IMG/VR virus record: IMGVR_UViG_3300000976_000011
Coordinates: 64,001-128,000 of that record
Reading direction: 5' to 3' (one strand)
Origin: a virus
DNA: 64,000 nucleotides
The translations under genes were made by a program, and so were the position numbers. Positions 1 through 64,000 of this stretch are shown piece by piece. The notes under the pieces were generated by a model. The model made no database searches, was not told the DNA's origin, and saw only the letters and a list, made by a program, of their open reading frames with translations. Each line of letters starts with the position of its first letter. Position 1 is the stretch's first letter.

Positions 1-101
1 AGATGTAAGCAAAACCGCCTGTCAAAATGTTTTTAAGCCATTAATAGATAAGGAACTCAGTCAAGACATGATTCCTAAAGATAGATTATTTGATATATGA
101 G

Positions 102-165
102 TTTACAATATCAATTTAATGTTTTATAATAACTTATCAGTTAAATAATAGGTAATTAAATTATG
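102..165 (+). promoter_or_regulatory. Early sigma70-type promoter cassette with conserved ATCAGTTAAA leader and RBS
   Basis: TTTACA(102-107)-N17-TATAAT(125-130), then ATCAGTTAAATAATAGG and ATG at 163; same architecture at 8512, 11878, 24072, 29542. Confidence 0.8.
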
Positions 166-339
166 AAATTTACAGATTATGATCTTTGGATAGAAAAATT
201 AAATCAAATTTATGAAGATGGAATTATTTTTCCATTAGAACCTATTGGAAAACATTATTTTATGATAAATAATCGTATTGATAATGTTGTAGCAGAATGG
301 GACATTTATTCTAATATCGGAACAATTACGGGCCTCTAG
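163..339 (+). CDS. Small hypothetical protein (58 aa, MKFTDYDLWIE...), not in ORF track
   Basis: ATG after promoter and RBS; open to TAG 337-339, which overlaps the tRNA 5' end. Confidence 0.6.
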   Translation: MKFTDYDLWIEKLNQIYEDGIIFPLEPIGKHYFMINNRIDNVVAEWDIYSNIGTITGL

Positions 340-404
340 CATAGTAGGTTAATGCACCCGACTCATAATCGGTAGAGTGATAGGTTCGAATCCTTCGGGG
401 CCCA
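330..404 (+). tRNA. tRNA with CAT anticodon, probably Ile2 (lysidine type) rather than Met
   Basis: Acceptor GGGCCTC/GGGGCCC, D-arm GCAT/ATGC, anticodon loop CT-CAT-AA, GGTTCGAATCC T-arm; resembles bacterial ileX; CCA not encoded. Confidence 0.85.
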
Positions 405-414
405 TACTTATACA

Positions 415-451
415 AAAAGTTCGATTGTTATAATTCGAACTTTTATAAATA
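415..451 (+). promoter_or_regulatory. Hairpin followed by late promoter of the GIY-YIG gene
   Basis: AAAAGTTCGA(415-424)/TCGAACTTTT(435-444) inverted repeat; TATAAATA at 444-451. Confidence 0.7.
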
Positions 452-456
452 ATAGT

Positions 457-1107
457 ATGAAAAGAAAATACTATTTAATTTATAAAACCACCAATCTTAT
501 CAATGGTAAAATTTATATAGGATGCCACAAGACCGACGACTTACAAGATTCATATCTGGGCTCTGGAAAAATATTAAATTATGCTATTAAAAAATATGGA
601 AAAGAGAATTTTTCCAGAGAAATTATAGAAATATTTGATAATCCTGATGATATGTTTTCTTTAGAATCAACTTTAGTAAATCAAACGTTTGTGTTGAATG
701 ATAAAAATTATAATATTATGAAAGGCGGCCACGGCGGCTGGGAATTTGTTAATAAAACTAAAAACTTTCATAAGCATAATAAAACTATATCTATTCTTGG
801 CGGCAAGGCCTTTGCTAAAAAATTAAATAATTGTGAAAAAACTAAAGAAGCATTTAAAAATAATTTCATTGAAACTGGTAAGTTAGCATCTAAATTAAAA
901 TATCCCAATGGTCTATTTTATGGTAGAAACCACTCAGATGAAACTAAAGCTCTTATGTCTGAGAAAGCCAAATTAAGAAAGGGAAATAAAAATTCCCAAT
1001 ATGGAACCAGGTGGATTCATAATCTGGACTTGAAAAAGTCCAAGAAGATAAAGAAAGAAGATCAAGTGCCAGAAGGCTGGTTACTTGGTAGAAAATTAAA
1101 GTTTTAA
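457..1107 (+). CDS. Seg-like GIY-YIG homing endonuclease with NUMOD3-like motif
   Basis: YLIYKTTNLINGKIYIG..YLGSG..AIKKYGKENF, YNIMKGGHGG, FYGRNHSDETKALMS; lies between two tRNAs. Confidence 0.9.
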   Translation: MKRKYYLIYKTTNLINGKIYIGCHKTDDLQDSYLGSGKILNYAIKKYGKENFSREIIEIFDNPDDMFSLESTLVNQTFVLNDKNYNIMKGGHGGWEFVNKTKNFHKHNKTISILGGKAFAKKLNNCEKTKEAFKNNFIETGKLASKLKYPNGLFYGRNHSDETKALMSEKAKLRKGNKNSQYGTRWIHNLDLKKSKKIKKEDQVPEGWLLGRKLKF

Positions 1108-1117
1108 TAAAAAATGA

Positions 1118-1195
1118 GTGCTAGTGGCTGAGTGGTCCAAGGCAACAGCTTGCAAACCTGTAAAACCGTCAGTTCGAATCTGACCTAGTACTCCA
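1118..1195 (+). tRNA. tRNA-Cys(GCA)
   Basis: Acceptor GTGCTAG/CTAGTAC, anticodon loop TT-GCA-AA, T-arm GTCAG-TTCGAAT-CTGAC, U73 discriminator, encoded CCA. Confidence 0.9.
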
Positions 1196-1219
1196 ATTTA
1201 ATAATGAGAAATTTATATA

Positions 1220-1690
1220 ATGTTTAATTTTACCGAAAAACAAGAAATTATAGAATATTTACAAAATACCGAAGGCAATGTATATATTGGTTGTGATTCA
1301 GTACGTAAAAAGGCTAGAGATCATATTACTTGGGTAGCTGAATATAGCGTGACTTTTTGCGTGCATATTAATAATGCTAATGGTTGTAAAATTTTTTATT
1401 ATAAGGAAAAAGAACCCATTTTTGGTGATCCAAAGAAACCTGGTCAAAGACTTATGAATGAAGTCTTTAAAACTGTAGAATTGTATAAAGAATTTGAATA
1501 TGAACTTATTGATAGAGATGTTGAAATTCATCTAGACGTTAATCCTTTAGACGAATTTGCTTCTTCTAAGGTTGTAAAACAGGCTAAAGGATATGTATTA
1601 GGAGTAATTGGAATAGATCCACAGTTAAAGCCTGATGCTTATGCCGCAAGTTATGCAGCTGATCATGCCGCAAGGAATAAGAAATTTTAA
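1220..1690 (+). CDS. RNase H-like YkuK-family protein
   Basis: VYIGCDS, RLMNEV, EIHLDVN, KPDAYAASYAADH motifs. Confidence 0.8.
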   Translation: MFNFTEKQEIIEYLQNTEGNVYIGCDSVRKKARDHITWVAEYSVTFCVHINNANGCKIFYYKEKEPIFGDPKKPGQRLMNEVFKTVELYKEFEYELIDRDVEIHLDVNPLDEFASSKVVKQAKGYVLGVIGIDPQLKPDAYAASYAADHAARNKKF

Positions 1691-1691
1691 T

Positions 1692-2321
1692 ATGAAACCT
1701 ATATTACTTAATAATATTTTTAAAGATGATAAAAATTTTAAAGAAGATTATGGTTATTCTAATTGGTTTGAATTTATAGATCAAACGACCCAATGGATAA
1801 ATGTTGGTGCTCCTAGAGACGAATGTTTTATGGCTGCTCCTAAATTTGTTCCTATTGAAATAACTGATAATAGTTCATTTTTAGGAAATCTTCAAACTAA
1901 TGAATGGCCTCTAAAATATTCTTATAGACCTGGAAAATTCTATGAATCTTTAAAAATGTCATTCGCTGTTGAAAATATAATGAGGTATTTAAATAATGTG
2001 ACTAATTGTGAATACGACATTTGTTTCTTAAATAGATATGAAGATGAGACCAAACATTTAGGTTGGCATGCTGATGATAGCCCAGAGATGGACCAAAGTC
2101 ATCCTATAGCTTCAGTATCATTTGGAGCCGAAAGAGAAATTTGGATTAAAGAACAAGACTTTAAAGGAGCCATTCCTGAAGAAAATAAGTATTTACTTTT
2201 AGATGGTTCTTGTTTTATAATGCCACCTGGATTTCAACAGAAATACTATCACAAAATACCTAAGGTAGGTAATAAGTGTGATCCAAGAATCAGTTTAACT
2301 TTTAGGAAATTTAATATATGA
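1692..2321 (+). CDS. AlkB-like 2OG-Fe(II) dioxygenase
   Basis: LNRY..LGWHADD, IASVSFGAER, HKIPK, RISLTFR; start moved to ATG 1692. Confidence 0.9.
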   Translation: MKPILLNNIFKDDKNFKEDYGYSNWFEFIDQTTQWINVGAPRDECFMAAPKFVPIEITDNSSFLGNLQTNEWPLKYSYRPGKFYESLKMSFAVENIMRYLNNVTNCEYDICFLNRYEDETKHLGWHADDSPEMDQSHPIASVSFGAEREIWIKEQDFKGAIPEENKYLLLDGSCFIMPPGFQQKYYHKIPKVGNKCDPRISLTFRKFNI

Positions 2322-2521
2322 ATACATTAACTTTATTTTTAATAGTTTATTTTTCTTTTTCTATTATAGCCACATTTTATTTTATAAGATATTCTTGGGT
2401 TTTATCCAAGAAACAAAATTTTAAAGAATGGTTTAAAGTACAAGATAAAAGCATTTATATAGGTGTTTTCTTTGTGGCTCCATTAATCTCAATATACATA
2501 TTTTTTAAAGGTGATAAATGA
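2318..2521 (+). CDS. Small membrane protein
   Basis: Two hydrophobic segments; ATGA overlaps with neighbours. Confidence 0.55.
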   Translation: MNTLTLFLIVYFSFSIIATFYFIRYSWVLSKKQNFKEWFKVQDKSIYIGVFFVAPLISIYIFFKGDK

Positions 2522-3381
2522 ATAATTTTGAATTTCAACCCGAACTTAAAGTAGATTTTTTAACTTTTAGCGACGGCGCTGAACATGTGCAATTAGATCC
2601 TAATTCTGTTTATACTTCAATGGATCTATATGCGAATTTAAATTCATCTCAAAACATAATGAGATTTTTCTTACTTATTGAAGCTCTTAATGAAGTACAA
2701 AAACAAGATGGTCATGTAGGAAATCTTACAGTTGATATGCCTTATTTACCATATGCAAGACAAGATCGACACTGCGCCCCTGGACAGTCATTTGCTTTAG
2801 ATGTCTTTATGGGACTATTGTCTAGAGCAGTATATAATTGTGAAAACTTAAATATAATTTTTGATGTTGAAGATTTACACAGCGATGTAGCTTTAGAATT
2901 AGCTGAAACTTGGAGCTTACAATTCAATCACCACACCCAACTAGATGCCATCAAGCAAGATGAAGAAGTAAAAGCATTTGTACAAGATTGTGATGTAGTA
3001 ATATCTCCTGATGCTGGTGCTACTAATAAATCAGCTGAGATAGCTAATTATTTAGAAATTTGGCATTTTGCTTCTAGTAAAAAGAGAGATCCAAAAACTG
3101 GATATATCACAAAAACAGATGTCCATTGCTCTCATGCACCAGAGTACGTAAAAGATAAAAATGTTCTTATTTGTGATGATATATGTGACGGTGGAATGAC
3201 TTTCAACCTGCTAGCCGATGAATTGAAAAAGTATGAACCAGCTAGTATAAATTTATTAATCTCACATGGAATTTTTAGCAAAGGAATTGATACATTAAGA
3301 GAAAATTTTGATTCTTTAATGGTTCTTAATTGTATGAATGATGATTTAGAAGATGATGAATTTTTAACGATTATTAGTTAA
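2518..3381 (+). CDS. prs: Ribose-phosphate pyrophosphokinase-like protein (Adps-like, NARP1)
   Basis: FSDGAE, MPYLPYARQDR, DLHS, SPDAGA, ICDDICDGGMTF, HGIFSKG. Confidence 0.9.
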   Translation: MNNFEFQPELKVDFLTFSDGAEHVQLDPNSVYTSMDLYANLNSSQNIMRFFLLIEALNEVQKQDGHVGNLTVDMPYLPYARQDRHCAPGQSFALDVFMGLLSRAVYNCENLNIIFDVEDLHSDVALELAETWSLQFNHHTQLDAIKQDEEVKAFVQDCDVVISPDAGATNKSAEIANYLEIWHFASSKKRDPKTGYITKTDVHCSHAPEYVKDKNVLICDDICDGGMTFNLLADELKKYEPASINLLISHGIFSKGIDTLRENFDSLMVLNCMNDDLEDDEFLTIIS

Positions 3382-3565
3382 TAAAATCAAAGCCTAAATC
3401 TTTAAACGATTGTCCTATACAATCAGTTCCTAAACTTGTTAGATATTTTGATCGATGATAAGATTTATTAGTAACTAGCTTATTTGAATTTTTAACTCGA
3501 TTAAGTTTCTTAACCTGATTTATTATGTTATAATATCTGTCACTAAATTTATTTTTAATTAACAT
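3374..3565 (-). pseudogene. Internally deleted HNH homing endonuclease (N- and C-termini only)
   Basis: MLIKNKFSDRYYNII..KLNRVKNS joined to IGQSFKDLGFDF; both ends match full HNH genes at 16711, 19639, 30480 and 60782; keeps late promoter at 3571-3578. Confidence 0.75.
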
Positions 3566-3582
3566 ATAACTATTTATACAAT

Positions 3583-3768
3583 ATGAAAAAAGTAACAAAG
3601 AAAGAACGTAAACGTCAAGGTAGAAATGCCTTTGTTAGAAACATTTTAGCAAATGGCCGGAGTTTTACATTAGGAAACGAATTGTATGTTAGAGGATTAC
3701 CTCAAACTGGCTCTAAAGGATATATGGTAGAAATGCCTATTGTAAGAGTTTCTTATGGAACATCTTAA
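3583..3768 (+). CDS. Hypothetical basic protein
   Basis: ORF in operon orientation. Confidence 0.5.
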   Translation: MKKVTKKERKRQGRNAFVRNILANGRSFTLGNELYVRGLPQTGSKGYMVEMPIVRVSYGTS

Positions 3769-3937
3769 ATGCTCTGGCAGTATGAAGGCGGCTGCTATAC
3801 AAGTCGCTTGCGATTTCGAAGTTCGTATGAACCAGCCTGGTATAGATTCAAGGTCAGTTACAGATGATGAAGTTCGTATGGCAATTTTGGTAGCTTACAT
3901 TCAAGAATTAGAAGAACAATTAACAAGGAAACACTAA
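3755..3937 (+). CDS. Hypothetical protein
   Basis: ORF coupled (TAATG) to the NAMPT-like gene. Confidence 0.5.
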   Translation: MEHLKCSGSMKAAAIQVACDFEVRMNQPGIDSRSVTDDEVRMAILVAYIQELEEQLTRKH

Positions 3938-5649
3938 TGGAAATTAATTACAAAAATCCTATTTTTCATACAGATTTTTACAAAACAGGCCACCTTAAAC
4001 AGTATCCTGAAGGTACTGAATTTGTCTATTCAAATTTTACTCCTAGATCAGATAAAATTGCTCGAAGAAATGGCGATGTCCTAAAAGATTTCGATGGTAG
4101 AGTAGTAAATTTCGGATTACAAGGCATTATTGTAGAATTTTTAATAGAATCATTTAATGAACACTTTTTCGGTGTGTCTATGATGAAAGCTATTGAAGCT
4201 TATCAATTTGTAATGGATAGCGCATTAGGTCCTAATGTTGTTACTTCAGAACATTTAGAAGAATTGTGGGAATTTGGTAGCTTACCTTTAGAAATTAAAG
4301 CTTTACCTGAAGGTGCAAGAGTACCAGTAGGTGTTCCATTATTTACAATTATTAATACGGATGAAAGATTCTACTGGTTAGTAAATTATTTAGAGACCGT
4401 ATTATCTTCTGAGTTATGGCAATCATGTACTAGTGCTACAATCGCCTATGAATATAAGCGATTATTATCTTATTATGCTAATAAAACTGGCGTTCCTCCT
4501 GAATTCGTTGCTATTCAAGGCCACGATTTTTCTTTTAGAGGATTAAGTTCAAGATTTAGCGCTGTAAAATCAGCCATTGGCCACTTAACAAGTTTTATTG
4601 GAACAGATACTATACCAGCTATTCCATATCTGATGCAATATTATGGAGCAACAAATGATATTATGCCTATTGGTGTAAGTGTTCCTGCTACTGAGCACAG
4701 TGTTATGTGTTTAGGTGGCCAAGAAACTGAAATTGATACTGTCCGTCGACTAATTGTTGATAAGTACAACTCAGGCGTGATATCGGTAGTATCTGATACA
4801 TGGGATTATTGGCAACTTCTTACAAAATTTACGACAGAATTGAAGCCTGAAATTCTAGCTAGAGAAGCCGATGCTAATGGTCTATCTAAAGTAGTTTTTA
4901 GGCCTGATAGTGGAAATCCTGTAGATATTATTTGCGGTTTAGATTTTCAAGACTTTGACAAGCAGATAGAGCTAGGTTTAGTTGATAAACATAGTGTGTA
5001 TATGGATTCCATGGCTATATGTAGTCCTTTATCTGATTATAATGATCAAAACTACTTATCAATAGATGCTGTTAAATATGAAGATAAGTTCTATTCAGTA
5101 GAAAATGGGTCAATACGATGGAAGAAAGAGATTCCATGTCATGTTGTAAAAGGTTCTGTAGAAGTTTTATGGGATATATTTGAAGGAAATGTTAACGATA
5201 AAGGTTATAAAGAATTAAATGATAAAGTTGGCCTAATTTATGGTGATTCTATTACTATTTCTAGAGCTGAAGAAATTCTAAGAAAATTAGAAGCTAAAGG
5301 TTTTGCATCTAGCAATATCGTTTTTGGTATTGGTTCATATACATATCAATATAACACTCGAGATACTTTTGGTTTTGCCATGAAAGCTACTTGGGGAGTT
5401 GTTAATGGAGAAGAAAGAGAAATCTTTAAGGATCCTAAGACTGATGATGGTACTAAAAAATCAGCTAAAGGTCTTTTAAGTGTTGGAACCGATAATGAAT
5501 ATGATGAAACTATTAATTATGTATTAGTAGATCAATGTGAAAAATCAACTGAAGAAATCGGCTACTTAGAAACTATATTTTTAAATGGTAAATTAATTAA
5601 AGAAACTAGTTTACAAGAAGTTCGCGATAGATTAGAATCTAGCAAATAG
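3937..5649 (+). CDS. nadV: Nicotinamide phosphoribosyltransferase-like protein (Namat-like, NARP1)
   Basis: TDFYKTGH..QYP, HDFSFRG, SVPATEHSVM, SVVSDTWD, FRPDSG, IYGDSIT, RDTFGFAMKAT, KDPKTDDGTKKSAKG. Confidence 0.95.
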   Translation: MEINYKNPIFHTDFYKTGHLKQYPEGTEFVYSNFTPRSDKIARRNGDVLKDFDGRVVNFGLQGIIVEFLIESFNEHFFGVSMMKAIEAYQFVMDSALGPNVVTSEHLEELWEFGSLPLEIKALPEGARVPVGVPLFTIINTDERFYWLVNYLETVLSSELWQSCTSATIAYEYKRLLSYYANKTGVPPEFVAIQGHDFSFRGLSSRFSAVKSAIGHLTSFIGTDTIPAIPYLMQYYGATNDIMPIGVSVPATEHSVMCLGGQETEIDTVRRLIVDKYNSGVISVVSDTWDYWQLLTKFTTELKPEILAREADANGLSKVVFRPDSGNPVDIICGLDFQDFDKQIELGLVDKHSVYMDSMAICSPLSDYNDQNYLSIDAVKYEDKFYSVENGSIRWKKEIPCHVVKGSVEVLWDIFEGNVNDKGYKELNDKVGLIYGDSITISRAEEILRKLEAKGFASSNIVFGIGSYTYQYNTRDTFGFAMKATWGVVNGEEREIFKDPKTDDGTKKSAKGLLSVGTDNEYDETINYVLVDQCEKSTEEIGYLETIFLNGKLIKETSLQEVRDRLESSK

Positions 5650-5661
5650 GAGAAAGTAAAA

Positions 5662-6042
5662 ATGAATATTGAAGAATTATGTAAATTAACCGATGAATTA
5701 TTTTGTGAAAATGGTGGTCCTTTATATGAGAGTGATCTAACTCTTGAAAGATTAAGAGCTTCAGCTAAAGCCGATTGGATTCAAAAATATCCTGAAAAGA
5801 TTGAGAAAATAAATGAAAATTACAAAATCTTACAAGAAAATGATGTTGAATTCTTCTTGGAGCACCAATGGGGCGGCGAAGATCAAGGCTCTTCATATGG
5901 AGTAGTTTGGAAAGTAGTTCATGAAGGAACTCCGCATCTTATTATGAAAACAGCATGGTACGCTTCACACTATGGAACTGACGACTGGACGGATGCTAAA
6001 GTAGCTACGCCTAAAGAAGTAACAACAATTGAGTATGAATAA
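5662..6042 (+). CDS. Hypothetical acidic protein, paralogue 1 of 3
   Basis: QWGGEDQGSSYGVVWKV...YASHYG. Confidence 0.75.
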   Translation: MNIEELCKLTDELFCENGGPLYESDLTLERLRASAKADWIQKYPEKIEKINENYKILQENDVEFFLEHQWGGEDQGSSYGVVWKVVHEGTPHLIMKTAWYASHYGTDDWTDAKVATPKEVTTIEYE

Positions 6043-6398
6043 TGAAAGTAGAAAGAATTTTAGAATTAATACAAATAGTATCAGATTTTGATGATTATGA
6101 ATATGAATCTTGGACGATTAAAGATCTTCGTGAATATAGTGAACATTTAGATCATTATGATGTTTCTGAAGAGCAATATAATGAATTAGTCGACGAATTA
6201 GAAAATTTTGGTGCTCATTTAGAGCAAAAAGATCAATGGGGTGGCGAAGATGAGGGCTCCAGTTATGGAGTAGTTTTTAAAGTCGGTCCTTATTTTTTCA
6301 GAGGTGAAAATACTTATGCATCTCACGCCGGTTTAATTGGTGAGTGGGATGTTAAACAAGTATTTGCTAAAGTAGTGGAACAAACAATTTATGAATAG
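6042..6398 (+). CDS. Hypothetical acidic protein, paralogue 2 of 3
   Basis: QWGGEDEGSSYGVVFKV...YASHAG...KQVFA. Confidence 0.75.
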   Translation: MKVERILELIQIVSDFDDYEYESWTIKDLREYSEHLDHYDVSEEQYNELVDELENFGAHLEQKDQWGGEDEGSSYGVVFKVGPYFFRGENTYASHAGLIGEWDVKQVFAKVVEQTIYE

Positions 6399-6762
6399 TC
6401 AAACCGTTGAGTCTAGGATCATTCAGATCCTAGACCTTATAGTAGTTTCTGATGATTTAGCTGAGAATTTAGATAGAGAAAAATGCTTAGAATATTCTGA
6501 ATGGTATGATGCAAAATCTAGATTTATGACTGCCTGGCATATCTGGGCTGATTTTAAAGATTTAGAATTAACTTTAGTTGAATCTAAAGGTGGATATGAA
6601 GAATTAGAAGGAGATTGGCATGCTATTTGGTCAGTTCAGATAGATAATGAAATAGTTTATTTTAAAAAGTCTGCCCAATATTATAGTCATATTGGTTTAG
6701 ATAATATAGGGAAAGCTAAACAAGTATTTGCTACAGAAGTAACTAAATTGGAATTTCACTAA
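6391..6762 (+). CDS. Hypothetical acidic protein, paralogue 3 of 3
   Basis: KGGYEELEG..AIWSV...YYSHIG...KQVFA. Confidence 0.7.
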   Translation: MNSQTVESRIIQILDLIVVSDDLAENLDREKCLEYSEWYDAKSRFMTAWHIWADFKDLELTLVESKGGYEELEGDWHAIWSVQIDNEIVYFKKSAQYYSHIGLDNIGKAKQVFATEVTKLEFH

Positions 6763-6769
6763 TGTTTGA

Positions 6770-6976
6770 AGGAATAAAGAATTAGAAAAAGATGTTGATA
6801 GAGCCAGAACTAGACAAAAAAATAATGGTTATGGCGATGAAACTCTTAGAGAAGATTATGAAATTTACTCTAATGATTCTACAGCAACATTGGAAATAGA
6901 CTATTGCGCAAGATGTCGCACTTGCGATTTCGAATTTTTCTATAAAAAATCAATTAATATGATGGCATCAAAATGA
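6770..6976 (+). pseudogene. Start-less ORF remnant (...ETLREDYEI...YCARCRTCDFEF...)
   Basis: About 68 open codons after TGA 6767-6769 with no usable 5' start; ATG 6762 is out of frame. Confidence 0.45.
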
Positions 6977-7935
6977 TAAATATAAAACTTCCAGTTGAAG
7001 GTAAATTTCTATTAACTGGTTCTAGAGCTTTAGGAACTAGAATTGCTAAAGATATAGATTTCATTTGTCACAGTTCCCAATTATTAGGTGATAACTGGTC
7101 TTTTTCTGATGGTATGTATGCTGCATCAAAAGATAATTATGATGTCATTTTAACAGATAATCATCCATCTTTAGAAAATTTAATTAAATTGTTTGGAAAG
7201 AAGAAAGCTTATAGATCTCCTGAAGTTTTATTTGTATTAAAAGCATCACATATTCATATACCAAGAAGAAATTGGTTTAATGATATTCAAGATTATACAA
7301 TTTTAAAAAATGAATTATATAGAGAATATTTTCATAAACAATCTGGCTTAATTCAAAATAGATTAGGAAGACTTATTATCGATTTCAAAAATGAATTAGA
7401 TAATTTGAATAATACTCATCAGATGAAACTAAATGTAACTAAAGATGAGTTCTTTAATGACGGTGTTGTTAAATTTATAGATCATGATATTTTGCATGAA
7501 ATGTTTGCTCATGAAGACGAACCGATATACAAAAAGACACAAACCGACCAAGCAGAAGTATTCTGTTCAAAAAGTTTGTGGGATCTATTAAGCTATCAAC
7601 AAAAGATCCACATGGTATTGGAGGAGACTTATGTGATCGCTGCTGAAAGATTCGTTATACCTAGAATGGTTTCTGGATATGCTGAAGTAAATTCTTTATA
7701 TGAAAGCGACCATATGCATAAAGGGGCTATCTATTTTAACGGAGATCCAGGTAATTTACATCTACAAACTATTCTTAATGCATTAAAGAAAGTGTGTACT
7801 TCTTTGTCTTCTGGTTATTTTCGTGAGTTCTCTATAAATAATTATTATGAGATATGTAATAATATAGACATGACTTATTTTAGAAGTGTTTGTTCTATAA
7901 TCCACAACGAAGGTAAAATATATGACTCGCTATAA
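6973..7935 (+). CDS. Phage nucleotidyltransferase-like protein (Pol-beta-type N-terminus)
   Basis: LTGSRAL..KDIDF (GS..DxD); C-terminal HDILHE and EETYVIAAER. Confidence 0.65.
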   Translation: MINIKLPVEGKFLLTGSRALGTRIAKDIDFICHSSQLLGDNWSFSDGMYAASKDNYDVILTDNHPSLENLIKLFGKKKAYRSPEVLFVLKASHIHIPRRNWFNDIQDYTILKNELYREYFHKQSGLIQNRLGRLIIDFKNELDNLNNTHQMKLNVTKDEFFNDGVVKFIDHDILHEMFAHEDEPIYKKTQTDQAEVFCSKSLWDLLSYQQKIHMVLEETYVIAAERFVIPRMVSGYAEVNSLYESDHMHKGAIYFNGDPGNLHLQTILNALKKVCTSLSSGYFREFSINNYYEICNNIDMTYFRSVCSIIHNEGKIYDSL

Positions 7936-8434
7936 AATCTTATTAATTCTATTTACTGCCGCAGCATTGTTCTTTGGTTATCTATTAATCGCTGGAGCTG
8001 AAGAAACAGGACCAACTACCGATGAAATTTGTTTAGCTCAAAATATTTATCATGAAGCTAGAGGAGAAAGTGCTTTTGGTCAGCTCATGGTAGCTTTAGT
8101 CACAATCAATCGTTTAAATTCTGATATTGCTCCATTTAATAAATATAAATCTATATGTGATGTAGTATTTGATGGCGGGTATGGACCCACAGGAGCAACT
8201 ACGTGTCAGTTTGCTTGGACCTGCGATTCTATTCCTGACTTTTTACCTAAGCATTACATGAAACAAGTAAAAGAAAATCTATTACCTATTTTAGAAACTT
8301 CTACTTTAGATGATTGTTATCTTTATTATCACGCAGATGATGGCAGAGAAAGAGGATGGATTCAAAGAGGCGGTTTAACAGATCCCTTAAAAGTAGGTAA
8401 TCATCTATTTTATAAGGATCCTTCTTGTAAATAA
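7922..8434 (+). CDS. SleB-like cell wall hydrolase (Hydrolase_2) with N-terminal signal/TM
   Basis: CLAQNIYHEARGE, VTINR, CQFAW, VGNHLFY. Confidence 0.9.
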   Translation: MTRYKILLILFTAAALFFGYLLIAGAEETGPTTDEICLAQNIYHEARGESAFGQLMVALVTINRLNSDIAPFNKYKSICDVVFDGGYGPTGATTCQFAWTCDSIPDFLPKHYMKQVKENLLPILETSTLDDCYLYYHADDGRERGWIQRGGLTDPLKVGNHLFYKDPSCK

Positions 8435-8440
8435 TTTTAT

Positions 8441-8510
8441 GCCTAGTCCTTTGGAAGGAAGCGAGACTCCAAATCTTGCTAACGGGGTTCGATTCCCTGA
8501 CTGGGTGCCA
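8441..8510 (+). tRNA. tRNA-Trp(CCA)-like gene with shortened D-arm
   Basis: Acceptor GCCTAGT/ACTGGGT, anticodon arm CGAGA-CTCCAAA-TCTTG, T-arm CGGGG-TTCGATT-CCCTG, G73, CCA; only 70 nt. Confidence 0.75.
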
Positions 8511-8511
8511 T

Positions 8512-8574
8512 TTTACATTTAACTGATAATGTGATATAATGACTTATCAGTTAAATTAATAGGCTTTAATTATG
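8512..8574 (+). promoter_or_regulatory. Early promoter cassette with inverted repeat around the -10 box
   Basis: TTTACA(8512)-N17-TATAAT(8535); TTTAACTGATAA/TTATCAGTTAAA; AGG RBS, ATG 8572. Confidence 0.8.
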
Positions 8575-8635
8575 AATATACACTTCGCATATCTAGCAAA
8601 ACTCGTGATAAGTTCCGGAATCAAGGAGATTAAAG

Positions 8636-9211
8636 ATGCCTAATCATAGAGGAGATTATACTCTAGCAGCTAAAGTTTTGGAATCTAAAACTCCAAAGAA
8701 AGATATGACTATTGTCGAAGAATTTAAATCGACACCTAAAATCGATAAGATGGTCAAGTCTTATAAATCCTTTTCAATATCTTTTCAGAGATTAGGATCT
8801 CTCTGTGTTCTTGTTAAAATTGTAGATAATATTGTCCCAAGCAGAAATATTAAAACTACGGTTAATACAGAAAAAGAAATTTTAAATGCTATACCAGATT
8901 TAGTTCAAAGATTAACTAATAATATGTCTGATCAGGAACGAGATTTTTATGGTAACGGCGTTGGAACTATAGAAGATATTATAAACGAAGAGCCTGGAGC
9001 TAAAGAAGAAGGAAAATATCAGTATAGTAAAACTGCTATAGTATCAAAAATTATCAAAAATCCATTCAGAGATGGAACAAAATCTCATGGTGAATTTGAG
9101 AAAATGAGTAAGCATGCAATAGGTAAATCTCATAAAGATTTAATTAAAATGAAACTTAATGCTGGAGCATTAAAAACTGGTTGGGAAAAAGGATTTGTAG
9201 TATTCGAATGA
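8636..9211 (+). CDS. Hypothetical protein
   Basis: AAGGAG RBS upstream; 191-aa ORF. Confidence 0.7.
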   Translation: MPNHRGDYTLAAKVLESKTPKKDMTIVEEFKSTPKIDKMVKSYKSFSISFQRLGSLCVLVKIVDNIVPSRNIKTTVNTEKEILNAIPDLVQRLTNNMSDQERDFYGNGVGTIEDIINEEPGAKEEGKYQYSKTAIVSKIIKNPFRDGTKSHGEFEKMSKHAIGKSHKDLIKMKLNAGALKTGWEKGFVVFE

Positions 9212-9462
9212 GTAAAATTTTAGAAAAATCATTACTTACTTTCTTAGAGGGAGAGTTACCATTAGATAAAGTCGAGGAAGATCTTGATATTATCATATTT
9301 GGTATAACTAATTTATTACCTTCTAAGGCTACCCATTATCAGATGAATAGATACTTTGAAAATGATAATTGGGATTTAAAAATATGGTATAGAGAAGATG
9401 ATTTCCAAAAAGCTTTAATTATTAGTAAAATAGAATCAACGTTTAATATAGGTGTCATATGA
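9208..9462 (+). CDS. Hypothetical protein
   Basis: ATGA overlap start at 9208 (MSKILE). Confidence 0.55.
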   Translation: MSKILEKSLLTFLEGELPLDKVEEDLDIIIFGITNLLPSKATHYQMNRYFENDNWDLKIWYREDDFQKALIISKIESTFNIGVI

Positions 9463-9752
9463 CTCGAAAAAGAAATCAGATTAGAAATCCTAATAAAATT
9501 AAACTTACTGATGGCTTAGAAGGTACTTTCACATTTAGATTATATCCTGATGGAATTAAAGAATTCGTATTAACAGGTAAATATAAGTATGTTAAGAAAG
9601 AAGCTTTAGCCTATTTTAATATGACTAATAGTACAAATTTCTTTACTATAGAGCTTTTATCTTATGCAGAATTAGAATCTGAATTCAAAAAACCAAAAGA
9701 CTTTAATAAAGAAATTAAAGCTCTTAAGAAAATGTTTAACAAAAAGAAGTAG
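9459..9752 (+). CDS. Hypothetical basic protein
   Basis: ATGA-coupled ORF. Confidence 0.6.
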   Translation: MTRKRNQIRNPNKIKLTDGLEGTFTFRLYPDGIKEFVLTGKYKYVKKEALAYFNMTNSTNFFTIELLSYAELESEFKKPKDFNKEIKALKKMFNKKK

Positions 9753-9881
9753 TTATGATATAATAACTCAAGGTAATATGTTATAGTCTAAAATGTAATA
9801 CTAAATGATTGATTTTTAATGACTTTTATATATAATTAAATATATAATCATCATTCAAATTAATCAACTAGGAGTATTATA

Positions 9882-9950
9882 ATGACAACTATAGGAATTT
9901 TAGTAGTGTTGACACTATTAAGTATAGTAGCAGTAGCGGACAGAACTTAG
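9882..9950 (+). CDS. 22-aa hydrophobic peptide MTTIGILVVLTLLSIVAVADRT
   Basis: Own promoter-like sequence (TTGATT 9809, TATAAT 9831), AGGAG RBS, hairpin across the stop. Confidence 0.55.
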   Translation: MTTIGILVVLTLLSIVAVADRT

Positions 9951-9987
9951 TTCGCTACTTAATTTTTTAATAATTAGGTATTTTATT

Positions 9988-10284
9988 ATGGAAAAAAGCG
10001 ATTTTAACACATTTATGAATTTCATTAATCTTATGGGTTTTAAATATGATAAATTCGTCTATAGAAATGAAATATATGTTAGAGCCGATGATAGTAAAAA
10101 GTCATCTATTTGTCAAACCATAGGCTACGACGATATAATTTTATTAGGCGTATTTAATGAATTTACAGGTCAAGCATTAGAATTATATAATGTATCTCAT
10201 GTAGCTCATTGGCCTGAAGGCGCAGAAAAATTAGATACATTATTTTTTAACTTAAATAAGGATTTAAAAAATGAAACAAAATAA
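9988..10284 (+). CDS. Hypothetical protein
   Basis: AGGT RBS, ORF. Confidence 0.6.
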   Translation: MEKSDFNTFMNFINLMGFKYDKFVYRNEIYVRADDSKKSSICQTIGYDDIILLGVFNEFTGQALELYNVSHVAHWPEGAEKLDTLFFNLNKDLKNETK

Positions 10285-10843
10285 ACCAGAGCTAATCAAC
10301 AAAGCCGCTCACTTTGCTCTTAATGCACATAGTATTGGGATGGACCTATCTAATAGGAAACTGCAGTTGAGAAAGAATTCTAACATGCCTTATATTTTCC
10401 ATCCGATGGCAGTTGCTGAAATAGCTTCTAAATATACAGACGATTCTGAAGTAGTGGCAGCTGCTGTTCTTCATGACGTGCTCGAAGATACTGGATTTAC
10501 CGCTAAAGCTATGGAAAATCAATTCGGAAAAAGAGTTACTGAATTTGTTAAAGAAGTTACCAATTTAGAGAATAATGAAGGTACCAGAGAAGAACGTGTT
10601 AATAGGAACATACAAAAACTCTCCACGATTTCACCTGAGGGTCAATTAATTAAAGCTGCAGATTGTAACCACAACTTATCTGATTTAATTTATGCTCCGG
10701 AGGCTTGGGCACTAAGATACTCTAATGAAAAATTTAAACTTTTGAGTGTTTTAACTGAAGCTCCAGAAGATTTAAAACAAAAATGTAAAGATAAAATTCA
10801 TCAATTTCAAATTTCAATAATAAGTTCTAGAACTAATGGATAA
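10271..10843 (+). CDS. HD-domain small alarmone hydrolase (SpoT/Mesh1-like)
   Basis: RK..PYIFHPMAVA, AAVLHDVLEDT, FGKRV..V..VT, IKAAD..HNL. Confidence 0.88.
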   Translation: MKQNKPELINKAAHFALNAHSIGMDLSNRKLQLRKNSNMPYIFHPMAVAEIASKYTDDSEVVAAAVLHDVLEDTGFTAKAMENQFGKRVTEFVKEVTNLENNEGTREERVNRNIQKLSTISPEGQLIKAADCNHNLSDLIYAPEAWALRYSNEKFKLLSVLTEAPEDLKQKCKDKIHQFQISIISSRTNG

Positions 10844-11048
10844 TTTAAAACAAGAAATTAAGTCATTTATTACTTTTATTTTCGATAATCCTGAAATGTG
10901 AAATGTTTATATTTCTGGCGACTGGGTTATTTTAAAAATTCACGATTGGTCAAATCCATTAACAACTAAGCATTTTGAATTAAAGACCGACGATTTATTA
11001 TATTATAGAGAAGAACATGAGAAACGTATATTGGCGAAAAGCCTGTAA
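10836..11048 (+). pseudogene. 70-codon ORF with one in-frame TGA
   Basis: MDNLKQEIKSFITFIFDNPEM*NVYISGDW...LAKSL; TGA at 10899-10901. Confidence 0.45.
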
Positions 11049-11421
11049 TCTTATTTTATTCGATTCCCCATATTTGTGGCATGATGGCAGAATCATGTCT
11101 AATTTGTTAATGAGAAGAAACTCTTGGGCCTATGATAATTTTATTAATAGAGAAGGTTTTAGGTTAGATAAAGATTTCCCTAATCGTGAGCTGCAAGTTA
11201 TTTTCAGGAGATATCCTAAATAATATGTCAATGTATGATATAGATATAATAAGAGCCATATTTTCTGTTGGTCATGAATTATACTATTTGGATATAAGAA
11301 TAAAGACTTTAGGTTGGGCAAGCTGTTTAAATCAACAAGGAGACTGGCAGTATTTTCAAGATATGAATTTGGATAATTTTTCTTTTTAAAAGTTCAAAAT
11401 ATTCTTCAAATAAATATTCAT

Positions 11422-11877
11422 ATGGAAGAATATGAAAATCCTTGGTTATATCAAGAAGAAAAAGTTTTAGAAGCCCCAGAAGAAAAATATGGGTTTGTCT
11501 ATATAATTACTAATTTAGAAACTCAGCAGAAATACATAGGAAGAAAAATCTTATGGAACACCGTAACTAAGCCGCCTCTTAAAGGTAAAAAGCGTAAGCG
11601 TAAAATTAAGAAAGAATCTGACTGGAAGAAGTATTATGGCTCTTCAGAGTTTATTAAAGAAGATGTTAAAGCTTTAGGCAAAGAGAGATTTTCAAGAGAG
11701 ATTTTAGTTTTTTGTGATAATAAAACTGAGATGACTTTCTTTGAGACTATGTTTCAATGGAAGAAAAATTGTTTATATGCTAGATTACCAAACGGCGAAA
11801 AAGAATTTTACAATGGTTCTATTTCTGGTAAATTCTATTGGAAAGATCATATAGAGGAAAAATTAAACCTTATGTAG
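11422..11877 (+). CDS. GIY-YIG nuclease, endonuclease II-like
   Basis: YGFVYIITN..KYIGRK, ESDWKKYYGSS, FSREIL, FYNGSI. Confidence 0.8.
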   Translation: MEEYENPWLYQEEKVLEAPEEKYGFVYIITNLETQQKYIGRKILWNTVTKPPLKGKKRKRKIKKESDWKKYYGSSEFIKEDVKALGKERFSREILVFCDNKTEMTFFETMFQWKKNCLYARLPNGEKEFYNGSISGKFYWKDHIEEKLNLM

Positions 11878-11944
11878 TTTACATTATCATTCTACTTGTT
11901 TATAATAGATATATCAGTTAAACAAGTAGGAATTTTATATTATG
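11878..11944 (+). promoter_or_regulatory. Early promoter cassette
   Basis: TTTACA(11878)-N17-TATAAT(11901), ATCAGTTAAA, TAGGA RBS; inverted repeat CTACTTGTTTA/TAAACAAGTAG. Confidence 0.8.
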
Positions 11945-12169
11945 AAATTATTAATGGTTAATATTGAAAATCCAGATAAATCTCTATATTTGTGTAATTT
12001 AGATCTTTTTCAATATTTAGAAAATAAAGATATTTCAAACTTTGAATTCTTTATTATAGGTTCTCTTGGTAACTATCATATTGATTTTAGAACTCATTTT
12101 GTAAATGATGATCTGAATTCTAAAATTGATCATATTAATTTAATGGTTAATTTATATTCTAACAAGTAG
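11942..12169 (+). CDS. Hypothetical protein
   Basis: First ORF after early cassette. Confidence 0.65.
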   Translation: MKLLMVNIENPDKSLYLCNLDLFQYLENKDISNFEFFIIGSLGNYHIDFRTHFVNDDLNSKIDHINLMVNLYSNK

Positions 12170-12181
12170 GAATTTTATATT

Positions 12182-12511
12182 ATGAACTCACACGACCAAC
12201 TAATTATCAGATCTTGTAAGTCAGAAGATCCTGAGCAAGCCCTTAAAAGAATAATCAAAAGATTATATATTGAGCAAGAATCTGAGAAAGACCGAGAGCA
12301 TCAACTCTTAATTGTCTTAGTAGACTTATGTCAAAAATATAATCTTTGCACCATTTCGGAAGCTCTTTGGGCTTTTAAAGGCGGAGCTTACACAGATTAT
12401 CTAACCACTGAGCAAAAAGTCATTGATTTTTGCATGATGCGTATTCGATATAAAGCTGTAGAAGCTTTCGAAGGCTATCGAGTACCTGCGAGGATTCGTA
12501 ATGGAAAATGA
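12182..12511 (+). CDS. Hypothetical protein
   Basis: Preceded by exact duplicate of the upstream RBS region. Confidence 0.7.
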   Translation: MNSHDQLIIRSCKSEDPEQALKRIIKRLYIEQESEKDREHQLLIVLVDLCQKYNLCTISEALWAFKGGAYTDYLTTEQKVIDFCMMRIRYKAVEAFEGYRVPARIRNGK

Positions 12512-13055
12512 ATTAAAAAGAAAAGCTTTAGAGGAAGTGTTACAAGTTCTTAATAAACATGAAGAAGTAATCAGTTTATTATATGATATTGATATTAGAT
12601 CTAAATGTGAAGGTCATCTAAATAATTTAGATTTATGTGAACTCTTTGACTTAGATATACCTGTAACAATTCATAGTAAATATATACCTATGGGTAATAA
12701 TAGATATCTTTGCTTTTTAGATGCTAAGAAAAGAAGAATCGCGTGGTCAGATTGTGGAAATCAACCTACAGGATGGTTCTATAAAATTGGTTTTCCGACT
12801 GGACCTTATATATTTTCACAAGAAGCAAATTACGATGTTTTCCATGAGTTTTTCAGAGAATTAATAAAATATAAACCATCATATATAGATTCAGCTAATA
12901 AATCTTTATATTTTGATTCGGAATTTGCTAAATATATTCATAGAGATTATGATGATATATTTAAAGAATATTGTGAAATTGAAAGAAAGGCATCTAGAGA
13001 GTTTAGGAAACAGAAATTACTGAATCAAATTAAGGATTTAGAAAATGAAGAATAA
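12501..13055 (+). CDS. Hypothetical protein
   Basis: 184-aa ORF overlapping neighbours. Confidence 0.7.
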   Translation: MENELKRKALEEVLQVLNKHEEVISLLYDIDIRSKCEGHLNNLDLCELFDLDIPVTIHSKYIPMGNNRYLCFLDAKKRRIAWSDCGNQPTGWFYKIGFPTGPYIFSQEANYDVFHEFFRELIKYKPSYIDSANKSLYFDSEFAKYIHRDYDDIFKEYCEIERKASREFRKQKLLNQIKDLENEE

Positions 13056-13311
13056 ACTAAAACAATTCGAAGAATGTTACTATAAGACTGGAAAATGGTC
13101 TTCTCCTATAATTAAGAAAGGTATATTTGTTGCGACTATACCAGAAAAATATAGAAAAAACGAATTATATCATATTGTGATTACTAAAAATAGAAATATA
13201 TGTAGAGTTTCCGATGTCATGAAAGTTGATTATGTTAAGAAAGAAGCTCCTAAATTAGATATGCATGGAAAACAATATATTTTATTTGAGGTACCTGATG
13301 AAACCAATTAA
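13045..13311 (+). CDS. Hypothetical protein
   Basis: Overlapping operon ORF. Confidence 0.55.
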   Translation: MKNKLKQFEECYYKTGKWSSPIIKKGIFVATIPEKYRKNELYHIVITKNRNICRVSDVMKVDYVKKEAPKLDMHGKQYILFEVPDETN

Positions 13312-13513
13312 ATTAATAATTTTATCAATTTTACTTACTGGCTGCGCAGATATTAACAAAAAAGAAGATATAGATTTAGCTGTTAAGTTTTGTTCTGATA
13401 AAGATGGCTTAGAAAATTTATATAAAAGTACTATAGACAACACGACACAAGTAACATGTAGTAACGGTAGTGAAATCAAATTAACACCCAACGTAAAAGC
13501 GGTAATGAAATGA
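13298..13513 (+). CDS. Small lipoprotein
   Basis: MKPIKLIILSILLTGC lipobox; GAGG RBS. Confidence 0.7.
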   Translation: MKPIKLIILSILLTGCADINKKEDIDLAVKFCSDKDGLENLYKSTIDNTTQVTCSNGSEIKLTPNVKAVMK

Positions 13514-13770
13514 ATTTTAAAGATTATGTAGAGAATTTAACGACTTTGTTGAAAGATAATCCAGAACTAGGTGATCTTTTAGTGATTACGGCTAAAGATG
13601 ATGAAGGTAATGGCTTCAACGAAGTTTGGTCTGAACCTACTTTAGGTGAATTCAACAGTGAATATAATGGAGAATTTTGTTCTGAGTCAGACTTTAAAGA
13701 AGAAACCGAATACTTTAAAGATATGGGTTTTGAAAAAGAATATGAAGTAAACGCAATTTGTGTAAATTAA
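13510..13770 (+). CDS. Hypothetical acidic protein
   Basis: ORF with DDEGNGFN motif. Confidence 0.65.
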   Translation: MNFKDYVENLTTLLKDNPELGDLLVITAKDDEGNGFNEVWSEPTLGEFNSEYNGEFCSESDFKEETEYFKDMGFEKEYEVNAICVN

Positions 13771-14378
13771 ATATGTTTACAATTATTGAAGTGGTATCGT
13801 TTCATAAGATTTAAACCTCCAACTTTAGAGCAGTGAGGACAAGAAACTTTTTCTTTAGGACCAAACATTTTATCTTTATTTTTTCTTGGTTTTCTCATTT
13901 TAGATAAAGTTTCTTCTGATTTCTTAGTACCATACTGTGGATGTTTTGAACCTGAAAAATCTGCATGATTTTTAGACATATTTCTTTTATGGTCCTCTGA
14001 TTTGGGTACTCCATATAGTGGTGAAAGTTTTCCTTTATATTTTGATGCTGCAATCGATAACTTCTTTTTAGTTTCGTTAGATGTAGGTTTTCTAGTATAA
14101 GTACTGGCTCCACCTTCTTTAAGATTATAATATAAAGAACTATTAACGGCGTCAACAGACTTTATATATGATTCCTCTTTATTATTTAAATCTTGTAAGT
14201 CTTCACATATTTGAAGAATTTTCCTAGAAAAATGCTCTTTACCATATTTCCTAATAGCCTTATGTAATAAAGTTCCTGAACCTAAATAATTATCGTCCAA
14301 ATAGCCAAAATGTTGACCTATATACTTTTTCTTATTAATTAGATTTGTTGTTTCATAAACAAAGTGTATTTTAGACAT
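13767..14378 (-). CDS. Seg-like GIY-YIG homing endonuclease with NUMOD3 and C-terminal Zn-binding motif
   Basis: FVYETTNLINKKKYIG, YLGSG, YYNLKEGG, CPHC..GG..MKRYHFNNCK; late promoter at 14410-14417 (-). Confidence 0.9.
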   Translation of the reverse strand: MSKIHFVYETTNLINKKKYIGQHFGYLDDNYLGSGTLLHKAIRKYGKEHFSRKILQICEDLQDLNNKEESYIKSVDAVNSSLYYNLKEGGASTYTRKPTSNETKKKLSIAASKYKGKLSPLYGVPKSEDHKRNMSKNHADFSGSKHPQYGTKKSEETLSKMRKPRKNKDKMFGPKEKVSCPHCSKVGGLNLMKRYHFNNCKHI

Positions 14379-14429
14379 TAGATAAATAATTTTTAATTAA
14401 TAACAATAATATTTATAGAGAGGTAAAAT

Positions 14430-14630
14430 TTGCCATTATATCAATATCACTGCGATAAATGTGACAAAACAGTCGAAGAATTAAGAAAAATTTCTGAGAT
14501 GAATAATATACCTAAGTGTAAAAAAGCTGATTGTGAAATGAAAAAAATTATTTTTACAACCGGTCTTAAAATTTCAGGTAAAGGCGTATATTCTCCAGGA
14601 TTTCATGTTAATTCGACAAGAAAAAAATAA
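14430..14630 (+). CDS. FmdB-family zinc-ribbon protein
   Basis: MPLYQYHCDKC..E..CKKADC..GKG; GAGG RBS, TTG start. Confidence 0.8.
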   Translation: MPLYQYHCDKCDKTVEELRKISEMNNIPKCKKADCEMKKIIFTTGLKISGKGVYSPGFHVNSTRKK

Positions 14631-14782
14631 AATGCTAAAGAAAACTCTTATAGGTTCCACTAAAATAGCTGTTGAAGTTATGGCTGAAAAATATTTAGAT
14701 GAAGGTTGGAAAATTTCAGGTCCGCCAACATTCTTTGAAGATTATTGTGATGGTACTGAAACTTGGACCTTAGTAATAACAT

Positions 14783-15298
14783 ATGAAAATTAAATATAAA
14801 GTTGGCTGTCTTATAGAGGCAGCAAAAGAGGGCGAAGTTGATATAATAGCTCATCAAACAAATTGTAAATGTTTAATGGAAAATGGCATCGCGCCTTTAA
14901 TTGCTGATGCATTTGATCCAGTTGTTAGAAATGCTGATTACTTGGCCGGAATTAAAAAGCAAAACATTTTAGGAAATTATTCTAAAGCTATAGGATTTAA
15001 CTATGTTGGCGGAGGAGTGACAATATTTAATCTATATGGTCAATATGATCGTGGCGAAGATATCAATAATCTGTATACCGATTACTCAGCATTATCAACT
15101 AGTTTAGAGAAAATGGCAAATTATTTATATGCTAATTATCTACCTGAATACAGGAAACTAGGACTTCCTAAATTAGGTGCAGGAAGGGCAAATGGAGATT
15201 GGGAAATTATATATGAAATAATTAAAACCAAGCTTGAAGGTTTTGATGTAACAATTTACGTGCTGAATAAAGATGAGATACCAATCGAAGTTAACTAA
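14783..15298 (+). CDS. Macro-domain (ADP-ribose binding/hydrolase) protein, tk.4-like
   Basis: IIAHQTNC..M.NGIA, NLYGQY, LPKLGAGRANGDW. Confidence 0.85.
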   Translation: MKIKYKVGCLIEAAKEGEVDIIAHQTNCKCLMENGIAPLIADAFDPVVRNADYLAGIKKQNILGNYSKAIGFNYVGGGVTIFNLYGQYDRGEDINNLYTDYSALSTSLEKMANYLYANYLPEYRKLGLPKLGAGRANGDWEIIYEIIKTKLEGFDVTIYVLNKDEIPIEVN

Positions 15299-15445
15299 AT
15301 ATCTTTTAGATTATAAAATCAAAGGTGAACCACAGAAAGTTTTCTTATGGTTACCAAAAAGAATAGATAATAGAATTGTATTTTTTGAGTTCGTTCATAG
15401 AACTCCAGAATGGGTGAACTGGAGTTCTATGAGAGTCGGTTGGAA

Positions 15446-16018
15446 TTATACTCTCTTACCAGAATCTTTATAAACTTGAGGTTTTGTAGCTCTCTTGAAG
15501 TTAGCTAAAGGTAATAAAACTATTTCATGCCAATCAGTCGCTGGAATTTTAATGAGCTTACTTCTAAGCTGACTATAAAGATAGTGTTTATATGTCACTT
15601 TATAATATTTTGAAGCAGATTTAACTACGCCGTATGAAAGTTTTAATTTAGATCTTTCTGTTATTTTTCTTAAATTAGAAACAGCAATTAATTTATCTAA
15701 AACTAAAACTCTTTTTCTCGGTGGTATATAATGAAGATTAAGACCAGCAAAGCCGCCAGCTTTAGGACCAATATGTAAAATTAGAGGAAATCTATCCCAA
15801 TAAGGTAATTTATCATCATGTTTAGCAGAATATTGAAATAGATACATATTACCTATTGTTGGTCTACTAACTTGATTCTTTTTAGTTTGTTTCGTAAAAT
15901 CTTTTATTCTATTTGATAAAAAAGTTTTTGAACGACGAGTAGCTCTTTCAATGCTTGATTTTTTTCTACCAGTTAATAGAAAATCTTTTAGGCTTGATTG
16001 TTGTTCATTTCTTTTCAT
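15446..16018 (-). CDS. gp2: DNA end protector protein
   Basis: GNMYLFQYSAKH..LPYWDRFPLI, GLNLHYIPP, KHYLYSQLRS, DW..VLLPLANF; start 16018 is 5 nt after TATAAATA. Confidence 0.92.
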   Translation of the reverse strand: MKRNEQQSSLKDFLLTGRKKSSIERATRRSKTFLSNRIKDFTKQTKKNQVSRPTIGNMYLFQYSAKHDDKLPYWDRFPLILHIGPKAGGFAGLNLHYIPPRKRVLVLDKLIAVSNLRKITERSKLKLSYGVVKSASKYYKVTYKHYLYSQLRSKLIKIPATDWHEIVLLPLANFKRATKPQVYKDSGKRV

Positions 16019-16092
16019 AAATATATTTATATACAACAAGGTTAATAAGTGTTATAATTATAAATTATGAAGAGCACTAAAAGGGTTGACAA

Positions 16093-16290
16093 GTGGTAAT
16101 AGATGAATATACAGAATATTTTCTTGATGCTTTTATATTTTGCAAAGAAGAATTAGTAACAATAGATGAAAGTGTTTATGAATTTACAGTATTTTTAGAG
16201 GGCTCTACAGAAAAATTTAATAATAAACTTCAGGCTATGGTTTTTATAAACGAGTGGTCTGATAAAATACAATTTAATGAGGTATCATGA
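16093..16290 (+). CDS. Hypothetical protein
   Basis: GTG start, ORF. Confidence 0.5.
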   Translation: MVIDEYTEYFLDAFIFCKEELVTIDESVYEFTVFLEGSTEKFNNKLQAMVFINEWSDKIQFNEVS

Positions 16291-16404
16291 AATTTAAGAA
16301 TTTAAGAATAGGACAAAGATTTATGCATGATAATTTTTTGTTTATAAAATTATTCAGTTCAATAATGTTAGTTTCAACTAAAGCTACTTACGAGTCACTA
16401 AGCT

Positions 16405-16623
16405 GTGACACAGAGGTTATCCTTGTCAAGAACTAAAGCAATTAACGAAAAATGTAAAGAATGTATTTATGATGAAACCCAAAAAGGAACGTGGCGGCAA
16501 CAAGTCGCTGATTGTACGAGCTATACATGCGCTCTTAGGCCCTTTCGACCCTTGCCAAAAGGATATAAAGAATCTAGATTGGCCAAAAGAGACAAAGGCC
16601 GAAGAAGCATGGCGAATCGATAG
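16405..16623 (+). CDS. Small Cys-rich (Zn-binding) phage protein
   Basis: KAINEKCKECIYD..GTWRQQV..CTSYTCAL..FRP. Confidence 0.65.
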   Translation: MTQRLSLSRTKAINEKCKECIYDETQKGTWRQQVADCTSYTCALRPFRPLPKGYKESRLAKRDKGRRSMANR

Positions 16624-16710
16624 TTTTTTAAGATTACAAGCTGATAGATATGCTGATCAAAGAAAGTTTCCTAGGTATGCCGATAGTTCTGGCAATTTAA
16701 GAAACACGAG

Positions 16711-17541
16711 CTACTCATGAGACTTTTCGAATGTGAAACCTAAATCTCTAAGAGATTTACCTATAATAGAGTTATCATAAGTTTTATTTAAGTAATTAGA
16801 TTTCTGATAAAATGTTTTAGTGATAACTCTATTATTTTTACAAAAATCTCTTATTTGTCTAATACTTAATAGTCCGTTTGAAACATCTATAGATTTTAAT
16901 GTTTCAAACTTTCCTATAGGGGTAATCCAGTAGCCTTTCCAAGAAGGATTGTTTTTATTAAGAATAGAATTCGATATATTATCCTTATGTTTCTGCGATA
17001 AAGAAGAACCTAATTTTGCTAAAGATATATTTTTACTGTGTTCTTTAGATCTAATTTTACCTTTTAATTTTTCTGAGAGTAATCTTTTAGTTTGTTCTGA
17101 AACTTTAGGTTTAGAAAATGCGCTTTTAGACATTTTCGCTTTACTTTCTTTACTATGTTTTCTACCATTCATCGGGCCTTTAGTTCCAAACCAATGATTG
17201 TTAGATCCTTTCATAGAATTTGAATGCTCGAGTCTATATTTTTCAAACAATCTGGAATTAATCTTATTTTTGTATTTAGATAAATTACACATATACCATC
17301 TTGCTCTTACCATCTTTTCATGATCAAGTCCTTTTGTAAATTTAGGTAATAGAAGGTGAGCTATAAAGTGTTCTTTTGCCGTCAGCAAGACTAAATTAGT
17401 TTTATCATTAGAGCCATTACAAGATTTAGGTATTATATGGTGAGATTCATAATAAGCATCTTTCTTAGATCTTTTTAGTTTACTTCTAGAATTAATTAGG
17501 TTATAATACCAATTATAGTATTTGTTATTTAATATATCCAT
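16711..17541 (-). CDS. MobE-like HNH homing endonuclease with NUMOD3 repeats
   Basis: YESHHIIPKS.NGSND..NLVLLTAKEHFIAHLLL; HSKESKAKMS; late promoter at 17547-17554 (-). Confidence 0.92.
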   Translation of the reverse strand: MDILNNKYYNWYYNLINSRSKLKRSKKDAYYESHHIIPKSCNGSNDKTNLVLLTAKEHFIAHLLLPKFTKGLDHEKMVRARWYMCNLSKYKNKINSRLFEKYRLEHSNSMKGSNNHWFGTKGPMNGRKHSKESKAKMSKSAFSKPKVSEQTKRLLSEKLKGKIRSKEHSKNISLAKLGSSLSQKHKDNISNSILNKNNPSWKGYWITPIGKFETLKSIDVSNGLLSIRQIRDFCKNNRVITKTFYQKSNYLNKTYDNSIIGKSLRDLGFTFEKSHE

Positions 17542-17559
17542 ATAACTATTTATAAAATT

Positions 17560-18323
17560 ATGAATAAAAATGTAAAAAAAAAAAAGTTTGTTTAATTAGT
17601 GATATTCACGTAGAATTCTATGATAAAAATGCTTTATTAGATCTTATACCATCAGAAGGCTATGACATACTCTTGCTCCTAGGCGACATCAGTGAGAATC
17701 CTAAATTCATACAAAGAATCTGTGATAAAATTACTAATAAGCCTATAATTTATGTATTAGGAAATCATGAATATTATGGTAATCCGCATAGCGGCATGGC
17801 GTCGACAGAATCTAATTATCATGATATTGAAAAGATATACGATAACCTTACAGTATTTTCTTCTAAATTTAATTATATTGATATAGATGGAACAATCTTC
17901 TTAGGTTCAGTAAATTGGCCTGATATACCAGTAAATGATCAATTTAACATTTCTAGAAGTATAAATGATTTTAGAACTGGAAATATTTCTATCGCTGAAA
18001 GCGTATATTCTAAAATACAATTTGATAAAGATATAGAAGCATATTTAGATTTAACGTATGATGAGAATAAAACTTATATAGGTTTAACTCATTTTATTCC
18101 AGGAGAATTTGCCTGTGCACCTCAATGGAAGGGACATAGTTTAAATTGTTATTTTGTTTCTCCTATTAATTTTGATATATTTTCTCGATGTAATTATTGG
18201 CTATTTGGCCACGGTCATGATCCTATAAATACTATTGTAGAAGGATGTAATTTTATATCAAATCCACTGGGTTATCCACATGAAGGAAATCATGAATGGC
18301 AACCTTTAATTATAGAACTTTAG
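17560..18323 (+). CDS. Calcineurin-like metallophosphoesterase; N-terminus frameshifted at an A12 tract
   Basis: ISDIHVEF (from 17595), LLGDI, VLGNHEYY, THF, FGHGH, SNPLGY; ATG 17560 is in another frame. Confidence 0.85.
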
Positions 18324-18333
18324 GTATCAAAAA

Positions 18334-19137
18334 ATGTTTAAAAAATTAATTGTAGTAGGTGCAATGGCTTTAGCTATCACTGGCTGCGCAACTAGCACAA
18401 TATCGACGTCAGATACAAGATTTGATGTAGAAACAAATAAAACTGTAACGCAAACTGAAACCAAACAAGTTTCTCAAAGAACTCTTAAATATATTTCAAG
18501 AGTTGACTTAGCGAAAACAATGTGTGAATCTTCAGGAAATGCATATAAAGAATTTTTAGTTTTATCTGATACAAATGTTGAGTTTTTACCTATTGTGATT
18601 CAAGATGGTAAATATGTTCAATTACCGGATGAAGCAAAAATTGTTTTCAGTAATACAGTTAATCGGCCTGACGCATCGCCGTTTAATGTCGGGAATTGCG
18701 TTGAAGATATAATGAAAACTGGAATCGAAAGAGTGTTTACTAGTTTATATAAAGATGTATTTAAATTAGGTAGAGATTTAGTTCCTTATGGTGCAGGCTT
18801 TGCTATAGCTGATAGATTCTTTGATTTTGCTCAAGATAGTAATGATTCTATTGCTGAAAATGCTGGAGATAGATTAACAGTAACTGGTGATAATAATCGT
18901 GTAGCATCAGGTGCTGATTCTACGTTTAATGAACAGCCAGGTATTCCTGTTGAACCGGTAACTCTAGAAGACGGTGCTTTATCGGGTGACGATGACTCAT
19001 GCGAAGATCAAGGTGGAACAGTTAGACCTATTATTCCAACAGAAAATAATCCATTAGAAGATATAAATGGTGCTTTCGACGCGAATGGTGATGGCCTAGT
19101 ATGTTCAATTCCAGGCGGCGGTTCAATCGACAATTAA
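18334..19137 (+). CDS. Lipoprotein
   Basis: MFKKLIVVGAMALAITGC lipobox; acidic C-terminus. Confidence 0.75.
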   Translation: MFKKLIVVGAMALAITGCATSTISTSDTRFDVETNKTVTQTETKQVSQRTLKYISRVDLAKTMCESSGNAYKEFLVLSDTNVEFLPIVIQDGKYVQLPDEAKIVFSNTVNRPDASPFNVGNCVEDIMKTGIERVFTSLYKDVFKLGRDLVPYGAGFAIADRFFDFAQDSNDSIAENAGDRLTVTGDNNRVASGADSTFNEQPGIPVEPVTLEDGALSGDDDSCEDQGGTVRPIIPTENNPLEDINGAFDANGDGLVCSIPGGGSIDN

Positions 19138-19146
19138 TTTATAATA

Positions 19147-19176
19147 GGTGGCTGTTGTAGAAATATGACAGCCACC
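19147..19176 (+). other. 13-bp RNA hairpin with GAAA tetraloop, no U-tract
   Basis: GGTGGCTGTTGTA-GAAA-TATGACAGCCACC, with two G.U pairs. Confidence 0.7.
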
Positions 19177-19187
19177 AAGGTTTAAGT

Positions 19188-19430
19188 ATGTATAAATGTC
19201 CTCACTGTAATGGTTTAACTTACTTTCGTTTAATTAATGATAATGATGTACAATATATCGCTTGTGTCTGTTTAGGACCAGTTAATAATCAACATGAATT
19301 AAACGGGCTACAGAATAAACTAAAAAGATTTGAAAAATTAGAAAATGTTACAGCTACTGGTTTCACTGTAGAAAATAGAGAAATTCAGTATATTGATAAT
19401 GTTGAATCTAAAGATATTAAAACAACATGA
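19188..19430 (+). CDS. Small Zn-finger-like protein
   Basis: CPHC...CVC. Confidence 0.5.
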   Translation: MYKCPHCNGLTYFRLINDNDVQYIACVCLGPVNNQHELNGLQNKLKRFEKLENVTATGFTVENREIQYIDNVESKDIKTT

Positions 19431-19651
19431 TTAATGAAGAAGATTTCGACATAGAAATAAAAAAATTATTTGATGAAATTGTTTTCTCGGATAGTTTACA
19501 AAACAAACTAAATAGTTTAAAATTCTATATCTCAATAGAGCCTGATTTTGAAATGGATTCATTAAAGGTATCATTAGACTATTGCAATAAATATAATTTC
19601 TACAGAAGGATCTGTTTCTACTTTCAAGGTAAGGTGCCTTACCTGATTTGA
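19427..19651 (+). CDS. Hypothetical protein
   Basis: ATGA-coupled; 3' end overlaps the HNH gene. Confidence 0.5.
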   Translation: MINEEDFDIEIKKLFDEIVFSDSLQNKLNSLKFYISIEPDFEMDSLKVSLDYCNKYNFYRRICFYFQGKVPYLI

Positions 19652-20391
19652 GGACAATTATCGAAATGATAAGGTTTCATATTAGCTAAAGATCCAGTTT
19701 TGCCGCAATTTGGGCATAGACCTCTAGGCCTAATTTTTCCTTTAAGAGCTTTAGATACTGCATCTTTATGACTCTGAGATATTTTTTTACCCTTATTGGC
19801 TTTCGAAATTTTAGCTTTTACAACATTTGAGTGATCTTTTCCATAAAATGGATTATTTTCGCCTGAGTAATTTTGAGAATTATATGTAGCTCTCCTAATA
19901 GAAGCTTCTTTTTTTCTTTTGTCGGACCAAGAATCGGACATTTTGTCTCTAGTTTCTTGAGAATAAATATGACCGTACATAGGGTTGTTTTCTGGCTCAG
20001 CAAGACGTTTCTTGGTACTCTTTGATAATTTGTCTCTAGTTTCTTGAGAAATTATTCTATTTGACATACTCACAGAAAACTTTTTCTTTATTTTATCATA
20101 AAGAAAAGAATTGATTTTATTTTTGCTGGTTGATCCCATCATAACTATAGCAAATAACATAGATTTTTTATCCTTTCCTTTTAAAAATCTAGGTAATAAT
20201 AAATGAGCTATAAAGTGTTCTCTAGCAGTAAGAAGTACTAAATTATCGGGTCGATTAGATCCACCTAAACTTCTAGGAATTATGTGATGTTGTTCGAAGT
20301 AATTTTTAGAGTTTTTAACTCTATTTAGTTTACTTCTTGATTCCATTAAGTTATAATACCACGTGGAATATTTGTTTTTAATTTCGTTCAT
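19639..20391 (-). CDS. MobE-like HNH homing endonuclease
   Basis: FEQHHIIPRSLGGSN..NLVLLTAREHFIAHLLL; NNPMYG/NNPFYG NUMOD3; CPNC..MKPYHFDNC. Confidence 0.92.
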   Translation of the reverse strand: MNEIKNKYSTWYYNLMESRSKLNRVKNSKNYFEQHHIIPRSLGGSNRPDNLVLLTAREHFIAHLLLPRFLKGKDKKSMLFAIVMMGSTSKNKINSFLYDKIKKKFSVSMSNRIISQETRDKLSKSTKKRLAEPENNPMYGHIYSQETRDKMSDSWSDKRKKEASIRRATYNSQNYSGENNPFYGKDHSNVVKAKISKANKGKKISQSHKDAVSKALKGKIRPRGLCPNCGKTGSLANMKPYHFDNCPQIR

Positions 20392-20444
20392 AAATATATT
20401 TATAGGAGTTCAATATTCAATTTTTAGATTACAGAGGCTATATC

Positions 20445-21341
20445 ATGGCCCAAATATTTGGCTATTCAAAATTTATACAAGATGGTGTTTTTGATGATGA
20501 TTTCTTCATTGAAAGATTTTTAGTTAATGTTGGAAAACTTTCTAGAAAATACAGAAAATATGGAAAATTAGTTATCGCGGCTGACTCAAATAAGAGAAAA
20601 TATTGGCGCACTTTAGAATTTGAACATTATAAAGCTGGAAGATATAAGGATGATAGTGCTAAATTATCTCCTAAAGATTTAGAAACTAGACAAAAGTTAA
20701 GAGAGATACCTAATAAATTAGAAAAGGTTCTTAAAGATAATTTTCCATTTTATTTTATTAGATCTATAAATGCCGAAGCTGATGATGTAATTGCTACAAT
20801 AATCGCTCACAAATTCGATGAGAAACATTTAATATTATCTGCTGATGGTGACTTTGTACAACTTCAAAGATATAATGTTGATCAGTGGGATACAACTAGA
20901 AATAGATGGTTGAAATCACAAACACCTGAATTAGATTTAACAGAGAAAATATTTAGAGGAGATACTGGAGACGGTATACCAAACATTCTATCAGATGATG
21001 ACACTTTAGTTATTGAAGCAAAACGCCAAGGTAGAATGACTCAGAAAAAATTAAAGTATCTATTTAACTTAGACTTTGATAAAATGAAATCAGATATCGA
21101 ATACTATATGTCACTATCTGAAAACAAGGAGAAATCAATGGAAGATTTCGACAATGGAAAACTTGTAAAGCGATATTTCCAAAATAAAAAGCTTATTGAT
21201 TTATCAGAAACTCCTTTAGAAGTAAAGGAAGATATTTTAAATCAATATCGAGAATATGGAGAATTACCAAACCGAGTTATGAAATATTGTATGAAAAACA
21301 AATATGCTCATATATTCGAACACCTTAACCTTTTTAATTAA
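20445..21341 (+). CDS. rnh: T4-type RNase H (5'-3' flap exonuclease)
   Basis: YWR..F..YKAGR, EADDVIA, ILSADGDFVQLQ, GDTGDGIPNILSDDD, NKKLIDLS.TP. Confidence 0.93.
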   Translation: MAQIFGYSKFIQDGVFDDDFFIERFLVNVGKLSRKYRKYGKLVIAADSNKRKYWRTLEFEHYKAGRYKDDSAKLSPKDLETRQKLREIPNKLEKVLKDNFPFYFIRSINAEADDVIATIIAHKFDEKHLILSADGDFVQLQRYNVDQWDTTRNRWLKSQTPELDLTEKIFRGDTGDGIPNILSDDDTLVIEAKRQGRMTQKKLKYLFNLDFDKMKSDIEYYMSLSENKEKSMEDFDNGKLVKRYFQNKKLIDLSETPLEVKEDILNQYREYGELPNRVMKYCMKNKYAHIFEHLNLFN

Positions 21342-21350
21342 GAAAAAAAT

Positions 21351-21638
21351 ATGACTGATAGAACACCTGAAGAATTGAATAAAGTACTTAAAGAGCGCTG
21401 CAGAGAATTAGAAAATCATCTACAAAATACTCGAACAGAGTTAGAGAATCTAAGAAATGCAAAAGCTCGAACAGGTTTTGATTTTACTCCAATCGTTAAT
21501 CCAGAAAATGGCCAAGTAGAATTTTATAGCGTTGTTTATATTATCTCAGACAATAATGTAATTCCTTTGATTCGTCATGGCGTAAAAGATGAAAATAATG
21601 TGATTGTTTGGACTGAAATGCAAGATAAATTTGAATAA
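21351..21638 (+). CDS. Hypothetical coiled-coil protein
   Basis: ORF between rnh and uvsY. Confidence 0.65.
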   Translation: MTDRTPEELNKVLKERCRELENHLQNTRTELENLRNAKARTGFDFTPIVNPENGQVEFYSVVYIISDNNVIPLIRHGVKDENNVIVWTEMQDKFE

Positions 21639-22057
21639 TGAATCCAGTAGATGAACTAAATTCTGATCTTAGTTTTAATGAACATAATTTATCTGAAAAG
21701 ATAATTGAAGTTCCTGTTATAGTAACTAAATGGGCTGATAGACTTATTAAAGCTAAAAGAAAATTAGTAACATTAGAGTCTGAAAAATCTAAATTAGTTA
21801 AAGGTAGAACCAATTATTATTCTGGTAGAAAGAAAAATCCTGCTACTGATAAATTTGTTCCTGCGACTTTAAGTGCTCAAGAAATTAGAGATGTCTATAT
21901 ACCTGGTGATGAAACCATAATTGAAGCTAGTAAGAAAGTAGCAGCTCAAAAAAGTCAAGTATTATTTTTTGAGCACGCTATGAAGCAAGCCAATCAATTA
22001 CAGTGGACAATTAAAAATTATATTGAGTGGCAAAAATACACTCAAGGAGCTATGTAA
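21638..22057 (+). CDS. uvsY: Recombination mediator UvsY
   Basis: DL.FNE.NL, NYYSG, YI.GD, WTIKNYIEWQK...G. Confidence 0.85.
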   Translation: MNPVDELNSDLSFNEHNLSEKIIEVPVIVTKWADRLIKAKRKLVTLESEKSKLVKGRTNYYSGRKKNPATDKFVPATLSAQEIRDVYIPGDETIIEASKKVAAQKSQVLFFEHAMKQANQLQWTIKNYIEWQKYTQGAM

Positions 22058-22299
22058 TGAATATATCTAAAGAATTAAAAGATTTAATAATGGAAAAATC
22101 AATAGAAATTTCTCGCGAATTATATGAAGAGGAAACAGATCGAGGAATTGTAGGCGCTGAGACTACTATTGATTTAATTTATGAAAAGGAAATTTATAAA
22201 TTAACAATTTCGGCCTTCTGGGAAAAATGTAATTATTTTGATTATCATATAACAGATGGAAAAACCTCAAGAAGTCAGGTGGTTGCTGGCTATTTCTAA
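22057..22299 (+). CDS. Hypothetical protein
   Basis: TAATG-coupled, GGAG RBS. Confidence 0.55.
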   Translation: MNISKELKDLIMEKSIEISRELYEEETDRGIVGAETTIDLIYEKEIYKLTISAFWEKCNYFDYHITDGKTSRSQVVAGYF

Positions 22300-22311
22300 A
22301 TAAATAATATT

Positions 22312-23625
22312 ATGAAAAAATATACATACGTATCAGAAATTATTGAAGATGTGAAAAATGAATCTTCGACTAATAAAAAAATAGAAATTCTTAAATCGCA
22401 AGCAGATAATAAGGAATTAAAATATGCTTTATATTTAGCTTACAATGATTATATTCAATTCTATATAAGAAAAATACCTGGATACATTCAAAATGAATCA
22501 TTCAATAATATTTCTTTATACAACGCACTAAGCGATATAGAAAATATTTTGGCTACTAGAAAGAAAACTGGTAATGTTGGCAAAATGTTTCTAACATTTC
22601 TTTTAGAAAGTGTTGTTGCTGAAGACGCGCCTATTATAGAAAAAGTAATAGCTAGAAATTTTGATTGTGGTATTTCTATTAAAACCATAAATAAAGTTTG
22701 GCCTGATCTTATTCCAACGTTTGATGTAATGCTTTGTTCAGACTTTGAAAGAGATAGAGTAGAATATCCTTGTATGGTTCAAGAAAAGCTTGATGGAATG
22801 AGAGCTCTCCTTTTTTCAGAAGATGGCGAAAAGTATACAATTAGATCTCGTAAAGGTTTAGTTATAGACGACTTAGATAATTTTCAAGAAGTTAGATCTG
22901 CTATGGCGACTGGTTGGGTGTTAGACGGAGAATTAGTTGTTTATGATACCAACGGAAAAATCATGTCTCGCAAAAAAGGCAATGGTATTTGTAATAAAGC
23001 TATTAAAGGAACTATTTCTGAAGATGAAGCTTCTCGTATCGCCTTTTTTGCATTTGACGTAGTTCCAATTGATACCTTTAAAGGTAAAACCGAGTTTCTT
23101 GGCACTCAAGAAAGGTTTGAAATGTTGACCAACCTAGTCAATTCTGTTAACAGTCCTAAACTACTTATAGCCTCAAATGAAATCGTTTCAAATGAAAGAC
23201 AGATACTAAAAATGTTCACTGAATTTACTGAACAAGGAATGGAAGGAGTCGTCGTTAAAAATTCAAATCAGCCATTTGAAGCTAAAAGATCTAAAGGTTG
23301 GATGAAGATGAAAATGGAAAATGAAATGGAGCTTGCGATCGATGAGGTCGTAGAAGGCTTGGGAAAGCATCGAGGTCGTCTAGGTACTTTGAAATGCAGA
23401 GATGCAAGTGGAAGACTTACTGTAGGTATTGGAGGTGGCTATTCCGACGATCAAAGAGAAGAATTTTGGGCTATGAAAGATGAATTAATTGGACAAATTA
23501 TCACAGTTAGATATAATGAATTAATTAGTGATGATTATGGAGATATTTCGCTATTTTTGCCTAGATTTATAGAACATCGTTTAGATAAAACTGAAGCTGA
23601 TGATGTTTTCAATTTAATAAGTTAG
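22312..23625 (+). CDS. gp30: ATP-dependent DNA ligase
   Basis: QEKLDGMR, LDGEL, FDVVP, EGVVVK, KRSKGWMKMK, LFLPRF...R.DK. Confidence 0.95.
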   Translation: MKKYTYVSEIIEDVKNESSTNKKIEILKSQADNKELKYALYLAYNDYIQFYIRKIPGYIQNESFNNISLYNALSDIENILATRKKTGNVGKMFLTFLLESVVAEDAPIIEKVIARNFDCGISIKTINKVWPDLIPTFDVMLCSDFERDRVEYPCMVQEKLDGMRALLFSEDGEKYTIRSRKGLVIDDLDNFQEVRSAMATGWVLDGELVVYDTNGKIMSRKKGNGICNKAIKGTISEDEASRIAFFAFDVVPIDTFKGKTEFLGTQERFEMLTNLVNSVNSPKLLIASNEIVSNERQILKMFTEFTEQGMEGVVVKNSNQPFEAKRSKGWMKMKMENEMELAIDEVVEGLGKHRGRLGTLKCRDASGRLTVGIGGGYSDDQREEFWAMKDELIGQIITVRYNELISDDYGDISLFLPRFIEHRLDKTEADDVFNLIS

Positions 23626-23634
23626 AGGAAAATA

Positions 23635-23829
23635 ATGGATCTTAAAAGTATTAATAAATTAGTTTGGAATTGGATAAAAGAATTTAATATAGGATTAGAT
23701 TTACCTTCTCATAATGCGTTAATTTTTGGAGCAGGTGTAATTGTTGGCTTATTTGCCAAACAATTTGCTATCTTAGCAGCTATATTATATTTAGCATATT
23801 GCTTCTATAATCAAAGAAAGTCAAATTAA
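23635..23829 (+). CDS. Small membrane protein
   Basis: GAGGA RBS; hydrophobic C-terminal half. Confidence 0.6.
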   Translation: MDLKSINKLVWNWIKEFNIGLDLPSHNALIFGAGVIVGLFAKQFAILAAILYLAYCFYNQRKSN

Positions 23830-23888
23830 TAATGTACATAAATGCCTATTTGGTATATAATTATATAAAATCAAATAGGTATTAAATT

Positions 23889-24071
23889 ATGAAGAAAATT
23901 TCATTAATCGTTGTCATTTGTATTATTTTAAACGGATGTGCGGTGCAAACATATAATGGTTCAAGAACTATAGGTGATGTTACTGCTTATTGTGGTCCAG
24001 AGAATTGCAGTTTTTATCATAAGAAATTTGGTTCTATTTTAACTAAACGAACAAAGATTGATAAAAAGTAG
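23889..24071 (+). CDS. Small lipoprotein behind its own early promoter
   Basis: TGTACA(23833)-N17-TATAAT; MKKISLIVVICIILNGC. Confidence 0.65.
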   Translation: MKKISLIVVICIILNGCAVQTYNGSRTIGDVTAYCGPENCSFYHKKFGSILTKRTKIDKK

Positions 24072-24138
24072 TTTACATTTTGTCTCAATAGTATATAATA
24101 GATTCATCAGTTAAACAAATAAAAACATTTATATTATG
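24072..24138 (+). promoter_or_regulatory. Early promoter cassette
   Basis: TTTACA(24072), TATAAT(24094), ATCAGTTAAA; lacks the AGG RBS. Confidence 0.75.
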
Positions 24139-24288
24139 AAATACGAAATTACATTTAAAAATAAATATGACGGATTATTAGAAAATATTATCGTTCGCGA
24201 TTATAATATGCCTACTAAAGTTTCAGATTTAAGTAATGGACCTTATATTATTATCAAAGTGGAAATTCATCTTCCTGAAGACGACTAA
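24136..24288 (+). CDS. Small hypothetical protein (50 aa, MKYEITFKNK...)
   Basis: ATG after cassette, TAA 24286-24288. Confidence 0.5.
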   Translation: MKYEITFKNKYDGLLENIIVRDYNMPTKVSDLSNGPYIIIKVEIHLPEDD

Positions 24289-24305
24289 ACAAAAGAAAAC
24301 TGATA

Positions 24306-24358
24306 GGCCAGGCGACTCATCTGGATTCCTATTACCATTTAACTGGAGTCGCCTGGCC
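24306..24358 (+). ncRNA. Candidate antisense sRNA: 13-bp GC clamp with 27-nt loop
   Basis: GGCCAGGCGACTC/GAGTCGCCTGGCC; loop TTCCTATTACCATTTAACTG complements the early leader CAGTTAAA..TAATAGG. Confidence 0.55.
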
Positions 24359-24371
24359 GCCTTAGGGTAAT

Positions 24372-24947
24372 ATGACTAAAATTTGTAGCATGACAGATAT
24401 AGAAGCTGTGGGCACCACTGGAGACACTGGTATCCTTTCAGTGTCTACCGTTATCTTTGACTTTGAAGATCCTCAAAAGAATTACATAGATGAATTTACA
24501 ACTTACTTAGATGTTAAAGATCAAATTGAAAGATTAGGTCGAACGTTTAGCAAAGATACTATGGACTGGTGGAAAAAACAAGACCCTGCAGTTTTTAAGT
24601 CTCAATTTGCTGGTAAAACTAAGATTGAAGATGGTCTTACTAGCTTATTAAGCTTCTTTGATAATCATGAATGTGATTGGCATTTTGCTAAAGGTGTGCA
24701 TTTTGATATGGCTATTTTAAAAGATGCTTGTCATTCACTAAATCTTAATGATCATCCATTTATTAAAGAGTTTTGGAAGTGGCAATGTTGTGCTACTATC
24801 GGCAGACAATATGAATATGAATTAGGTGAGAAATGGTTAGTTAATAATATGACTCGTAAATATAATAAAGAATTTGGTGCATCACATGATCCGTTAGTTG
24901 ATTGTAAAATTCAAATTGAAATCTTAAAAGACTTTACGGTACGATAA
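24372..24947 (+). CDS. dexA: DEDDh 3'-5' exonuclease, DexA-like
   Basis: TDIEAVG, TMDWW, KG.HFD.AIL, HDPLVDC. Confidence 0.8.
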   Translation: MTKICSMTDIEAVGTTGDTGILSVSTVIFDFEDPQKNYIDEFTTYLDVKDQIERLGRTFSKDTMDWWKKQDPAVFKSQFAGKTKIEDGLTSLLSFFDNHECDWHFAKGVHFDMAILKDACHSLNLNDHPFIKEFWKWQCCATIGRQYEYELGEKWLVNNMTRKYNKEFGASHDPLVDCKIQIEILKDFTVR

Positions 24948-24948
24948 T

Positions 24949-25278
24949 ATGCCTTGTACAATATATGAAGATAGAGCAAAAACAATTGTTGAACCTAGTA
25001 GAAACTCATTAGATAAAATTAAAGTTAAAAATTTAGAAGCGTGTTTGTGCGCCGTTTTAAGAGAACTAAATAGAAGAAATCTATTAACAGATATTTTAGA
25101 ATCTTCTTCTATTAAGGGTAAAGTTGATGTGCAATCATGGTGGGAAGAGCACAGAAAAGCTGATATCAATAGAATCTCAAAAGTTATTGCTGATTTCTCT
25201 GAAGATGATAAAGAACTCACTCACATTACTGACGAAGAAGTAATAAAGCATCTTAATACTACTTCTAGATACACATAA
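24949..25278 (+). CDS. Hypothetical protein
   Basis: MPC...LC....WWEEHRKAD, a recurrent phage pattern. Confidence 0.65.
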   Translation: MPCTIYEDRAKTIVEPSRNSLDKIKVKNLEACLCAVLRELNRRNLLTDILESSSIKGKVDVQSWWEEHRKADINRISKVIADFSEDDKELTHITDEEVIKHLNTTSRYT

Positions 25279-25529
25279 TGGATCGTAGAGGATTTTTAAA
25301 GAATATTATGATTGCGGGAGTTGCTCCCGCTTTCATAAAAAGCGAATCTTTAATGGGTTTATATGTACCTGAACCAGAGATTATATTTTTAAATGCAAAA
25401 CACGGAACAGAGCTTATATTTTTAAATGCAAATAGAGGAACAGAAATAATAGTGCATAAAGCTCGAATGGATTATGATACAGGCATTATTCGGTGTCCAT
25501 ATATTCCACAAACGAAATTAATAACTTAA
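25278..25529 (+). CDS. Twin-arginine-like small protein with gp23-like C-terminal motif
   Basis: MDRRGFLK; 11-aa tandem repeat; YDTGIIRCPYIP. Confidence 0.65.
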   Translation: MDRRGFLKNIMIAGVAPAFIKSESLMGLYVPEPEIIFLNAKHGTELIFLNANRGTEIIVHKARMDYDTGIIRCPYIPQTKLIT

Positions 25530-25541
25530 CAGGAGTAAAAT

Positions 25542-25952
25542 ATGTTTGAATCAATTGGTAATTTTTTAGATAATGTATGGGGTGGATTATTTTCATTTAA
25601 TCCTTTAGATCCTTGGGCCGCAGGCTTTTATTTTTTACCATTAGTTATTTGTGCTATCTCGTATATTTTTGAAACAATATCAGATTTAGCAATAGATGCT
25701 CGTCATTTAAAAGAATATAATAATGGTGATCATAGTTATTATGATCCGAAAACTACAGTTGGATTAATTCTAGGTAGAGCCTTTTTAACTGTACTACCAG
25801 CTGTTAATATATTTGTAGCTATCTTTTCTAGACTTGGACAAATTTTAGATTGGCTAGGAAAAACATTTAATATAGCTATTATAGGAAAGAAGCAATCCAG
25901 ATCATTTGAAGAAACTCAAAAAGTAAAAGCAGCAAAAAGAAATGCATCGTAG
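25542..25952 (+). CDS. Membrane protein
   Basis: AGGAG RBS; two hydrophobic segments. Confidence 0.7.
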   Translation: MFESIGNFLDNVWGGLFSFNPLDPWAAGFYFLPLVICAISYIFETISDLAIDARHLKEYNNGDHSYYDPKTTVGLILGRAFLTVLPAVNIFVAIFSRLGQILDWLGKTFNIAIIGKKQSRSFEETQKVKAAKRNAS

Positions 25953-26186
25953 AGGATTTTTAAAGAATATTATGAAAGCGAATCTTTAATGGGTTTATTT
26001 GTACCTGAATCTAAAATACAATCCTTATATAAACCCATATTAATATCTATGCCAAGAAAAATATATCCTCTTTCAATTATTGAAGATGTAAATGAAGTTA
26101 AACCTGTCATAAACGACAAAGAAAAACTTAAAGAAATGAATGAAAATATAAACGATAATTTAGGTATAATTATTGAATTTGTATAA
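25942..26186 (+). pseudogene. Frameshifted paralogue of the 25278 ORF carrying a Gol-like gp23 fragment (could restart at ATG 25989)
   Basis: MHRRGFLKNIM, then a 28-nt deletion relative to 25278; downstream PILISMPRKIYPLSIIEDVNEVKPV. Confidence 0.6.
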
Positions 26187-26218
26187 GTAAATAAATATCT
26201 CTATATGAGGTATTTTAA

Positions 26219-26794
26219 ATGAAACGGATAGCAATTAGTATAGGACATTATCCAGAGAAATCTGGTGCAAGATTTGAGGATCTTATTGAACATGAAATAG
26301 CTGGCGAATGGGTCGACAAGATTTTAGACACTTTCGACGATATATATGACTTCGATTGTGAAGAACCAATATTTGAATTTATTCCTGTTCCAGTAGGCAC
26401 CCTTAGAGAAAAAGTAAAGTGGATTAATAGTCATGATTTTGATTATGCTATTGAAATGCATTTTAATTCAGTTGGTGGTGCTATAGTATCAGGAGCAGAA
26501 ACCCTTTATATGCCTGGTAGCTATAGAGGTAGACAATTTGCATCTATAGTTCAAGATTACACAATAGTTCCTTTAAATATTAGAGATCGCGGTATTAAAG
26601 AAGGACTTTACTGGTCTTCTAGAGAAAGAACAAATACTCCTTTATATTTTTTAAGAAGAACAAATTGTCCTGCTATTATTATGGAACCAGAGTTTCTTCA
26701 ATCATATAAAAGGACTATAAATAATCGTAAGATAGTAGATTTTTGCTACGCTTTAATCGATGCTCTAGAAACAGTTGTTCTAGATGAAATTTAA
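26219..26794 (+). CDS. N-acetylmuramoyl-L-alanine amidase (Amidase_3)
   Basis: SIGH, EHE, EMHFNS, GAETLY, DRGIK, LYFLRRTNCPAIIMEPEF. Confidence 0.9.
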   Translation: MKRIAISIGHYPEKSGARFEDLIEHEIAGEWVDKILDTFDDIYDFDCEEPIFEFIPVPVGTLREKVKWINSHDFDYAIEMHFNSVGGAIVSGAETLYMPGSYRGRQFASIVQDYTIVPLNIRDRGIKEGLYWSSRERTNTPLYFLRRTNCPAIIMEPEFLQSYKRTINNRKIVDFCYALIDALETVVLDEI

Positions 26795-26813
26795 CAAAAA
26801 GAGAAAATATAAA

Positions 26814-27368
26814 ATGAGTTTAACTAAAATAAAAGGCGTCGGCGAAAAAGTAGCTAAGTCTATTACAGAATTAACAGGTATTAGTACGCTTGAAGATTTT
26901 GCAGTGATTGATCAAGACACTATTCAAAAAATTGCTGATGAGGTTCCTGGTGGTCCAGCTAAAGTAGCTGGTTGGGTTGAGCAAGCTAAAGGATTAGTTG
27001 ATGTTGTGGTTGAGGAAGAAATTGTTGATCCTGAAGCTGAAATTCAGGAAGATGAAGAAGAAACAACCGTTGAAGATGTTGTTGAAGATTCTGAGGAAGT
27101 TGAGGAAACTATTGAAGAAAATCCTGCAGATATTGTTGTTTCTGATGTTGTCGATGATAATATTTCTGATGATGCTGTTGAAAAGTTAGATGTTTTAGAT
27201 TGGTTTGAATTGAAAGGAATGAATATGCTAGAGCTTGGTTACGCTCGATCGAGCATTTTAATCGCTGCAGCTTCATATTATGGATTAGAGAAGCGTGATG
27301 TATTAAAGAATATTAATTTAAGTATTAGCACCAAAGATAATCTATTAAAGGCTATTAAAGGCGTTTAA
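26814..27368 (+). CDS. Helix-hairpin-helix protein with acidic linker
   Basis: LTKIKGVGEKVA, then E/D-rich tract. Confidence 0.7.
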   Translation: MSLTKIKGVGEKVAKSITELTGISTLEDFAVIDQDTIQKIADEVPGGPAKVAGWVEQAKGLVDVVVEEEIVDPEAEIQEDEEETTVEDVVEDSEEVEETIEENPADIVVSDVVDDNISDDAVEKLDVLDWFELKGMNMLELGYARSSILIAAASYYGLEKRDVLKNINLSISTKDNLLKAIKGV

Positions 27369-27394
27369 TATGATTATAAGAGAAGAATGGTACT

Positions 27395-27425
27395 AATTAA
27401 AAGGAGCTTATTGCTCCTTTTAATT
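27395..27425 (+). terminator. Rho-independent terminator
   Basis: AAAAGGAGC-TTATT-GCTCCTTTT. Confidence 0.8.
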
Positions 27426-27491
27426 TTACTATTATTAACAAGTGTTATATAATGTTTAAAATTAAAAATATATTAATAATGGAGTTTTATC

Positions 27492-28034
27492 ATGCATCAA
27501 GAATTTCAATTTCAGAATTACATCATACGCCATACTGAAAATAAAAGTATCGCTTTCCACAAAACTTTTAAAGATAGATTTCAAAAATTTGTTGGATTGG
27601 ATGCAGTATCTCAAGCCAAAGATTGGGTAAGAAATTTCTGTGAAAAATCAAGAACTTCTTGGAAAAATGTAAATCAATGTTGTATAAGTTTTAATTCTAC
27701 ATTCATTTATGATATAATGGGCGAAGAAGATTTCTTTTCATTTGATATGATTAAAGAAGCCGATGACATATTTTTTAAAGTTTATTGTGATTATAACAAA
27801 GGTCAATTTAAAACATATGGAAAATCTACTAGAAAGAAGCCTTGTGTTGGAGCCGAATGGCATGGTTCACCGAATTTAATTGAACAGAATAGATTTTTGC
27901 CAAATGCTAGATACTCTTTAGAAGAAATTGAAAATAATACTTTTAAATTAATATTTGATAGTATCATTGAAGATAAGTCCCAGAGATACTCTTTAGGTAT
28001 TCCTGGAATAATGTTTTATAGTATGAGGAAATAA
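27492..28034 (+). CDS. Hypothetical early protein
   Basis: TTTACT(27425)-N17-TATAAT promoter, GGAG RBS. Confidence 0.7.
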   Translation: MHQEFQFQNYIIRHTENKSIAFHKTFKDRFQKFVGLDAVSQAKDWVRNFCEKSRTSWKNVNQCCISFNSTFIYDIMGEEDFFSFDMIKEADDIFFKVYCDYNKGQFKTYGKSTRKKPCVGAEWHGSPNLIEQNRFLPNARYSLEEIENNTFKLIFDSIIEDKSQRYSLGIPGIMFYSMRK

Positions 28035-28037
28035 ATT

Positions 28038-28298
28038 ATGAGAAATTCTGGCTTTACTTTGATAGATCTAATGATTGTTATATCCATTATTGGAATTTTA
28101 GCTGCGGTTGATTTATACTTTCTTTATCAAGATTGGAAAAATCAAAAATTAAGCGGAGAAAATAGCCCAAATATAATTAAAATGGATAGTATATCTGACA
28201 TTACAAAAGAAGAAAGATTTGCTCAATTATTAGTTGAAAAGCATAGAATTGAAAAGGAAATAGAGAGGTTAAGTAAATTAGAGAAGCTTGTAAAGTAG
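28038..28298 (+). CDS. Prepilin-like (type IV pilin N-terminal) protein
   Basis: MRNSG/FTLIDLMIVISIIGILAAV. Confidence 0.8.
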   Translation: MRNSGFTLIDLMIVISIIGILAAVDLYFLYQDWKNQKLSGENSPNIIKMDSISDITKEERFAQLLVEKHRIEKEIERLSKLEKLVK

Positions 28299-28468
28299 GA
28301 ACATGCATTTTATCTCTTGAAGATAATAATGTAACACCTCTTATTCAAGTCAAGCAATAATATTTTACTTTTATTATTTATTAGTATATAATTAAATTCC
28401 TTATATAGATGATTTAATATTAATTTAATTGAGGAACATATTATGAATTAGTTAATAGAAATATTAAC

Positions 28469-28499
28469 AAAAATGGGAACCTAATGGTTCCCATTTTTT
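28469..28499. terminator. Bidirectional terminator between convergent units
   Basis: AAAAATGGGAAC-CTAATG-GTTCCCATTTTT. Confidence 0.75.
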
Positions 28500-28561
28500 A
28501 TTCTTCGATTTTAAATAAATTTTTAATTGTATTGAATAATTCCTTTAATCCAAATTTTCTT

Positions 28562-29002
28562 TTATCCAAAAATAAGATTATTGATATTACTCCTACACCT
28601 AGCAAGATAATTATTAATTCTTTTTCCATAACCTATCCCGGCTCCCCCAGCAAGTATAAGTTGTAACAATAAAAGATTAACGGAGATAATCCAAGAAATC
28701 TCTGCTTCCGCAATCTCGGCTATTTTAGGTAAATCAATAATCACTCGCAGACAATATAGATATGCTATTGCATGATTTATTTCATTACCTTTTAAATCTT
28801 TACATCCTATTAATGCTATAACAGCTCCAACTAAGAAAGAGAATGACGAGAAATCATTCAAATTAAAAGTTGGTAATAGAAGACCTAATGTATTTGTAGT
28901 AAAAAGAGCTATAGATACTTGTTTATTGTGTTTAAAGCATATAAAGGAAGTCAAATATACTATTAAAAATATTATGTTCTCCATCATAAAATTTGTTATC
29001 AT
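28562..29002 (-). CDS. Multi-pass membrane protein
   Basis: Several hydrophobic segments. Confidence 0.6.
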   Translation of the reverse strand: MITNFMMENIIFLIVYLTSFICFKHNKQVSIALFTTNTLGLLLPTFNLNDFSSFSFLVGAVIALIGCKDLKGNEINHAIAYLYCLRVIIDLPKIAEIAEAEISWIISVNLLLLQLILAGGAGIGYGKRINNYLARCRSNINNLIFG

Positions 29003-29319
29003 CTTCTTGTACCACCGAATCTTCTGAAATCTTCAGTTGTTAATTTACGATAACCTAAATCTTGATAACCTTCTGATAATGCTTTATGTGCTATTTCTAC
29101 TCGTTCAACCGCAGCTAAAGCTTCATAAACGTAAGATCTAATTTCACCTAAATCTACATTCTGTACTACTTCATCATCTAAATCTTTGTTAGTATCTTTT
29201 AAAGCTTGTTCTAAACAATCTAAAGCCTGATTAGTATACTTTAAATATTTTACTCTGGCTTTTGAAAGCATATATCCAGTTAATATCTGACTATCTAATG
29301 GTTCTCTTTTATCAGTCAT
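28999..29319 (-). CDS. Hypothetical helical protein
   Basis: Start MTDKRE at 29319. Confidence 0.6.
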   Translation of the reverse strand: MTDKREPLDSQILTGYMLSKARVKYLKYTNQALDCLEQALKDTNKDLDDEVVQNVDLGEIRSYVYEALAAVERVEIAHKALSEGYQDLGYRKLTTEDFRRFGGTRR

Positions 29320-29485
29320 CTTCCTTTTCCTCAAGTTTTTCAACGTCCTTTTCTAACATCTCTAATCTATATAAGATTAGTTCAATTTTACCATCGTGTT
29401 TTATCAGCATAGCAGCTCCAGCCAACAATGCTGTAAATATAATTGTAATAAAAGCTGAGCCAATCTTATCCTTTAATCCATTCAT
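29312..29485 (-). CDS. Small TM plus coiled-coil protein (57 aa, MNGLKDKIGSAFIT...)
   Basis: Not in ORF track; late-promoter-like AATAAATA upstream on - strand. Confidence 0.55.
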   Translation of the reverse strand: MNGLKDKIGSAFITIIFTALLAGAAMLIKHDGKIELILYRLEMLEKDVEKLEEKEDD

Positions 29486-29541
29486 ATTGATTGACTTAAT
29501 GTTCTCTTTTTGATTGATTTTAAATATTTATTAAAAAATGA

Positions 29542-29609
29542 TTCACTTTTCGCTATAAATTGATTATAATATTCATATTAGTTAAACAAAATAGGAAACT
29601 TATATTATG
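29542..29609 (+). promoter_or_regulatory. Early promoter cassette
   Basis: TTCACT-N17-TATAAT, AGTTAAA, ATAGGAA RBS. Confidence 0.75.
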
Positions 29610-30023
29610 ACTATCAATAAAAATACAGTAATTGAAAATCGAGACAAAATTAATGAGTATTTAAAAGCATTAGGTGATCTTTTAGATATGGATTTCCATG
29701 CTGGAAATTGTAGCTATGACGGCGATAAAGCTACTTATAAATTAGAAATGCGAGCCCGTCGAACTGATGGCAAATCAACTCAAGAAGTAGAATTTGAGAA
29801 AAATAAGTTGAGACATTTTGGCTTATTTAATGTTGAATTTGGTGATACTTTCAAAGATCGAAGAGGCGAAACTTTTTCTGTAGCTGGATGTGCAGCTAGA
29901 AGAAACAAATATTCTTTATATGGTAAATCTAATAATGGTAAAACTTATAAATTTGCTATTGAAGATGTAACATTTGACCGAGTTGGTTCTGATGCATATA
30001 TGGATGCAGATTTAGCTCAATAA
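29607..30023 (+). CDS. Hypothetical early protein
   Basis: 138-aa ORF after cassette. Confidence 0.75.
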   Translation: MTINKNTVIENRDKINEYLKALGDLLDMDFHAGNCSYDGDKATYKLEMRARRTDGKSTQEVEFEKNKLRHFGLFNVEFGDTFKDRRGETFSVAGCAARRNKYSLYGKSNNGKTYKFAIEDVTFDRVGSDAYMDADLAQ

Positions 30024-30040
30024 AATAGGAAACTTATATT

Positions 30041-30469
30041 ATGAAAGTAGCATATAATGGTTGTTATGGCGGATTTAGTCTTTCGCCTTTCGCGGAAACT
30101 ATTTACCAAGAACTTAAAGGTTTGACTTTAACTTGGTATGAGGGAATAGGTAGATATCCATACACTTCATATAAAAAGATAGACGATATTGAGTCTTATA
30201 AAAACTCTTCTATATTTGGTTTGTCTCCATCAAAGGTTGATTTAGGTGAAAATCCTAAAGAGATTCCAAATGAGCACTATTATTATAATGAGTGGGCAGA
30301 TGAAGATCGCTCAGATCCTGACTTAATAGCGGTGATTGAGAAGCTAGGTGAAAAGGCTAATGGTATGTGTGCAAATTTGTGTATTGAAGAGATTCCTGAT
30401 GGAGCAGAATATGAAATTGATGAGTATGACGGCTTCGAATCAGTAGTTCCGCCGCGCTGGCGGTGGTAA
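30041..30469 (+). CDS. Conserved phage hypothetical protein
   Basis: N.CYGGFSLS, RSDPDLIAVIE.LG, IDEYDGFESV. Confidence 0.75.
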   Translation: MKVAYNGCYGGFSLSPFAETIYQELKGLTLTWYEGIGRYPYTSYKKIDDIESYKNSSIFGLSPSKVDLGENPKEIPNEHYYYNEWADEDRSDPDLIAVIEKLGEKANGMCANLCIEEIPDGAEYEIDEYDGFESVVPPRWRW

Positions 30470-30479
30470 AATAATTGTT

Positions 30480-31100
30480 TTACTTAAATTTACAGTTAGA
30501 AAAATGATATCTTTTCATATTGCCAGTGCCGCCTTCTTTTCTACAATAAGGGCATTTAATTATTTCTTGAGGCCCTTTAGATTTTCCCTTACCACTTTTA
30601 GACATTTTCTTTCTGGTTTCCTTAGTGTGAGTTTTACCATAAAAAGGATTACCTGAACCCATTCTGTTTTTAGATTGATTTAATTTTCTTTCTTCGGAAT
30701 GTGGAATGTTTGATAAATGGTGCTCTCCTTTCTTTATTTTAAAGCTCGGATGATTCACGCCGCTTATAGACTTCACAAATTTTAATCTTGTTTCTTCATA
30801 TAAGTTAGATTTATATTTTTTATTAAAATTAGACATCATGTTCCAAGCTGCTAGCATCTTAAAAAGAGATTTACCTTTTGTAAACTTTGTTAACAAAATA
30901 TGTGCTATATAATGTTCCCTAGCTGAAAGTAGTACTAGGTTCTCAGGATCATCTGAACCGTCCATAGATCTAGGTATTATATGGTGTGATTCATAATAAA
31001 TTTCTGCAGTTTTAACTCGATTAAGCTTACTTCTAGATTCCATTAAGTTATAATACCATTTGGAATATTTGTTAATAATAAAATCTCTATGAATAAACAT
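30480..31100 (-). CDS. MobE-like HNH homing endonuclease
   Basis: YESHHIIPRSMDGSDDPENLVLLSAREHYIAH; NPFYGKTHT; CPYC..MKRYHFSNCK. Confidence 0.92.
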   Translation of the reverse strand: MFIHRDFIINKYSKWYYNLMESRSKLNRVKTAEIYYESHHIIPRSMDGSDDPENLVLLSAREHYIAHILLTKFTKGKSLFKMLAAWNMMSNFNKKYKSNLYEETRLKFVKSISGVNHPSFKIKKGEHHLSNIPHSEERKLNQSKNRMGSGNPFYGKTHTKETRKKMSKSGKGKSKGPQEIIKCPYCRKEGGTGNMKRYHFSNCKFK

Positions 31101-31110
31101 ATTTGCTCCT

Positions 31111-31198
31111 TATAAATAAAATTATGAGGGACAGCAATGATGCTCCGTTGTTTCCTTAAGCTACAACTTAAGGATTACCTCAATTTTTAATATTTATA
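31111..31198. ncRNA. HNH-associated structured element, copy 1, between convergent late promoters
   Basis: GAGGGACAGCA..GCTCCGTTGTT-[TCCTTAAG/CTTAAGGA]-TTACCTC flanked by TATAAATA and TATTTATA. Confidence 0.7.
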
Positions 31199-31730
31199 GA
31201 AAGTCTGTATTTACCATTCCCTTTTCAGTTAATATAGAAAACTGCCAACCTTTTTTCTTAGCATATATTTTAGCCGCTTTCCACTTAGCAACATTTATTA
31301 TATATGTTGTTGCTTTATCCTCCCACTTTTTAGTTTTACGTTTCGGCTTCTTGGGTTGCTGAGTTTGGTCATATGGCTTAATTTCTACTATAGCTTCTTT
31401 AATAATTCCATTCTTATCTCTGAATTTCATATATACATCCATAAAGTACCGGTGAAATTTACCTGTTGTAGGTTTCTTATAAGGTATCACAACTTCTTCG
31501 CTGGACCAAGCAATAACGTTTGGATTTCTATCCATTTTTAAGAAATAGTTCAATTCCCAGCTGCTCCGATATACTATTTTTGTATAATCACCTTTATATT
31601 TTTTAGGGTTTTTAGGTGTAAATTTACCCTGATGATTAAATAATATTATGGATATTGAAGATATTAAAAATAGAGTCTTTGGACAAGGATTAGCCCGAAG
31701 AAATAGATTCCAAGTAGAAATTCCAGGCAT
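31194..31730 (-). CDS. gp4: Head completion nuclease (start uncertain)
   Basis: GKFTPKNPKKYKGD, YRSSWE, WSSEEVVIPY, HRYFMD, EIKP..QT, NVAKW.AA. Confidence 0.9.
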   Translation of the reverse strand: MPGISTWNLFLRANPCPKTLFLISSISIILFNHQGKFTPKNPKKYKGDYTKIVYRSSWELNYFLKMDRNPNVIAWSSEEVVIPYKKPTTGKFHRYFMDVYMKFRDKNGIIKEAIVEIKPYDQTQQPKKPKRKTKKWEDKATTYIINVAKWKAAKIYAKKKGWQFSILTEKGMVNTDFL

Positions 31731-32133
31731 TCCTGAGGATTTATTGGCTAGTGAATGTAATCTTCCTGCTTTAAATATCAACACAACTCCTAATAGACAT
31801 TATCCGCCGATGCACCACGTTGCAACTGATATAGTATTTGAAGACTTAGCTATAACTTTTTACGTTGATTCGAATTATAACATACGTAAACAATTTCAGC
31901 TTTGGATCAATGAAATTATTAATATTCAGGATGGCTCGTGGAATTTCTTTGATGAATATGTAAGAGACATCAACATCTCGTTTCAAGATGAAGAGAACGC
32001 TGATAAGTTGGAAGTAAAATATATAAATTGCTTTCCGAAGTCTATAGGATCAATCGATAAATCTTATGAATCACAGAACGAAATACAAACATTTCAAGTA
32101 ATTTTTTCATATACTCAGTACCAAATACTTTAA
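31648..32133 (+). CDS. gp54: Baseplate/tail tube initiator (gp19/gp54 family)
   Basis: GLARRNRFQVEI, ITFYVD, F..W...I, FDEY, FPKSIG. Confidence 0.75.
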   Translation: MDIEDIKNRVFGQGLARRNRFQVEIPGIPEDLLASECNLPALNINTTPNRHYPPMHHVATDIVFEDLAITFYVDSNYNIRKQFQLWINEIINIQDGSWNFFDEYVRDINISFQDEENADKLEVKYINCFPKSIGSIDKSYESQNEIQTFQVIFSYTQYQIL

Positions 32134-32139
32134 AATTAT

Positions 32140-32892
32140 ATGTCATTAAAAAATATTATTAAACTGCCAACTCGCAGAGTTCAATTACCTAAAAGTAAAG
32201 ATATCATTAACGTAAGACCTTTTACTGTTAAAGAGCAAAACACGATACAAATGGGAATGAATTCAGATGATTCACATACCATATCTTCTACATTAAAAAA
32301 TGTTTTAGAGGCTTGTATATCCGAAGACATTAAAGTAAATGAAATACCTTTGATAGACGTTGAATTCATTTTTCTTCAATTGTTAAAAATATCTTCAGGT
32401 AGATATATAGAAGTTGGTTATAAATGTCTTTCAGAAATGGAAGACGGCTCAGAGTGCGGCTGGCATAATAATGTAAACTTTGATTTAAATGAAACATCAT
32501 TTGTTTTCTCAGAGTCTCCCGATAGTAAGAAATTTCAAATAACTGAAGAAGTATATTTAGAGTTTGCTAAAATAAATGCTAATGATTTATTTGACTCTTT
32601 TGGGTCTATGGCAGTTCAATCAGCTGAACCAAATGGATTAGAAGAAGCAAAAGACAAATATGTTTCATCTCTTATTAAGATCTATGATGGCGACGAAGTA
32701 CACAACACTAAAGATTTTTCTTCCGATGAAGTTTGGGAAGTTATTGAATGGATACCCACTCACGTAATTGAAGAAATCGACGAGTTTATAACTGATGTCG
32801 ATAGAATATCTTTAGTTAAAGAATTTAAATGTCAAAAATGCGGAACAGATCACAAAATAGAACATGAGGGTCTGGAAGATTTTTTAGTATAA
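32140..32892 (+). CDS. gp26: Baseplate hub subunit/chaperone
   Basis: LP..K.I.VRPFTVKE, DVEFIFLQL..S.G, C..C, EGLEDFL. Confidence 0.88.
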   Translation: MSLKNIIKLPTRRVQLPKSKDIINVRPFTVKEQNTIQMGMNSDDSHTISSTLKNVLEACISEDIKVNEIPLIDVEFIFLQLLKISSGRYIEVGYKCLSEMEDGSECGWHNNVNFDLNETSFVFSESPDSKKFQITEEVYLEFAKINANDLFDSFGSMAVQSAEPNGLEEAKDKYVSSLIKIYDGDEVHNTKDFSSDEVWEVIEWIPTHVIEEIDEFITDVDRISLVKEFKCQKCGTDHKIEHEGLEDFLV

Positions 32893-33065
32893 GCCTCGAA
32901 ATAGGGGCCGAGTCGATAGAATATTATTATAGAAATAATTGGGAATTGATAAAAGAATCTCACTTCTCATTAAGCGAATTACAGGATATGTTACCGTTCG
33001 AAAGAGAAATATATAAATCTTTATGGACAAAGGAAATGGAAAATAATGCAAGAAACAACCAATGA
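32880..33065 (+). CDS. gp51: Baseplate hub assembly catalyst; no start codon, in -1 frame of gp26
   Basis: YYRNNWELIKESHFSLSELQDMLPFEREIY; not in ORF track. Confidence 0.75.
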   Translation, partial: FFSISLEIGAESIEYYYRNNWELIKESHFSLSELQDMLPFEREIYKSLWTKEMENNARNNQ

Positions 33066-35040
33066 AATAGAAATTTTAGATTTAGCTCCAACTATAACTA
33101 AAATCAAAGATGCGTTTAGTACATCTTCTGATTCTTTTGCGCGACGCCTTAAGGATTCTCTTATATCTCTAGAAGGAAAATTAACTGAAAATATTCAGGA
33201 ATATAAGGGTATTAGAGAAGAAAGAGGATTAGGATCATCTCAAGCATTTGAAGAATATTCAGAAGAATTAAGAGATATTATTAATGACTCTAAAGCTGGT
33301 AAATCAGTAGATCAAAGAGTTGATCTAGTAGAAAAACTCAAAAAGGATCAAATAGTATTAGAAGAGCTAGCATCTAATGATGATTCTTCATTTGACTTTA
33401 ATGAATTAGATGTTCTTAAAGATGTAATGGGTGAATTAATAAAAGAAATCAATCCGAGAAATCTTTCAACCAGAATAGGCCAAACTGTAGTAGAATCTGG
33501 AAAAGAGTTTGCTTCAGGTCTTGGCGGTGAAATTGTAGGTGCAGTTGGCGATTTACAATCAAATATAATAGGTTTAGCTGATGAATTTCCTCCTGTACAA
33601 TTTGCTTTAGAAAAAACAAATCAGTTCCTAAATTTTATTATAGGTAAATTATTTTCATCATTAAAAGCTGGATTTACAAGAAGAAGAGAAGCTAAAGTAG
33701 AAGCCGATGCTATAAGGCAAAAAGCTAGAGCTCAGAAAGTTACTAAAGAGGCTCCTAAGACTGAAAAAGTTAAACCTAGTAGAGTTAAAAGAAATAAAGC
33801 TACTAAAGTTCAAGCGACTGAAATGTTAGAAAGATCTGAAATAACTGTTGTTGATATTACAAATAAATCTATCAATAAATTATCTAAAGAAATAGCTAAA
33901 AAGTTAAATAAAAAAGATAGTGATAGTAATCCTGTTCAAAACGCCTTATTAACTGCTGGTGCTCTAAGAGCAACTAGAACAGGTAGAAGAAATAAGCCTA
34001 AAGCAGGTCCTGGATTACTTGCTAGAATATTACCTATGTTAGGTATTATTGTTACTGTCGCGGCTTCAGCTTTCGGAATAATTACAACTCTTTTAGGTTC
34101 TGCTGTTGGATTATTAACATCTTTAGTTTCTGCTTTATTAGGTGGAAGATTATTTAAAATGTTAGTAGGTTTAGGTTCTAAAATATTTAAATTAGGACCT
34201 AAAATTGTTACTGGAATAGGAGCTAAATTAGGAGCCCTTTCTGCTATATTTAAAACTGGATTATCAGCTTTAGCTACAAAATTACCTGCTTCTATAAAAG
34301 GTTTATTTGGTAAAGGTCCTGGAGCTGCAGCAAAAGCTGCTTCGGTTGGTACTAAAGCTGCGGCCGCAGGCGGAGCAGCTGCCACTCTTGGTAAAGTTGC
34401 TAAAGGTGGAACAAAACTATTAAGTGTTGTGGGCAGAGTGGCTTCTAAAGCCTTGATTCCTCTAACGATTGCTGGATCAATAGGTACTGCTGCTTATAGA
34501 GGATATAAGGCATACCAAGCGGGCGGCGATGCAGGTGAAGTAGCTGCTGCAGCAGGTAAAGGAGCACTTTCGTTTGCGACAGCTGGAGCCAGCGATTTAG
34601 TATTCGATGGTGACGATGTCAGTGAGGTTAATAAAAACGATAAAAAAATTAAAGATGAACGCGAAGCTAAAATAATTCGTCTTCAAAGACAAAAAGAAGT
34701 ATTTGGTGAAATCAAACCATTGAAACGTACTAAAAGGATCGAAGGAATTAATTCAGATAAAAGAGTACAAATTGATTCTGTTGATGATTTGAGCATTAAT
34801 TATAATAATTTATCACAACCTATTATGTCGTCAAATAAGATGGAAGACATAAATCGAATGGATAGTGCTATTAATAACAGAAGAGATCAGGTTATTAAAA
34901 ACGCCGGAGCTAATAACCTGTCGTCAAAAACTATGATAAATAATAATAATGTAACCAACTCAACATATATAAATAGAGTAACTCCTGAAAATCATGAAAC
35001 AAGTTATATTGAAAAAACTAGAGAAGGTTTCGCTGCATAA
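33046..35040 (+). CDS. Tape measure / baseplate hub (gp29-like)
   Basis: Long helical, Ala/Gly-rich hydrophobic stretches, C-terminal NNNNVT; position after gp26/gp51. Confidence 0.7.
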   Translation: MQETTNEIEILDLAPTITKIKDAFSTSSDSFARRLKDSLISLEGKLTENIQEYKGIREERGLGSSQAFEEYSEELRDIINDSKAGKSVDQRVDLVEKLKKDQIVLEELASNDDSSFDFNELDVLKDVMGELIKEINPRNLSTRIGQTVVESGKEFASGLGGEIVGAVGDLQSNIIGLADEFPPVQFALEKTNQFLNFIIGKLFSSLKAGFTRRREAKVEADAIRQKARAQKVTKEAPKTEKVKPSRVKRNKATKVQATEMLERSEITVVDITNKSINKLSKEIAKKLNKKDSDSNPVQNALLTAGALRATRTGRRNKPKAGPGLLARILPMLGIIVTVAASAFGIITTLLGSAVGLLTSLVSALLGGRLFKMLVGLGSKIFKLGPKIVTGIGAKLGALSAIFKTGLSALATKLPASIKGLFGKGPGAAAKAASVGTKAAAAGGAAATLGKVAKGGTKLLSVVGRVASKALIPLTIAGSIGTAAYRGYKAYQAGGDAGEVAAAAGKGALSFATAGASDLVFDGDDVSEVNKNDKKIKDEREAKIIRLQRQKEVFGEIKPLKRTKRIEGINSDKRVQIDSVDDLSINYNNLSQPIMSSNKMEDINRMDSAINNRRDQVIKNAGANNLSSKTMINNNNVTNSTYINRVTPENHETSYIEKTREGFAA

Positions 35041-35414
35041 TGACAGACTTTAATATAAATTTTGATGCTCATCCAGTTACTGGAGATATTTCTATAGTCG
35101 ATGATATAGAATCTATACGTCAATCGATAAGAAATTTAATTCAAACGGCTTTTTATGAAGTTCCTTTTTGGCCTAATATAGGTTCTCAAATAGCTAATGC
35201 TTTATTTGAGAACTATTCACAAACTTTAACTGAATACACGATAACAAAATCTATTCAAAATGTTATTAGATATCAAGAACCAAGAGCTCGAGACGTCAGA
35301 ATTGAAGTAGATTTTAGAGCCGGAAACAGAGAAATAGATGTTATAGTTACATTTTTCCCTGTTAATTCTTCTACTAGACAAACAGTAAGAGCACCACTAC
35401 AAAGAGTAAGATAA
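35040..35414 (+). CDS. gp25: Baseplate wedge subunit
   Basis: HPVTGDI, SIRQSIRNLIQT..YE.PF.P.IGS, EPRA. Confidence 0.92.
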   Translation: MTDFNINFDAHPVTGDISIVDDIESIRQSIRNLIQTAFYEVPFWPNIGSQIANALFENYSQTLTEYTITKSIQNVIRYQEPRARDVRIEVDFRAGNREIDVIVTFFPVNSSTRQTVRAPLQRVR

Positions 35415-37147
35415 TGGCAAGAGAATTTAATGTTTCTGATTTAGACTATGATCAAATCAGAAACAACCTAAAAATATTTTTAGAAAATCAATCAGAACTT
35501 TCTGATTATAATTTTAATGGATCAGTTTTATCTAAATTGGTTGATTTTATGGCTTATGGTGCGCACTATAATGGTGTATATGCGAATCAAGCTATTAATG
35601 AAACATTCCTAGACACAGCGTTAATTAGATCTTCGGTAGTATCTAGAGCAAAAGAATTAGGCTATATTCCTAGACAATATACTGCAGCATTTGTTGAAGT
35701 TACTATATCAGTTATTGTACCTATAGGTGATCCTAGAACTGTATTTGAAATTCCTAAAGGTATAACATTTAATGGTGAACGAGATGGTAAAAATGTACCT
35801 TTTGTCACAACAGAACAATTTGTTTTAGATAATAAGATAGATAATACATTCTCAGGAGTTATTACACTCAGACAAGGTAATTATGTAAAAGATTCATTTG
35901 TATTTAATTCAACGGAGGTTAATCCTCTTTTTGAGGCAACGCCAGAATTAATAGATACTGAATTTACTCAAGTTGAAATATTACCTTTTGTTGGTTCCGC
36001 ATCAAAGGAAATTTTTACAACATCTACTAGCATAGTTGAAATATCTTCAGATACTCCAGTATTCTTTTGGCAAGAAAGCATTAACGGCGACGTTCAGTTT
36101 TATTTTGGTGATGGCGTAATAGGTCGCTCCCTAGATAATGGTAATGAAATATGTATAACAACTTTAGCGACCACAGGTTCTGAAGGTAATAATGTAAATT
36201 CTTTTAATGTTGCTGAAAATATTAATGATATTAATAGATCAAATATTTCTATTACTCAAAGTAATGTTTCTAGAGGTGGTTCTAATAGAGAATCAATTGA
36301 AAGCATTAGAAATTTAGCACCTAGATTATTCTCAGTTCAGGATAGATTAGTCACTTTAGAAGATTATAAAGCTTATATAACTAAAAACTTTGGCAACATA
36401 CAATCTCTAGCAGTATGGTCTGGTGATGAAAATGTTCCGCCGTTTTTTGGAAGAGTTTTCATGTCAATAAAGCCTGATAATTCAGATACTCTATCGAATT
36501 TTGAAAAAGATAAAATTTTAAGAGGAATAGCCGATAAAATAGTTACAGGAATATCAGTTAGAATTGTTGATCCTGAGTTATTGTTTGTTAACGTTAATAG
36601 CACTGTTACGTATGATAGAACACAAACTAACTTTTTTGCTGAACAATTTGAAAATATCGTGACTCAATCTATAGAAGATTTTTTCGATGATAATATTAAT
36701 GATTTAGGTAATGATTTAATTTATTCAAGACTAGTTTCAAATATAGATAATTCAAATGACGCTATTGTAGGAAATCTAACTAGTATTTCATTAAGCAAAA
36801 AATTTATTCCTAATTCATTAGGAACAACATACGTTTTTGATTTTGTAAATCCATTACAACCATTATCTTTTAATAGTAATGTTTGGACTGATGGATTTAA
36901 CTCTTTTCGCCTAATAGAAAATCAATCAGGTATAATAGATTTATATAGAGATAATATTTTACTTAACTCTGAAGTAGGAACAATCAATCATGATACTGGA
37001 TTAATTGAATTTAGAAACTTTAATCCTAGCATAAATATAAATGAACAAATTACACTAAATGTTAATCCTTTAACAAATGATATAACATCTCTTAGAAATA
37101 ATATTTTAGTAAGAGATAATATTTTAGTATCAGTGATCGAGCGATAA
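35414..37147 (+). CDS. gp6: Baseplate wedge subunit
   Basis: LDYDQIRNNL, DYNFNGS, NETFLDTA..RSSVVSRAKELGY.P, FGDGVIG, ESIESIR..AP, Q.R.VT..DY. Confidence 0.95.
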   Translation: MAREFNVSDLDYDQIRNNLKIFLENQSELSDYNFNGSVLSKLVDFMAYGAHYNGVYANQAINETFLDTALIRSSVVSRAKELGYIPRQYTAAFVEVTISVIVPIGDPRTVFEIPKGITFNGERDGKNVPFVTTEQFVLDNKIDNTFSGVITLRQGNYVKDSFVFNSTEVNPLFEATPELIDTEFTQVEILPFVGSASKEIFTTSTSIVEISSDTPVFFWQESINGDVQFYFGDGVIGRSLDNGNEICITTLATTGSEGNNVNSFNVAENINDINRSNISITQSNVSRGGSNRESIESIRNLAPRLFSVQDRLVTLEDYKAYITKNFGNIQSLAVWSGDENVPPFFGRVFMSIKPDNSDTLSNFEKDKILRGIADKIVTGISVRIVDPELLFVNVNSTVTYDRTQTNFFAEQFENIVTQSIEDFFDDNINDLGNDLIYSRLVSNIDNSNDAIVGNLTSISLSKKFIPNSLGTTYVFDFVNPLQPLSFNSNVWTDGFNSFRLIENQSGIIDLYRDNILLNSEVGTINHDTGLIEFRNFNPSININEQITLNVNPLTNDITSLRNNILVRDNILVSVIER

Positions 37148-39060
37148 TGTCAGATAAAAAAATAAGCTTATTTGTAAATCAATTTATTCCTAATTTTATA
37201 GTTAGGGAGCACCCTAAGCTTGTAATGTTCTTAAAGAAATTTTTAGAATATACAGAAAGATATAATGAAGTCATTATATTTGATATTTTAAATATATATG
37301 AGGGCGATTATGATCCTGAACAAAATGGATTATTCTATCAAGGTCAATATATAAATATAGACTTTTTAGATACTGAAGTTGATAGAATATTAGATCTAAA
37401 GGGTAACTTAATCAAGGGTGAAACTAGTGGCGCTATATATTTAGTTGAAGACGTAGTATTTTCTACATTAGATGGCAAATATATTTTAAAAGCTAGAGCA
37501 AACGCTGGAACATTTTTATTAGAAGGTGAAAAAGTTGCACAGGTTGATATTGGCGAATATACCAGAATATCTAATTTGATTTTATATAGAGATATTGATG
37601 AAACTATTGAAGAATTTATAAGTCTACATACCACAGAATATCTATTTGGTATTTCTTCTAATATTTCAACAGATATTAAAAATCTTATTAAAAATATTAG
37701 ACAATTCTATCGATCTAAAGGAACTGAACAATCATTTAAATTTTTATTTAGAGCAATATTTAATGCAGAAGTAGAATTTTATTATCCTAGAGATGATATT
37801 CTTAGGGTTTCAGATGGCAAATGGTTTCAACCATACTTTTTACAGCTTGTTGATGATTCAAATATAAATGATTTTAGAAATTTAAGCATTAGAGGAACTA
37901 CATCAAATACTAGAGCTGACGTCGAGAGAATCGTATTAGACTTTAGCAATGACTCTGTTCCAGATGTTCCTATTGATGTTCCATTAGGAACAGGAACTCA
38001 AGTAAGTCCTACTGAAGTATCATATGCTGATATAGATGGTAATGGAACAAGTATGACTATTACTATTACTGGTAACGGCGATACACTTCAACTTGTTGCG
38101 GATGGGGTTATAATAAATGGTTTTAGCGGATCTGATGTAGTAACAGTAACATTAAGTGCTGGTGAATTTTCAACACTTAGTTTTACTAATGAGGGCCAAA
38201 CTGTTGATGTTTTTAATTTTACTCCTGTGTTACAAAATGAACAATTTCCAAATGGTTCAGGTTTTGTCAACGGAGCTGGCGGTTTTCAATTAGCAACAAA
38301 TGGATCTATAAATGCTGAATTAAGTATTCCTGGTCCTACTTTTTCTTTCGATCATTCTGGTTCTCCAGGTAGCGGATTGAAAATAACAACAGTAAGTGCT
38401 GAAAATACTGGAGGCTCTGGAGGCGGAGCTGGTTCAGGTGGCGGCAGCTCTTCTAATGATCCGCCGATGTTAGAGGTTACTATTAAAGAGGGTGAGTTAA
38501 TTGAAGGAGAAACTATTGTTGATGTTAATTCCAATAGTTCTATTTCAGGTGTAATTCAAACTATAACAGAAAAACCTGGTAGATGGCTTAATAATGATGG
38601 AAGATTATCATCAGATAAAGTATTACAAGATAATTTTTTCTATCAAGATTTTTCATATGTCTTAAGAACTGAAGTATCTATAGCGCTATTTGAAGATTTA
38701 GTTAAAAAATTAATACATCCTGCAGGCTTATTATTGTTTGGTGAATTTGTTGCTGCTGATGAAGTGATATTAGAAGTCAATATTACAATTTTTAATTCTA
38801 CTATTGTAATAAATACAGAAACTGAAATATTAGAAGTAAATTTAACTCAAGAAAATTCAGCAAATATATTACAAGAATTAGCTTCAGAATTCTTTGATAC
38901 TACATATAGAAAAATAGATGAAAATAAAGAAGATTATCCATGGGCTCAATTGTTCGATACTATTGAACAGTTTGATAATGTTGATTTAGCACCATTTGAA
39001 GATAATCCAGATGATCCTGCGTATTTAGTTCCAGAATCTACTCTAATAATAAATAATTAA
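37147..39060 (+). CDS. gp7: Baseplate wedge initiator-like protein
   Basis: IKNIRQFYRSKGTEQSFKFLFR, LRVSDGKW, QDNFFYQDFSYV, HPAGLLLFGE. Confidence 0.75.
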   Translation: MSDKKISLFVNQFIPNFIVREHPKLVMFLKKFLEYTERYNEVIIFDILNIYEGDYDPEQNGLFYQGQYINIDFLDTEVDRILDLKGNLIKGETSGAIYLVEDVVFSTLDGKYILKARANAGTFLLEGEKVAQVDIGEYTRISNLILYRDIDETIEEFISLHTTEYLFGISSNISTDIKNLIKNIRQFYRSKGTEQSFKFLFRAIFNAEVEFYYPRDDILRVSDGKWFQPYFLQLVDDSNINDFRNLSIRGTTSNTRADVERIVLDFSNDSVPDVPIDVPLGTGTQVSPTEVSYADIDGNGTSMTITITGNGDTLQLVADGVIINGFSGSDVVTVTLSAGEFSTLSFTNEGQTVDVFNFTPVLQNEQFPNGSGFVNGAGGFQLATNGSINAELSIPGPTFSFDHSGSPGSGLKITTVSAENTGGSGGGAGSGGGSSSNDPPMLEVTIKEGELIEGETIVDVNSNSSISGVIQTITEKPGRWLNNDGRLSSDKVLQDNFFYQDFSYVLRTEVSIALFEDLVKKLIHPAGLLLFGEFVAADEVILEVNITIFNSTIVINTETEILEVNLTQENSANILQELASEFFDTTYRKIDENKEDYPWAQLFDTIEQFDNVDLAPFEDNPDDPAYLVPESTLIINN

Positions 39061-39082
39061 ATAAACTCAAAAGAATAAAATT

Positions 39083-39892
39083 ATGGCAACAGTTATACTA
39101 CAAGATCATAGATCTTTATATTTAGAAAATATATTAAATACATTTATTGGTTCGACTCCTAGAAATTTATATCTGGGAATTGGTCGAGTAGCATCTTGGC
39201 CAAATGAAGCATCGCCACCTATACCTGTAAATACAATAGATGAAAAATCAGATTTCTTTAATGATATTATTGCTGCTCAATTAGTTACGCAAGCTAATAT
39301 AGCGGCAGTTGTCAGAAGAATAGATTGGTCTGTAGGAGCTAGTTTTGATTTATTTGACGATGATTCTGATGCATCTTTTACTACAAATTTTTATGTTAAA
39401 AATTCAGAAAATAATGTCTATAAGGTAGAAACTAAAATTCCTGGTTCAGTCACGGTTAATGAACCATTAGGAACAGGCAACGGCGCACCTATAGATACAG
39501 CTGACGGCTATACTTGGTCATTTCTTTATAATATTGAAGGAACACTTGAAGCTCTAATAACAAATAACTGGATGCCAGTAACATATGATTCAACAGTAAC
39601 TACTGAGCAAACTGCTGATGGCGACCCAATGGCTTTTAGAACACTAGGAACTAATCATATGATTATACAAAGTCAAGTATCTGATCCAGTTATATCAGAA
39701 TCTATAGTTTATAGACAGTTGGCTTTGTTAGTTGATATAACAAATAATTCTGATGTTCTATTAACTGGTTCCGCAGAATTAGCTGCTAACATAAAAAATT
39801 CTGGATATATGTTACATATTGAAAATAGAAAGCCGATTGCTAGAGATGCGGGCCAAACAGAAACTTTCCAAACAATTTTAAAGATATTTTAA
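39083..39892 (+). CDS. gp8: Baseplate wedge subunit
   Basis: YLGIGR..SW, RRIDW, FYV.NS..NVYK, TADGYTW.FLY, ENRKPI.R..QTE. Confidence 0.88.
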   Translation: MATVILQDHRSLYLENILNTFIGSTPRNLYLGIGRVASWPNEASPPIPVNTIDEKSDFFNDIIAAQLVTQANIAAVVRRIDWSVGASFDLFDDDSDASFTTNFYVKNSENNVYKVETKIPGSVTVNEPLGTGNGAPIDTADGYTWSFLYNIEGTLEALITNNWMPVTYDSTVTTEQTADGDPMAFRTLGTNHMIIQSQVSDPVISESIVYRQLALLVDITNNSDVLLTGSAELAANIKNSGYMLHIENRKPIARDAGQTETFQTILKIF

Positions 39893-39951
39893 TATCAGAC
39901 TGGTGATATAAATATTAAAAAGAAATGAAATCTATATAACGCTGGTAATAA

Positions 39952-42900
39952 ATGTTAGATACTAATCAAGCTCCATATTTTAATGACTTTGATGCATTAA
40001 AAAACTATTTTGAAATTTTATTCGTTCCAGAACGAGCTGTTCAAGCGCGCGAATTAAGCCAAATTCAATCTATTTTACAGAATCAACTTAGACAAAATGC
40101 ATCTCACTTCTTTAAAGATGGCTCAAATATAACAAATGCTTCAGTTTCTGTTTCATTTAATCAAGATGTTGTGGATTTAAATGCTACCGATGTAAACTCT
40201 AATGCAGTAAATATAGATGAATCGTGGGTTGGTCGGGTTTTCGTTGGCCAAACTTCAGGAGCAACATTTAGAGTTACATCAGTAGACTCTACTCTTAGAA
40301 AATTATACATTCAACCATTAGCTGGTACTTTAATCAATGAAAATATTGATATTGATCCTATTCAAGATTCGGCTTCTCCTACCACTCTTTTAGGAACTAT
40401 TAATAATATTGGTAAAGCTATAAAAGCTACCAATGATCCAGGTATCGTATTTGCCAATGGTTTCTTTATTCAAACTAGTCAACAGGAAATTATAGTTCAG
40501 CAAGATGGCGTATCAGGAAGTCATGTTATTGGATTCGAATTTGAAGATTCATTTGTTACTGAAGGAGAAGATGGAAGTCTTGTTGATCCAGCAAATGGTT
40601 CACCTAATCAAAATGCTCCAGGTGCTCACAGACTTAGAGCTGAATTAGTTCTGTCGTCTTATGAAGCATCCGGCGAAATTCCAGATGAATTTTATGCATT
40701 TGTCACTATTGAAGATGGAGTTATAGTTTCAACACATAATGCAGTTCAATATGCTGATATTATAGATTTATTAGCAACTAGAACATTCGATGAGTCTGGT
40801 GATTATACTGTTAGTAATTTTCCACTTATTTTAGAAGATAATGTAAATGACGAAAGTAAATTAGATTTAGTCTTAGAACCAGGTAATGCCTACGTTCAGG
40901 GTTATAATTTTAGAACAATTTCTCCTCAAACTATTACTATAGATAAACCAAGAACTACCAATTTATCGAATGCCGCCAATATATATTCTAGCTTCGGTAC
41001 ATTTTTCATCGTAGATTCTATGAGTGGTGGTCTGCTGGATGTTTCTAGAAAGCAACAAGTAAGATTATTTTCTGATATAGATGGTAATGGAACTGAAATA
41101 GCTCCTACCAACACTATAAGAGTTATGAGTTTATATGAAATTAATTCATCGCTTAGAATATATCTTTCGGGTATAGCAGACTCTCAAGCTATTTTTTCAT
41201 CAGTAAGATCTATTACTTCTATTGATGGTGCTAAAATAGTTAATATTGATACTAGAGCATTAGAGCAAGATAGATTAACAGGTACAGTTGAAGAGTCATT
41301 ATATGGTATTTCACCAAATCCTGCCGCTATATTATTTCTAAATAATGATAATGTTTCTGATGTTGTTTTAAATGATACAAATTTCAGGACTCAAAGATCA
41401 TATATTGGCTATACTAATAAAGTAGGTAATGATTTTGTTATAGATTCAGGCGATCAATTCACAGATTTCGCTGCCACTGGTGGTTCATCAGCCGTCGTTG
41501 CTGTTTTTGATTCAATTTCGGGCGCAGATTTAACATCTACAGCTTTAGCTAGTGTGAGTGGACCGGATTTTCAAACATTAACACTATCTAATATATCACC
41601 AGCTATTACTTCTATTGATGTTATAACATCACAAATAACAAAAACTAATACTGCTGCTAATCCAAAGACAAAAATTATTACAGAAGTACCAGCACAGTTT
41701 GTGACGGATGCTAATGGTAATACAACACTAACTAATGTTGATATCTTTGAAATAGTATCTCTTATAAGAGATCCTTCAGGGGCAGCAGAAGTTATCAATG
41801 TTAATTCAATTAATTTAAATAACGGCCAAAATGATTTCTTTTATGATTTTGGTAGTATTTCTGGATTAGCAGCAAATGAAACATATGATATAGTATATAG
41901 ATATTTCGCACACTCTGGAACTGGAGATTATTTTTCAGTAAACTCATATATCAACGCGACTAATCAAGGTTTTTATGCTGATATCTATTCAAGGATTTAT
42001 AATTATAGAAGTCAAGATGGTTTATTAGATTACCAGATAAGTGATTGCTTAGATTTCAGAAGATCAGTTAATGATCTTGCATCTGGAACGGATATTGTTG
42101 CACCAGAAAGCGCTTTATTTTTAGATTACAATTACTATTTACCTAGAGTTGATAAAATTTATATCACAACTGAAGGAAACTTTGGAGTAACTAATGGTAT
42201 TCCTAATGATTTCACAGATGAACCCAATGATCTACCAAATTCATTAACTCTTTATACTTTAAATCTTCCTGGATATACTAGAAATTCTGAAGAAGTTCTT
42301 GTCAATTTAGAAGATACTCAAAGATATACTATGAGAGATATCGGCCGATTGGAAAAGCGTATTGAAGATTTAGAATATTACACAGCACTATCATTAGTAG
42401 AAAATGAAACGAATTCTTTGCTTATTTTAGATGCTGATGGTAACAACAAATTCAAAAATGGTATATTAGTTGATTCTTTTCAAGACCACTCTATTGGTGA
42501 TACATTATCGCCAGATTATTTAGTTGCTATTGATGAGCAAGAACAAGAAGCAAGACCTACATTTACTGTTGACTCTATTGATCTTATAACACAGCAAGAA
42601 GCATACTTAATAGGCGGTAATGATTGGCCTAATCAGATTAATAATATCTCTGTTAATGAGAATACTTTAACATTAGCTTTTACACCTACAGTAATGATTG
42701 ATCAGCCTAGAGCTAGTGAAACCATTAATGTAAATCCATTTAATGTTTTCGTGTGGTATGGAGATATTAAGCTTGTTCCGCCATCAGATAATTGGATTGA
42801 TACGGAATTTAAGCCTTCTGTAACAGTTTCTATTGATGGAAATGTAGATGCTTTTAGAAGAGCAGCTAATTTCATGGGAACTAAATGGAACTCGTGGAAT

Positions 42901-45186
42901 ACTAATTGGTCTGGAACTACAACTAAAACTTCTACAGAACGTAGAGTTATTAGTACATCTGTTGATAGATCAAATTGGAGACAAGGTCCTCATGGTACAT
43001 GGTTATCTAATGTTTCTTTAGTTGAAAGAACAAGACAGACAGTAACAACTAGAAAGGATAGACAGAGCCGAACTGGATCAAGATTAAATGTCGGTTCTAA
43101 ATGGGTAAAAAGAGATTTAGGTACCAGAGTAGTCGATACTCGTGTCGTGCCATTTATTAGAACAAGAAGTGTTACGTTTAACGCAACCGGTTTTAAACCT
43201 AATACACAATTAGTTGCTTTATTTGATGGCGTTGATGTTACTAATAGTTGTACATCTACTAATCCAACGAATCCTACTGGTACATTGATTACTGATGCTG
43301 CAGGAGCACTTATTGGTAATTTCGTAATACCTGCAGGCCAATTTAAAACTGGAACTAGAGATTTTGTTCTTATAGATGATGTTAACAATCCAGGAACAGA
43401 AAGTAAAGCGACATATACTGCTTCAGGTTTATTACAAACTAAAGAAAGACAAATTTTATCTGTTGAAACTCCAGTAGTATCAACAAGCACATTTAGTGAA
43501 ACTAGAACATTAACAAGCTCTAGTTCTAGATCAAGTACTCAAATTACTCAAGAAAGAAGTAGACCATATGATCCTATTGCTGAATCATTTTTCGTAGATG
43601 AAGAAGGTGGAGTATTTATTGATTCAGTTGAAGTTTATTTTCAAACTAAAGATTCAAATATTCCTGTATCTCTAGAAATAGTAGCAAATGATAATGGTTA
43701 TCCATCTACATTTACTTTACCATTTGCTAAGACTACTTTATTACCAGCAGATATTAATGTTTCTACTGACGGTTCTGTTTCTACTGAATTTAAATTCAGT
43801 GATCCTATATATTTAGAGCATTTAGCCGAATATTCATTTGTTATGAAGTCTAATAGTAATAATTATAATGTCTTTGTAGCTAAGACAGGCGGTATAGATT
43901 TATTAACAAATAAAGTTATTTCTGAGCAACCATATATTGGTTCTTTATTTAAATCTCAGAATGCTTTTACTTGGAATGCTGATCAAGAACGCGATATTAA
44001 ATTTAAAATTAATAGATGTCAATTTGATATTAATCCAACTAATATATTTTTCCAACAAGTTGCGAATCCTGTAGATCAAAATTTTACAGCATTTATGCCT
44101 AATATAGATACTTTAGAAGTTGATGGAACTTCAACTGACGTTTTCTTTTCGGTTGCTGCTTCAGGTGCTTCTAGTTTGTCTACTGCTGGGTATTCTCAAA
44201 TAACAAATAAAGAAAATATCGAATTAAGTAATCAAACTACATTTAATTCAGATACATCGCCATTAAGAATGATCGTTGGTATGATTACTGATAGAGAAAA
44301 TATTTCTCCAGTTGTTCATAGATACAGAAATTCAGCGATCGTTATTAATAATTTTACTCAAGTTGATTCAGGTTCAGATTTATACGCTGGAAGTTATATT
44401 TCACAAACGCCAACTTTAGCTGATGCAGCAGATGATCTTAGATTGTTAGTTGATGTTGAAAAAGAAAACGGTTCAGATATTGAAGTGTATTATAGAATTG
44501 GAGAAGTTGTACCTAAATTTGTAGAATATGATAATGCTAAAGCTCCTATTAGAGAATTCGAAGGAAAAAGATTATATGTTTATCATATAGCTAGTGATCT
44601 TTCTGTGTCATTACAAGGATCTGTTATTTCTACTAATATAAATTCAACTGATTCTAGATTTTTTGTTAAACAAATATCTAATATATCTTCATTTATAAAT
44701 CAGGCAGACTTTGTTGCAAATGGTTTAATTGCTGGTAACGGCGTGATAGTAACTGATGATACAGAATTTGATGGACAGACTTATGAAGTATGGGATGAAA
44801 ATGCTACATATGATAGAGTTGAAGATAATAATAGAACATCATTTGTTTTCTTCGATAATAAATTCTGGAAATCTAATTTATCTAATAACACAGCTGGTGG
44901 TAATACATCTTTATCACCTGGTACAGGATTTGCTTGGAGTGAAGTACAATTTCATACGCTAACTTCCATTTTACAAGATAATGTAAAGCAAACTTGGCAG
45001 CCTATGGTATTAGAACAAGAGATTGATAGCTCGGTCGATACAACAAGATATAATGAATATTCTTATGTACCAGAAGACGATATTAGAGAAGAATTTACTC
45101 AATATGCTGTTCGAATTGATTATAGAACCAATGATGCAGCTAGAATATCTAAGTGTAAAGAACTTAGAGTTTTAGCTTTATCTTAA
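39952..45186 (+). CDS. Large virion structural protein (DUF4815/VrlC-like)
   Basis: PYFNDFD, VQARELSQIQSILQNQ, APGAHR, RTFDESGDY, YTMRDIGRLEKRI, FKNGILVDSF, DPIAESF, GSLFKSQN. Confidence 0.85.
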   Translation: MLDTNQAPYFNDFDALKNYFEILFVPERAVQARELSQIQSILQNQLRQNASHFFKDGSNITNASVSVSFNQDVVDLNATDVNSNAVNIDESWVGRVFVGQTSGATFRVTSVDSTLRKLYIQPLAGTLINENIDIDPIQDSASPTTLLGTINNIGKAIKATNDPGIVFANGFFIQTSQQEIIVQQDGVSGSHVIGFEFEDSFVTEGEDGSLVDPANGSPNQNAPGAHRLRAELVLSSYEASGEIPDEFYAFVTIEDGVIVSTHNAVQYADIIDLLATRTFDESGDYTVSNFPLILEDNVNDESKLDLVLEPGNAYVQGYNFRTISPQTITIDKPRTTNLSNAANIYSSFGTFFIVDSMSGGLLDVSRKQQVRLFSDIDGNGTEIAPTNTIRVMSLYEINSSLRIYLSGIADSQAIFSSVRSITSIDGAKIVNIDTRALEQDRLTGTVEESLYGISPNPAAILFLNNDNVSDVVLNDTNFRTQRSYIGYTNKVGNDFVIDSGDQFTDFAATGGSSAVVAVFDSISGADLTSTALASVSGPDFQTLTLSNISPAITSIDVITSQITKTNTAANPKTKIITEVPAQFVTDANGNTTLTNVDIFEIVSLIRDPSGAAEVINVNSINLNNGQNDFFYDFGSISGLAANETYDIVYRYFAHSGTGDYFSVNSYINATNQGFYADIYSRIYNYRSQDGLLDYQISDCLDFRRSVNDLASGTDIVAPESALFLDYNYYLPRVDKIYITTEGNFGVTNGIPNDFTDEPNDLPNSLTLYTLNLPGYTRNSEEVLVNLEDTQRYTMRDIGRLEKRIEDLEYYTALSLVENETNSLLILDADGNNKFKNGILVDSFQDHSIGDTLSPDYLVAIDEQEQEARPTFTVDSIDLITQQEAYLIGGNDWPNQINNISVNENTLTLAFTPTVMIDQPRASETINVNPFNVFVWYGDIKLVPPSDNWIDTEFKPSVTVSIDGNVDAFRRAANFMGTKWNSWNTNWSGTTTKTSTERRVISTSVDRSNWRQGPHGTWLSNVSLVERTRQTVTTRKDRQSRTGSRLNVGSKWVKRDLGTRVVDTRVVPFIRTRSVTFNATGFKPNTQLVALFDGVDVTNSCTSTNPTNPTGTLITDAAGALIGNFVIPAGQFKTGTRDFVLIDDVNNPGTESKATYTASGLLQTKERQILSVETPVVSTSTFSETRTLTSSSSRSSTQITQERSRPYDPIAESFFVDEEGGVFIDSVEVYFQTKDSNIPVSLEIVANDNGYPSTFTLPFAKTTLLPADINVSTDGSVSTEFKFSDPIYLEHLAEYSFVMKSNSNNYNVFVAKTGGIDLLTNKVISEQPYIGSLFKSQNAFTWNADQERDIKFKINRCQFDINPTNIFFQQVANPVDQNFTAFMPNIDTLEVDGTSTDVFFSVAASGASSLSTAGYSQITNKENIELSNQTTFNSDTSPLRMIVGMITDRENISPVVHRYRNSAIVINNFTQVDSGSDLYAGSYISQTPTLADAADDLRLLVDVEKENGSDIEVYYRIGEVVPKFVEYDNAKAPIREFEGKRLYVYHIASDLSVSLQGSVISTNINSTDSRFFVKQISNISSFINQADFVANGLIAGNGVIVTDDTEFDGQTYEVWDENATYDRVEDNNRTSFVFFDNKFWKSNLSNNTAGGNTSLSPGTGFAWSEVQFHTLTSILQDNVKQTWQPMVLEQEIDSSVDTTRYNEYSYVPEDDIREEFTQYAVRIDYRTNDAARISKCKELRVLALS

Positions 45187-45199
45187 AATAAATATAATT

Positions 45200-45415
45200 A
45201 TGGTAGACACTTTAAAAAGAAACTCAAATAACGTAGGATTAATTGCTAAAGATAGTGAAGCCTACGTTAATAGAAAATCTAAAAAACAATTCCAAAAGGA
45301 TGTTATTTCTAGATTAAATAATATAGAACAAGAACAGAAAAACCAAGAAAAATTATTAATGACTATTATTAATTTAGTCTATAATATAGATCAAAATCTT
45401 AAAAAGGATAATTAG
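45200..45415 (+). CDS. Small coiled-coil virion-associated protein
   Basis: Late promoter 5 nt upstream; follows the DUF4815-like gene. Confidence 0.65.
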   Translation: MVDTLKRNSNNVGLIAKDSEAYVNRKSKKQFQKDVISRLNNIEQEQKNQEKLLMTIINLVYNIDQNLKKDN

Positions 45416-46915
45416 ATGCCAACACCTTTAGTAAAAAATGATACTTTTCAAACTTTCAGAGAAGTTGTTAATGAAATTATAGCGAATGCTGAAAATAATC
45501 CATTAATAGAGAGAAGTATCACAAGTCCTTTATCTTCAGATGTAGATTATACAATAGGAGATTTTTGGATTGAAACTGGATCCGTTAACAGATTATATAC
45601 TTTGGTTAGTCTAACAGGCGGTTCAGCACTTTGGCAAGTTGTTTATAGCTCTGACCCAGAAGAAACCCGAAACTTTCTTGACGTTTATTCTAAATCAGAA
45701 AATGATTCTATAACAGATAACATAATTGCATCTTTAAATGAAGGTGGTTCGTTCATCATTAATGATTTTAATGATGACGCTTGGGTTGGTACTGTTATTA
45801 ATGGCGGAACTCCATTACATGATTTTTTCAGTGCAAACTTTAGTCAACCGATTAATAATAATGGATATAGTGGCAATATTGCAGTTAAAACTTCATTATC
45901 TAATCAATTTGGAGGTTCTTGTGTATATAATATTAAATCAGGATCCACTATTTTATCAACATCGTCTATAAATGCTTCGGATTTAATAGAACAACCTAAC
46001 TTATCTTCTTCGCCTTTAATAGAAAATCATCAAATAATTTTATTAGAATTGAATATACCTGAAGCTAATGTTGATGATGCATTAATTCTTGAGTGTGTTA
46101 TATCAGGAACTATATTTATTGAATCGGTCGAATTATTTCCTATTGCTAACAATTTTTATCCAAGCGCTCTTGATAAAAGATTCGCTGATATCGATGCAGC
46201 TTTTTCTCCTTTAGATGAAATAGAGCTATCTTCAGCGATTGCTTTTGGTGTAGAACAGGTAAAGCCAATGGGCCTTGTCAATATTAGATGTATCGACTCT
46301 GCAAATCACGGTTTTTTAGCTATAAGTACATTTAGAAATGTTAATGTTAATATATTTTCTGACAGTATAGGAACAGTACGATCATTAGCTGCTCCTGGAA
46401 CAGGAGACGGGGGCGTTGAATTTATAGATTCGATAGTAGAAATAACTGATATTCGATTCCGAGATTGCACACTCTTTACAACCACTGATTGTAAAATTAC
46501 ATTTAGAAATTCTTCATTGTTTCAATCAGGATTCACTAATAATGCTCAATTCCATTTTATTGGCGGAAGTTTTATATTAAATGGCGATCTTATAATTTCG
46601 AGAACGGCCTCGGCCACGCCGTCGGTAAGTACTGCTGGACTTATTCTTGATAATTGTCGAATATTGGAGGGCGCATTGGGCGCCGGAACATTAACTATTA
46701 CTTCTCAGCTTTTAGATGGTATATCTATGATAAATTGTTTAGGGTACTTTAATTCTGTAAGTATTAATAAAAATGCAACCAATCCAAAAATAGGAGTATT
46801 AGCTCAAAATAATACTTTAGTTTCAATAGGTACCTTTAATGTAACAGGCGGCGGTGTGACCTCCTCACCTACTGTAAACACATTCGGTAATAATGGGTCA
46901 AGAATTTCTACTTAA
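45416..46915 (+). CDS. Tail fibre/spike-like protein
   Basis: N-terminal DTFQTFREVVN adaptor-like motif; C-terminal beta-helix-like repeats. Confidence 0.6.
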   Translation: MPTPLVKNDTFQTFREVVNEIIANAENNPLIERSITSPLSSDVDYTIGDFWIETGSVNRLYTLVSLTGGSALWQVVYSSDPEETRNFLDVYSKSENDSITDNIIASLNEGGSFIINDFNDDAWVGTVINGGTPLHDFFSANFSQPINNNGYSGNIAVKTSLSNQFGGSCVYNIKSGSTILSTSSINASDLIEQPNLSSSPLIENHQIILLELNIPEANVDDALILECVISGTIFIESVELFPIANNFYPSALDKRFADIDAAFSPLDEIELSSAIAFGVEQVKPMGLVNIRCIDSANHGFLAISTFRNVNVNIFSDSIGTVRSLAAPGTGDGGVEFIDSIVEITDIRFRDCTLFTTTDCKITFRNSSLFQSGFTNNAQFHFIGGSFILNGDLIISRTASATPSVSTAGLILDNCRILEGALGAGTLTITSQLLDGISMINCLGYFNSVSINKNATNPKIGVLAQNNTLVSIGTFNVTGGGVTSSPTVNTFGNNGSRIST

Positions 46916-47394
46916 TTACAAGAAGGTCCTATTATATTAACCGCAAGATCGCCATTTCTTATGACTTGGCGTCTTAATGCATTACATAACCTAGACTCTG
47001 GATCTTCAGTGAAACCACAAAACTTGTAATTCCGTATAGCTTCACATGCTCTTTCCTGATTACTAGGAAATCCTTCAGGTACAGGTCTAGTACTATTAAA
47101 TAAAGCTGTGGCTCGTCTATCTAATGCCGCCGCTTTTAATCCTCTAGCTCTACACATACCTTGTTGACTAAAACCAGGCCCAGGTTCTATAAATGGAACA
47201 GTGCAATCTTCCGGATCTGAAAATTCAGGTTGAGGATCTGGAGTAGGTACTGGCTCATCTGGAACTTCAGGTTCTATTGGCTCTGGTTCAGGCAATGGAA
47301 CTGGAATAGGTTCCATTGATGTTTGAGCGTGAGCAGGCAAAACAACTGCTGCAATAACCGGAGTAGACCATTTTAATAATTCTCTGCGTTTCAT
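46912..47394 (-). CDS. Tat-signal, Pro-rich secreted protein (moron-like)
   Basis: MKRRELLKWSTPVIAAVVLPAHAQTS; PEP repeats; own TTTACT-N17-TATAAT promoter on - strand (47453-47425). Confidence 0.75.
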   Translation of the reverse strand: MKRRELLKWSTPVIAAVVLPAHAQTSMEPIPVPLPEPEPIEPEVPDEPVPTPDPQPEFSDPEDCTVPFIEPGPGFSQQGMCRARGLKAAALDRRATALFNSTRPVPEGFPSNQERACEAIRNYKFCGFTEDPESRLCNALRRQVIRNGDLAVNIIGPSCN

Positions 47395-47469
47395 AATTCA
47401 TACCTTAATTATTTCTATATTGATATTATATTTTAAATTTATCCTAAAGTAAACTATATAAATATTAAT

Positions 47470-47868
47470 ATGACTAGAATGGATAAAATAAAAGATTTCT
47501 TTTTACATTGGGCAGAAATTATAGATGCTTGGAGAGTGGCTCCACGAGCTGTTTTAGCATTTTATGCTTATATGATATTAAAAACTAGTTTATGGTTCAT
47601 GGACTTAGAATCACCCACTCCAGAACAATCAGCATTTGTTATGGCAATTTGGGGAACAGCAGCATTAATATTTAATTTTTATGCTAAATCAGGGAGAGCA
47701 TGGGGTCCACAAATTGAATGGACTAATGTAGGAAAAAATGACTTTTTAGCTGGACAAAGAGATAGATATTATGGTGGAAACCAAAGGCGCTCAAGAAGTA
47801 GATATAGAGATAGATCTACAAAGAGAAACAGAAACGAAGAACCCGATCAGGAGGAAGAAGATGGCTAG
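47470..47868 (+). CDS. Holin-like membrane protein
   Basis: Two TM segments, charged C-terminus, late promoter, upstream of spanin pair. Confidence 0.55.
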   Translation: MTRMDKIKDFFLHWAEIIDAWRVAPRAVLAFYAYMILKTSLWFMDLESPTPEQSAFVMAIWGTAALIFNFYAKSGRAWGPQIEWTNVGKNDFLAGQRDRYYGGNQRRSRSRYRDRSTKRNRNEEPDQEEEDG

Positions 47869-48259
47869 TTTAATTTGGTCATTTGTCGCTAGATATGGAT
47901 TATCTGTATTTTTAACTATTGCTATATATAATCAGTTGGATTCTTATCCGCCGATTTCTTGGTTTGATAAAGATCAAAGAACTATAAGTAAGCTAACAAA
48001 TGACAAAAAATCATTAGAGGAAACTATAGCTGAATTAGTAGAAGAAAAATCTTTATTAACAGTTAAAATAGAAGAACAAAATTCCGCAGTAAAAAGACTT
48101 AAGGAAGCTAACGATAAAAAGGAAGCTTCAAATAAAGCTTTATCAAGAAAATTATCTAAAGAATTAAACGATCTAGATAATGATATTCAAAATAGAGATC
48201 TAGATATAAACTCATGTCAAGATGCTATAGATTATATTATAGGAGTAAATAATGATTAA
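47861..48259 (+). CDS. Inner-membrane spanin (Rz-like)
   Basis: GGAGG RBS; N-terminal TM then coiled coil with terminal Cys. Confidence 0.7.
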   Translation: MASLIWSFVARYGLSVFLTIAIYNQLDSYPPISWFDKDQRTISKLTNDKKSLEETIAELVEEKSLLTVKIEEQNSAVKRLKEANDKKEASNKALSRKLSKELNDLDNDIQNRDLDINSCQDAIDYIIGVNND

Positions 48260-48521
48260 TAAGTTTTTAATTTTAGTCAGCTGCTTAATTTTAGCTGGTT
48301 GTCCAAATAATAAACAAAATGTTCGAGTTGTTAATATACCAGTACCAACAATTAGTAAAATAGAACCTTTAGAAGAGTTTGTTGGACGATGTGATAAATT
48401 TTCAGAAAAAGATAATAAAAATTATGAAGCAATCGCTAAAGCCTGTAAAAGGGATTTAGAGATATTAATAAAAAGAGATCAGATTCACCAGAGAGTAATT
48501 AAACAACACAATGGCGACTAA
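48252..48521 (+). CDS. Outer-membrane spanin lipoprotein (Rz1-like)
   Basis: LILAGC lipobox, Pro-rich segment, follows i-spanin. Confidence 0.7.
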   Translation: MINKFLILVSCLILAGCPNNKQNVRVVNIPVPTISKIEPLEEFVGRCDKFSEKDNKNYEAIAKACKRDLEILIKRDQIHQRVIKQHNGD

Positions 48522-48894
48522 AACTATTAAAAGATTACCACCTATAAGAAGAGGTGACACCAAAACTTGGCAATTTAATTTAAGTGATAAAGATGGCGTA
48601 GCTTTAGATATTACCGGCTTTATTTTCACAGTAACAATAAAAGAAAGTTTAACTGATCCTAATTCAAGGGCTATTATATCTAAATCTGTGGTTGCTGGGC
48701 CAACTAATAATGATTTAGACGACCCAGTTAATGGATTAGTATTTTTTACTTTATTAGCTTCTGAGACAGAAAAATTAAGTGTTCAAACATATCAAATAGG
48801 AATATCTAAATCTGTTCCTAGCACTCCTGAAAATATAATAACTACATTTTTAGTTGATGAGTTAGTTGTACTTCCTGATGCAACTATAAACTAA
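48511..48894 (+). CDS. BppU-like structural adaptor protein
   Basis: IRRGDT, LDITG, NGLV.FTL.ASET. Confidence 0.6.
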   Translation: MATKTIKRLPPIRRGDTKTWQFNLSDKDGVALDITGFIFTVTIKESLTDPNSRAIISKSVVAGPTNNDLDDPVNGLVFFTLLASETEKLSVQTYQIGISKSVPSTPENIITTFLVDELVVLPDATIN

Positions 48895-49331
48895 TGTCTG
48901 ATAATTTAAATATAACAAATGAAAATACAACTATTTCTGTTAATGAATTAGTTGAAAACATTAATGTATCTGAAGATAGTTTAGAATTTAAAATATTTAA
49001 TAATAGCGAAACTCTTCAAATAGAAGAAAAATCTGAAATTCTAAATATTTCTGATACTCAAGATGTACTCCATTTTGGTATCAATGATATCATTATAGTA
49101 AATAATAATGGAGGAGGATCTAATCAACCTGAACCTCAAACTAGATTATTAGATTTTATATCTTTAGATGAAGTTTTGATTGGTTATAGTTTAGGTACTG
49201 ATACATCTTTACCTATATGGAGAATATGTAGGATAGAAAAAAGCTTCTTACTTGAGCCAGATATGGATTTAGCTGATGGAAGCGATCAATATAATAAAAT
49301 TTGGGATGACAGACTTACATATACATACTAA
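48894..49331 (+). CDS. Virion-associated protein
   Basis: C-terminal WRI.RI..ADG..KIWDDR..YTY. Confidence 0.6.
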   Translation: MSDNLNITNENTTISVNELVENINVSEDSLEFKIFNNSETLQIEEKSEILNISDTQDVLHFGINDIIIVNNNGGGSNQPEPQTRLLDFISLDEVLIGYSLGTDTSLPIWRICRIEKSFLLEPDMDLADGSDQYNKIWDDRLTYTY

Positions 49332-49398
49332 ATTTTTATAAATAATATTATGGATTTTATCCAAAAAGAATAATAATATAATAAAAGGAACTTAACCA

Positions 49399-51009
49399 AT
49401 GCCAAAAATCGTAGACCCGGATTTAATCGAACAGACTACAGACGTTGTATTCGATACAACAGCTAAAACTATTCAACTGCTTTCTACTGGTGCTATAGAT
49501 AACACTGGCAGTTCAGCAACTAATGGAGTAACACTTCAGTGTTTATACTCATTCACTCTAGAAGAGTGGGGTACTGATTTAAATTTAATTAGATTCAGAT
49601 TTCCATTCGAACCTATTACAGCAGAACAATTCGAATTAGTTAATGGATGGACCTTTGCTGATTCAGAAACAGAACAATTAATTAGAGATGCTGGCTGGGC
49701 TGTTCGTAATGATTCTGGTAATATAGTTCAGATGTGGACAAATATTGGATCTCTGGGAGCCTTCGATGCTCAAACAGATCAAGCATATTATCAACAAGAG
49801 CTTGATGGACCTGCCACTGCGTTTGATTTTTCAGGTGAAGTGAATCAAGCTGTTCAAATACTTTTTGATCCAAATGGAGATGGAAGTTATGGAGATGGAT
49901 ATGACAGACGCGGTTATTTTAAAGTATTTTTACGAGAAGAAAATAAATTATTCGATTCATATGATTTAATTGAGGAACAAGGTCCTACAGATGAGGCTGG
50001 TGTTACTCGTATGACTTTCAGAAAATATTCACTACCGCTATCAAATGGTACCGATTTAAATTATATAGATTCGGATGCCAATATTGGTACTCAAGCTCCA
50101 TATACTGATGTTGATATTTCTTATATACGCGATATTAATGGCGATTTAGTTAATATTATAGGTGATTGGCAAGCTGGAAGAACAAATTTATTTGGCGATG
50201 TTGTTCGGTCTTCTGTAGATGGTCGTTGGTATATTAATAATGATGACACTAATCCAGCTTCCGGCGATGATTCAGATTTAGCTGGCGGATCAGATATTAA
50301 CACTACTTGGACTCCGTATGAAGGTGAACGTGAAATCGGCGGAGTATATTATCCTTTTACTGTAATAATTGATGCTAACGCTGATGATTTAGCATCAGGA
50401 GCAGCTAAAGAGGATGTATACGAAAAAATACAATTCAGCTTACGTCAGTCAACTGATATTGATGATGGCTCAGGAACAGTCATAGGTGAAACAGCTGATG
50501 ATCTATTGAGATTTGTTGGTGATACTCTAGTTACAGAACCGGGCGTTTATATTGATGATTTCAACTCTATCGATACAAACAGTATTACATTCACCGATTC
50601 GACTGGCGGTGCTAGACAGTTCCCATTCGTTGCTGCGGGTAATTTACAGTTTAACGGTAACTTGCAAGCTGATGCTAATGCTAAGTACTTCCTATTCTTC
50701 ACTAATGATGACGCGGGAGATAATGCAGGTAACGACTATGATACCGCAGGCGCAACACTAATACAAGATAACAGTTCTAGTGATATTACTGGTGATGTAT
50801 TGGGTAACGCTACTATTGCATTCAACTACGACTATGATGGTAATGATCAGCGCGGAACAGGCTCACCTGGAACAGATGTACCATATACAGGTATCGCATT
50901 AGGTAGAGGTACCGCTCAATATGTATTGACAACAGGCACATTGACTCGATCAACTGCAAACTCAGTTAACTTCGTAGCAGGACTAGAACGCGTATACTTA
51001 AATCCATAA
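49399..51009 (+). CDS. Virion structural (fibre/appendage subunit) protein
   Basis: D/G/T-rich, strong RBS, own terminator, ends ERVYLNP. Confidence 0.7.
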   Translation: MPKIVDPDLIEQTTDVVFDTTAKTIQLLSTGAIDNTGSSATNGVTLQCLYSFTLEEWGTDLNLIRFRFPFEPITAEQFELVNGWTFADSETEQLIRDAGWAVRNDSGNIVQMWTNIGSLGAFDAQTDQAYYQQELDGPATAFDFSGEVNQAVQILFDPNGDGSYGDGYDRRGYFKVFLREENKLFDSYDLIEEQGPTDEAGVTRMTFRKYSLPLSNGTDLNYIDSDANIGTQAPYTDVDISYIRDINGDLVNIIGDWQAGRTNLFGDVVRSSVDGRWYINNDDTNPASGDDSDLAGGSDINTTWTPYEGEREIGGVYYPFTVIIDANADDLASGAAKEDVYEKIQFSLRQSTDIDDGSGTVIGETADDLLRFVGDTLVTEPGVYIDDFNSIDTNSITFTDSTGGARQFPFVAAGNLQFNGNLQADANAKYFLFFTNDDAGDNAGNDYDTAGATLIQDNSSSDITGDVLGNATIAFNYDYDGNDQRGTGSPGTDVPYTGIALGRGTAQYVLTTGTLTRSTANSVNFVAGLERVYLNP

Positions 51010-51028
51010 TCTAATTTTATTTTTAAAG

Positions 51029-51055
51029 AAAAGGGAGCCTCGTGCTCCCTTTTTT
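51029..51055 (+). terminator. Rho-independent terminator
   Basis: AAAAGGGAGC-CTCGT-GCTCCCTTTTTT. Confidence 0.85.
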
Positions 51056-51087
51056 GATAAATATTACTAAACATATAAGAAAATAAG

Positions 51088-53976
51088 ATGGCATTTGATA
51101 GAACCTATAATTTTGATGTTCGAACTATTGTTAATAGTGAATGGGATATTGTTGATAGGGCTGGCGCCGTTCAAGGTAACTTGTCTAACGCCAACACTAA
51201 TGGTGATATATGTTTCGAGACAAATGGAACAACATCAAATGGAACTGGGCCTACAGGCCCAGACACAGGATTTGCTGGATATATTGTTACAGAAGCATCA
51301 GGTCCAGTAGCATCAAGCACATGGTCAGTATCTACTGTAGCTGCTGAATCATTACTAGCTACTGAAGAAATAAATTTTGAATTACTCAATAGTAAAGACG
51401 CTGATGCCGGAGCTCAGTTAATTATAGAGTATTCGACAAGTGCGAATCCAACCACTACTACTAATAATGATTGGACGGTAATTACAACAATAGCCGCAAC
51501 TGATGGAAATAATGCTTGGGTACTTGATTCAGGTTCTGTTAGTAACGTCGGTAGTACTTCAAATTTAAGATTTAGAATTAGATGGGATACACCTAATAGC
51601 TTTTCTAATGACATAGGTCTACAACAGTTTAGAATATTTACTACATCCACTGTAGTAGGAAATCCTCCAACCATAAACATCCCTGGTGATAATCCTCTTA
51701 ATTTAACTGAGGGTGATGTTTATGTTGCTCCTATTGTAACTGCTAGTGATGTCGAAGACGGTGATTTAACAAGTTCAATAGTGATAACAGGTGATACTGT
51801 TGACACTGCTGTCACTGGTACTTATAGCGTAACATATACTGTTACTGATATAGACAATAATACTACCCAAGAAATATTATTTGTTAATGTATTAGCTCCT
51901 TCTCCATATCAGTTCATTCCAGCTAGTGACGTTTTCGTTAATTTTCCTACAGGCCCAAGTAATTGGTCCTTAAGTGGCAATATTATAACTCAAAGCGGCC
52001 AAGGAACTTTAGAAGGTTTAGAGGCTATAGCTGGAGTAAATGTCTGTGAAGTTTTAGGTAAAACTGTATACGATGTTGCTTCAGGTAATAGGCAATTAAA
52101 TATCACGGGAACACTTTTCATAGACCCAGAAGTAGAAATGTTATTAATGGGTTATGATGGAACTACCGAATTATTTAATGTAATTAATAACGGAATCCTT
52201 GTTCTTGGTAGATTTATAGATCAATTAGGATTCCGTAGACATTCTATTGGTACTGCTATAGATTTTGAAAATACTCAAACGGTTGGTTCATTTATTGATA
52301 GAGTAAGTTTTGAAGATAATTCCACGCTACATTGGTTTGGTGGAACTGTTGCTCTAGAAGGCGGAAAGTTCGGATTTTATGGCGACGATGTGACTGTTAG
52401 AATTTATAGTTTAGAGGCCAAACTCCTATTTAGAACTCAAAATGAACAGAATCAAATTAGACAAGAAACCGATGATTTCATATCAGAATCTTTTGATTTC
52501 ATAAATGGTGATTTCACTGTAGTAGGTACCCAACAACAACTAAATGGGTATAGACCTACTCATTGTACTGGCTCTTTGGCTTGGTCCAGCGCGACACCAA
52601 ATGAAGATGTTTTTATTAGAAACTATGGAGGAGGTGGGCGCGGTAATATTGTTGATGGAAAACATTGGCAAGGCCAACGAGGCTATTTAATTAATTCAGA
52701 AAGCGGATCTAATTTGAATTCTGGACCTCATATAGTAGGTAATAATAGTTCTTTTGGCTCATATAGAATTGATCAAGAAATTCAATTTAATATACAAGAT
52801 TCAAATAATCAACCAGTTTCTAATGCTTTAATTTTCATGCGGGATACTGATAACGGCGACCGCAGAATATATAACGAAGAAGGAAACTTATTTGATGAAT
52901 CGGGTGATCGAACATATGTTGAATTAACTAATACAGGCGGTAGTTCATCTGTTTTTCCAGTTAGAATAGCTAATCAGTTTGCAGCTAGAAATTTTGGCAG
53001 TGCAAACGATTCTATTAACACTGGTAGGTACGCCTGGGACCGCCGGGGCAAATCAAATGATACAAGTGATAGATTTGATTTTCATATTTGGGCTTATGGA
53101 TTCAGATATCAATTAGTTCCAGATGTGGTTTTAAAGGGAGCAGGTGGTACTCAGATTAATATAACTTTACCAGTACAACCTGAATTTACCGAACCTAATG
53201 AATCAGTGGCATTAAATTTTACTGAGTTTAATGTAGATGATTTATATGATAGATCAAGAGCCTGGAAATCAATTCCTGGAAATGAAGAGATACCGGCGGC
53301 TGATAGACCGTTAATAGATATTTCAGGAAGTAATCTGGATCTTAAAGAATATACTTTAGATTTTGGTCCTGGTTTTGATATTAATGGAACAACAATAACA
53401 TTTAATCCTAAAAATAGTCTGATAGGGAATCAATTCACTGGAATTATTGCTAATGGAAATATTTTAACATTGAGAAATCAGGCGGATTTCGATCTTATAT
53501 CTAATATGTCCTTTCCAAGCGGTACTATATTAGTTGATGCTGGTTCAGCCGATGCGGATTTCACTGTTGATTCGGCTAATATTAATGATATCATTAATAT
53601 AGGAACAGGTATAGTCAATATCAATACTATTGGCGCCGCGTCTGTAACAACGAGCGAGCCTGGTCAAACTGCAGGCTTAATTAATATTGTAAATACTATT
53701 CAAATAACTATTAATGAATTATTGGGTAACGGCGAAGAAATACGAATTTTTAATAATACAGGAACACTACTAGAACCAGTCGCTGGTGTTTTGGTTGCTG
53801 GAATAGAGAATAATTTTTCATCTAGTTTTAATTTTGAAGCGTCAGCGAATCAAGGAGTTATAATAGTAATAATAGATAATGTATTACGTCCTATATTTAG
53901 ACCTTTTATTGTACCTACAACTGATAGTAGTATTCAAATACCTCTAAATAGTAATGGTGTCTATCTAAACCCATAA
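51088..53976 (+). CDS. Large virion protein with MAM-like and Ig-like (DUF5011-like) domains
   Basis: TTSNGTGP..D..GYIVTEAS; P.I.I.G.NP..TASDVEDGDLT..VDT..G.Y.VTY.VTD; ends VYLNP. Confidence 0.7.
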   Translation: MAFDRTYNFDVRTIVNSEWDIVDRAGAVQGNLSNANTNGDICFETNGTTSNGTGPTGPDTGFAGYIVTEASGPVASSTWSVSTVAAESLLATEEINFELLNSKDADAGAQLIIEYSTSANPTTTTNNDWTVITTIAATDGNNAWVLDSGSVSNVGSTSNLRFRIRWDTPNSFSNDIGLQQFRIFTTSTVVGNPPTINIPGDNPLNLTEGDVYVAPIVTASDVEDGDLTSSIVITGDTVDTAVTGTYSVTYTVTDIDNNTTQEILFVNVLAPSPYQFIPASDVFVNFPTGPSNWSLSGNIITQSGQGTLEGLEAIAGVNVCEVLGKTVYDVASGNRQLNITGTLFIDPEVEMLLMGYDGTTELFNVINNGILVLGRFIDQLGFRRHSIGTAIDFENTQTVGSFIDRVSFEDNSTLHWFGGTVALEGGKFGFYGDDVTVRIYSLEAKLLFRTQNEQNQIRQETDDFISESFDFINGDFTVVGTQQQLNGYRPTHCTGSLAWSSATPNEDVFIRNYGGGGRGNIVDGKHWQGQRGYLINSESGSNLNSGPHIVGNNSSFGSYRIDQEIQFNIQDSNNQPVSNALIFMRDTDNGDRRIYNEEGNLFDESGDRTYVELTNTGGSSSVFPVRIANQFAARNFGSANDSINTGRYAWDRRGKSNDTSDRFDFHIWAYGFRYQLVPDVVLKGAGGTQINITLPVQPEFTEPNESVALNFTEFNVDDLYDRSRAWKSIPGNEEIPAADRPLIDISGSNLDLKEYTLDFGPGFDINGTTITFNPKNSLIGNQFTGIIANGNILTLRNQADFDLISNMSFPSGTILVDAGSADADFTVDSANINDIINIGTGIVNINTIGAASVTTSEPGQTAGLINIVNTIQITINELLGNGEEIRIFNNTGTLLEPVAGVLVAGIENNFSSSFNFEASANQGVIIVIIDNVLRPIFRPFIVPTTDSSIQIPLNSNGVYLNP

Positions 53977-54013
53977 TAAATAATAATATAATTTTTAAAA
54001 TAAGAGAAATATT

Positions 54014-54310
54014 ATGAATAATGCCGATTTAACAGTACAATCATTAAGAGATTTACAACAAATAGCTCTTGATAGAAACACTTCGCCCGATAAAATGGTA
54101 AAGAAAATAGATTTTGTTATAGAGAGAGCTAACAGTGCATCTCAACAAATTAACTCTATAGAGTTAACGATTAATAGAATTATAAATCAATTAGATGATA
54201 TGGGATTATTTCAAGGCAAAATTATATCGGCGTTCACAGGTTTATCTATTGAAGAAGCAACTAAATTAGAAGGAAATTTAGCAAAAGCTAAAAAGGAAAT
54301 TATAAAATAA
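54014..54310 (+). CDS. Hypothetical protein
   Basis: ORF in late module. Confidence 0.6.
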   Translation: MNNADLTVQSLRDLQQIALDRNTSPDKMVKKIDFVIERANSASQQINSIELTINRIINQLDDMGLFQGKIISAFTGLSIEEATKLEGNLAKAKKEIIK

Positions 54311-54808
54311 ATGCTTACTTTTAAAGGGGATGCTCGATTAATAGAATTAGATCCTAATACAACTGAAATTAATGTTCAGGATATATATAGTAGATATAAG
54401 GATTGGGTCCTAGATGATGAGGGAGCTAAGTGGGCAAATGCTATGACACCAGTTGGTGGGCAACCCATTGGTGGTGGGAGTTTCATTGCGCCATATATAG
54501 TATTGATAAATAATTGGAAAATTAAACCTTTTGAAGGAAATCACATTTTAACAGTTGTTGGAAATATAATTAGTGACGACGAAAGTAATCCGTTCGTCGA
54601 TACCGGTGGAGATTTTAACGTAACAATTAAAAATATTGTTTCTTCAAATACTATAGCAGTTGGCGGAGACAGATATACGCTAGAACAAATAGCTCAAGAA
54701 GTTTGGGATTATAACTTATCTAATCACGATGAACAAAATTCAGTTGGTAATTATATAAGAAATAGACTATTAACATTTGTTGATTGGTTTTCATTAAAGG
54801 ATAAATAA
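54311..54808 (+). CDS. Virion protein related to N-terminus of 49399 protein
   Basis: VQDIYSRYKDW resembles LQCLYS..EEW; L.N.W.I. Confidence 0.6.
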   Translation: MLTFKGDARLIELDPNTTEINVQDIYSRYKDWVLDDEGAKWANAMTPVGGQPIGGGSFIAPYIVLINNWKIKPFEGNHILTVVGNIISDDESNPFVDTGGDFNVTIKNIVSSNTIAVGGDRYTLEQIAQEVWDYNLSNHDEQNSVGNYIRNRLLTFVDWFSLKDK

Positions 54809-54812
54809 TATT

Positions 54813-55196
54813 ATGAAAAGGTATAGACTAGATTTAAAAAGAGGAGAGAATTTTGAGTTTGAGATTTTCTATAAGGATAGAAATGCCGATGGAAGAGAAT
54901 TTGATATTAACCTCGACGGCTCTAGAGTAAACGTAAATTGGGATGTTGTTTATTATAATTCTGACACTGAACGATTAGAAAGATATATTCCAGCAGATGC
55001 ATATAGTTTTGATAATTCTATTTTAAGAAATGGTTATATCCTTATAGAAATGGACCATCTTCAAACATTTGCTTTACCAGAAACAAATAGTAATATTTCG
55101 TGGAATTTATGGGTTGAACATTCTGAAGCAAGATTTGATGTCGCATCAGGCAGTATAAGATTAATGGATTGGGAAAGATTCGTGGATCCAAGATAA
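54813..55196 (+). CDS. BppU-like hypothetical protein
   Basis: LKRGE.F, INLDG, G.I.I.M...T; late promoter 5 nt upstream. Confidence 0.55.
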   Translation: MKRYRLDLKRGENFEFEIFYKDRNADGREFDINLDGSRVNVNWDVVYYNSDTERLERYIPADAYSFDNSILRNGYILIEMDHLQTFALPETNSNISWNLWVEHSEARFDVASGSIRLMDWERFVDPR

Positions 55197-55254
55197 TGAA
55201 AAATAAAATAATAGTATATAGAAAAAATAATAAACCTATCATAATATATAGAAA

Positions 55255-56007
55255 ATGTTCAAATTAAGATCTAGACAGCAATTAAGAGACTATATTCTTC
55301 AAGAATTAGGAGCTCCAGTAATTAATGTGGAACTTGATGTTGTCCATTTAGATAACGCTATTAATAAAGCTATCAATTATTTTATAGATAGACATGATGA
55401 TGGTATAGAAGAAATTTTTATACAAATACCAGTAGACGATTTTCTTAGAGAAGATGGTTATATAGAATTAGACGATGAAATTGTAGGTATTCATTCTATT
55501 TTAGATGCAACAAGATCAGGGACAACTACATCTACTTCAGAACAACTGGAAAATCTTCATCATTTAGTTGCTAACTCTGATATATTTACTGGAAAATCTA
55601 TTAATATGGGTAGAATGGTTAATTATGTCAGAAGTAGACAGAGTATAGAAAATATAAAATATTTCTTTACTCCGTTTTATGATTTTGAATATAACAAAGT
55701 TACTAATAGACTTCATTTTAGAAATGACTTAACAAATATAAATATGTTAGGTGTTATAGTTTATAGAGCTATAGATCCGTCATATGATGTTGATATATTT
55801 AATGATGAATGGATTAAAAGATATGCTACGGCTTTAGCTCATAGACAGTGGGGAGTTATATTAGACAAATATGATAATATGAATATGCCTGGAGCAGGTA
55901 ATATAAATGGTGCTGCTATATTAGCTGAAGGTAAAGAATTAGTAGCAGACGCTTTAGAAGAATTTTCAGAAAGGTACGAAGTACCGCCAATGCCAAGAGT
56001 TGAATAA
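55255..56007 (+). CDS. gp13: Neck protein
   Basis: SRQQL.DYIL..LGAPVINVE, H.DG, WIKRYATAL..RQWG..L.KY..MPG..ING. Confidence 0.93.
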   Translation: MFKLRSRQQLRDYILQELGAPVINVELDVVHLDNAINKAINYFIDRHDDGIEEIFIQIPVDDFLREDGYIELDDEIVGIHSILDATRSGTTTSTSEQLENLHHLVANSDIFTGKSINMGRMVNYVRSRQSIENIKYFFTPFYDFEYNKVTNRLHFRNDLTNINMLGVIVYRAIDPSYDVDIFNDEWIKRYATALAHRQWGVILDKYDNMNMPGAGNINGAAILAEGKELVADALEEFSERYEVPPMPRVE

Positions 56008-56452
56008 CATGATCAAGGAATTACAAAAAATATTAGAATCTGAACAGCTGGATGAAAAGAAATTTAATTTTAAAAGTTACATTAAGGGTCTAAAATTAAA
56101 ATCATCTGATGAAAAGAAATTGATTGATTTTTTAAACAAAAATAAAGATGGAGTAGAGTCTGCTGAAGATATTTTTAGAGCAGCTACAGATCTTAAAATT
56201 AAATTAGATGAAGAAAATCTTAATGAAAATAGATTAAAAGTTTTTCAGGATAACAATTCTGACCGAGCAGGAAAATCTCTATTAAATATAAAAAATAAAG
56301 AAGTATCAGGGAGCATAGTTTTAAGTAAATATGCATATGCTCATAAAGATGGTAAGCATTATAGATTAGTTGTGTTTGATGTAATTACAGATAAGCCTCA
56401 AAACATTTCACTAACTGCTCAAGAAATGAAAAATCTAAAAAAGATTAAATAA
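56000..56452 (+). CDS. Putative internal head protein
   Basis: ILE, LDE, LDE, LNE motifs fit gp21 prohead-protease sites. Confidence 0.5.
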   Translation: MNNMIKELQKILESEQLDEKKFNFKSYIKGLKLKSSDEKKLIDFLNKNKDGVESAEDIFRAATDLKIKLDEENLNENRLKVFQDNNSDRAGKSLLNIKNKEVSGSIVLSKYAYAHKDGKHYRLVVFDVITDKPQNISLTAQEMKNLKKIK

Positions 56453-56453
56453 T

Positions 56454-57083
56454 ATGGCTCTTAATTCATACTTTAAACAATTTCAAGGTCAAACCAATGA
56501 AGCGAATTTGTTTCAGAAGTTAACGACTGAGTATATACAAATTGGAGGAGTAGACTCTTATTATATTAAGAGAGACATGGAAGATTTTGATGCTATCTTT
56601 AATGAAGATACCACGGTTGAATTTGGCGAAGGCCAATGTATTGAAATCTTTATAGAAAATTTTGAAGGATTTGAAGGTAATGATCTTATCTCTAAATTTG
56701 GCCTTGAGCTTTTAGATGAATTAAAATTTATAGTTTCTAAAGAGAGGTTTGTAGAAGAAATAGAGATGCCTGAACCTAGAGAAGGCGATTTAATATATTT
56801 ACCGCTTGCTGATAGATTATTCGAAATTAAATTTGTTGATGATGAACATTTAATGTATTCTTTAAATGATACTCGAAGTTTTTCTGTTACAGCTCAGATA
56901 TTTGATTATTCTGGCGAAGAATTTAATACTGGAATAGAGGGATTAGACGAGTTAGATGAATTAGGTGATAATTTAGATTTTCAAAATACTGAAGCTGATG
57001 ATGAAAATCAAGTGTTTGATGATGAAGACGATGGAATTGTAGACTTTACTGAAGAGAGCCCGTTCGGAACATTTGGAAGCTAG
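56454..57083 (+). CDS. gp14: Neck protein
   Basis: MALNSYF, YYIKR, SKFGL..DE, PREGDLIYLP..LFEIKFV, DFTEESPFG. Confidence 0.93.
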   Translation: MALNSYFKQFQGQTNEANLFQKLTTEYIQIGGVDSYYIKRDMEDFDAIFNEDTTVEFGEGQCIEIFIENFEGFEGNDLISKFGLELLDELKFIVSKERFVEEIEMPEPREGDLIYLPLADRLFEIKFVDDEHLMYSLNDTRSFSVTAQIFDYSGEEFNTGIEGLDELDELGDNLDFQNTEADDENQVFDDEDDGIVDFTEESPFGTFGS

Positions 57084-57124
57084 TTTATAAATATAATATA
57101 ATAGCTATAAATTACGAGATCTAA

Positions 57125-57874
57125 GTGTTTGAGAACAAAAGATTTTATCACGCTACTACTAAAAAGGTAATCACAGCCTTTGGTACGCTGTTTAATTCAA
57201 TTAAAATTTTAAGAGAGAACGGAGATGAAATTTCTGTTCCTCTTTCTTATGCGCCAACACAACACTTTATAGAAACATTAAATAAAGAAATTGATAAGCC
57301 AGGAGAAAGAATAAATAAACTTTTGCCTAGAATGTCTTTTGCTTTTAGTTCTCCAGAATATGATCCAACCAGAGAAACAGATTCTTTAGATGTTCTCACC
57401 TGTGTAGATGATTCAGGTGAGAGATGGCAATATCAACCAGTACCATATACTTATACAGTAACTATGAATGTATGGACAAAATTTCTTGAAGACCAATATC
57501 AAATTATAGAACAAATTTTACCATATTTTAGACCTGATTTTAATGTAACAATCAACGATTCAGATTCTAATATGGGCATAAAACAAGATATAGCTTTTGA
57601 ATTAATTTCAGTAGAAGATGAAGATACTTATGAAACTGCTGTAATAGATAATAGAACAATCATAACTACTTTAACTTTTTCTGCTAAAGTATACTTTTAT
57701 CCGCCAGTTGAATCAGGTGGTGTAGTTAAACATGTTATCATTAATGTTCAACCCAGCATTAATACAGGAGAACCTGCTCTTAAAGAAAGAATAGAATTTA
57801 TCGTTGATCCGTTTGAAGCAAATCCAGATGATGTGTTTAATATATTAGAAACAACTACACAGGTATTTGAATAA
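57125..57874 (+). CDS. gp15: Tail sheath stabiliser/terminator
   Basis: FYH..KK..AFGTLFN.I, VPLSYAP, LPRMSF, YDPTR, PVPY, QIIEQILPYFRP. Confidence 0.93.
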   Translation: MFENKRFYHATTKKVITAFGTLFNSIKILRENGDEISVPLSYAPTQHFIETLNKEIDKPGERINKLLPRMSFAFSSPEYDPTRETDSLDVLTCVDDSGERWQYQPVPYTYTVTMNVWTKFLEDQYQIIEQILPYFRPDFNVTINDSDSNMGIKQDIAFELISVEDEDTYETAVIDNRTIITTLTFSAKVYFYPPVESGGVVKHVIINVQPSINTGEPALKERIEFIVDPFEANPDDVFNILETTTQVFE

Positions 57875-58326
57875 TGCGAGACTTATTAGGAAATAACATA
57901 TCAGAAAGTTTAGACGACGAGTTTGATTTAGATGATCCGAATATGGTCGGTAAAGACATGGAAATTGTTGAAAATACATCTATTGCTAAAATCAAACATG
58001 GAGCAGTAGAAGTTAATCCACAAGATGCAGTAGAAGATTATGCTATAACAAGAACAACTCTTCAAGAAACACTAGAACAAAGTAGAGAAATACTTAAAAC
58101 TGCATCAGAACTTTTAAAGGATAATCCGAATCCACAAACTTTAAAAGTAATTCCAAATTTAATAACAGCTATAAATCAAACTACCGAAAGTTTATTTAAT
58201 GTTCATATTAAGATATCAAATCAGGTAAAGAAAGAAAAAAATACAGAAGAATCTGATGAGTCACAAGGATTAACGACAAAGGATTTTTTAAGGAAACATA
58301 AGGGGACAAAAACTGATGACGACTAG
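57874..58326 (+). CDS. gp16: Terminase small subunit-like
   Basis: D..EDY..TR..L, P...V...LI, TT.DFL; follows gp15. Confidence 0.65.
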   Translation: MRDLLGNNISESLDDEFDLDDPNMVGKDMEIVENTSIAKIKHGAVEVNPQDAVEDYAITRTTLQETLEQSREILKTASELLKDNPNPQTLKVIPNLITAINQTTESLFNVHIKISNQVKKEKNTEESDESQGLTTKDFLRKHKGTKTDDD

Positions 58327-58684
58327 TGCAAATTCAGAAATATTATTATCAGAACTAAAGGTAGTTTTGGGTGATCTTTATGATCAAAATGATAATAAAA
58401 ATAAAGAACTAGTAGGTCTGATAAAATCTTTAGTTAAAAGAATAGAAAGTGCTGAACACGAATTATTTAATACTGAGGGATCTATCAATGAATTACGAGA
58501 TAGAATCAGATCTTTAGAATATCATGCAAAACATGTAGATAATAAGCATGAAGCTATAGATTCTAATAAGGAAAATAGAGCAGCCTTTTGGAGAGGTGTA
58601 CTTTCTAAATTCGGTGGCGGGTTGCTTATAATGATAGCAACTTATGTTTCCACTAAATTAGGTTGGTTAAATGGCGGATTATAG
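58316..58684 (+). CDS. Coiled-coil protein with C-terminal TM
   Basis: Heptads then hydrophobic tail. Confidence 0.6.
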   Translation: MTTSANSEILLSELKVVLGDLYDQNDNKNKELVGLIKSLVKRIESAEHELFNTEGSINELRDRIRSLEYHAKHVDNKHEAIDSNKENRAAFWRGVLSKFGGGLLIMIATYVSTKLGWLNGGL

Positions 58685-59270
58685 ATTATATGAAAAAATA
58701 CAATATTCTAATAGATTACTTATAGATAATACTGTTAGAATAATATTTAGAGAGTATGTTAACAGAAATGCTAATTACTTTTTTAGATATAGTATTCAAA
58801 ATAGTCAAAGACCTGAACATATAGCATTTGACTTCTATGGGGATGCTCGTTTACATTGGATTATATTATTAGCTAATAATATCATAGATCCATTTCATGA
58901 TTGGCCTATGGATTATTCTGTATTCTTGGCTTATTTGGAAAATAAATATTTGCCTGAAAACTTAGAGCCGCATGATTGGAATTCTTTCATCGATGAAGAT
59001 GGAAATCCTATTCCAGACCCAGGAAATGATTTAGATAGAGCTAAATATGGAATAACAAATTTAGATTTTTATTTAGCTCAAATAAGGGAATATAGAAAGG
59101 ATGGTGTTCGAATAAAACAACCAGGAAATATTGTAGACCAAAATTTATTTGGCGTTACTAATTTTATGTTTGAAGAACAATTAAATGAAGACAAAAGACT
59201 AATTCAGATACCATTACCTGAATTAATCGATACAGTTGAAAGGGACTTAATTAGACTTTTAGGAAATTAA
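58671..59270 (+). CDS. gp53: Baseplate wedge subunit
   Basis: RPEHIAFDFYGD..LHWIILLANNIIDPFHDWP, E..LNE.KR.I. Confidence 0.92.
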   Translation: MADYRLYEKIQYSNRLLIDNTVRIIFREYVNRNANYFFRYSIQNSQRPEHIAFDFYGDARLHWIILLANNIIDPFHDWPMDYSVFLAYLENKYLPENLEPHDWNSFIDEDGNPIPDPGNDLDRAKYGITNLDFYLAQIREYRKDGVRIKQPGNIVDQNLFGVTNFMFEEQLNEDKRLIQIPLPELIDTVERDLIRLLGN

Positions 59271-59351
59271 AACCTAAATGTTTTATCTAATGGATTATTA
59301 GAATTTTCGTTTTTAATTATTCCCATATAACTATTCATAAAAGGTAAAATT

Positions 59352-60518
59352 TTGCCAGAGATAAGCACAGATGTACAAGATAATTATGAGTTATTAACTC
59401 TAGATCTTGATGGTACAGATATTAGAAATGAATTTATAGCAATTTCAATATATGAGAATATATTTGAGAATGATATGACTCTGTCTATTGATTTCTTAGA
59501 AACAAAAAATTACTTAGAAATAAAACAGTTTCAAGAGGGCGTTACTTTAAATATAGAATATTTTAGTAAATATCCACCAAGAATTAAACGGATGGATTTA
59601 TTTAAAGCTGAATTTCAGTGTTATTCTACAGAAAGAGTTAAATCTCAGAATCAAGGTAAAAAGATTTATCGAATGCACTTTATAACTAAAGAGCAACACA
59701 ATCAATCTAAAGTGTTAGTAAGCAGACCTTATAGAGATCAACCTACAACAGATATTATAACATCTTTATTTTCTTTTAGTAACCCAACAGTTCCTTTAGA
59801 TATTGAACCTAGTGAAGATTTTGTACCTTTATTTGTTGTTCCTCAATGGAATCCATGGAAAACGATAAATCATTTATCTAAAGATGCTTTAAAAGCTGAT
59901 AAAAATGACTATGTATTTTTTAGAGATAAAGAAAAATATGTTTGTAAACCAATTTCTATTTTAATGGAAGAACCATCTATACAAGAATATAGAATGGATC
60001 AAATGAATTTAAATTGGGAATACGATAAAACTGTTGAGCATGAAACTATTAAAACTTGGAAACAAGAAAAGGCTTTATGGAATTCATTAAAAAATATCAA
60101 TAGCGGATTATATGGTTCTAGATTTCACAAATATAATGGTATAACTAAAATATCAGAATTTTTAGAATCTACGGGTAAGCCATCAGAATTTTCTAGTGAA
60201 GATAACCTTCACATATTTGATCATGATAATTATTTTAATAGAGAAAACATTGCTTTATATAGACAAGATAGACTTGAAAAAATTACAGCTATAAATGAAG
60301 AAAGACTTATAGTTGAAGTTAGATCTAATACTAATTTAACAGTTGGTAAAAATTTAGATATAAGAATACCAACTACTAAAGAGTTAAGTATTATTGACGC
60401 AAATATAGCTAAAGAAGATGATGTAAGATTAACAGGAAAGTATTTAATATCTAAATTAAGACATCAGATTTCTAGATCTGATGCATCTATGATATATGAA
60501 GTAATAAAAATAAGATAG
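59352..60518 (+). CDS. Baseplate hub/tail protein (gp27-like)
   Basis: ISIYENIF, VSRPY, VVP.WNP..IN.L, YVFF, SG.YGS, TGKYLI..LRH. Confidence 0.7.
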   Translation: MPEISTDVQDNYELLTLDLDGTDIRNEFIAISIYENIFENDMTLSIDFLETKNYLEIKQFQEGVTLNIEYFSKYPPRIKRMDLFKAEFQCYSTERVKSQNQGKKIYRMHFITKEQHNQSKVLVSRPYRDQPTTDIITSLFSFSNPTVPLDIEPSEDFVPLFVVPQWNPWKTINHLSKDALKADKNDYVFFRDKEKYVCKPISILMEEPSIQEYRMDQMNLNWEYDKTVEHETIKTWKQEKALWNSLKNINSGLYGSRFHKYNGITKISEFLESTGKPSEFSSEDNLHIFDHDNYFNRENIALYRQDRLEKITAINEERLIVEVRSNTNLTVGKNLDIRIPTTKELSIIDANIAKEDDVRLTGKYLISKLRHQISRSDASMIYEVIKIR

Positions 60519-60629
60519 TAAAGTTTCTCTAGAGAAACTGCTCTGCGCAGCAGAGTTATATTATTAAAAGATTTAATATAAGAAGAATTTTGTTTATTAT
60601 ATCAGTCGGTTCAAAAATAGATATAAAGA

Positions 60630-60773
60630 TTACAAATCTTTAATATTTTTTAGATCCTTTCTTAGTTGTTGCTTTTCCTTAGACCTTTTAGAAGACTTAG
60701 ATTTTGTATGAGCTCCACCCTTCTTCATCAATGGATTTATAGCATGTTTGTGTCTTGGTTTTAGAGTATTCAT
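60630..60773 (-). CDS. Small basic protein (47 aa, ...INPLMKKGGAHTKSKSSKR...)
   Basis: Not in ORF track; ATG 60773 to TAA 60630. Confidence 0.6.
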   Translation of the reverse strand: MNTLKPRHKHAINPLMKKGGAHTKSKSSKRSKEKQQLRKDLKNIKDL

Positions 60774-60781
60774 ATTTGTTT

Positions 60782-61444
60782 CTATAATTCGTTAAACCAG
60801 AAACCTAAGTCTCTGAATGTCTTACCTATTATGTCTTCCTTAGTACCTATACTTTTTAAATAATTAGAATGACCATATGATTTTGAATTTATAACTCTAT
60901 CAGCATCTTTGCACCATTTATGTATAGTGATAAATGGTAGCATCGGTATATTTTGCTCTGCTTCTAATGATGTAATAAATGTTCCGTAGGGAGTTCGATA
61001 ATTACCTTTATATTTAGGGTGCTTCTTGCCTATTTTAGCCTTAGACATTTTATCTTTAGTTTCAATTGAAATTTTCTTACCAAAATTGTAGTGATTCTTA
61101 CCTTTCATTCTTAATGACATATAAATAGAGTAATCTTGGCGCAGACTTTGATATATTTTAGAATTAATTCTAACGTTTTCGTCTCTATTTGACATAAACA
61201 TATAAGCACATAACATCTTATAATAATATTCATCCTTTGTAAATTTAATTAGAAGCATATGAGCAATAAAGTGTTCCCTAGCAGTAAGTAAAACTAGGTT
61301 ATCGGGCTCATCTGAACCACCTAAAGACTTAGGAGTTATATGGTGAGATTCATAATAAACTTCTTTAGACTTTCTTCTGTCGAGATTTTTACGTGAGCTA
61401 CATAGATTAAAATAATGAAAATAGTATTTGTTCTTAATAAACAT
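60782..61444 (-). CDS. MobE-like HNH homing endonuclease
   Basis: YESHHITPKSLGGSDEPDNLVLLTAREHFIAH; TPYGTF; IIGKTFRDLGFWF. Confidence 0.92.
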   Translation of the reverse strand: MFIKNKYYFHYFNLCSSRKNLDRRKSKEVYYESHHITPKSLGGSDEPDNLVLLTAREHFIAHMLLIKFTKDEYYYKMLCAYMFMSNRDENVRINSKIYQSLRQDYSIYMSLRMKGKNHYNFGKKISIETKDKMSKAKIGKKHPKYKGNYRTPYGTFITSLEAEQNIPMLPFITIHKWCKDADRVINSKSYGHSNYLKSIGTKEDIIGKTFRDLGFWFNEL

Positions 61445-61454
61445 CTTAGCCCCT

Positions 61455-61546
61455 TATAAATATAATAGTAATGAGGGACAGCATTAGTTAGCTCCGATGT
61501 TGATAATTGTTGGCGCAGTTATCTTACCTCTTCATTATTATTTATA
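61455..61546. ncRNA. HNH-associated structured element, copy 2, between convergent late promoters
   Basis: GAGGGACAGCA..GCTCCGATGTT-[GATAATTG/CAGTTATC]-TTACCTC flanked by TATAAATA and TATTTATA. Confidence 0.7.
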
Positions 61547-61561
61547 AAATCAAAAATAGAT

Positions 61562-61837
61562 ATGGAAAAATATAAAAATCTTCCAACAGTAATACAAGCA
61601 GCTCGCTGGATGGGAATGACTAATAAAGATGCAGAAAAATTCTCTGAAGATCATAAAATTCCTGTTTTTAAAGTTGGTGCTCGAAACGGCAAGTTTGGTT
61701 TAATTGTTCAAACTTTAGAAGGTGATGCCGTAGCACAAAGAGGCACTTGGATTTTGAAAGGTACTAAAGGTGAATTTTGGCCTGTTCGAGCAGATATATT
61801 TAAACAAAAATATGAAAAAGTAGAAGATGATTCTTAA
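61562..61837 (+). CDS. Conserved small phage protein
   Basis: P.VIQA.RW, TLEGD, G.WI.KG.KGEF.PV..DIF..KYE. Confidence 0.75.
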   Translation: MEKYKNLPTVIQAARWMGMTNKDAEKFSEDHKIPVFKVGARNGKFGLIVQTLEGDAVAQRGTWILKGTKGEFWPVRADIFKQKYEKVEDDS

Positions 61838-62717
61838 AAACGGAAAATTAATATCAGGTATTGTTGAAGATAATGCTTCAGATCCATTGAAATTAGGTCG
61901 CTGTAAAGTAAGATTGTTTGGAATTCATAATGAGAAAAAGGAAGTTGCTGGACCTAAAGGTATTCCAACAGAAGATTTACCATGGGCACTGCCGTTATCA
62001 AGTTTAGAATCAGGTCTTATGAGTGGATTAGGCACAGGGCCAGTCCGAATAACAAACGGTAGTGAAGTTCTTTGTTTAGTTAGAGATGATCTTTATCAAG
62101 ATATAGTTATGATAGGAGTAATTCCAGGCGTTCATATAGAACCAGCGAAGCCTGAAATTGGATTTCAAGATCCATCTGGAACTTATCCTTTAGAAGATAG
62201 ATTAGAAGAGCCAGATACTAATAGACTTGCTCGAAAAGAAAAATTTGATGAAACTATATTATTAGATAAAACAGCAAGAGTACTAAAAGATATACCTATG
62301 AAAGGCGGCGGCTCATGGTCTGAACCATTACCTGTAGATTATATCAATCCTGAATATCCTAAAAATCAGGTAACTGAAACCGAATCAGGCCACGTATTTG
62401 AAATTGACGACACGCCTGGATTTGAAAGAATTTCTACTTGGCATAAATCAGGAGCTTTCGATGAGACAATTAATACAGGCGAGCGCATAATAAAAGTTCC
62501 TAACAATATGTATATTACTATTGAAGAAGGTGAATTGGCCATCTATTCCGGCGGCGGCATATCTCTTACAGCTAAACAAGATATATCAATTTTAACAGAA
62601 GGGGCTTTTGCTGTACAAGCAAAAAATGGAATAAAACTGGACTCAGAAACAGAAATCCAAATCCAGTCAAAATTAAGAACCAGTATAGATGGTGCAAACG
62701 TTAGTGTTAATCGCTAG
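61827..62717 (+). CDS. gp5: Baseplate central spike without lysozyme domain
   Basis: G.VED..DPLKLGRCKVR.FG.H, IPTEDLPWA, YPKNQV.ETESGH.FE.DDTPG.ERI..H.SG. Confidence 0.92.
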   Translation: MILKNGKLISGIVEDNASDPLKLGRCKVRLFGIHNEKKEVAGPKGIPTEDLPWALPLSSLESGLMSGLGTGPVRITNGSEVLCLVRDDLYQDIVMIGVIPGVHIEPAKPEIGFQDPSGTYPLEDRLEEPDTNRLARKEKFDETILLDKTARVLKDIPMKGGGSWSEPLPVDYINPEYPKNQVTETESGHVFEIDDTPGFERISTWHKSGAFDETINTGERIIKVPNNMYITIEEGELAIYSGGGISLTAKQDISILTEGAFAVQAKNGIKLDSETEIQIQSKLRTSIDGANVSVNR

Positions 62718-62875
62718 AGCTTTGTTTATTTAAATAATGAATGAGATAATCTTTAAATCTCTTAGCTTCGATTTCATTTCTAGCAGGAACATAAATTTCG
62801 CAACCTGAATCATCTTTTACCATAACAAATATTTCACTTGTGTTAAATGGTAAATTTTTAAAAAAGTTATCCATT

Positions 62876-63160
62876 TTAATCCTCTATAATATAATTATCA
62901 TCGTAAATATAAGTTTTCATTAATTCTTTATGAGTTATTTCACCTAAACCGTATTTTCTGAAGTTTTCAAAAGAAACAACATAGCCATCTAAATAAAAAG
63001 AATCAAAAAATATTTGTGAGCTTAATTCTTTACTATTGTCTAAATCATCTAAGCACTCTTTTATTAGACTTGCTAATTCTTCTTCAATGTAATATATAAA
63101 ACGTTTACATTCAACAGAATCAACTATTCTTCTATTAATAGTAATATACATTTTAGACAT
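62876..63160 (-). CDS. Hypothetical protein
   Basis: GGAG RBS; - strand operon. Confidence 0.55.
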   Translation of the reverse strand: MSKMYITINRRIVDSVECKRFIYYIEEELASLIKECLDDLDNSKELSSQIFFDSFYLDGYVVSFENFRKYGLGEITHKELMKTYIYDDNYIIED

Positions 63161-63539
63161 TATCATCTCCAAAATTAATTTTATATTTCCTATTTGCCAT
63201 TTTAGTTAATTTTTCTATAGCTGCGTCACGACCTCTAACTGCTTCAGTATTTATTCTCATATCAGATAACCATGTTCCCCATGTACCTCTAGGTATAGAT
63301 CTTCTAAAGCCACGAAGAAATTCTACTTCGCACAGCGAACAATTCCAATAACAAAGATACTGAATTTGTTCATACCAACCCACCGGTCTTGAAGTATTTA
63401 ATAAGTATGCAAATCCTGCTTCATTAGGAATAACATCAACTTCAAATATCATATATTTGTCATCCCATGGATTTTCGACTTTAGCTCTATTATCGATTTC
63501 TTCTGATTTAGAAAAATAATTTAAAAATTTTCTTAACAT
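63153..63539 (-). CDS. Hypothetical protein
   Basis: TAATG-coupled ORF. Confidence 0.6.
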   Translation of the reverse strand: MLRKFLNYFSKSEEIDNRAKVENPWDDKYMIFEVDVIPNEAGFAYLLNTSRPVGWYEQIQYLCYWNCSLCEVEFLRGFRRSIPRGTWGTWLSDMRINTEAVRGRDAAIEKLTKMANRKYKINFGDDNV

Positions 63540-63814
63540 TAGTATAAATTCTCACTATAAAGTGTTCCACCATTGGCGCAATCGCCGCCTACTCTTCTTC
63601 TAATTTGGCCTGCTGCCTTAGCAATTTTCCAAGCTTCTTCTCTTGTATGAAAATTTCTTCTATTATCAATAAAGCCTTGTTCCCAAACTTTTCTTAAACT
63701 TAATAGTTTCATAATATCAACCATAAATTTATCGAAATGTCTAGCGCCAGGAATAATTAAATCTGTTTCTTTATGTTTATTAGCGGCGCAAACTATGTAT
63801 ATTTCACTTCTCAT
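63539..63814 (-). CDS. Conserved phage hypothetical protein
   Basis: IVCAAN, GARHFD..M, QGFID..F.TREEAW.IA, LYSENLY. Confidence 0.75.
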   Translation of the reverse strand: MRSEIYIVCAANKHKETDLIIPGARHFDKFMVDIMKLLSLRKVWEQGFIDNRRNFHTREEAWKIAKAAGQIRRRVGGDCANGGTLYSENLY

Positions 63815-64000
63815 TGTGGATAAAATACTAACATAATTTCATTATCTTCGCCTACAGATGTAAACATATCAAATTTATATAATTCAAGAACATCATCTAA
63901 ATCAATATGTATATTTCTATTTAAACCTACATAGATAAAACCTGAATCTTCTTGTAAGGATTGTTCTAATAAAGGCTCAACCCAGCCACTGTGATTAGGT

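Follow-up and report, generated by a model that had tools for sequence, protein, structure and literature searches.

A GC-clamped hairpin at positions 24306-24358 of the plus strand, whose large loop is antisense to the leader shared by early mRNAs of the same phage, is probably a regulator of early genes. We base this assignment on the sequence of the window, meaning here the whole 64,000-nucleotide stretch of DNA that was analyzed, and on a comparison with related phages. The window covers bases 64001-128000 of a 141,675-bp virus record that has direct terminal repeats and 30.7% GC. The genome is that of a T4-like myovirus, encoding UvsY, RegA, a gp23-type capsid and gp19-type tail genes, with early promoters of the T4 type (GTTTAC(A/T)-N17-TATAAT) and late motifs (TATAAATA), and the sole sequencing run that contains DNA of this phage is an algae-associated metagenome, the probable source; no RNA run is listed as containing it. 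T4-type phages are the textbook case of protein-based post-transcriptional control, exerted by RegA, RegB and gp32; a search for the RegB family gave no match in this phage, and the control genomes were equally silent. No close relatives were found among 50,697 phage records by blastn and tblastn, the best matches being 35% identical for the ligase and 30% for the exonuclease. Three kinds of IMG/VR scan, by exonuclease, by exact hairpin pattern and by Metallophos profile, returned distant matches only, a scan of metagenome contigs gave partial matches of at most 42%, and a search with the lipoprotein ORF recovered the query alone.

Re-reading of the sequence bears out the hairpin as it had first been described, with a perfect 13-bp stem, a 27-nt loop and, in what follows the stem (GCCTTAGGG / GCCUUAGGGUAAUAUG / GCCTTAGGGTAATATG), no U-tract. 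It consists of the following parts:

24306-24318, plus strand: 5' arm of the GC clamp, GGCCAGGCGACTC, the perfect 13-bp complement of 24346-24358, with pair probabilities of about 1 (0.94-1.0 for every pair of the stem)
24319-24345, plus strand: open loop of 27 nt with the anti-leader sequence, unpaired in the centroid structure, at an opening cost of 1.9 kcal/mol
24346-24358, plus strand: 3' arm of the GC clamp, pairing with 24306-24318

G or C occupies 10 of the 13 stem positions (77% GC), and the predicted RNA fold has an energy of -31.3 kcal/mol with a z-score of -4.1 to -4.4, none of 200 shuffles being as stable. In a scan of the whole 141.7-kb genome this was the only perfect stem of at least 10 bp with at least 70% GC, and the other large-loop hairpins of -13 kcal/mol or lower comprised two weaker elements (genome 25410-25441 and 98335-98380) and, beyond the window, a palindrome of 34 bp. 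That palindrome, at G000:C1:56776-56861 and 7.2 kb before the start of the window, has perfectly matching arms of 34 bp around an 18-nt spacer and a folding energy of about -46 kcal/mol; it is intergenic, lies near a tRNA cluster and is by far the longest palindrome of the genome. It might serve as a target of RNase III, as an origin or in recombination. The hairpin itself matched no model in Rfam 15 at the gathering score, including those for the phage C4 antisense RNA, tRNA and tmRNA, and relaxing the threshold to E<=10 returned only noise (E 0.9-8, from snoRNA and lncRNA models), while ARAGORN called no tRNA or tmRNA there.

The leaders to which the loop is complementary belong to an early cassette of the form TTTAC(A/T)-N17-TATAAT-N5-6-ATCAGTTAAA(C/T)..ATAGG(A/T)A..ATG, which occurs in about 12 copies genome-wide and in which the spacer between ATCAGTTAAA(C/T) and ATAGG(A/T)A varies from 1 to 4 nt. 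Judging from its spacing to the -10 element, the leader box would start at about +1. All four leaders cited in the initial annotation (138, 8548, 11915 and 29580) are members of this family, and the cassette that would transcribe the hairpin (24072) has, as stated there, retained the box ATCAGTTAAA and lost the Shine-Dalgarno block in its leader at 24108. Equally, the reverse complement of 24326-24345 is CAGTTAAATGGTAATAGGAA, the sequence that had been claimed. The reverse complement of the loop reads CAGTTAAA-TGGTA-ATAGGAAT, that is, both invariant leader blocks in the same order, with a 5-nt bulge (TGGTA) at the position of the variable leader spacer. The blocks and the leaders of the window are:

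24325-24332, plus strand: anti-RBS block ATTCCTAT, complement of the leader block ATAGGAAT (Shine-Dalgarno region)
24338-24345, plus strand: anti-5'-end block TTTAACTG, complement of the CAGTTAAA box, predicted nt 3-10 of the early mRNAs
136-165, plus strand: candidate target leader, loop duplex -14.7 kcal/mol
8546-8574, plus strand: candidate target leader, loop duplex -14.8 kcal/mol
11913-11944, plus strand: candidate target leader, loop duplex -16.7 kcal/mol
29577-29609, plus strand: candidate target leader, variant ATTAGTTAAAC..AATAGGAAAC, whose RBS module recurs at 30023
24106-24138, plus strand: the hairpin's own leader, with ATCAGTTAAA kept and AAAAAC in place of AGGAAT, loop duplex only -6.5 kcal/mol

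The block ATTCCTAT is an exact complement, over 7-8 nt, of the leaders at 11913 and 29577, of those at genome positions 134118 and 40360, and of others. Outside the promoter cassettes, the complement of the loop is the sole occurrence of CAGTTAAA..ATAGG, and the pattern CAGTTAAA-N1-6-ATAGG, expected 0.01 times per window, was observed three times, at two of the leaders and, read on the minus strand, in the loop. Complementarity is confined to the blocks that are invariant among the leaders. With seven full leaders the loop is predicted to form duplexes of -14.2 to -16.7 kcal/mol (mean -15.3), compared with -6.4 +/- 0.8 kcal/mol for dinucleotide-shuffled loops, and only 2 of 1500 random genomic 27-mers paired with the leaders as well as the loop does. 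When the loop was slid along both strands of the genome, however, more than 25 unrelated 40-nt windows reached -17.8 kcal/mol or better, so that pairing energy alone is not exceptional in a genome this rich in AU. The expectation that the pairing would exceed that of controls held against shuffled loops, none of 400 being as good as the real one, but not in the sense that the leaders are the best sites of the genome by energy. What stands out, rather than the energy, is that the loop matches a repeated and functionally placed motif block by block in the same order.

Other features of the leaders and of their promoters can be described here. An identical 21-nt RBS module, AAATAGGAAACTTATATTATG, occurs at window positions 29589-29609 and 30023-30043 as a direct repeat bracketing one ORF. 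At 8518-8557, the promoter at 8512 has in its spacer TTTAACTGATAA, which repeats the start of the promoter's own leader, TTATCAGTTAAA, in inverted orientation over 12 bp; in transcripts reading through from the upstream tRNA-Trp, the +1 box could therefore be taken up in a hairpin that surrounds the -10 element. The tRNA-Trp in question (8441-8510) is a 70-nt call by ARAGORN with the anticodon at position 29, on which the Rfam tRNA model is silent at the gathering score, and it may be atypical or degenerate. A further full promoter with the +1 box lies 2.6 kb before the start of the window (G000:C1:61408-61500), where no Shine-Dalgarno sequence or ATG follows and the downstream stretch is GC-richer and structured-looking (..CCCTTTGTTCCTGACATCGGTCTTCTAAACCGATCC..); this cassette may drive a tRNA or another non-coding RNA. 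A scan of IMG/VR with the leader pattern gave mostly chance matches and one contig with true cassettes, L053 (positions 7110-7745 of IMGVR_UViG_3300024495_000817), a viral contig of 38% GC in which two early cassettes stand in tandem, both with this +1 box (ATCAGTTAAAC, following TATAAT-N6), and which has no hairpin. Conservation of the +1 box may therefore extend well beyond the lineage of this phage, and the box may itself contribute to initiation or to recognition of the 5' end.

The hairpin occupies the 83-nt gap between two genes of one early transcription unit, which is laid out as follows:

24072-24099, plus strand: early promoter TTTACA-N16-TATAAT that would transcribe the hairpin, 11 of 12 consensus matches
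24136-24288, plus strand: upstream cistron, a 50-aa ORFan with an in-frame codon score of 0.31
24359-24371, plus strand: GCC-UUA-GGG mini-helix and exonuclease RBS (AGGG) abutting the clamp, a predicted 3-bp helix stacked on the stem
24372-24947, plus strand: downstream cistron, an Rv2179c-like 3'-5' exonuclease (DexA-like; Pfam PF16473, E 1.5e-20) with homologues 56-63% identical

A second early promoter, at 23833, also reads into the hairpin; promoter scans found no late promoter and no minus-strand promoter that does so. There is no promoter in the interval between the hairpin and the exonuclease, where the stem is 13 nt from the next ATG, and expression of the exonuclease, which has no promoter of its own, therefore requires read-through of the hairpin. 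No terminator follows it, a terminator scan at the hairpin yielding only a spurious 5-bp sub-stem, and the element is thus embedded in a polycistronic early mRNA. The 50-aa ORFan has no homologue among the relatives described below. Real genes score 0.39 +/- 0.14 by the same codon measure, and reading out of frame gives -1.0; on the strength of this gene-like codon usage we reject the view that the transcript from the 24072 promoter is a non-coding RNA only. The GCC(C) directly after the clamp is kept in the window (24359-24368) and in one relative, L005 (297-309; GCCC-UUUU-GAGG), and it is predicted to pair with the downstream Shine-Dalgarno sequence (GGG / GAGG) in a mini-helix of 3-4 bp that would stack on the long stem.

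Relatives were reached through the neighboring exonuclease and amidase genes, which are 56-68% identical among the four phages where measured. The relatives, three independent metagenomic phages (L005, L034/L038 and L037), have a common gene order of uvsY, ligase, small ORFs, exonuclease and amidase, and each contains exactly one hairpin of the same design, with a perfect, GC-rich stem of 10-13 bp and a loop of 21-34 nt:

L005, 250-296: stem GCATCCGAGTTCC of 13 bp, loop of 21 nt, followed by GCCC..GAGG..ATG
L034 (identical copy in L038), 3605-3655: stem GGGGCTTAGG of 10 bp, loop of 31 nt
L037, 5070-5129: stem AGAGTTAGCGGGC of 13 bp, loop of 34 nt, with a T-run after the stem

All four hairpins are on the coding (transcribed) strand in an intercistronic gap, 7-29 nt past a stop codon and 13-19 nt ahead of the next ATG, and one or two ORFs downstream of a leader-bearing early promoter; in L034/L038 and L037 the gene directly downstream is a Metallophos gene. 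Their stems are perfect and mutually unrelated, with no alignable stem sequence, and over the four hairpins 49 of 49 stem pairs are Watson-Crick and none is G-U. The L037 stem is followed by TTTTATTTT, which is terminator-like, whereas the other three copies lack a U-tract. Alignment of the four elements with MAFFT recovered short flanks common to the window and L005 (AAAC.(G/A)ATA before the stem and GCC after it) and nothing further. No such hairpin was seen in 10 kb of L003/L004, whose exonuclease is 56% identical. Unrelated low-GC phage contigs contained two similar hairpins in 180 kb, and none with an anti-leader loop was found in 733 kb. A 92-kb Logan contig (ERR4592243) encodes close homologues and is a possible fifth relative.

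The loops of these hairpins change together with the leaders of the phages that carry them. The leaders differ, having CAGTTAAA in the window phage, ACAAGTTA in L034 and L037, and ATATAGGTA / AGGTAAAC in L005. In L034/L038 the leader ACAAGTTA(G/A)ACAGTTAATTATTAGGG is matched by a loop complement of ACAAGTTAAC-AATTATGAGG, and in L037 the leader ACAAGTTA..AGAGGAGTTTT by ACAAGTTAAT-AGAGGA-TTTT. The CAGTTAAA box is absent both from the two leaders of L005 and from its loop, and what these leaders and the loop complement have in common is AGGTAAAC and ATATAGGTA; the second of the leaders, located 3 kb away in a different transcription unit, is as good a match, including an exact block of 9 nt. In a local-alignment test with dinucleotide shuffles, the number of shuffles per 1000 that scored as high as the real pair of loop and own-phage leader was 2 for the window, 31 for L005, 6 for L034 and 7 for L037, and most cross-phage pairs were not significant. 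The test covers four phages, with one or two known leaders per relative, that of L037 having been located by its motif and not by the promoter scan, and energy-based z-scores for the same pairing are weak (-1.5 for L034 and -2.2 for L037). Co-variation of loop and leader in related phages, a check that the initial annotation had put forward, is thus positive in three relatives, which supports RNA-RNA pairing and lends weight to the core of that annotation, namely that the loop is the antisense determinant for the common early leader. An accessible seed that matches its targets beyond chance, together with seed-target co-variation, is what the element has in common with the functional class of base-pairing antisense or small-RNA regulators.

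Our leading proposal, which we put forward tentatively, is that the hairpin is a structured RNA within early polycistronic mRNA whose loop would pair with early leaders to lower their translation, alter their stability, or both. Specifically, the very stable GC-rich clamp would hold open the large AU-rich loop, and the loop would pair with the 5'-terminal box and the Shine-Dalgarno region so that both the ribosome-binding site and the 5' end are covered, thereby reducing translation and/or changing the stability of the early mRNA. The targets would be the mRNAs of 8-12 cassettes in trans and possibly the hairpin's own transcript in cis. Since the mRNA carries the target box at its predicted 5' end, there would be no topological obstacle to pairing with a closed loop; in the IS10 RNA-IN/RNA-OUT system a target at the 5' end likewise avoids this obstacle. 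The clamp would also shield the fragment from exonucleases, leading to its accumulation, and because it should outlive the surrounding mRNA, the element could build up and provide a delayed brake on early genes, one that would act beside the RegA protein that this phage also encodes. Promoters of one class drive both the hairpin and its targets, and a simple stoichiometric shut-off hence needs this accumulation as an added assumption. In this scheme, what we infer is the pairing in vivo, the direction of the effect, the cis or trans mode and the processing to a small RNA. In its fullest form the proposal describes a putative single-copy, operon-embedded riboregulator of an uncultured marine T4-like lineage, with a clamp that outlasts the mRNA and a loop that co-evolves with the leader and silences a regulon; this complete version we consider possible and rather doubtful.

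The alternative that competes best, which we nevertheless judge unlikely, is that the loop is a relic at the level of DNA. An inverted fragment of an early leader would have been left behind by cassette shuffling (PeSL-like recombination at leader repeats), its complementarity to the leaders would be functionless, and the GC arms would form a generic intercistronic hairpin, for instance one that protects an mRNA 3' end, marks a site of processing or pausing, or acts as a terminator with some leakage. Leaders do serve as recombination joints in this genome, as the direct repeat of the RBS module that brackets an ORF (29589 and 30023) indicates, a leader-bearing promoter always precedes the hairpin at a short distance, leaving the ORF flanked by a leader and an inverted leader, the strictly Watson-Crick stems are what a DNA palindrome gives, and the terminator-like sequence after the L037 copy fits the same origin. 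A neutral relic should decay, however, and instead the loop still fits the phage's own, diverged leader in each of four diverged phages, among which the stems have been fully replaced. Moreover, the TGGTA spacer of the loop fits no extant leader variant, the similarity ends precisely at the two functional blocks, and there is no known mechanism that would repeatedly place an inverted leader in a GC clamp. On sequence grounds we favor an RNA function for the hairpin, given a clamp that is maintained despite full sequence turnover, an accessible loop, and complementarity that is limited to the invariant blocks and begins at the 5' end of the target.

If the element does act as RNA, it could do so only within its own transcript, the loop pairing with the leader at the 5' end and closing the mRNA, which would limit translation of the promoter-proximal gene or shield the 5' end from RNases with no regulon-wide role. 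The leader that fits the loop best in L005, L034/L038 and L037, or the only fitting one known, belongs to the unit from which the hairpin is transcribed and lies 250-1000 nt upstream, and as the nearest match it would allow action in cis; in the window, too, a cassette promoter is 200 nt upstream, though there are only about 12 in 141 kb. Set against this, the window hairpin's own leader has no Shine-Dalgarno block and reaches only the -6.5 kcal/mol listed above, compared with -14 to -17 kcal/mol for seven distant leaders, and the equal match of the L005 leader 3 kb away belongs to a different unit. Exclusive cis action seems to us quite improbable as an account of the hairpin.

Very unlikely, in our view, is a role of the element as double-stranded DNA, in which an inverted +1/leader motif is bound by a protein that also recognizes early promoters, and the palindrome extrudes as a cruciform. 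The stems are perfect palindromes, and a second inverted copy of the box is found inside the promoter at 8518-8557 (TTTAACTGATAA / TTATCAGTTAAA); yet the stem sequences differ wholly between phages, which argues against sequence-specific binding of the arms, no candidate protein is known, and the orientation is always antisense in the mRNA, although an inverted repeat yields that automatically. We give hardly any credence to a pseudoknot or anti-SD switch in which UAUUACC of the loop pairs with GGUAAUA at 24366-24372 and masks the exonuclease RBS: the 7-bp complementarity exists in the window, and the GCC/GGG mini-helix abuts the stem there and in L005, but shuffled loops match the cis duplex in 93/400 and 91/400 cases, and the pairing is not conserved, with only 5 bp in L005 and downstream genes in L034 and L037 that have no Shine-Dalgarno sequence to mask. 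The other reading offered at the outset, an inverted cassette remnant with an 11-aa ORF on the minus strand, is rejected, as no -10 or -35 element lies upstream on that strand and the mini-ORF is not conserved across the four phages (11 aa, 8 aa, about 20 aa and none).

Regarding known systems, the candidate antisense hairpin most closely resembles in function the c4 RNA of P1/P7, the CI RNA of P4 and RNA-OUT of IS10, by analogy and with no membership in sequence or structure. The c4 and CI RNAs are operon-embedded, processed antisense immunity RNAs in which short complementary blocks in loops pair with ribosome-binding or leader regions, and whose specificity between related phages shifts by matched changes in loop and target. 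Like them, the hairpin is phage-encoded and transcribed within an operon of the kind it would control. Unlike them, it has no similarity in sequence or structure and no Rfam match even at E<=10, and whereas c4 and CI regulate lysogeny and immunity through one or two targets, here the phage is a virulent T4-like one with about 8-12 candidate targets. As in RNA-OUT, a stable stem offers a loop for the extreme 5' end and RBS of the target, complementarity in this case beginning at predicted nt 3 of the leader, but RNA-OUT is cis-encoded and fully complementary, while the hairpin is encoded elsewhere and would address a family of mRNAs through two 8-nt blocks.

Within the T4-like phages, the repeated early promoter cassettes beside small ORFs, the plastic regions and the intermodule stem-loops recall the PeSL cassettes (PMC4122927). 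The PeSL stem-loops are short, of terminator type, directly followed by a promoter and recur many times (PMC4122927), whereas the hairpin is single-copy in 141.7 kb, has a 27-nt loop that is antisense to the leader, and is not followed by an early promoter; the 2014 PeSL paper mentions neither antisense nor the leader (PMC4122927). The proposed mechanism also resembles the hairpins of T4 genes e, soc, 49 and I-TevI, which mask the Shine-Dalgarno sequence at the RNA level in T4-type early transcripts (PMC3014915), except that these act locally with the Shine-Dalgarno sequence as a stem arm, and here an anti-Shine-Dalgarno sequence is in the loop and its best matches are distant leaders. A separate 11-bp hairpin in L037 (4017-4065) has the Shine-Dalgarno sequence AACAGAGGAGT in its 3' arm and a promoter -10 element and +1 box in its loop; by analogy with T4 genes e and soc, read-through transcripts would hide its Shine-Dalgarno sequence, which would be accessible in transcripts initiated within the loop. 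Finally, a GC-rich, perfect stem in an intergenic gap is also what Rho-independent terminators and REP-type stabilizer hairpins have, but the loops of the element, 27 nt in the window and 21-34 nt in the relatives, compare with 3-8 nt in those, three of the four copies, the window's among them, have no U-tract, and the element is single-copy, which sets it apart from an intrinsic terminator.

With its comparative support, the hairpin is a plausible operon-embedded antisense control element. To our knowledge, antisense control of this kind has not yet been described in T4-like phages, and, if the proposal is true in its fullest form, the T4 superfamily would have its first trans-acting regulatory RNA. 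If the element is a DNA relic instead, it would illustrate how inverted remnants of leaders end up within stable palindromes when cassettes are shuffled. An RNA function, if real, would explain why the leader is invariant across shuffled cassettes, adding a selective reason for that invariance besides recombination, and would tie the long-noted conservation of the early promoter/leader cassette (PeSL) to a function at the RNA level. A GC clamp that presents an anti-leader loop would be a simple design, one for which other AT-rich phage genomes can be screened.

Follow-up and report, generated by a model that had tools for sequence, protein, structure and literature searches.

A covarying three-way-junction RNA family that accompanies homing-type nuclease genes in T4-like phages and carries loops complementary to their ribosome-binding sites

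Two elements in the 64,000-nucleotide stretch of viral DNA analysed here (the window) are members of one family of structured, covarying small RNAs, a family that is uncatalogued, with no match in Rfam 15. The motif occurs four times in a 141.7-kb T4-like phage genome, twice inside the window and twice outside it, and at least 19 further distinct copies were found on contigs of uncultured phages. A single scaffold is combined with ten or more distinct loop sequences, each of which matches the ribosome-binding site of the neighbouring gene, and the loop of each RNA matching the nuclease ribosome-binding site suggests that the RNA probably limits the amount of nuclease. We hold with moderate confidence that the element would be a late-promoter-driven scaffold RNA with a programmable loop that masks the nuclease ribosome-binding site, acting as an antisense RNA in the gene layout of the window and as an mRNA leader in a second layout.

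Structure and covariation of the RNA family

Read on the + strand of the window, the RNAs of the family are 43-64 nt long (56-58 nt for the window copies) and form a three-way junction. The constant scaffold consists of a closing stem P1, a GAC junction, the base of a stem P2 with an invariant G.U pair, a stem P3, and a junction U-(U/A)-A. The RNA core of copy 1 lies at 31126-31181 (+), with a predicted fold of -16.9 kcal/mol (z -2.98), and is composed of P1 (31126-31129 with 31178-31181), the GAC junction (31130-31132), P2 (31133-31139 with 31146-31152, loop 31140-31145), P3 (31153-31160 with 31167-31174, loop 31161-31166), and the junction UUA (31175-31177). The core of copy 2 lies at 61473-61530 (+), with P1 at 61473-61476 and 61527-61530, the base of P2 at 61480-61485 and 61496-61501, and P3, including one U.G pair, at 61502-61509 and 61516-61523. 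Both elements and their flanking boxes were located where the original prediction had placed them, and its description of the shared blocks, of two 8-bp stems unlike each other, and of the GAGG/CCUC closure was correct. An 11-base block common to the two copies has exactly two mismatch-free occurrences in the window, and a covariance model built from the genome copies scored copies 1 and 2 at 77.2 and 74.7 bits (77 and 75 bits, rounded), with the next window match at 11 bits.

The expected covariation held over the four genome copies and again over 20 distinct sequences. For the genome copies, 96% of cells were paired and nine pairs showed compensatory change, values reached by none of 500 shuffles; for the 20 sequences, 96.2% were paired and 15 of 19 pairs were compensatory, in a 21-row alignment that was fitted to the model and so leans towards the structure, while controls with a slid alignment gave 38-55% paired. 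P1 itself covaries at pairs 2:90 (AU, CG, GC, UA) and 3:89. Some 14 positions do not vary among the 21 aligned copies, which come from several phages (P1 bases 1 and 4, GAC, AG, UU, and U.AC..C), and the stem sequences vary freely between copies. The claim that G.U pairs favour the + strand stands on the G9.U39 pair, invariant in 20 of 20 sequences, and on five G.U against no A.C pairs in P3, although it is weaker if only the variable pairs are counted; members of the second layout, with their gene downstream on the same strand, independently back the + strand as the RNA strand.

At the gathering threshold, an Rfam 15 search of the whole window returned two tRNAs only, and the same search of eight member loci returned tRNAs and one group I intron elsewhere but no family match. 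With E up to 10, the two window copies gave only weak, unrelated Rfam 15 matches, all below 20 bits, and the lack of a hammerhead, twister, or HDV match noted originally was borne out: none of these, and no pistol or hatchet, was found at that threshold on either strand of the 301 bases around each window copy. Pattern searches for further members returned mostly chance matches. A loose exact pattern matched 119 stretches in IMG/VR, those outside this genome being chance; two stricter patterns gave only chance matches within coding sequence in IMG/VR; and a stricter pattern gave 10 chance matches (23 bits or less) in prokaryote genomes and 14 stretches in JGI metagenomes, among which the copy L236 was the sole real member. 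No element was found at 27 loci of HNH relatives (26-49% identity), at 80 loci of head completion protein relatives, at the same locus of the closest GIY-YIG relative of L236, or on the two contigs examined for the closest HNH relatives in a large protein collection, which were at most 51% identical. Three member regions had no BLAST match among 50,697 phage records, and Pelagibacter phage HTVC008M, the nearest cultured relative by the head completion protein (56% identity), did not match model R2. Given this absence from Rfam and from the cultured phages searched, the family is visible only in metagenomic phage contigs.

Nuclease neighbours and late-promoter boxes

The copies fall into two layouts. 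In the divergent layout (16 copies, including those of the window) the element is opposite in strand to a nuclease-like gene (HNH, GIY-YIG, zinc-finger, or unknown) and has the late-promoter box TATAAATA on either side; in the sense layout (7 copies) element and gene share a strand, with the gene downstream. Inside each of three genomes, with 4, 4, and 3 copies, the copies are co-oriented. All four copies of the genome under study adjoin HNH genes or an HNH remnant. In the window, copy 1 is followed on the - strand by HNH gene 1 (30480-31100), a free-standing endonuclease of 206 aa with HNH and NUMOD3 domains, and copy 2 by HNH gene 2 (60782-61444, -), of the same type with 220 aa and a C-terminal domain unlike that of gene 1. 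As noted originally, the other two full HNH genes (16711-17541 and 19639-20391, both -) have no element and start 5 nt after TATAAATA. Copies elsewhere adjoin GIY-YIG, HNH, TnsA-like, zinc-finger, or unknown genes, so the proposed link to nucleases holds, but confining it to HNH genes was too narrow. The partner nucleases are of the homing type, have 175-345 aa and no RuvC domain, and span at least three unrelated folds (HNH, GIY-YIG, and TnsA-like).

Between this genome and the phage carrying L236 and L261, the module from promoter to start codon is common (80% identity over 110 nt), and the only other common part is the C-terminal knuckle of the nuclease. These comparisons indicate that the RNA module moves with homing-type nuclease genes across phages otherwise sharing nothing detectable, in agreement with the original prediction of a mobile, nuclease-associated structured RNA. 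Genome copy 3 is intact next to a frameshifted nuclease remnant, which shows that an element can persist without a working target.

As a word, TATAAATA is about as frequent in this AT-rich window as expected (22 occurrences against 21), so its meaning depends on position rather than on frequency. Of the 51 TATAAATA boxes in the genome, eight are separated by exactly 5 nt from a following ATG, a recurrence that makes the box a credible promoter, and the recurrent box-N5-ATG arrangement predicts a + RNA start 6 nt after the box. The distance from box to P1 is fixed in nearly all copies. A + box (any first base) precedes P1 by 5-11 nt in 15 of the 16 divergent copies and 6 of the 7 sense copies, a frequency partly ascertained because two of the member-finding scans demanded that box; a - strand box accompanies 14 of the 16 divergent copies and none of the seven sense copies. 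Convergent late-type boxes, 2-10 nt from P1, bracket the element in 14 of the 16 divergent copies. For copy 1 the + box (31111-31118, 7 nt before P1) sits between the RNA and the HNH ribosome-binding site, and the - box (31191-31198, 9 nt before the P1 complement) abuts the head completion gene (31194-31784, -) at its stop codon. The latter is presumably the own late promoter of HNH gene 1, in which case the mRNA leader would be the antisense of the RNA core. For copy 2 the boxes lie at 61455-61462 (+, 10 nt before P1) and 61539-61546 (-, 8 nt before the P1 complement), the second being the presumed late promoter of HNH gene 2. In each window copy the + box overlaps a sigma-70-like match, but such matches are no commoner than in shuffles, and no terminator-like site was found.

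Loop complementarity, proposed mechanism, and rival explanations

For divergent copies, the complementarity is between the P2 loop and the Shine-Dalgarno and spacer sequence of the copy's own gene. The longest shared words between loop and site were 4-13 nt in the 16 divergent copies, and the match covers Shine-Dalgarno sequences other than GGAG as well, in L281 (13 nt; 8443-8455 = 8407-8419), L319, and L298. None of 100,000 random pairings reached the observed sum of word lengths, and none was as stable as the observed duplexes (mean -12.2 kcal/mol for a copy's own loop vs -8.3 for other loops), although the copies are related to each other and these counts, like the one for the sense layout below, overstate independence. 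The own loop ranked first for 8 of the 16; the energy test was not significant for the first five copies only (17/120) and became so only at 16. Little or no loop match was seen in L350 and L279, and L309 bears the loop of a relative. The matches of the window copies are modest. In copy 1, six bases (31104-31109) of the translation initiation region of HNH gene 1 (31101-31110, -) recur at 31141-31146 in the P2 loop and arm (L001 1477-1482 = 1514-1519), which makes the loop of the + RNA complementary to the Shine-Dalgarno of the - strand mRNA over 6 nt, the own loop ranking 6th of 16. In copy 2, eight bases of the initiation region of HNH gene 2 (61445-61453, -) match the P2 loop at 61488-61495 with one C/T difference, a G.U wobble in the predicted RNA-RNA duplex, and the own loop ranked 1 of 16. 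In the sense layout it is the P3 loop that is complementary, in cis, to the downstream Shine-Dalgarno, in six of seven copies (permutation 14/5040), as in L278 over 12 nt (1532-1543 with 1574-1585). This complementarity was absent from the original prediction. On the DNA of the divergent layout it takes the form of a direct repeat, so that the - strand reads equally well as a duplicated initiation region. Treating the repeats as a target-site duplication was rejected because the conserved element runs well past the second repeat, and a conserved peptide encoded by the short - strand frame was likewise rejected, as nothing is kept after the four codons fixed by the invariant block and one group has a CUG start.

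In the mechanism that we propose, the RNA would start a few bases after a T4-type late-promoter box and would carry, in a variable hairpin loop, the complement of the Shine-Dalgarno and spacer of the neighbouring nuclease mRNA. With the nuclease on the other strand and its late promoter beyond the element, the + RNA of the divergent layout would be antisense to the whole nuclease leader, and its P2 loop would additionally pair with the real ribosome-binding site outside the transcript overlap. In the sense layout, the same scaffold would lie in the leader, its P3 loop pairing with the Shine-Dalgarno in cis. Loop pairing is expected to block ribosome binding, so that nuclease synthesis would be held down. 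Transcription of both strands, pairing of the loop in infected cells, and repression as the effect are all predictions from sequence. The + promoter also points out of the cassette towards the neighbouring late genes and may restore their transcription. Among the four mechanisms suggested originally, the antisense antitoxin and autoregulatory switch are of the kind that fits, given loops complementary to the nuclease ribosome-binding site in two gene layouts, whereas an RNA cofactor or guide for the nuclease is unsupported, given partners of at least three unrelated folds and a variable loop directed at an mRNA site rather than DNA, and a small ribozyme is likewise unsupported because no known ribozyme family matched with E up to 10.

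The duplicated initiation region invites a reading in which the - strand nuclease mRNA is the working molecule and the + RNA is irrelevant: the leader would hold a second initiation region (Shine-Dalgarno, spacer, and NUG) followed by the invariant pyrimidine-rich block, forming a cis switch, whether through a decoy or standby site or through a short upstream frame with translation coupled to that of the nuclease. The - box would indeed place this leader within the nuclease's own transcript, most copies have UUG, AUG, or GUG where the start codon would correspondingly stand, the short frame of genome copies 1, 2, and 4 stops no more than about 15 nt from the nuclease start, and in the predicted fold of the late - transcript the true Shine-Dalgarno is mostly paired, partly with the invariant block (copies 1, 2, and L236; unpaired probability 0.17-0.27). 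We nevertheless consider this reading unlikely. The NUG triplet is CUG in the L291/L305/L309 group, and its first base takes four values and covaries with its P2 partner at 12:36 (AU, CG, GC, UA), as expected of a + strand helix and not of a start codon. Moreover, on the - strand an A.C mismatch, just as invariant, would replace the invariant G.U, the invariant block is unable to pair with the variant Shine-Dalgarno of L281, L319, and L298, a cis switch leaves the match to the spacer bases unexplained, and the sense members have no - promoter and use the complementarity on the + strand. Similarly improbable, in our judgement, is a portable promoter or insulator cassette with a PeSL-like role, in which an outward late promoter and a 5'-terminal structure would spare the neighbouring late genes and the loop matches would be secondary. 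Such a cassette would suit the + strand gene that lies about 15-90 nt downstream in most copies, the + strand genes at 61562 and 61827, which have no other preceding late box and so may both be fed by the + transcript of copy 2, the co-orientation within each genome (the window copies run with the structural genes), and the survival of copy 3 beside a dead nuclease; invading endonucleases are also described as displacing promoters or introducing new ones, and they can create antisense transcripts (review PMC2988022). It accounts neither for the copy-specific complementarity to initiation regions in two layouts nor for the invariant junction bases, and the + transcript of copy 1, like that of L236, would enter - strand genes in antisense orientation. 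In several copies, too, the downstream gene has a further late box immediately following the element, and PeSLs are early-promoter and terminator stem-loops acting via sequence homology, whereas here the stems differ.

The constancy of the junction raises the question of whether it is the active part of the molecule, either as a new self-cleaving or processing RNA or as a protein or small-molecule aptamer that would gate the anti-Shine-Dalgarno loop in riboswitch fashion. About 14 invariant positions among freely varying stems is a pattern typical of a tertiary fold or binding site, and small ribozymes are known to occur in phages. We regard this as very unlikely, since no Rfam ribozyme or riboswitch matched (window copies with E up to 10, eight loci at the gathering score), the sequence holds no pointer to a cleavage site, and the junction has only 6 unpaired bases, fewer than in the three-stem ribozyme cores known to us; a new ribozyme class remains conceivable in silico. 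That the element is functionless and reflects mere shared descent of paralogous nuclease cassettes is scarcely credible. The copies do adjoin paralogous genes with common N-terminal coding sequence, but the nuclease proteins are only 41-50% identical and even have different folds, yet the junction blocks are identical, and the stems have been rewritten with pairing kept, as the covariation counts demonstrate. We also put forward, with considerable doubt, that the invariant junction may serve a conserved factor of phage or host (a protein or the ribosome) as a handle, with the variable loop as a guide. Such an element would be a general, reprogrammable RNA-guided translational silencer, attached by T4-like phages or by the nucleases themselves to any newly arrived selfish nuclease gene and acting in cis or in trans, a natural combination of scaffold and guide directed at ribosome-binding sites.

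Relation to known systems and significance

The principal selfish elements of T4-like phages are homing endonuclease genes, and it has long been asked how phages can tolerate them. To our knowledge, the controls known so far are idiosyncratic hairpins and autorepression acting on single genes. If the proposed mechanism is true, these genes would have in the conserved RNA scaffold a portable control module of a new kind, one that accompanies nucleases of three unrelated folds and has passed between unrelated phages. The scaffold would in addition be a compact solution, found in nature, for directing an RNA to a ribosome-binding site of choice, and the loop/site pairs may serve as a ready-made set for compensatory-mutation tests.

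Control by RNA hairpins and late promoters is described for the T4-type homing endonucleases I-TevI, I-TevII, I-TevIII, segB, and Aeh1 mobE (review PMC2988022). The present family resembles the I-TevI type in having a selfish nuclease gene in a T4-like phage, an adjoining TATAAATA box, and Shine-Dalgarno pairing that would limit translation. In the I-TevI type, however, a simple hairpin on the mRNA itself holds the Shine-Dalgarno in its stem and contains the late promoter, so that late transcripts escape, whereas here the complement lies in the loop of a three-way junction. In the window layout the match on the mRNA is a repeat and not a complement, the - box lies outside the whole element, so that late transcripts would not be freed of an inhibitory arm, and the RNA, being opposite to the nuclease strand, would have to act in trans or as an antisense RNA. 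In the sense members the + box precedes the loop bearing the complement, contrary to the I-TevI-type placement.

Antisense RNAs that silence genes of selfish elements include RNA-OUT of IS10, the hok/sok type I toxin-antitoxin system, and the c4 RNA of P1/P7. Like these, the element would be a small, stable stem-loop RNA made from a promoter facing the target transcript, and it has a loop complementary to the ribosome-binding region and a potentially harmful target, and c4 acts outside its coding overlap and in cis on the same transcript, much as the sense layout is predicted to do. Unlike these RNAs, with which it has no similarity in sequence or structure, the family combines one conserved fold with many loops and many unrelated nuclease genes, and its + promoter lies between target site and RNA, so that the overlap would exclude the ribosome-binding site. 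The antisense RNA CfrI of cyanophage S-PM2, encoded between psbA and F-CphI, a homing endonuclease gene (Millard et al. 2010, summarised in PMC12197685), offers a further comparison. What the two would share is an antisense RNA beside a homing endonuclease gene of a marine T4-like phage, but, compared by description only, the summary presents a longer, psbA-linked transcript and describes no conserved three-way junction or loop/site match. T4-type phages also have PeSL cassettes, in which an early (sigma-70 type) promoter is joined to a terminator stem-loop and which are proposed to provide homology for recombination (PMC2839356, PMC4122927). These are likewise short, repeated intergenic promoter and stem-loop cassettes that accompany variable genes in T4-like genomes, but, being nearly identical in sequence from copy to copy, they differ from the present elements, which have late-type boxes, a three-way junction, and stem sequences that differ between copies. 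An RNA adjoining an HNH-domain gene also brings to mind the omega RNA of IscB/HEARO. That system pairs a RuvC and HNH protein of about 400-500 aa with a long omega RNA upstream on the same strand. The original prediction was right to set it aside, as the window partners, of 206 and 220 aa, have HNH and NUMOD3 domains only and no RuvC, and the RNA, of 56-58 nt, lies on the opposite strand; here, moreover, the variable part matches the ribosome-binding site of an mRNA.

The element and its setting in the source genome

The two elements in the window were found where the original prediction placed them, with the core of copy 1 at 31126-31181 (+) flanked by TATAAATA boxes at 31111-31118 (+) and 31191-31198 (-), and the core of copy 2 at 61473-61530 (+) flanked by boxes at 61455-61462 (+) and 61539-61546 (-). 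Its description also fits the blocks common to both copies, the GAGG/CCUC closure, and the two 8-bp stems, which are unrelated to each other; the 11-base 5' block had exactly two perfect occurrences within the window. The adjoining HNH genes (30480-31100 and 60782-61444, both -) encode proteins that are 41% identical to each other and carry HNH and NUMOD3 domains, a combination typical of free-standing homing endonucleases. Four copies, all on the + strand, were found when the entire record was searched by pattern, two of them outside the window: one (L004) adjoins a full HNH gene and the other (L003, genome copy 3) a frameshifted C-terminal HNH remnant. At the latter (L003 1300-1471; genome about 42496-42609) the RNA is fully intact next to a remnant of only about 50 codons, out of frame with a retained start codon, so the RNA module can outlive its nuclease.

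The source record is 141,675 bp long with terminal repeats and 30.7% G+C, and the window comprises its bases 64001-128000. Since the nearest match of its head completion protein is the one from Pelagibacter phage HTVC008M (56% identity), we take the source phage to be a marine T4-like myovirus, apparently with no close relatives in the searched collections. Its load of free-standing endonuclease genes is unusually heavy, with about ten HNH/NUMOD3 paralogues (in the window, 16711-17541, 19639-20391, 30480-31100, and 60782-61444) and several remnants (near window 3383-3493 and 13776-14018). A related uncultured phage (L248 683-1811) has an HNH gene at the same site after the head completion gene, which it overlaps by 8 nt, with 44% identity to HNH gene 1 and without the RNA element.

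As predicted, the other two full HNH genes in the window (16711-17541 and 19639-20391, both -) lack the element and carry TATAAATA with exactly 5 nt between it and the ATG, and this spacing holds for HNH paralogues without the element across the source genome. The arrangement was found for 8 of the genome's 51 boxes (in the window at 17547-17554 (-), 20397-20404 (-), 444-451 (+), and 47457-47464 (+), among others); as a word, the box was not enriched in the window. Based on this recurrence, we regarded the box as a genuine late promoter from which transcription would start 6 nt downstream, a rule by which the + and - transcripts of the element are predicted to begin 2-5 nt outside P1. The recurrence also suggests that many late mRNAs of the source phage are leaderless, including those of HNH genes without the element.

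Fold and covariation

Folding of the + strand revealed three helices: a closing stem P1 of GAGG paired with CCUC, a 6-7-bp helix P2 in which the opening AGCA pairs with UGUU through one G.U pair, and a variable 8-bp stem P3. The predicted covariation of the stems was borne out at both depths of alignment. For the four genome copies, 96% of cells pair, with compensatory changes in nine pairs, a result matched by 0 of 500 shuffles. For 20 distinct sequences, in an alignment fitted to a covariance model and hence leaning toward the structure, 96.2% of cells pair, compared with 67% in shuffles and 38-55% with slid partners, and both-sided changes occur in 15 of 19 pairs. P1 is invariant within the source genome but covaries in the family (AU, CG, GC, and UA at pair 2:90; AU and GC at 3:89), four pair types occur at P2 pair 12:36, and P3 varies at every pair. 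Invariant in the enlarged family are P1 bases 1 and 4, the junction GAC, the P2-opening AG and closing UU, and the 3'-side U.AC..C.

Pair G9.U39 is G.U in all 20 sequences and P3 contains five G.U pairs and no A.C, all A.C cells lying at the poorly aligned top of P2. This agrees with the original prediction that G.U pairs favour the + strand, although by itself it is a modest argument; the two gene layouts described below are a stronger one. No Rfam 15 family lies at the element: searches returned only two tRNAs for the whole window at gathering score, only weak unrelated matches around each window copy at E up to 10, and no family at the element at eight member loci. The two tRNA genes of the window are at 330-404 and 1118-1192 (+).

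Relatives in other phages

Loose or over-strict patterns returned only chance matches in IMG/VR, loci picked through relatives of the HNH or head completion protein did not contain the element, and neither a BLAST search of cultured phages nor a covariance-model search of HTVC008M found it. A metagenome scan yielded one true copy (L236 2772-2830, 56.5 bits). This copy has both late boxes, its P3 is new and 9 bp long, and it adjoins a GIY-YIG (SegE-like) gene inserted beside a topoisomerase gene. This phage and the source phage have in common only a 110-nt module, reaching from the - box to the start codon with 80% identity, and the C-terminal knuckle of the nuclease, and its topoisomerase and other genes had no tblastn match in the source genome. 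We concluded that the module moved between unrelated phages and now stands before a different catalytic domain. The first 12 codons of the topoisomerase large-subunit gene occur a second time upstream of the inserted GIY-YIG gene and the RNA module (L236 101-1972 and 2852-3031, -) and look like an insertion footprint.

Later scans, using patterns of the box and invariant 5' block only followed by a covariance-model filter, found many more copies, bringing the family to at least 23 distinct copies, in which the scan patterns themselves account for part of the + box frequency. Two further whole records yielded four and three copies in a single orientation within each, so that copies are co-oriented in the source record (G000, four), the L266 record (G001, three), and the L267 record (G002, four); in the window their strand is that of the structural late genes. 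The proposed linkage to HNH genes held in the window, while neighbours elsewhere were GIY-YIG plus NUMOD3 as well as HNH plus NUMOD3 genes, a fusion of a zinc finger with a TnsA-like nuclease, further zinc-finger proteins, and a number of unknowns. The L266 phage (IMG/VR record of 134,550 bases) is TAG-recoded, with genes open only when TAG is read as a residue (for example 873-1664, 2884-3623, and 4877-5626; TAG was read as Q solely for opening the frames) and several GIY-YIG genes with in-frame TAG codons. The contig of another family member carries a group I intron (L281 3788-4086, -; RF00028, 59 bits).

Loop complementarity and its interpretation

In both layouts, the + RNA has a loop whose sequence complements the ribosome-binding site of the adjoining nuclease-type gene. 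The divergent layout comprises 16 distinct copies, including both window copies, in which the opposite-strand gene starts 25-35 nt left of P1 with the + box in between. A - strand box lies 2-10 nt past P1 on the far side in 14 of these and in none of seven sense copies, so we assign it to the opposite-strand gene, whose mRNA leader would then be antisense to the RNA. Letters from the + strand stretch separating start codon and + box recur in the large P2 loop, which is thus complementary to the Shine-Dalgarno sequence and spacer of the - mRNA. Words common to loop and site were 4-13 nt: 13 nt in L281, whose Shine-Dalgarno is not GGAG; 9 nt in L236 and L305b; 8 nt in L272, L276, L291, and L298; 7 nt in genome copy 4, with an unusual Shine-Dalgarno sequence; 8 nt in window copy 2, counting one G.U pair; and 6 nt, only Shine-Dalgarno length, in window copy 1. 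In L319 and L298 the loops have CCUG opposite a CAGG-type site. The exceptions were L350 and L279, with little match, and L309, with a relative's loop. The total match was reached by 0 of 100,000 random loop-site pairings, as was the mean duplex energy (-12.2 kcal/mol for own loops versus -8.3 for foreign loops), with the reservation that the copies are mutually related.

In the seven distinct sense-layout copies, where the gene lies downstream on the same strand, the P2 loop is short and has no such match, and in six of seven the P3 loop carries the complement, in cis, of the Shine-Dalgarno region that follows 15-35 nt downstream. In L278 the complementary stretch is 12 nt long (1532-1543 with 1574-1585), and in L273, L275 (one wobble), L364, L371, and L384 it is 6-7 nt, with a permutation count of 14/5040 among mutually related copies. 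A duplication at the DNA level could mimic the divergent match, a direct repeat, but not the sense match, an inverted repeat; RNA pairing explains both.

The structure, linkage, complementarity, and promoter placement observed here fit a late-promoter-driven scaffold RNA whose programmable loop would mask the nuclease ribosome-binding site; we infer its transcription, its pairing in vivo, and this direction of effect. In the window layout, the RNA would be antisense to the entire nuclease mRNA leader, with the + promoter placed between the true ribosome-binding site and the RNA, so that this site falls just beyond the overlap, and the P2 loop would supply the complementarity that the overlap misses. 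For the window copies, a - strand device is also attractive, in which the nuclease mRNA leader would contain a second copy of the initiation region as a decoy, or else a coupled short frame. However, one group has CUG as the triplet equivalent to the start codon, and this triplet covaries in the manner of a helix position, the invariant G.U would become a mismatch on the - strand, the invariant block is unable to pair with variant Shine-Dalgarno sequences, and sense-layout members act on the + strand.

A PeSL-like cassette serving purely as promoter/insulator leaves the loop matches and the invariant junction unexplained. A new ribozyme or aptamer at the junction is an improbable reading that nothing supports, the small ribozyme of the original prediction finding no backing in the Rfam searches of the window copies and eight member loci. 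Its guide RNA for the nuclease was rejected, as was an IscB-type system, since the partner nucleases are small and belong to three or more unrelated folds; its exclusion of IscB/HEARO holds.

RNA-OUT, Sok, and P1 c4 RNA, antisense RNAs that silence genes of selfish elements, are among the closest functional parallels of the loop-masking RNA. So are the hairpins that sequester the ribosome site of T4 endonuclease genes (PMC2988022), and cyanophage S-PM2 has an antisense RNA, CfrI, beside a homing endonuclease gene (PMC12197685). Ribosome-site masking and antisense silencing of selfish genes are thus already known, whereas none of these systems shows the fold, a single scaffold carrying many different loops, or the two layouts, which on this comparison are new in the element.

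A second role of the + promoter, restoring transcription displaced by the insertion, is plausible, as this promoter faces the neighbouring late genes and, in copy 2, the genes at 61562 and 61827 have no late box before them other than the + box; a concern raised in a review of T4 mobile elements fits such displacement (PMC2988022). A sigma-70-like match also lies over the + late box (31094-31122 and 61438-61466, +), its -35 part over the HNH start codon, and host polymerase might therefore also make the + RNA early; the match in copy 2 covers 10 of 12 positions, and such matches are no more numerous than in shuffled sequence.
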